From Holosporaceae bacterium (lineage in GTDB: Bacteria; Pseudomonadota; Alphaproteobacteria; UBA3830), in contig JAISCG010000153.1 in the NCBI GenBank assembly GCA_031265715.1, positions 1 through 26,320 on the forward strand: a DNA stretch of 26,320 bases, written 5' to 3'. Below the pieces are notes generated by a model. It did no database searches. It was not told where the DNA came from and saw only the letters and a list, made by a program, of their open reading frames with translations. The translations under genes and the position numbers were made by a program. This document shows, piece after piece, positions 1-26,320 of the stretch; position 1 is the first letter of the stretch; each line of letters opens with the position of its first letter.

Positions 1-680
1 TTTGTTGACGGAGGAGTACTGTTTTCCCTTTCGCAGGGACTGTTTTTCAAAAATCGCATCAGGATCCCATCCCGCGAAATCCAGAAAGTATTTTTCGATA
101 TTTTAACGCGAATTTCTCCGGAAAGGGTCGGCGGATTGTCATCAGTATCGATGACGAACGCGATAATTCCGTTTTTAAAATCTTCCATTCCTTTTATTAA
201 GATTTTCGGATTGGGAATTCCTTTGCAAAAACAAGGAGTTAGTGCCGGCGTACTATATATGCTGTCGGAGTCTGAAGTGAGCGTTGCTTCGACAATATAA
301 ATCAGAGGTTTTCCGTTTCCGTCGGCGGCGCTTTTCATCGGTATCCCAAGAGTGTGAAACGGCACCTTCCCGACGTATGTCATTTCGGGGGTATTTTTTT
401 CGTCCCCGCTTTCGTCGACGGACGGGCGAGGCAGTCGCTGGTTGTTTGCAACGAAAGACGCCAGCGCGATGGAAACGGTTTCAATGTTGCTTTTCGTAAT
501 TTGATCGCGCATGATTTTTCCGGTTGTGATCATTTTTGTGACGAAAAAACCGGAAACCAATCCGATAATCGATACGGCGATGGCTATTTCCAACAAAAAT
601 GATCCGCGCAGTTTACCAAATCTTAAATAGAAGTACGCAATCTTTGTTTTTATTCTTGGTATTATATCGTGAATCGGCAA
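1..680 (-). CDS. Type IV pilin/pseudopilin-like protein, 3'-truncated by the window edge and absent from the ORF track
   Basis: Manual translation gives an open frame from 680 to base 1: ...RFGKLRG|SFLLEIAIAVSIIGLVSGFFVTKMITTGK...LASFVANNQRLPRP...YVGKVPFHTLGIP... This has a prepilin G|xxxxE motif followed by a hydrophobic helix. There is no in-frame ATG before the motif. Candidate starts are TTG at 680 (GGGAG 6 nt upstream) or CTG at 611. Confidence 0.85.
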   Translation of the reverse strand, partial: MPIHDIIPRIKTKIAYFYLRFGKLRGSFLLEIAIAVSIIGLVSGFFVTKMITTGKIMRDQITKSNIETVSIALASFVANNQRLPRPSVDESGDEKNTPEMTYVGKVPFHTLGIPMKSAADGNGKPLIYIVEATLTSDSDSIYSTPALTPCFCKGIPNPKILIKGMEDFKNGIIAFVIDTDDNPPTLSGEIRVKISKNTFWISRDGILMRFLKNSPCERENSTPPST

Positions 681-1251
681 TACATTCTCCCGTTGCTTCC
701 GAAGCTTTAATCGCTTGAATTTCCCCGTTTTTCGGATCTCCGTTATCGCTGTTTTTGTCGATAAAATACGCGTCTTCCGGCGATAAAATTCCGGAGAAAT
801 TTTGATTATCATCCGTGCCTTTGCACAGCACGATCCATGTTCCCGGATGATCCGCGATGTTTGAGGACACACTGTAATATCCTCCCAGTTTGCTTGTCGG
901 ATAACCGTTAACCAATTCCATGCTGATCAAATTTGAGGCGATCAAGTGCTGCCAAAATCGTTTCGCATCTTCGACGGAAGAAATATTGCCGTTTCCGGAA
1001 CCGTTTTGCAGAGAATCGGAAATCATTTCGCGAGCTGCCGAAAAGTCTCCGGGCAGCGCTCCGTATCTGTCCGTGAATCCTTGAATTGCAATTCTGAATG
1101 TGTTCACCTGATCAATAACCGAACGCAGTTTAACCGAGTTGATCAGTTCCTTTCCCTTGAGCGCAAATCCGGCTATTAAACCGATTACCACAACCGCAAT
1201 CGCCACTTCTATGAGGGAAAACCCCCTGTTTCTTCGAAAAAAATTAATCAT
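613..1251 (-). CDS. Type IV pilin/pseudopilin-like protein with prepilin cleavage/methylation motif
   Basis: MINFFRRNRG|FSLIEVAIAVVVIGLIAGFAL is a canonical G|FxxxE motif with a basic leader. It also has a YGALPGD segment and a C-terminal Cys pair, and overlaps the secretin stop codon (ATGA). Confidence 0.92.
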   Translation of the reverse strand: MINFFRRNRGFSLIEVAIAVVVIGLIAGFALKGKELINSVKLRSVIDQVNTFRIAIQGFTDRYGALPGDFSAAREMISDSLQNGSGNGNISSVEDAKRFWQHLIASNLISMELVNGYPTSKLGGYYSVSSNIADHPGTWIVLCKGTDDNQNFSGILSPEDAYFIDKNSDNGDPKNGEIQAIKASEATGECIADSRYNTKNKNKDCVLLFKIW

Positions 1252-2858
1252 TTTTTGAATTTCAACGGCCTCGGATCATCGGCAAATTTATTGTATATCT
1301 TTTTGTCGGCCTCATGATGAAGTTTGCTTTTCTTTCTAAGAATCGTGGCTTTCAAAAAAATAACCAGCTCGGTAATGTCCGTGGATTTTTCATTGCTGCC
1401 AAGCAGAAAATCGCTTCCTTTGAATCCGGGAAGTCCGCTCCGTTGTTTGCCGGACGATTCCTGCATCAGTCCGCCCATCACGGCAACCTGTCCCGACTGC
1501 AATTTCAGAACAGAATCCAACTCTCGCACATCAACGATCGGAATTTTATGGCTATGAGGAATATTTTGTCCGACGGTATTTGTGTTAACCGTCGTTGTTT
1601 GATAAAAAAACGGCACTTCTTTGTAGCCGGAAATTCTGGAAACGGTCGGACGCAAATTCAGCAAAATCGTATTATTCTTTTTATCGACGGACGGAATAAC
1701 CGATATAATCAGTCCAATCGGAATTGTGTGAATTGTCGTCGACAAAAAATCCGTGCTGCGATTATCCGAAACGGTTGCGTATTGCCGCTGCAATTCCGGA
1801 ATATAAATGACCTCGTTTTGCGCAACTTTCAGCACCGCCGACTGATTGTTCAAAACCGTGATTCTGGGACTCGACAAAGTTTTCACGGCGCCGAATTTTT
1901 CTATTAATCCGGCAACGACGTTTAGACTTGCCCTTTCTATTCCGAATGAGAATAATCCTTCATCTACTGAAAACGGTTTTTTAAATTTTGCGCCGCCGCC
2001 GCGAATTATATTCCAATTAATTCCGTTTTTATATTCGTTTTTTAGATTTACCTCGAGAATTTTTGCTTCGATCAGAACCTGCGACTCGGAAGTATCTTTC
2101 AGCAAACGCAGATATTTTTGCACTTCCGTTTGTTTGTTCTGCGTGGTGTAAACCGTAATTAATCCGCCCTGGCGATGAATTGATAAATATGATCCGTCGT
2201 CCTCTCCGATGATCGTTTTCAGCGAAGCTTCCAACTCTGCCCAAAAATCATTTTTTGCGATTCCGGAAACCAAACTGCGCGATCCGTTATTTCCGTCCGC
2301 GGACGTCATCGGAGCATTGCCCTTTCCGATGGACTGATTCATGAAAATATCGGTCGAGACTGCAACATTGCTCTGGGTATTTCGCTGAATATTCAGGAAC
2401 TGCACGTTATAGACTTTTAACATGGGGCTGTCTGTTTCGATTTTCACGGAATTTCCGTTAATCGAATATTTTAATCCCGTTCCGCTGCAAATATCTTTCA
2501 GGATATCCAAAAACGGACGTTTTTTGGCGGAAAAAGAAACGCTGCCCTCGACGTCCTGGGTGATAAAAACGTCGATGCCGGCCAAATCTGCCATCTGGGT
2601 CAGCACTTCGCGCATTTTCATTTTTTCGGTGACAGAAATTGAAATATTTTTGTAAAAATTTTCATTGACTATCGGCTCTCCGTCGATTTCATCTTCTTCA
2701 AAATCATCAACATCAAGATCCGAAGTGAACTCCTCAACGGGGGCCGATATCGTTTCAAAAACTTTATCATCCAATTTCCTCTGCTGAGGAGTTCCGGCAG
2801 TGTCATCCAAAGAACAGCCGCTTAATACCAAAAATACCACAAAAACTACAAAATGCAT
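1248..2858 (-). CDS. Lipoprotein secretin of the T2SS/T4P family (MshL/BfpB-like)
   Basis: Lipobox LSGC at Cys15; QVLIEAKILEV, KTLSSPRITVLNNQSA and VRELDSVLKLQSGQVAVMGGLMQ secretin-domain motifs; adjacent pilin genes. Confidence 0.9.
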   Translation of the reverse strand: MHFVVFVVFLVLSGCSLDDTAGTPQQRKLDDKVFETISAPVEEFTSDLDVDDFEEDEIDGEPIVNENFYKNISISVTEKMKMREVLTQMADLAGIDVFITQDVEGSVSFSAKKRPFLDILKDICSGTGLKYSINGNSVKIETDSPMLKVYNVQFLNIQRNTQSNVAVSTDIFMNQSIGKGNAPMTSADGNNGSRSLVSGIAKNDFWAELEASLKTIIGEDDGSYLSIHRQGGLITVYTTQNKQTEVQKYLRLLKDTSESQVLIEAKILEVNLKNEYKNGINWNIIRGGGAKFKKPFSVDEGLFSFGIERASLNVVAGLIEKFGAVKTLSSPRITVLNNQSAVLKVAQNEVIYIPELQRQYATVSDNRSTDFLSTTIHTIPIGLIISVIPSVDKKNNTILLNLRPTVSRISGYKEVPFFYQTTTVNTNTVGQNIPHSHKIPIVDVRELDSVLKLQSGQVAVMGGLMQESSGKQRSGLPGFKGSDFLLGSNEKSTDITELVIFLKATILRKKSKLHHEADKKIYNKFADDPRPLKFKK

Positions 2859-2888
2859 GCTGTTCCCGAAAACAAAACCTCGGAGTTC

Positions 2889-2894
2889 ATTATA
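2889..2894 (-). promoter_or_regulatory. Possible sigma70 -10 element upstream of the secretin operon
   Basis: Perfect TATAAT on the minus strand, 30 nt upstream of the ATG at 2858. No convincing -35 element. Confidence 0.35.
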
Positions 2895-2934
2895 CGCAAT
2901 AACGGACGGAAAATACAGAGAAAAAATTAAAATT

Positions 2935-4032
2935 TTATGTTTTTTTCTTTAATGTCAATATCATGCCAAGTGTGATACTTGCGGCGATCATGGAAGATCC
3001 TCCGTAGCTCATGAACGGAAGAGTCATCCCCTTTGTGGGAATTATGTGCAGAGCCGACGCTATATTAATGAATGATTGCAGACCGAATTGGGCAAGCAAT
3101 CCCACCGACGCCAACAGTGAAAACAGACTGCCTTCTTTCACCGTTTTCAACATTCCGTAAACAACAATAAAAGCGATCACTGCTACGACAAGAACACATA
3201 CGCAAAATCCGCACTCCTCCCCGAGAACCGCGAAGACGAAATCCGCGTGAGCGTCCGGCAGATATTTTTTTATAATTCCTTCTCCCGGCCCGACTCCGAA
3301 AAAACCTCCGTTGGAAAAAGCTTCCAGCGATCGATTAATTTGATAATGATCTCCGACGGCCGGATCCAAAAAACGATCGACGCGCGCGGTTACGTGCGGC
3401 AAAAACAGATAGGCGAGAATGAATCCGCCCACGCCGATTGCCGCGGCCAGAATAACGAAAAATATCGACAGTCCGTTGACGAACAGTTGTCCGAACCACA
3501 CCGATATCGTTACGACCGCCATTCCGACGTCCGGTTGCAGCACAAGTAAAAAGACGAATGACCCGAGAAATAAAGCGGATAAAAATTTTCCGTAAAATTC
3601 CGGACGTTTTTGTTGTTCGGAAAGCATCCACGCCGTTATGACCGCCAGAGCCGGTTTTACGAATTCGGACGGCTGAATCGAAAATCCGAAAATCGATATC
3701 CAGCGGCGCGCTCCTTTAATTTCAATTCCGACTATCAGCGTTAAAAATGTCAGCAACATAAATACGACAAACAAAAAAATCGAAAGTTTTTTTAAATTTG
3801 AAATGCTCAGAACGGAAATTGAAAAAATTATAAAAAGCGAAGGAACGAGATACGACAGATGACGTTTTAAAAAATAGAATTTTTCGATTCCCATGCGATC
3901 CGCAACCATTGGAGTTGCAGCCACCGCCAACAGAATTCCGAACGCGATCAATATTGAAAATGCAAAAAGCATGACTCTGTCTACGGTCCACCACCATTGC
4001 CCCAAAATACTGTTACTGTCTCGTGCAATCAT
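2935..4032 (-). CDS. ftsW: SEDS-family peptidoglycan polymerase FtsW
   Basis: GARRWI, QPSEFVKP, LQPDVG, YQINRS...GGFFGVGPGEG, LPDAHADFVFAVLGEE and KGMTLPFMSYGGSS motifs; lies downstream of murD with an ATGA overlap. Confidence 0.97.
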   Translation of the reverse strand: MIARDSNSILGQWWWTVDRVMLFAFSILIAFGILLAVAATPMVADRMGIEKFYFLKRHLSYLVPSLFIIFSISVLSISNLKKLSIFLFVVFMLLTFLTLIVGIEIKGARRWISIFGFSIQPSEFVKPALAVITAWMLSEQQKRPEFYGKFLSALFLGSFVFLLVLQPDVGMAVVTISVWFGQLFVNGLSIFFVILAAAIGVGGFILAYLFLPHVTARVDRFLDPAVGDHYQINRSLEAFSNGGFFGVGPGEGIIKKYLPDAHADFVFAVLGEECGFCVCVLVVAVIAFIVVYGMLKTVKEGSLFSLLASVGLLAQFGLQSFINIASALHIIPTKGMTLPFMSYGGSSMIAASITLGMILTLKKKT

Positions 4033-5345
4033 TTTTCTTTTCGAACCGATTTTTTAAATTTGTTACCGCGATCTTCAAAATTTTCGAATTGATCAAAACT
4101 CGCGCAGGCCGGAGATAACAACACGACCTTTGCACCCAAATCTGCGGCTGCTTTTTCGGATCGCGCCACGGCCGTTTCCAAAGTTCCGGCAACCTCATTT
4201 TTCACACCGTGTTGCGTCAGCAGGTGCGACCAATTTTGCGCCGCTTCTCCGATCAAAAATGCAAAACGTACTTTGCCGAAATATTTCACCAAACTTTCGA
4301 TGCCGTCTTCTTTCGGACGACCGCCGAGTATCCAAATTATGTCGTCGAATCGTTGCAGAGCTTTTTCGGCGGAATCCGCATTTGTCGCTTTGCTGTCATT
4401 TATATATAGAACGCCGTCGATTGATGCAACAATTTCCTGACGATGCTCCAATCCTCCGAATGAAAATAATCCTTCCCGAAATTTTTTTTGATCCGCCCCG
4501 TTTCGGACATATGCAACGTAGGCCGCCGCGATATTTTGAAGATTGTGATTTCCGTCCAGAGCGGAATTTTTTTCGCAGATAATTTCGCCCGATCCGAAGC
4601 GATCGTCAATTAATCTGCCCGCATCCCATCCGACTCCGAATTGCGGCACTCTGTTTCCGGAAATCGGAATAACGCAGGGATGTTTTATCGTTTTTAAAAA
4701 ATTGAAAATTTTCAAACAGTGATCGTCGTCGACTCCGATTATCGCAGCGGATCTCTCGTGGAAATTCGCGAATATTTTTTGCTTTGCGGAAATGTATCCC
4801 TCCATGCCGCCGTGTCGAGTCAGATGATCCGGGGTGATGTTCAGCAAAATTGCGACGTCAAATCCCAAAATATTGCACGATTCCAATTGATAGGACGACA
4901 ATTCCAAAACAAAAAAATCCGCGGAGGAATCCAGAGATAAAACCGGATTTCCGAAATTTCCTCCGACGACGGATTTTTGTCCGGCGAAACTCAATAAATG
5001 ATGAATCAGCGCGGCGGTCGTAGATTTTCCGTTGGTACCGGTGACGCAAATTTTTATTTTATTCGGAAGTTGCCTTTGGAACAGATCGGCATCATTTAAA
5101 ATCGGAATAAAATTTTCCTTCGCTTTCCGAATCATCGGATGAATCCCGGGCCACAGAGTACTTATTCCGGGACTGACCGCGATTGCATCGAATTTTTCGT
5201 CCGGATCGAATTTTTCGTTCGAATTATCGTCGTGTATTTTTACATTTGCGCCGCTCGCCCGCAAAGAATCTGCAACGGATTTTCCGGTTTTTCCGAAACC
5301 GATCACTCCGAATTTTTTATTTTTACAAAAATCTAAAATAATCAT
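4029..5345 (-). CDS. murD: UDP-N-acetylmuramoyl-L-alanine:D-glutamate ligase
   Basis: GFGKTG, VTGTNGKSTT, LELSSYQL, NITPDHLTRH, NDSKATN and LLSPACASFDQF motifs. Start refined to the ATG at 5345, which overlaps the mraY stop (ATGA); the ORF track start at 5429 lies inside mraY. Confidence 0.97.
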   Translation of the reverse strand: MIILDFCKNKKFGVIGFGKTGKSVADSLRASGANVKIHDDNSNEKFDPDEKFDAIAVSPGISTLWPGIHPMIRKAKENFIPILNDADLFQRQLPNKIKICVTGTNGKSTTAALIHHLLSFAGQKSVVGGNFGNPVLSLDSSADFFVLELSSYQLESCNILGFDVAILLNITPDHLTRHGGMEGYISAKQKIFANFHERSAAIIGVDDDHCLKIFNFLKTIKHPCVIPISGNRVPQFGVGWDAGRLIDDRFGSGEIICEKNSALDGNHNLQNIAAAYVAYVRNGADQKKFREGLFSFGGLEHRQEIVASIDGVLYINDSKATNADSAEKALQRFDDIIWILGGRPKEDGIESLVKYFGKVRFAFLIGEAAQNWSHLLTQHGVKNEVAGTLETAVARSEKAAADLGAKVVLLSPACASFDQFENFEDRGNKFKKSVRKEK

Positions 5346-6418
5346 CTTATTTTCAGTGTTGATAATCCGATTAAAGCGAAAACAAATGAGATGATCCAAA
5401 ATCTGATGACGACGGTGGATTCGGTCCATCCCTTTTTTTCAAAATGATGATGAATCGGGGACATCAAAAAAATTCTTTTTCCGGTGCATCTGAAATACGC
5501 CACCTGAATCATGACGGATAACGCTTCCCAGACAAACAATCCTCCGATGATCGCCAACACGAATTCGTGTTTTGTAATTACGCTCAAACCTCCGAGAGCT
5601 CCGCCGATGGCGAGAGATCCCGTATCTCCCATAAATATCATTGCCGGCGGGGCGTTATACCACAGAAATCCGAGACATGCCCCGATGAGCGCTCCGCAAA
5701 AAATGCACAATTCTCCCGCCGAAACCACGTGGATAATTTGCAGATAATTTGAAAAAATAAAATGTCCGGAAATGTAACTTATGATTCCCAAACACAGCGC
5801 CGCCAACATCGACGGAAATGTCGCGAGGCCGTCGAGTCCGTCGGTTAAATTTACGGCGTTCGAACTTCCGACGATTACAAATGTCGTGAAACAAATCAAA
5901 AATAAAGAATTATCGATTACAAAATTTTTCAAAAACGGGAATGTCAATTTTCCGACCACATCCGGCGCTCTCACCGATTCCACCAAATATGAAAAAATCA
6001 GAGCGACGAAAATTTGAATAAGCATTTTCTTTTTTCCGCGCACTCCTTTTGAATTTTTGAATTTTATTTTTAGGTAGTCATCATAAAATCCCAAAAAACA
6101 ATAAGATAGTGTTAGAAAAATCAGTAGGATTAAATAATAATTTGTAATATCTCCCCAGAGCAGCGACGAAAGTACGGTTGCGGCAATAATTATTGCTCCC
6201 CCCATCGTCGGCGTTCCCTGCTTTTGCAAAATGTGCGACTCGGGACCGTCTCCGCGAATCGGCTGGGTAAATTTCAGACGTTTTATAAAAGTCGGATAGA
6301 GAAAAAAACTTATTATCAGCGACGTAAGCAGCGCGCACATCGTTCGAAAAGTAATGTAGCGCAGCAAATTCATTCCCGAGATAAAATTCAAATAGGGAAA
6401 AAGAAAATTGTAAAACAA
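5342..6418 (-). CDS. mraY: Phospho-N-acetylmuramoyl-pentapeptide transferase
   Basis: KQGTPTMGG, GFYDDY, SNAVNLTDGLDGLA, FMGDTGSLAIG and MSPIHHHFEKKGW motifs; TTG start with GAGG upstream. Confidence 0.98.
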   Translation of the reverse strand: MFYNFLFPYLNFISGMNLLRYITFRTMCALLTSLIISFFLYPTFIKRLKFTQPIRGDGPESHILQKQGTPTMGGAIIIAATVLSSLLWGDITNYYLILLIFLTLSYCFLGFYDDYLKIKFKNSKGVRGKKKMLIQIFVALIFSYLVESVRAPDVVGKLTFPFLKNFVIDNSLFLICFTTFVIVGSSNAVNLTDGLDGLATFPSMLAALCLGIISYISGHFIFSNYLQIIHVVSAGELCIFCGALIGACLGFLWYNAPPAMIFMGDTGSLAIGGALGGLSVITKHEFVLAIIGGLFVWEALSVMIQVAYFRCTGKRIFLMSPIHHHFEKKGWTESTVVIRFWIISFVFALIGLSTLKIR

Positions 6419-6428
6419 AGCTATTGCC

Positions 6429-7715
6429 TCACAATTTTTCGGATGACGGCAACGCCGCCGGAGGGGTAATTTTTATCAGTCCGATTTGATTGCGCTGTCT
6501 TTTTAAAATTTCGATTTTAAAACCGGATAAAACGTAGGTCTGGCCGACGTCCGGAATTTTTCTGACCTCGTGCATGACATAGCCGGCGATTGTCGCAGCT
6601 TCTTCCTCGGGCAGATTCCAGTCGAACTCGCGATTAAGATCTCGAATCGGAGTCATTCCCTCCGCGATAACGGATCCGTCAGCCTGAAGTTTCACGCCGT
6701 CGGTCAGAATATCGTACTCGTCAACAATTTCTCCCACGATTTCTTCCAGAATATCCTCCAGCGTAATGCATCCCTGAAGATCGCCGTATTCGTCAACCAC
6801 AAGGGCAAAGTGCTCCCTTTTTTTCCGAAAATCCTGCAACTGATTCAACAAATGTTTGGTGTCGGGAATGAACCACGGAGCGGCCATCAACTGATTAATT
6901 CTTATTTTTTCCAGATCTCCGTTCTGCAATTGCAGCGCATGGAAGAAAGTTCTCGTTTTTAAAATTCCGATTATATTCTCCGGATTATCTTTCCACAGCG
7001 GAATTCTTGAAAAATGGCAATTGGTCAATTCCTCCGCAATTTTTGCCATCGGCAGGGATGCATTGATCGTTTTCAGATTTTTACGATGAACCATCGTGTG
7101 ACTCACGGAAATTTCTTCCAGATCAAGAATACTTTTCAACATGCTCTTTTTTTGAGCTTCCTCTTTATCATCCTCGGACGGTCGCATTTCAATGACGCCC
7201 CGCAATTCCTCGTCAGCCTGTTCCCGGGAATCCTGTTGCTCGACGTCCACGCCGATCAATTCGATGGTGTATTTTGCGCATTTTTCCAGAACCGTCGTGA
7301 CCGGTTTCAAAACAGCCACCACCCGAAAAAGAATCGGCCCCACGAAGAGCGCGAACGGAATCGTAAATTTTATCACCAGCATTTTCGGAAAAATTTCCGC
7401 ATAGATTATTATGAGAAGGGCAATAATCGTTTGTAAAACAGCAGCTTCGGTCGTGGTAAAATATTTGACCGCAAAAAGCGTGCTGAAAATCGGGATTAGA
7501 TACAACACCAGCTGATTTAAAATCAGTATGGTGCTTATTGTGGCGGATAATTTTTCCTGCAAAGCGATGACTTTTTTCGCTCTCCTATCTCCTTTTTTCG
7601 CGAGATGGTACATGTGAGCGTGAGACGCTCCGGTAACGGCCGTCTCGGCTCCGGAAATAAAACCGGCAAAAGCTATCGCAAAAAACATTCCCAAGAAAAA
7701 AAGAAGAAAAATCAT
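6429..7715 (-). CDS. HlyC/CorC (CNNM-CBS-CorC) family membrane transporter, probable Mg2+/Co2+ efflux
   Basis: N-terminal ISGAETAV and EIFPK CNNM motifs, a CBS pair (HFSRIPLW; ALVVDEYGDLQGCITLEDILEEIVGEIVDEYD), and a C-terminal CorC_HlyC-like segment (TIAGYVMHEVRKIPDVG). Confidence 0.93.
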   Translation of the reverse strand: MIFLLFFLGMFFAIAFAGFISGAETAVTGASHAHMYHLAKKGDRRAKKVIALQEKLSATISTILILNQLVLYLIPIFSTLFAVKYFTTTEAAVLQTIIALLIIIYAEIFPKMLVIKFTIPFALFVGPILFRVVAVLKPVTTVLEKCAKYTIELIGVDVEQQDSREQADEELRGVIEMRPSEDDKEEAQKKSMLKSILDLEEISVSHTMVHRKNLKTINASLPMAKIAEELTNCHFSRIPLWKDNPENIIGILKTRTFFHALQLQNGDLEKIRINQLMAAPWFIPDTKHLLNQLQDFRKKREHFALVVDEYGDLQGCITLEDILEEIVGEIVDEYDILTDGVKLQADGSVIAEGMTPIRDLNREFDWNLPEEEAATIAGYVMHEVRKIPDVGQTYVLSGFKIEILKRQRNQIGLIKITPPAALPSSEKL

Positions 7716-7801
7716 ACAGATAATTTACTGTTTACAACAACGGGGATTTTAATACACTTTTTTGCTGAGGTAAAGATACCAATTTCAGGGGAAACATCGC
7801 G

Positions 7802-7844
7802 ACGATAACAGTTAGACACCTTCTGGAAATTTAACTGTTATCGT
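7802..7844. terminator. Perfect 13-bp inverted repeat downstream of tlc (terminator or processing stem)
   Basis: ACGATAACAGTTA (7802-7814) / TAACTGTTATCGT (7832-7844) with a 17-nt loop, 17 nt after the tlc stop. No U-tract. Confidence 0.5.
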
Positions 7845-7861
7845 ATTGATTGCCAAAGAAA

Positions 7862-9316
7862 TTACTGTTCTGTTTCTGCCGAAAGTTTCGTAAATTCTTT
7901 ATTCAGGCCGTACACGGCGTAGAACCAGAGCAAAAGAATTCCTGCGAAAATCACCGAAATCACCGGAGCCAACTGCACCAAAGATGATCCGACAAATATC
8001 ACGTTCAGCAGCAAAAACTGGATCGCCGCTCCGCCGGATTTTCCCGCTCTTCCGCCGATAACGTCCACGGCGGCTTTTCCCTTGGATTTCAACTCGTCAT
8101 CCAGAGGGATGTAGCTCATTTCCTTGGTGGAATCGAACAAAGAGTATTTCACGCTTTTGCTGAGCACGTTTTGGAACAATCCGACCCAATTGATAATTCC
8201 GAGGACCGAACATCCCGTCGCCAGCACAATCGGATTCAATTCTTCTTTAAATATAATGAACAGGAAGAAAATAATTCCGGTGACGAACGTCATCAGCGGC
8301 GTTACCATCGCCGAGCAAAACCAGGAACAGCGCCGCAATATATTATTGCCGACTATCATGAAGAGAATCGTTGCTCCTCCGGTCCAGATCTGGAGATTTC
8401 CCATAAATGCTCGGAATTCAGCGTCTGTCGGATAGAGCAATCTCGCTTGACCTTTCCACATGACCTCAACCAGGTTGATGCTAACTCCGTAGCAAACGAT
8501 CAGCAACGCGATGAACCCGAGATACTTTGAGCTGAAAATATACCGCACGCTTTCGCCGAGACTCAGCTTCGTCTTCTTTTTCGGCTTTTTAATTTCGTCG
8601 GGATTGAAGAAACGAGGATCGGTGAGCACGAATTTATTTAACCAGTAATAAATCGAAACAATAAACAAACAAAATAAAACCGCTATCGCATTGATAAGAT
8701 ATACATTTTTTACGGTGTGAAGCACCGTTCCGGAAAAAAGCAACGCAATGTTTGCGATGAATCCGAACATTGAGTAAAATCTTTTGGATTGCTTCAACGA
8801 GGTGACGTCGTTGGCAAAGCGCCAGAACATGAGGCTGACCATCGCGCTTCCCCAGAGCTCCGATACCACGTAGAATGACGAAAAAACCCATCCCCCCACA
8901 GGAATCAGCAAATTTCTCAAAAAATCAGATTCGACGCCGGAAAAATCGATCGTCAGCATCGAATTGCACGGGTATAAAACAAGCGCAAACAGAGCAAAAT
9001 AAGCCATAAAAAACAGTGTTACCATGTAAAACACCGAATCTTTGGAAAATTTGTTTGAAAGCTTCGAATAGGCCACCATAAATAACACAGCAGACGGTAA
9101 CACAAACCATAACTTCAACGTGGGAATAGCCTCCGCCCCCATATAAGTAACCACAAGAGAATCTTTTGTTCCCCTCAACACGCTGTAATTAAACAGAATA
9201 CACATCATCATAAATGCCATGGGAAGAAATTTCTTCAGCTCGTGCGAATAGATCGGCCAAATGATAGCCTTCCATCCGCTAAATCCTTGAGATTCTTCCT
9301 TTTTCGCGTCCACCAT
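7862..9316 (-). CDS. tlc: Npt1/Tlc-family nucleotide translocase, likely an ATP/ADP exchanger
   Basis: ELKKFLPM...FNYSVLRGTKDSLV, YVVSELWG, KYSLFDSTKEMSYIPLD and KGKAAVDVIGGRAGKSGGAAIQ are TLC-family signatures; AGGAGA SD. Confidence 0.96.
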   Translation of the reverse strand: MVDAKKEESQGFSGWKAIIWPIYSHELKKFLPMAFMMMCILFNYSVLRGTKDSLVVTYMGAEAIPTLKLWFVLPSAVLFMVAYSKLSNKFSKDSVFYMVTLFFMAYFALFALVLYPCNSMLTIDFSGVESDFLRNLLIPVGGWVFSSFYVVSELWGSAMVSLMFWRFANDVTSLKQSKRFYSMFGFIANIALLFSGTVLHTVKNVYLINAIAVLFCLFIVSIYYWLNKFVLTDPRFFNPDEIKKPKKKTKLSLGESVRYIFSSKYLGFIALLIVCYGVSINLVEVMWKGQARLLYPTDAEFRAFMGNLQIWTGGATILFMIVGNNILRRCSWFCSAMVTPLMTFVTGIIFFLFIIFKEELNPIVLATGCSVLGIINWVGLFQNVLSKSVKYSLFDSTKEMSYIPLDDELKSKGKAAVDVIGGRAGKSGGAAIQFLLLNVIFVGSSLVQLAPVISVIFAGILLLWFYAVYGLNKEFTKLSAETEQ

Positions 9317-9353
9317 AGTTTTCTCCTAATCTTTTAACTGTAAGACTTGGCCG

Positions 9354-9382
9354 ATTGTATACGAAAGCGATCGGAAACTCAA
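9354..9382 (-). promoter_or_regulatory. Putative sigma70 promoter of tlc
   Basis: Minus strand TTGAGT (9382-9377) - N17 - TACAAT (9359-9354), ending 37 nt upstream of the ATG. Confidence 0.5.
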
Positions 9383-17204: not shown

Positions 17205-19529
17205 TTAAAATCTCTGCGATATATTTTCGGAAAGCGCTATGGCAAGGACTTCATCCACGGTCTCAACTTTCAGGATATTTATACTGTCCAGAATGAAAGG
17301 CTGAATTTCTTGAAGATCCGATTCGTTTTCCTTTGGAACGACAACCGTGCCGATGCCTTCGCGATGCGCAGCCAACAATTTTTCTTTCAGACCTCCGATC
17401 GGCAATACGCGTCCGCGCAGAGTTATCTCTCCGGTCATCGCCACATCTTTTTTCACCGGAATTGAAGTCAGAGAAGAAACTATTCCGGTAACCATTGCAA
17501 TTCCCGCCGACGGTCCGTCCTTCGGCGTAGCGCCTTCGGGGACGTGAATGTGAAAATCGGAATTTTCGAAAAGTTTCGGGTCGATACCGAAGGAAACGGC
17601 GCGTGATCTCACAAGACTCATGGCAGTTTGAATCGATTCCTGCATGACGTCTCCGAGTTTACCGGTCAGAGTTATTTTTCCTTTTCCCGGAACGCTGACC
17701 GCCTCTATCGAGAGCAACTCGCCGCCGACCTCCGTCCAGGCCAATCCGGTAACCACTCCGATTAAATTTTTGCTTTCCGCGCCCAGTCTCTTATATTTTT
17801 CGACGCCCGCATATTTTTCGAGATTATCAACGGTAATTTTTACGAACGTTTTTTCCGGATTTTCCGACAATTCTTTTACGGTTTTTCTCGCAAGTCTCGC
17901 GATTTTTCTTTCCAAAGATCTCACTCCGGCTTCGCGGGTATAATCGCGAATCAGAACTGTCAGCGCATCATCTTCTATGAAAAATTCACTTTCGCCGAGA
18001 CCGTTTTCCTCCATCTGCTTCGGAATCAGGTGCATTTTCGCTATTTCTTTTTTTTCCTGCTCCGTGTATCCGGACAATTGTATAATTTCCAGCCGATCGA
18101 GGAGCGGCCCGGGCATTTTGCAGGTGTTGGCGGTTGTTATAAACATCACGTCGGACAAATCATAATCTATTTCGAGATAATGATCGTTGAATGCGGAATT
18201 TTGTTCCGGATCCAAAACTTCCAGCAACGCGCTCGCCGGATCCCCTTTCCAATCGGAGCCTATTTTATCGATTTCATCCAAAAGAAAGAGGGGATTGGAT
18301 GATTTTGCTTTTTTCATTCCGGAGATAATTTTTCCGGGCATGGATCCTATATAGGTTCGGCGATGTCCTCGAATTTCAGATTCGTCCCGCACGCCTCCCA
18401 GGGAAAACTTCACATAATTTCGTCCCGTGGCTTTTGCAATCGACTTCGCCAACGACGTTTTTCCGACTCCCGGAGGCCCCACGAAACACAAAACGGATCC
18501 CTTGATTTTTCCGACACGATTTTGAACGGCAAGAAATTCCAAAATTCGCTCTTTTACTTTTTCAAGTCCGTAGTGATCTTTGTCGAGAACATCTTTCGCC
18601 TCTTTTATGTCTTTTTTTATTTTCGATTTATTTTTCCAGGGAATACTTACCAACCAATCCAAATAATTGCGAACGACGGTTGCTTCCGGAGACATCGGAG
18701 ACATGTTTTTCATTTTTTTCAGTTCGGCATTGAATCTTTCGCGAGCCTCTGCAGAAAATTTTATTTTGTAAGCCTTGTTTTCCAGCTCTTTTACCTCGTC
18801 CGCAGCGACATTTTCACCGTCGCCGAGTTCCCGCTGAATGGCCTTGATTTGTTCGTTAAGATAATATTCCTTTTGACTTTTCTCCATTTGCTTCCGAACG
18901 CGATTGCGAATTTTACGCTCGACATGAATCACGTCGATTTCGGATTCCATCAGAGATATGAGTTTTTCAAATCTCGCTGCCGTGTCGGTTTCGCCGAGTA
19001 AATCCTGCTTATCCTCGATGCGCAGAGATAAATGGGCGGCAATAACATCGATCAGGTCATCGGGCGCTTCCATTCCCTTGATCGCGGCGACGGTATCAAT
19101 GGAAATTCTGCGATTCAGTTTCATATAGTTTTCAAACAGATTGAGAACCGTGCGTCTGTACGCTTCGAGTTCGCGTTCGTTGTCGATTTCCTTCGGAATC
19201 ATCGGTTCGTATTCGACCAAACAATAGTCTTCGTCCTCCAGGCACTTCGTCACAATTATTCGCTGAATACCTTCAACCAAAATTTTTACGTTTCCGTCCG
19301 GCAATTTCAGCAGCTGCAAAACATTTCCGAGAACCCCGGAATGATATAAATCATCAAAGCGAGAATCATCTTTGTGAATGTCTCTTTGTGTCAGAAGAAC
19401 AACTCTGTTATTCTTTTTTTTCATTGAAATTTCAAGAGCTTTTATTGACCTTGAACGTCCGACAAACAACGGAACAACAACATGGGGAAAAATAACAATA
19501 TCTCTCACAGAGAGTACAGGACAATCCAA
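17205..19529 (-). CDS. lon: ATP-dependent protease La (Lon)
   Basis: Walker A GPPGVGKTS, HRRTYIG, LLDEIDK, catalytic PKDGPSAG, AMTGEITLRG and GGLKEK. TTG start with an AGGAG SD that overlaps the clpX stop. Confidence 0.98.
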   Translation of the reverse strand: MDCPVLSVRDIVIFPHVVVPLFVGRSRSIKALEISMKKKNNRVVLLTQRDIHKDDSRFDDLYHSGVLGNVLQLLKLPDGNVKILVEGIQRIIVTKCLEDEDYCLVEYEPMIPKEIDNERELEAYRRTVLNLFENYMKLNRRISIDTVAAIKGMEAPDDLIDVIAAHLSLRIEDKQDLLGETDTAARFEKLISLMESEIDVIHVERKIRNRVRKQMEKSQKEYYLNEQIKAIQRELGDGENVAADEVKELENKAYKIKFSAEARERFNAELKKMKNMSPMSPEATVVRNYLDWLVSIPWKNKSKIKKDIKEAKDVLDKDHYGLEKVKERILEFLAVQNRVGKIKGSVLCFVGPPGVGKTSLAKSIAKATGRNYVKFSLGGVRDESEIRGHRRTYIGSMPGKIISGMKKAKSSNPLFLLDEIDKIGSDWKGDPASALLEVLDPEQNSAFNDHYLEIDYDLSDVMFITTANTCKMPGPLLDRLEIIQLSGYTEQEKKEIAKMHLIPKQMEENGLGESEFFIEDDALTVLIRDYTREAGVRSLERKIARLARKTVKELSENPEKTFVKITVDNLEKYAGVEKYKRLGAESKNLIGVVTGLAWTEVGGELLSIEAVSVPGKGKITLTGKLGDVMQESIQTAMSLVRSRAVSFGIDPKLFENSDFHIHVPEGATPKDGPSAGIAMVTGIVSSLTSIPVKKDVAMTGEITLRGRVLPIGGLKEKLLAAHREGIGTVVVPKENESDLQEIQPFILDSINILKVETVDEVLAIALSENISQRF

Positions 19530-19538
19530 TATAAACTC

Positions 19539-20789
19539 CTAGGCAGCGCCACTTTTAACGTTGCTGTATTTTAGTACAGGTTTGCTTAATCCTTCAACAA
19601 CTTCTTTTGTAATTGTTATTTCTTCGACATCTTTGCATGACGGGAGCTCGTACATCAAATCCAAAAGAATGGATTCCATTATTGATCTCAGACCTCGCGC
19701 TCCGGTTTTTCTCTCCAGAGCCAATTTTGCCACGGCGGCAATCGCATCCTCCTCAAAAACCAACGAAACGTCCTCCATGTTAAACAATTTTTGGTACTGT
19801 TTTATCAGAGCATTTTTCGGTTCGGTAAGTATGGATATCAGCGCGGTTTCGTCTAAATCATTCAGCGTAGCAATAACCGGAACTCTTCCGACAAATTCCG
19901 GAATCAGTCCGTACTTCAGCAAATCTTCCGGTTCGACCTTTGAAAAAAGTTCTCCCACGTTACGATTTTCTTTGTTTTTCACCTCCGCGCCGAATCCGAT
20001 CGACGATTTTTCTCCCCGGGAAGCGATAATCTTGTCCAATCCCGAGAAGGCTCCTCCGCAAATAAACAATATGTTTGTGGTATTAACATGCAGAAATTCC
20101 TGTTGAGGATGTTTTCGTCCACCCTGGGGCGGTACGGACGAAACCGTTCCTTCCATTATCTTGAGCAGAGCCTGTTGAACTCCCTCCCCGGACACATCCC
20201 TCGTTATGGACGGATTATCGGATTTTTTTGAAATTTTATCGATCTCATCGATGTAAACAATTCCCATCTGCGCTTTTTCGACATTGTAATCCGCGGCTTG
20301 CAGCAACTTTGCGATGATATTTTCCACGTCTTCGCCCACGTATCCGGCCTCTGTCAGCGTGGTTGCGTCCGCCATGGTAAACGGCACGTTAATGACCCGG
20401 GCGAGAGTTTGAGCCAGCAGCGTTTTTCCCGTTCCGGTCGGTCCTATCAGCAGAATATTCGACTTCGACAGTTCCACATCCGAATTTTTTGCAGAGTGCG
20501 CGAGTCTTTTGTAGTGATTGTAAACGGCAACTGACAGAACTTTTTTCGCTTTATCCTGTCCTATTATATAATCGTCGAGAATCCTACAAATTTCCTGCGG
20601 CGACGGAAGACTGTCCTTATTTTTGGTAACAGGAACCTGCGGAGCTTCCGAAATTATTCCGGCACAAAGCTCAATGCACTCGTTACATATATAGACGGTC
20701 GGCCCCACGATGAGTTTTTTTACCTCATGTTGAGTCTTTCCGCAAAAAGAGCAGCGCAAGATTCCTTCACTGCCTGCTGTTTTTCCCAT
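19539..20789 (-). CDS. clpX: ATP-dependent Clp protease ATP-binding subunit ClpX
   Basis: Zinc finger CSFCGK...CNEC, Walker [29 protein letters not shown] loop and TGARGLR. Start refined to the ATG at 20789 (GGAGGT 6 nt upstream). Confidence 0.98.
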
Positions 20790-20891
20790 CTGCATACCTC
20801 CCAAAATCGGCTGATGACAGTACGATCTCACAAATATTACAAAAAATACTTAACATCAAAAAAAATTACGCGACCGAATACCACAATTTTA

Positions 20892-20921
20892 TTGATAACC
20901 AAATCTGACGAATGTTAATAT
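20892..20921 (+). promoter_or_regulatory. Putative sigma70 promoter of rubrerythrin
   Basis: TTGATA (20892-20897) - N18 - TAATAT (20916-20921), with an extended -10 TG at 20913-20914. Confidence 0.4.
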
Positions 20922-20952
20922 GTCTTTAGCGTGTTGTACAGAGGAAACGTTT

Positions 20953-21480
20953 ATGAAACTTGAAAACAGTAAAACAGAGAAGAATTTGAGGGAGGCCTTT
21001 GCCGGAGAGTCGATGGCGAGGAATAAGTATACCTACTTTGCTTCCCGAGCCAGAAAAGAAGGGTTCGTCCGAGTTGCAAAAGTTTTCGAAGAAACCGCCG
21101 AAAATGAGAAAGAGCACGCAAAGATTTGGTTTAAGTTGCTGAACGGTGGAAACATTTCCGATACGGCGGAAAATCTCGAGGCAGCAGCTGCCGGCGAAAA
21201 TTACGAATGGACAGATATGTACGCAAAGTTTGCGAAGGAGGCCGAAGAGGAGGGGTTTCACGACATAGCCTTTTTGTTTAAAGCAGTTGCAGGAATAGAA
21301 AAGGATCACGAAACTCGGTACAGAAATCTTCTGAGCGAAGTTTCGGATAACACAGTTTTGAAAAAAGACAAAAAAGTGGTTTGGGTCTGCGGTAAATGCG
21401 GATATGCCCACGAAGGCTTCGAGGCGCCCGAGTTGTGCCCCGTCTGCAAGCACGCAAAGATATACTTTGAGACGAGATAG
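20953..21480 (+). CDS. rbr: Rubrerythrin
   Basis: [19 protein letters not shown], di-iron motifs ENEKEH and [17 protein letters not shown], and a C-terminal rubredoxin-like CGKC...CPVC. Start refined to the ATG at 20953 (GAGGA SD). Confidence 0.96.
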
Positions 21481-21481
21481 G

Positions 21482-21500
21482 GGGCGGCGTAGAGTTGCCC
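21482..21500 (+). terminator. Possible terminator hairpin after rbr
   Basis: GGGCGGC-gtaga-GTTGCCC stem (two G-U pairs) directly after the stop codon, followed by GTCATTATTT. Confidence 0.35.
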
Positions 21501-21547
21501 GTCATTATTTATGGTGACATTGTCGCGTTGCTTCTCGCAGTGACGAG
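21499..21547 (-). repeat. REP/RPE-like element, copy 2, internally deleted
   Basis: 21519-21547 (ATTGTCGCGTTGCTTCTCGCAGTGACGAG) aligns to the reverse complement of copy 1 with 3 mismatches and one 5-nt indel. A residual CGTCATT left end is at 21500-21506. Confidence 0.6.
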
Positions 21548-21650
21548 ATGAAATACTCGGTTGAATGAGACGGGTAGCGGGGCGTTTGATTATGAAACCC
21601 GTGTGTGATATGGTTCCGCGGTAATATGGTGAAAAATCGGCAGAAACGCA

Positions 21651-22658
21651 GTGGTATCCCCGGGTAGTTCTTTTACTTTCGTTGATTTGTTTGCCGGAAT
21701 AGGGGGAATAAGGAAGGCGTTTCAAAATCTGGGGGGAAGGTGCGTTTTTTCTTCGGAAATCGACCCCTTCGCAAGAAAAACCTACTGCGCTAACTTTGAT
21801 GAAGAACCTTTCGGAGATATCACAAAAATTAATAAATGCGACATTCCGGATCACGATATTTTGGCGGCCGGTTTTCCATGCCAGGCTTTTTCCATTGCAG
21901 GTAAACGCGGAGGTTTTAACGATACCCGCGGAACATTGTTTTTTGAGGTTGCGGATATCCTGAAGGTAAAAAAAGCCAAGGCTTTTTTTTTGGAGAATGT
22001 GAAGGGACTCGCTAATCACAAACAGGGAAAAACTCTGGAGACAATATTAAATGTTCTGAGAAATGACCTGGGATACGTCGTCCCGGATCCTAAAATAATT
22101 AACGCGCGCGATTACGGCGTTCCGCAGAACAGAGAGCGCATTTTTATCGTGGGATTTCGCGGCGATCTCGGTATCAAAGCCGAAGATTTTTCCTACCCCG
22201 CAGCGGTAAATTTTAAAAAATCCCTGAAAGATATTCTTGAGGATAAACCGGTATCTTTCAAGTATTATCTTTCGTCCAAGTATCTGGAATGCCTGCAAAA
22301 ACATAAAAATCGCAACGCTGCCAAGGGAAACGGATTCGGCTATGAGATATTAGATCCCGACTCTGTGGCCAATGCTTTGGTCGTGGGAGGCATGGGTAAA
22401 GAAAGAAACCTGGTCAGAGATGAAAGGTTGGAAAATTCTGTCGCATACGAAAAAATCAACAAAGACGGCATAAGAAAAATGACTCCGAGAGAGTGGGCGA
22501 GGGTGCAGGGCTTTCCCGATAGTTTTAAAATACCGGTTTCCGATTCCCAGGCATACAAACAATTCGGTAATTCCGTCGCGGTTCCGGCGGTGCAAGCCGT
22601 GGCCGAAGTTTTGATAAAATTATTGAATGACCGTGGGCTTACTACCCGACGGATATAA
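21651..22658 (+). CDS. DNA (cytosine-5)-methyltransferase, M.HpaII-like (predicted CCGG), with no adjacent endonuclease
   Basis: C5-MTase motifs DLFAGIGG, GFPCQAFS, ENVKGL, QNRERIFIVG, MTPREWAR and YKQFGNSV. The variable region KHK...KGNGFGYEI...ANALVVGGMG.ERNLV matches the M.HpaII target-recognition domain as I recall it. GTG start, uncertain. Confidence 0.95.
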   Translation: MVSPGSSFTFVDLFAGIGGIRKAFQNLGGRCVFSSEIDPFARKTYCANFDEEPFGDITKINKCDIPDHDILAAGFPCQAFSIAGKRGGFNDTRGTLFFEVADILKVKKAKAFFLENVKGLANHKQGKTLETILNVLRNDLGYVVPDPKIINARDYGVPQNRERIFIVGFRGDLGIKAEDFSYPAAVNFKKSLKDILEDKPVSFKYYLSSKYLECLQKHKNRNAAKGNGFGYEILDPDSVANALVVGGMGKERNLVRDERLENSVAYEKINKDGIRKMTPREWARVQGFPDSFKIPVSDSQAYKQFGNSVAVPAVQAVAEVLIKLLNDRGLTTRRI

Positions 22659-22850
22659 GAAGAGGTTGACAAAACGATCGAAAATTTGTGGTCGGCGCGA
22701 ACTTATTTTTTTCATAACTTTCTAAAATCATTTTTGGGTAATTTTTTTTAAGAAGGGTTGCTTTTCGACCTATTATGACATACACAACAATTGTTACGGG
22801 GTGGGTGATTTCAAAATTTTTTTTGTACGAGTGAACAATTAGAGGGGAAA

Positions 22851-23306
22851 ATGAAAAAGAATCGGTGTATTAGCGGTTTTAAAGTGTTGTTGAATGCGGC
22901 TTTTGTTCTGTCGACAGTCGAGCAGGGTAATTCGCTGCTTCAGGCGATACGGTTAGGGGATATAGCGGAAGTCGAATCTTTGATAGATCAAGGCGCAGAT
23001 GTTAATATGTCCGACGATTTCGGGTATACTCCGTTGCATTATGCTGTTATCAAGGGACGTATAGATATAGTCAGATATTTAGTAGATCACGGCGCATTTG
23101 TTGATATGGCCAACAAGTTTGGGATGACTTCGCTGCATGATGCTATCTGTAGAGGAAATGAGAATATGGTCAAATATCTGGTGTTTTGCGGTGCGAGTGT
23201 TTATGTGGTCGATAATATCGGAAGAACTCCGTTGAGTATGGCTGTCAAATCCTGGAATGAAGTTATTGTTAATTTTCTGTTAGATAATGATGCCGTCTGG
23301 CATTAA
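22851..23306 (+). CDS. Ankyrin-repeat protein (about 4 repeats) with a signal-like N-terminus
   Basis: GADVNMSDDFGYTPLHYAV, GMTSLHDAI and GRTPLSMAV repeats; GAGGGG SD; N-terminus MKKNRCISGFKVLLNAAFVLS. Confidence 0.94.
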   Translation: MKKNRCISGFKVLLNAAFVLSTVEQGNSLLQAIRLGDIAEVESLIDQGADVNMSDDFGYTPLHYAVIKGRIDIVRYLVDHGAFVDMANKFGMTSLHDAICRGNENMVKYLVFCGASVYVVDNIGRTPLSMAVKSWNEVIVNFLLDNDAVWH

Positions 23307-23364
23307 TACCAATCCTCATTACTAAATAACCAAATAATTATTATTACACAATTGGGCAACGATA

Positions 23365-23402
23365 GGGTCTTGCAGGCCACCGGTAAAAGTCTGCAAAGAC
23401 CC
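23365..23402 (+). terminator. Hairpin downstream of the ankyrin gene
   Basis: GGGTCT-TGCAG ... CTGCA-A-AGACCC: an 11-bp stem with a one-nt bulge. Confidence 0.45.
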
Positions 23403-23633
23403 GTCCGTTTCATAAAAATTTAAATAAAGAGAGTAAATTAGAATCAGCCCTGAGGCAAATGAAAGTTGAAATTACAGATAAAAAAAAAAGATCAGACGGG
23501 TGGTAAGGTCCTGTCGCTTATCGCTTTTTCTATCGCCTCAGGATTTTCTTTCGTGTACATTATACTTCTCTCAGATGCCCATATTCACGATTTAAAAAAT
23601 TCTTTTTATTTTTTTTAAAACATGTTTTTGTTT

Positions 23634-23662
23634 TTGATATCGAATGCAAAAAATGCTATATT
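23634..23662 (+). promoter_or_regulatory. Putative sigma70 promoter of the Panacea TA operon
   Basis: TTGATA (23634-23639) - N17 - TATATT (23657-23662), ending 19 nt upstream of the ATG at 23682. Confidence 0.55.
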
Positions 23663-23681
23663 CGAACTCGGGAGATTGGTT

Positions 23682-24137
23682 ATGAGTGAAGTTTACACAG
23701 CTGTCGACATAGCGAAATATATCATTTTAACAGCCCATGAAAATGGAGATGTTATAACTAATTTGAAGTTGCAAAAGCTTCTCTATTATGCGCAAGCGTG
23801 GTATATGGTTCATCATGGAGGAAAAAAGCTGTTCTCTGACAATATAGAGGCTTGGAAATTCGGGCCGGTAGTAAAGGATGTTTACGACCTTTATAAAAAA
23901 TTTTCGAGAAATCCCATTGATGAACAGGTCGACGAAGGAGATTTCGCTCGCCTGAATCCGGAAGACAGAAAATTCATGGATGAATTTCTTGGTGAGTTTA
24001 TGGATCATTCTGCTTTATCATTAGTAAATATGATTCACAATGAACCGCCGTGGAAGGAAGCCTTTGATGAAGAGGATCCCTTTTGTTCAAGCATAATTTC
24101 TACGGATTCTATGTACAATTATTATTCGAAACTCTAG
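23682..24137 (+). CDS. Panacea-domain (DUF4065/GepA/SocA-like) antitoxin
   Basis: YTAVDIAKYII...ITNLKLQKLLYYAQAW...LFSDNIEAWKFGPVVKDVY...HNEPPWK. Start refined to the ATG at 23682 (GGAGA SD). Confidence 0.93.
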   Translation: MSEVYTAVDIAKYIILTAHENGDVITNLKLQKLLYYAQAWYMVHHGGKKLFSDNIEAWKFGPVVKDVYDLYKKFSRNPIDEQVDEGDFARLNPEDRKFMDEFLGEFMDHSALSLVNMIHNEPPWKEAFDEEDPFCSSIISTDSMYNYYSKL

Positions 24138-24141
24138 AGCA

Positions 24142-24543
24142 ATGATTTTTCACAAGACGAAACATAAAGAAGGTAAGTTTAAATGTACTCCTGTTGCATA
24201 CGAAAAGATAAAACCTATTTTTTCTTTTAAAGATTTTCACAAAGACACCGAATATTACAATAAAGAAGATTCAAACAGCGACAGAAACAGCCTGTTGAAT
24301 TTTCTGAATGCTGCCAAAGATTTTTGTAATCTCACCTGGGAAGAAATAAAGAAAAACAAACAATTTCACGCACATACCGTAGATAAAACTATTCCCGGTT
24401 TTAATCTTCCGGAAGATTTAGTTTTGTTTCAATTTAAATTGCCTAATCACGACAAAGGTAGATTTGTGGGATACTTTGATAATAATTGCGTGTTTCATAT
24501 ATTGATATATGATCGCAATCATCAAATTTACTCGAGCAAATAG
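24142..24543 (+). CDS. Hypothetical protein; putative toxin partner of the Panacea antitoxin
   Basis: 133-aa ORF starting 4 nt after the antitoxin stop, with PIFSFK, LTWEEI...HAH and GRFVGY...FHILIYDRNHQIY segments. The toxin role is inferred from position only. Confidence 0.75.
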   Translation: MIFHKTKHKEGKFKCTPVAYEKIKPIFSFKDFHKDTEYYNKEDSNSDRNSLLNFLNAAKDFCNLTWEEIKKNKQFHAHTVDKTIPGFNLPEDLVLFQFKLPNHDKGRFVGYFDNNCVFHILIYDRNHQIYSSK

Positions 24544-24566
24544 CTTTAAATCTCCTCGTTATGCCT

Positions 24567-24630
24567 AACGGCAGTAAGAGCAGAGAAAAACAACATGGTT
24601 CTCACCTGTTGTCTGCCGTTTTCCTCTCTG
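24567..24630. terminator. Multi-stem structure between the convergent toxin and flp genes; likely contains the flp terminator
   Basis: Inner stem ACAACA(T)GGT / ACCTGTTGT (24590-24612) is followed by a T-run on the minus strand. Outer stem AACGGCAG / CTGCCGTT. Confidence 0.5.
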
Positions 24631-24651
24631 AGAAAAAGCCCTGCGAATATG

Positions 24652-24837
24652 TCATTTCAGCACGTTTTTTAGGTTATCGGTAATCTTGTTATATACCGTA
24701 AAATACCTCCCTCCGACGATTCTGAATGCTCCGACAAGGGTTATCGATATCATTGAAACGAGTAAAACGTACTCGATAAGTGTTGCACCGCTTTTTGGAG
24801 AAAGTTTTTTGTTTTTTTTAAAAAGTCTGTTAATCAC
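24652..24837 (-). CDS. flp: Flp/Fap (Tad, type IVc) pilin
   Basis: KSG|ATLIEYVLLVSMISITLVGAF is the Flp motif (G|xxxIEY). The start is uncertain: GTG at 24837 with GGAG upstream (favoured), or ATG at 24861/24864. Confidence 0.9.
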   Translation of the reverse strand: MINRLFKKNKKLSPKSGATLIEYVLLVSMISITLVGAFRIVGGRYFTVYNKITDNLKNVLK

Positions 24838-24955
24838 TTCATTTACGCTCCATCTCGGCATCATGATAACGCAATAAATATAAAAAAAACGTTAATCGTT
24901 TGAAGAACAATATCGGTTTATTTTCGATGGTGCGTTTTTTGTCGTTGTTTTCTGC

Positions 24956-25663
24956 TTAAAAACTTGAATTGTCTTCCGCATCCTCGGTGTTGTCGACATC
25001 ATCCGTGCCGTATTTTTGAAGATACAAACTCCTGATGGAAAAATAGGGATCCATAGTATTATTGAGATTTGCATCGATAATCTTTGAATTTTCCGCACGA
25101 TCACTTATAGTCGAGAGAATCGCCTTTGCCAGCATATACGGAAAACCGATATAATACCCGACGGGATCCGCGTACCACGCAATCGGTTCGGAAATTGTAT
25201 CCCGGGTCGATGATGCGCCAAGAAGCGGCAAAACAAGATAGTCCCCGGTCGGTACGCCCCATTTTTTCAGCGTAGTCTTAAATGAAGTTTCTTTTTTAGA
25301 AAGGCCGATTCGCTCTGCGATGTCAAGAAAACCCAATATACCGATCGTAGAATTTATTGAAAATCTGAAAAGAGAACTCGCAGCGCATTCCGCCTCCCCC
25401 GCCAGGGAATAGTTCACAAAAAAGAACGGCTCTTTTAAATTTTGCAAAAAATTCGAGACTCCTTCCCTCACGGCGTCCGATGTAACACCCTGATAGGTCT
25501 CCGCAGCCGGTTTCAGGACTTTTTTGTCAGCCATCAGGTTAAACTCAAGCATGTCCTTGTTGAACCCCCTGTGTGGATCTGGATTTTCCCGCGTAGCCGA
25601 ACAAGCCACCAGGAACATCAGCAAAACAATCCCGACATTTTTTCCGAACGTAGTGAAAAACAT
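24956..25663 (-). CDS. mlaA: MlaA/VacJ family outer-membrane lipoprotein
   Basis: Lipobox LVAC, DPHRGFNKDMLEFN, RFSINSTIGILGFLDIA and WGVPTGDYLVLPLLGASSTRD motifs. Start refined to the ATG at 25663 (GGGAGA SD, extended -10 upstream). Confidence 0.95.
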   Translation of the reverse strand: MFFTTFGKNVGIVLLMFLVACSATRENPDPHRGFNKDMLEFNLMADKKVLKPAAETYQGVTSDAVREGVSNFLQNLKEPFFFVNYSLAGEAECAASSLFRFSINSTIGILGFLDIAERIGLSKKETSFKTTLKKWGVPTGDYLVLPLLGASSTRDTISEPIAWYADPVGYYIGFPYMLAKAILSTISDRAENSKIIDANLNNTMDPYFSIRSLYLQKYGTDDVDNTEDAEDNSSF

Positions 25664-25688
25664 AGGTCCAAATCTCCCTTCACGGTAA

Positions 25689-25721
25689 ATTATACCACTA
25701 AATATGTTAATCAATAATTAC
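25689..25721 (-). promoter_or_regulatory. mlaA promoter: extended -10 plus a CtrA-like box at the -35 position
   Basis: Minus strand TGgTATAAT (25697-25689) and GTAA-N7-TTAAC (25721-25706). Confidence 0.5.
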
Positions 25722-25853
25722 CATGTATAAAAAATAGCATTTTTTGTTACTAGGTCCTGTTAGCGAAATTATCGTAGCCATATCAGTGTGCTCGCGATTT
25801 GCAAGAAAGACATAAAAAAATGAGGAAGTTTTACAAAATCTTGAGAAAACTCC

Positions 25854-26320
25854 GTTACTACTCAGCTAATCGAAAATTTTGCATACAAAATTAGGTGGTT
25901 GTGATACATACAGTATAGAGTATAGAAGTAAAAGTGTTTGGATAGATGGAAGAAGTAACCTGCAATGAATTGCTAAGGGCGGGAATCGTTGAGCTTCAGC
26001 GACAGAACAGAGCTCTTCCGGAAAAGATAGCATTATTAGAACAAAGAATTCTGCAACTTGAGGCGATGCTTAATAAAAACTCAGGCAATTCATCAAAGCT
26101 GCCATCGACCGACGGTTTTCGAAAAATTCAAATAAATGGAAAGAATTTGGGAACAGCGCAGCGATAGAATCGAGCACACACCTCAGCGTTTGTTTTGCGG
26201 TGAGACCGTAGAAGAGATTGTGGTTCGCCAAGAGAAGGCGTGATGGAGATGGAGGAAGGTCCTCCGGTGGAGATTGTCCAAGCGAATCCACCAAACGACC
26301 GTATGGTGCTGAAATGCGAA
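25854..26320 (+). mobile_element. Degraded IS66-family insertion sequence, left part
   Basis: Candidate left end GTTACTACTCAGC at 25854-25866 (resemblance to IS66 ends from memory, low confidence), followed by a TnpC-like pseudogene. Confidence 0.55.
25946..26243 (+). pseudogene. IS66 TnpC transposase remnant, frameshifted
   Basis: A coiled coil followed by LNKNSGNSSKLPSTDGFRK matches the N-terminal IS66 TnpC motif KNSxNSSKPPSxD; this frame stops at 26167. A second frame (26136-26243) encodes SDRIEHTPQRLFCGETVEEI, resembling the degenerate zinc-finger region. Confidence 0.75.

What the first reader, a model, noticed from the sequence alone, without database searches (positions are those of the whole stretch)
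21651..22658. Orphan M.HpaII-like methyltransferase in a genome where CCGG is abundant, not depleted
Seen: the flanking gaps (170 and 192 nt) leave no room for an endonuclease or vsr. By hand I count about 18 CCGG, about 4 GGCC and about 13 CGCG in bases 1-2880, and 8 CCGG in the MTase gene itself. Established: M.HpaII makes C(m5C)GG, i.e. a methylated CpG; restriction sites and m5C sites tend to become depleted over time. Inference: either a recent acquisition protecting against CCGG-cutting nucleases, or a domesticated epigenetic mark that also mimics eukaryotic CpG methylation in an intracellular bacterium. General CpG richness may explain much of the excess.
Basis: partly seen in the sequence, partly recalled or inferred. 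Interest (0 to 1): 0.65.

Follow-up and report, generated by a model that had tools for sequence, protein, structure and literature searches.

The report
Solitary HpaII-type cytosine methylase gene
This is an intact DNA cytosine methylase of the HpaII (CCGG) type that has no restriction enzyme or Vsr repair partner, sits in a small intracellular Holosporaceae genome, and is an ordinary "orphan" methylase whose site is common only because the genome is rich in CCG/CGG.

Summary
Its target-recognition domain and tree position place it with methylases that sit beside HpaII-family endonucleases, so CCGG is the likely target.

It is solitary. No HpaII or MspI endonuclease and no Vsr was found in the 1.26-Mb assembly, which is 83% complete.

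CCGG is abundant: O/E is 2.60 by base composition and 1.74 by dinucleotides. The excess lies in CpG and in CCG/CGG triplets, not in the tetramer.

Relatives with an adjacent HpaII endonuclease and no adjacent Vsr have depleted CCGG (median O/E 0.44). Non-depletion is therefore what a long-standing orphan should show.

"Recent acquisition" is not favoured. The gene's composition matches host core genes, two intact variants at 91-92% identity exist, and one congener carries a decayed copy. Eleven congeners lack an intact orthologue.

Host CpG mimicry has no support. One caveat: this lineage has a 4-residue deletion in a conserved recognition loop.

The scan has met HpaII-type cassettes often on other DNA, including another orphan survivor. 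This is a new member of a known kind.

The parts
21651..22658 (+). Complete C5 DNA cytosine methyltransferase gene (335 aa, GTG start), HpaII-type
   Evidence: PF00145 E 7.7e-103 over residues 8-322. TIGR00675 E 4e-100. The catalytic domain aligns to M.HhaI with PCQ, ENV and QxRxR intact. It is the only PF00145 match in the genome.
21690..21707 (+). Motif I, FAGIGG (residues 14-19), the AdoMet-binding loop
   Evidence: Invariant in alignments A1 and A2 and aligned to the same motif in M.HhaI.
21870..21893 (+). Motif IV, GFPCQAFS (residues 74-81), with catalytic Cys77
   Evidence: Identical to the M.HhaI motif and invariant in all 16 aligned homologues.
21993..22001 (+). Motif VI, ENV (residues 115-117)
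   Evidence: Invariant.
22125..22139 (+). Motif VIII, QNRER (residues 159-163)
   Evidence: Q159, N160, R161 and R163 are invariant and E162 is nearly invariant.
22239..22469 (+). Target-recognition domain (residues 197-273), HpaII type, with the KGNGFGY and GGMGxERNL elements
   Evidence: It is 49-65% identical to methylases linked to RE_HpaII, at most 27% to most others, with two intermediate loci at 43%. It keeps 36 of the 40 positions that are at least 90% conserved in 27 REase-linked members. GGMGxERNL is absent from the Dcm and CCNGG/CCSGG-type methylases aligned alongside.
22434..22457 (+). Lineage-specific divergent recognition loop (residues 262-269), 4 residues shorter than in all other clade members
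   Evidence: The 13 aligned relatives outside this lineage have F-T-P-x-T-x-I-x-G-E here. P0001, P0299 and P0300 have a shortened ...YEKI... segment instead.
22470..22586 (+). Motifs IX-X (RKMTPREWARVQGFPD ... QFGNSVAVP)
   Evidence: Aligned to M.HhaI residues 271-318 and conserved in A2.
21481..21650 (.). Upstream 170-nt spacer with a terminator-like hairpin just after the rubrerythrin gene; no ORF
   Evidence: Hairpin at 21482-21500 followed by a T-rich tail. There is no REase or Vsr similarity. Similarity to the nearest congener G008 ends near the 3' end of rbr, at about 21452.
22659..22850 (.). Downstream 192-nt AT-rich spacer (GC 0.34); no remnant of an endonuclease gene
   Evidence: Composition. 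tblastn with a panel of 10 HpaII-family REases found nothing in the window or genome better than E 0.066.
22851..24543 (+). Neighbouring accessory genes, not part of the methylase function: a 151-aa ankyrin protein, a Panacea/SocA-type antitoxin and a 133-aa partner of low GC
   Evidence: Pfam and NCBIfam matches. panA GC is 0.37 and the 133-aa ORF GC is 0.31, both below the 5th percentile of host ORFs.

Best explanation
The gene encodes a solitary (orphan) type II 5-methylcytosine DNA methyltransferase of the M.HpaII lineage. It most likely methylates CCGG. By analogy with M.HpaII the target would be the inner cytosine; this is inferred, not shown. The gene entered an ancestor of this Holosporaceae species cluster by horizontal transfer, either as part of an HpaII-type (vsr-)M-R cassette or as a lone M gene. 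The endonuclease, and any Vsr, are absent now. The methylase has been resident long enough to take on the host's base and codon composition, and it has stayed intact in at least three diverged lineages. Because no cognate endonuclease has acted on this genome, CCGG was never selected against. Its high count follows from the genome's general CpG and CCG/CGG richness, for example Pro CCG at 57% of proline codons. Its present role is unknown. The most likely options are a neutral or weakly selected self-methylation mark, or protection against incoming CCGG-cutting restriction systems.
For: Family and integrity: PF00145 matches full length. Motifs I, IV (Cys77), VI, VIII and X are intact.

HpaII type: the Acinetobacter plasmid homologue (65% identity) is followed directly by an annotated HpaII-family REase. 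Among relatives of at least 60% identity, 28 of 37 evaluable loci carry an HpaII-family REase next door. Only 1 of 47 more distant loci does. Pfam confirms one such REase as RE_HpaII at E 6e-141. Recognition-domain identity is 49-65% to these relatives and at most 27% to most others. P0001 keeps 36 of 40 conserved recognition positions. The tree nests P0001 in the REase-linked clade with support 0.92-0.93. Methylases of the ~50% clade pair with MvaI/BcnI or EcoRII-C-like nucleases instead.

Orphan status: there is no PF09561, PF09208 or PF03852 match in the genome. tblastn and HMM panels found nothing. The single weak DUF559 hit is the start of truA.

No restriction footprint: CCGG O/E is 0.985 at second order. 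CCGG/CTGG is 2.73, against 0.21 in pooled REase-bearing loci without adjacent Vsr.

Long residence: GC, GC3, CpG O/E, CCGG density and codon fit all lie between the 35th and 77th percentiles of 734 host ORFs. Most homologues have GC 0.30-0.38, CpG O/E below 1 and 0-2 CCGG. Two intact variants at 91-92% identity exist. A frameshifted HpaII-type copy sits in congener G002.

Physical linkage: the gene lies on a 26-kb contig with lon, clpX, topA and tlc, which are 75-86% identical to congeners. It is therefore not a binning artefact.
Against: The methylated motif was not measured. This lineage has a 4-residue deletion and divergence in a recognition loop that all other clade members conserve. It also lacks the roughly 30-aa N-terminal extension found in the full-length relatives aligned. 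Specificity or activity could therefore differ. The assembly is only 83% complete and is split into 168 contigs, so an unlinked REase or Vsr could be missing. The gene was not found intact in 11 congeners. It borders low-GC accessory genes, which on its own would suggest mobility. Without Vsr, methylated CCGG should decay to CTGG/CCAG. No such decay is seen, which could mean low activity rather than long-term methylation.
Confidence: 0.8

Rival explanations
1. Recent horizontal acquisition: the methylase arrived lately with the adjacent accessory genes and has not yet had time to affect CCGG frequency.
For: There is no intact orthologue in the 11 other species of the genus or in about 30 further genomes of the family and order. 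The best outside hits are only 70-74% identical and come from unrelated gut and environmental bacteria. lon-clpX-rbr synteny with the nearest congener G008 ends near the 3' end of rbr. The neighbouring TA genes have foreign-looking GC.
Against: The gene's GC, GC3, CpG O/E (1.37), CCGG density and codon usage are typical of host core genes and unlike most homologues. Three intact variants have diverged by 8-9% in protein sequence. Congener G002 holds a heavily decayed HpaII-type copy, which implies an old presence in the genus. No flanking repeats or tRNA mark a fresh insertion.
Confidence: 0.15
2. Complete but unlinked restriction-modification system: the cognate endonuclease, Vsr, or both lie in the unassembled 17% of the genome.
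For: Completeness is 83% over 168 contigs. In Caulobacter the Vsr-like partner of a solitary m5C methylase is not genetically linked to the methylase gene (PMC12907096).
Against: In 28 of 37 relatives the REase is immediately adjacent. Genomes that do carry it show strong CCGG avoidance (median first-order O/E 0.44; CCGG/CTGG about 0.2). This genome shows none. Pfam, tblastn and custom-HMM searches were all negative.
Confidence: 0.08
3. Decaying or functionally altered gene: after loss of the endonuclease the methylase is drifting, with weakened activity or changed specificity.
For: There is a lineage-specific 4-residue deletion and divergence in a recognition loop conserved in 27 REase-linked relatives. 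The N-terminal extension is also lost. A congener's copy is already a pseudogene. No deamination footprint is seen at CCGG despite the absence of Vsr.
Against: All catalytic motifs are intact, and 160 of 173 highly conserved positions are kept. The shortened loop (YEKIN) is itself conserved among three variants that differ at 8-9% of other positions. The reading frame is open in all three.
Confidence: 0.15
4. Host-directed or host-mimicking methylation: the enzyme makes a CpG mark that imitates eukaryotic methylation, or is exported to act on host DNA.
For: The organism is very probably intracellular. It has a TLC ATP/ADP translocase (E 6.8e-163), a small genome, and named ClpX relatives that are mostly 'Holosporaceae bacterium' MAGs at 81-90% identity. 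The three variants share a short basic C-terminal tail that the other clade members lack.
Against: There is no N-terminal signal sequence; motif I begins at residue 14. No VirB4 type IV secretion ATPase was found. Nothing distinguishes the enzyme from ordinary bacterial self-methylases. A bacterial chromosome inside a host cell gains no known benefit from CpG methylation.
Confidence: 0.03

Closest known systems
M.HpaII / HpaII restriction-modification system (CCGG; often arranged vsr-M-R)
   Same: The catalytic core and recognition-domain type are the same (KGNGFGY ... GGMGxERNL). It is nested in the clade whose members are followed by RE_HpaII endonucleases.
   Different: There is no endonuclease and no Vsr. 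A 4-residue deletion sits in a conserved recognition loop. The N-terminal ~30-aa extension is missing. The host genome shows no CCGG avoidance.
E. coli Dcm with Vsr (CCWGG, solitary m5C methylase plus very-short-patch repair)
   Same: It is a solitary chromosomal C5 methylase that acts on the second C of a CC..GG site. The first half of the recognition domain is shared.
   Different: Dcm overlaps its vsr gene, whereas no Vsr was found here. The second half of the recognition domain differs.
Caulobacter crescentus ScmA (solitary m5C methylase of an alphaproteobacterium, YGCCGGCR) with unlinked VsrA (PMC12907096)
   Same: It is a solitary cytosine methylase in an alphaproteobacterium with no obvious regulatory role, and its site contains CCGG.
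   Different: ScmA methylates the first C of a longer motif, and a Vsr-like gene stabilises it. No Vsr-like gene was detected here.
Neisseria gonorrhoeae M.NgoA1175P / V.NgoAXIV (CCGG-context Vsr beside a truncated methylase; PMC6116569)
   Same: It is a remnant of a CCGG-type methylase module that has lost its partners.
   Different: There the Vsr survives and the methylase is truncated. Here the methylase survives and Vsr is absent.

Membership tests
C5 DNA cytosine methyltransferase (Pfam PF00145 / TIGR00675) | Full-length profile match above the curated cut-off | tested here: met
   PF00145 scores 344.8 bits (cut-off 22) over profile positions 1-323 of 324. TIGR00675 scores 335.7 bits (cut-off 100.65).
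C5 DNA cytosine methyltransferase (Pfam PF00145 / TIGR00675) | Catalytic motifs I (FxGxG), IV (PCQ with Cys), VI (ENV), VIII (QxRxR) and X (GNS) | tested here: met
   FAGIGG 14-19, GFPCQ 74-78, ENV 115-117, QNRER 159-163 and GNSV 306-309 all align to M.HhaI and are conserved among homologues.
M.HpaII-type methylase (CCGG) | Recognition domain homologous to that of methylases partnered with RE_HpaII endonucleases | tested here: met
   Identity over residues 197-273 is 49-65% to REase-linked members, at most 27% to most others and 43% to two intermediate loci. P0001 keeps 36 of 40 highly conserved positions.
M.HpaII-type methylase (CCGG) | Phylogenetic placement inside the RE_HpaII-linked clade | tested here: met
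   In the FastTree LG+gamma tree, the clade containing P0001 and all adjacent-REase members has support 0.92-0.93.
M.HpaII-type methylase (CCGG) | Conserved distal recognition loop (F-T-P-x-T-x-I-x-G-E) present in all REase-linked members | tested here: not met
   P0001, P0299 and P0300 have a divergent segment that is 4 residues shorter.
M.HpaII-type methylase (CCGG) | Methylation of the inner cytosine of CCGG | not testable with these tools
   No methylation data are available. This needs bisulfite or nanopore calling, or an HpaII versus MspI digest.
HpaII restriction-modification system (M + R, often + Vsr) | RE_HpaII-family endonuclease adjacent or elsewhere in the genome | tested here: not met
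   PF09561 has no match at E up to 1. A tblastn panel gives nothing better than E 0.066. The flanking gaps are 170 and 192 nt. The genome is 83% complete.
HpaII restriction-modification system (M + R, often + Vsr) | Vsr mismatch endonuclease | tested here: not met
   PF03852 has no match. tblastn and a custom HMM that included a congener's Vsr were negative. The PF04480 hit is noise at the start of truA.
HpaII restriction-modification system (M + R, often + Vsr) | Avoidance of CCGG in the host genome | tested here: not met
   O/E is 2.60, 1.74 and 0.985. REase-bearing relatives have a median first-order O/E of 0.44.
Solitary (orphan) DNA methyltransferase | No cognate endonuclease gene at the locus or in the genome | tested here: met
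   within the limit of 83% completeness.
Solitary (orphan) DNA methyltransferase | Retention in related lineages, as a sign of selection rather than transient carriage | tested here: inconclusive
   Two intact variants exist at 91-92% identity. However, the gene was not found intact in 11 congeners, and one congener has a pseudogene. DNA of the variants could not be fetched, so dN/dS was not computed.

The most novel reading that the evidence does not exclude
The CpG and CCG/CGG excess may be a mutational footprint of T:G-to-C:G very-short-patch-type repair that once accompanied the HpaII-type methylase. CGG/TGG ratios are 1.6-2.7 here, against about 0.5-1.1 in most congeners. In the genus sample, the only genomes with a first-order CCG O/E of about 1.3 are this one and G002, the congener that holds the decayed HpaII-type methylase. 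On this reading a methylase-linked repair system, now lost or unassembled, reshaped the base composition of an obligate endosymbiont. Congener G004 carries a methylase plus Vsr and has GCGN/GTGN ratios of about 7, which would be a second instance.
Probability: 0.12. Interest if true: 0.6.

Novelty: new member of a known kind. Interest (0 to 1): 0.28.

Why it matters
Solitary cytosine methylases are common, and their roles are mostly unknown (PMC12907096). This one adds a clean example in a reduced Holosporaceae endosymbiont genome, where retaining a non-essential gene is itself mildly informative. The comparison across relatives gives a practical rule. An adjacent HpaII endonuclease without adjacent Vsr goes with CCGG depletion. 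An adjacent Vsr goes with CCGG excess. An orphan without either partner shows no tetramer-level signal. Site abundance can therefore be used to date the loss of restriction pressure. None of this changes current understanding.

Tried and rejected
The genomic context of the closest (70-74%) metagenomic homologues and the DNA of variants P0299 and P0300 could therefore not be obtained, and no dN/dS was computed.

The metagenome scan found nothing closer than 68% identity. The listing of cluster members gave no organism names for the sister group.

Synteny around rubrerythrin is not conserved in eight congeners. Only G008 keeps lon-clpX-rbr, and its contig ends 268 nt past rbr.

The weak DUF559 hit on contig C42 lies at the valS-truA junction and is noise.

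I tested whether Vsr elsewhere in the genomes of orphan-methylase relatives predicts CCGG excess. The result was mixed: Vsr is present in L030 (O/E 1.99) but also in L042 (0.64) and L037 (0.41). Only an adjacent Vsr is informative.

A canonical CCGG-specific very-short-patch footprint is not favoured for this genome. The 5'-C and 3'-G context effects simply multiply, and P(G|CCG) is 0.290 against 0.282-0.303 for the other NCG triplets. True orphan-plus-Vsr genomes show strong tetramer synergy, with CCGG/CTGG of 16.4 in L044.

A DISARM DrmMII assignment (PADLOC E 2.9e-97, weaker than the MTase_II hit at 1.4e-120) was rejected because no other DISARM genes were seen among the neighbouring genes.

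No structure was predicted, because it could not settle specificity.

Full report
**What is there.** The window is contig C89 of a 1.257-Mb, 168-contig assembly that is 83% complete. ORF 21651-22658 (+) starts with GTG and encodes 335 aa. It matches the C5 cytosine methylase family end to end: PF00145 at E 7.7e-103 and TIGR00675 at E 4e-100. Its catalytic half aligns to M.HhaI with FAGIGG, GFPCQAFS (Cys77), ENV and QNRER, and later GNSV, all intact. The stretch between residues 197 and 273 does not align to M.HhaI and is the target-recognition domain. It is the only PF00145 gene in the assembly.

The flanking gaps are 170 nt (after rubrerythrin, 20920-21480) and 192 nt (before a 151-aa ankyrin gene). 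Antisense ORFs inside the gene have no family match.

**Which organism.** Most named ClpX relatives at 81-90% identity are labelled 'MAG: Holosporaceae bacterium'. The window carries a TLC ATP/ADP translocase (E 6.8e-163). The other species of the genus have genomes of 0.7-1.4 Mb. An intracellular alphaproteobacterium is therefore a sound reading. An earlier scan note places it in termite guts; I did not test that. The methylase is physically linked to lon, clpX and topA, which are 75-86% identical to congeners. It is not a binning artefact.

**Is it HpaII-like?** A 65%-identical methylase on an Acinetobacter plasmid is followed at once by an annotated 'HpaII family restriction endonuclease'. 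I examined 80 loci from species-representative genomes.
- Among relatives at least 60% identical to P0001, 28 of 37 evaluable loci have an HpaII-family endonuclease next to the methylase.
- Only 1 of 47 more distant loci does.
- One such endonuclease was confirmed as RE_HpaII at E 6e-141.

Identity over the recognition domain is bimodal. It is 49-65% to the endonuclease-linked group, at most 27% to most of the rest, and 43% to two intermediate loci. P0001 keeps 36 of the 40 recognition-domain positions that are at least 90% conserved in 27 endonuclease-linked members, and 160 of 173 overall. A tree nests P0001 inside that clade with support 0.92-0.93. Its sister (support 0.94) is a group of metagenomic proteins that includes a Helicobacter sp., a 'Candidatus Scatousia' and a Vsr-methylase fusion.

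Methylases of the ~50% clade are instead followed by MvaI/BcnI or EcoRII-C-like nucleases, which points to CCNGG/CCSGG-type systems. An alignment with E. coli Dcm shows that KGNGFGY is shared by all these CC..GG enzymes. GGMGxERNL is specific to the HpaII type, and P0001 has it.

One caveat applies. P0001 and its two close variants have a 4-residue deletion and divergence in a distal recognition loop (F-T-P-x-T-x-I-x-G-E in the relatives). They also lack the roughly 30-aa N-terminal extension seen in the full-length relatives aligned. I put CCGG specificity at about 70%. Methylation of the inner cytosine is an inference from M.HpaII.

**Is it an orphan?** There is no match to RE_HpaII, Endonuc-MspI or Vsr in the assembly at E up to 1. 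tblastn with ten HpaII-family endonucleases gave nothing better than E 0.066. tblastn with five Vsr sequences, including a congener's, gave nothing better than E 0.086, and a custom Vsr HMM gave nothing better than E 0.18. A 13.6-bit DUF559 hit is the start of truA. The limit on this conclusion is the 83% completeness.

**CCGG abundance.** The genome has 7165 CCGG sites. O/E is 2.60 by base composition, 1.74 by dinucleotides and 0.985 by the maximal-order (second-order) Markov model.
- CpG O/E is 1.43.
- CCG/CGG are enriched (first-order O/E 1.33) and CCA/TGG are depleted (0.81).
- P(G|CCG) is 0.290, against 0.303, 0.282 and 0.301 after ACG, GCG and TCG, so nothing is specific to the tetramer.
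- Proline is encoded by CCG 57% of the time.
- Shuffling synonymous codons within genes leaves CCGG at 1.39 times expectation. This reflects C|G codon junctions, because most CCGG sites are in the xCC|GGx or CCG|G phases.

General CpG richness explains part of the excess, CCG/CGG triplets explain the rest, and the site itself carries no signal. Nine of the eleven congeners sampled also have first-order CCGG O/E above 1 (0.96-1.53), so a mild excess is a trait of the genus.

**What non-depletion means.** Across the relatives' loci, methylases with an adjacent HpaII endonuclease and no adjacent Vsr sit in DNA with a median first-order CCGG O/E of 0.44. Their pooled CCGG/CTGG ratio is 0.21. Loci with an adjacent Vsr have a median O/E of 1.38. 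One orphan-plus-Vsr locus (L044) reaches O/E 2.76 with CCGG/CTGG of 16.4. This genome, at CCGG/CTGG of 2.73 and with no tetramer synergy, carries neither the restriction-avoidance footprint nor the strong Vsr footprint. That fits a lineage that has not been exposed to a cognate endonuclease for a long time.

**Recent or old?** Eleven congeners and about 30 further genomes of the family and order have no intact orthologue. Synteny with the nearest congener G008 (Lon 84%, TopA 86%) ends near the 3' end of rbr. These points alone would suggest mobility.

Against a recent arrival, the gene's composition is host-like. Its GC (0.447), GC3, CpG O/E (1.37), CCGG density (7.9 per kb) and codon fit fall between the 35th and 77th percentiles of 734 long host ORFs. 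Most homologues have GC 0.30-0.38, CpG O/E below 1 and 0-2 CCGG. Two further intact variants (333 and 330 aa, 91-92% identical) exist in JGI metagenomes, with all motifs conserved. Congener G002, which is not the closest relative (Lon 79%, TopA 75%), carries a frameshifted, stop-riddled copy that still shows the HpaII-type KY.LS...GFGYEI element. That copy lies in a different neighbourhood. No repeats or tRNA flank the gene. I favour long residence at about 65%.

**Function.** Shown: an intact, conserved catalytic apparatus and an HpaII-type recognition domain. Inferred: CCGG methylation of the bacterium's own chromosome. The present benefit is unknown. It could be immunity against incoming CCGG-cutting systems, a regulatory mark, or nothing.

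The host-mimicry idea has no support. There is no signal peptide and no VirB4. Only a short basic C-terminal tail is peculiar to the three variants.

One puzzle remains. With no Vsr, methylated CCGG should decay to CTGG/CCAG, yet none is seen. The enzyme may be weakly active, another repair route may act, or a Vsr existed until recently.

**Speculative reading.** In the genus sample, only this genome and G002 have first-order CCG O/E of about 1.3 (the others are 1.01-1.16), and both have raised NCGG/NTGG ratios. G004, which has a different methylase next to a Vsr, shows GCGN/GTGN of about 7 and CpG O/E of 1.79. Vsr-type biased repair may therefore have shaped CpG content in this genus. The lack of tetramer synergy and the absence of Vsr in both genomes argue against it here. 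I give it about 12%.

**Comparison and verdict.** This is a solitary HpaII-family m5C methylase, a new member of a known kind. Solitary cytosine methylases, some in genomes with no vsr-like gene, are well documented (PMC12907096). CCGG-context Vsr modules with truncated methylases are known in Neisseria (PMC6116569). The scan has recorded HpaII-type vsr-M-R cassettes on other DNA several times, including one where only the methylase survives. Interest is low to moderate.

Noticed in passing
L007 (G004:C77:3409-7302), ORFs 1462-2433(-) and 1007-1594(-): Congener G004 carries a different C5 methylase (43% identity to P0001, unrelated recognition domain) overlapping a Vsr gene (PF03852, E 2.9e-18). 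In a 74-kb sample, CpG O/E is 1.79, GCGN/GTGN is about 7 in all four contexts, and GCGC itself is depleted (second-order O/E 0.55). This looks like a Vsr-type footprint plus site avoidance.
   Followed up: partly
L010 (G002:C35:4449-7679), about 1140-1900, minus strand: Congener G002 has a frameshifted, stop-containing remnant of an HpaII-type methylase between an AAA_2 ATPase gene and folK-folP. G002 shares this genome's CCG/CGG enrichment (first-order O/E 1.31) although it is not its closest relative.
   Followed up: partly
whole genome G000 and congener samples L104-L111, L192-L231: CpG O/E ranges from 0.96 to 1.79 among species of one genus of about 1-Mb endosymbionts. The highest values were in G004 (methylase plus Vsr), G005 (68% complete, no methylase found), G002 (methylase remnant) and this genome.
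   Followed up: partly
whole genome G000: CTAG is extremely rare: 277 sites, O/E 0.058 by composition and 0.36 by second-order Markov. GGCC is under-represented (O/E 0.75). Neither was pursued.
   Followed up: no
L044 (JAQIDA010000040.1, Candidatus Kapaibacterium MAG): This locus has an orphan HpaII-clade methylase with an upstream Vsr and no endonuclease. Its CCGG/CTGG ratio is 16.4 and first-order CCGG O/E is 2.76, a very strong very-short-patch-type signature in 8 kb.
   Followed up: partly
L066, L074 (5950-7257) and L054, L061, L064 (about 5920-6950): Methylases about 50% identical to P0001, with a different recognition domain, are followed by MvaI/BcnI-family (E 3e-47 to 4e-48) or weakly EcoRII-C-like nucleases. 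The recognition-domain split therefore tracks the partner nuclease family.
   Followed up: partly
window 22632-22658 (C-terminal codons of the methylase): The three Holosporaceae variants end in short basic tails (…DRGLTTRRI, …DHGRRRR, …DRGK) that are absent from other clade members. Their significance is unknown.
   Followed up: no
window 23622-24543: A Panacea/SocA-type antitoxin gene is followed after 4 nt by a 133-aa ORF with no family match. Both have GC (0.37 and 0.31) below the 5th percentile of host ORFs, so this pair looks much more recently acquired than the methylase.
   Followed up: partly
G000:C109:750-1385 (L235): The assembly holds one N6_N4-type DNA methylase (PF01555, E 9.5e-31), possibly CcrM-like. 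No Dam-type (PF02086) methylase was found.
   Followed up: no
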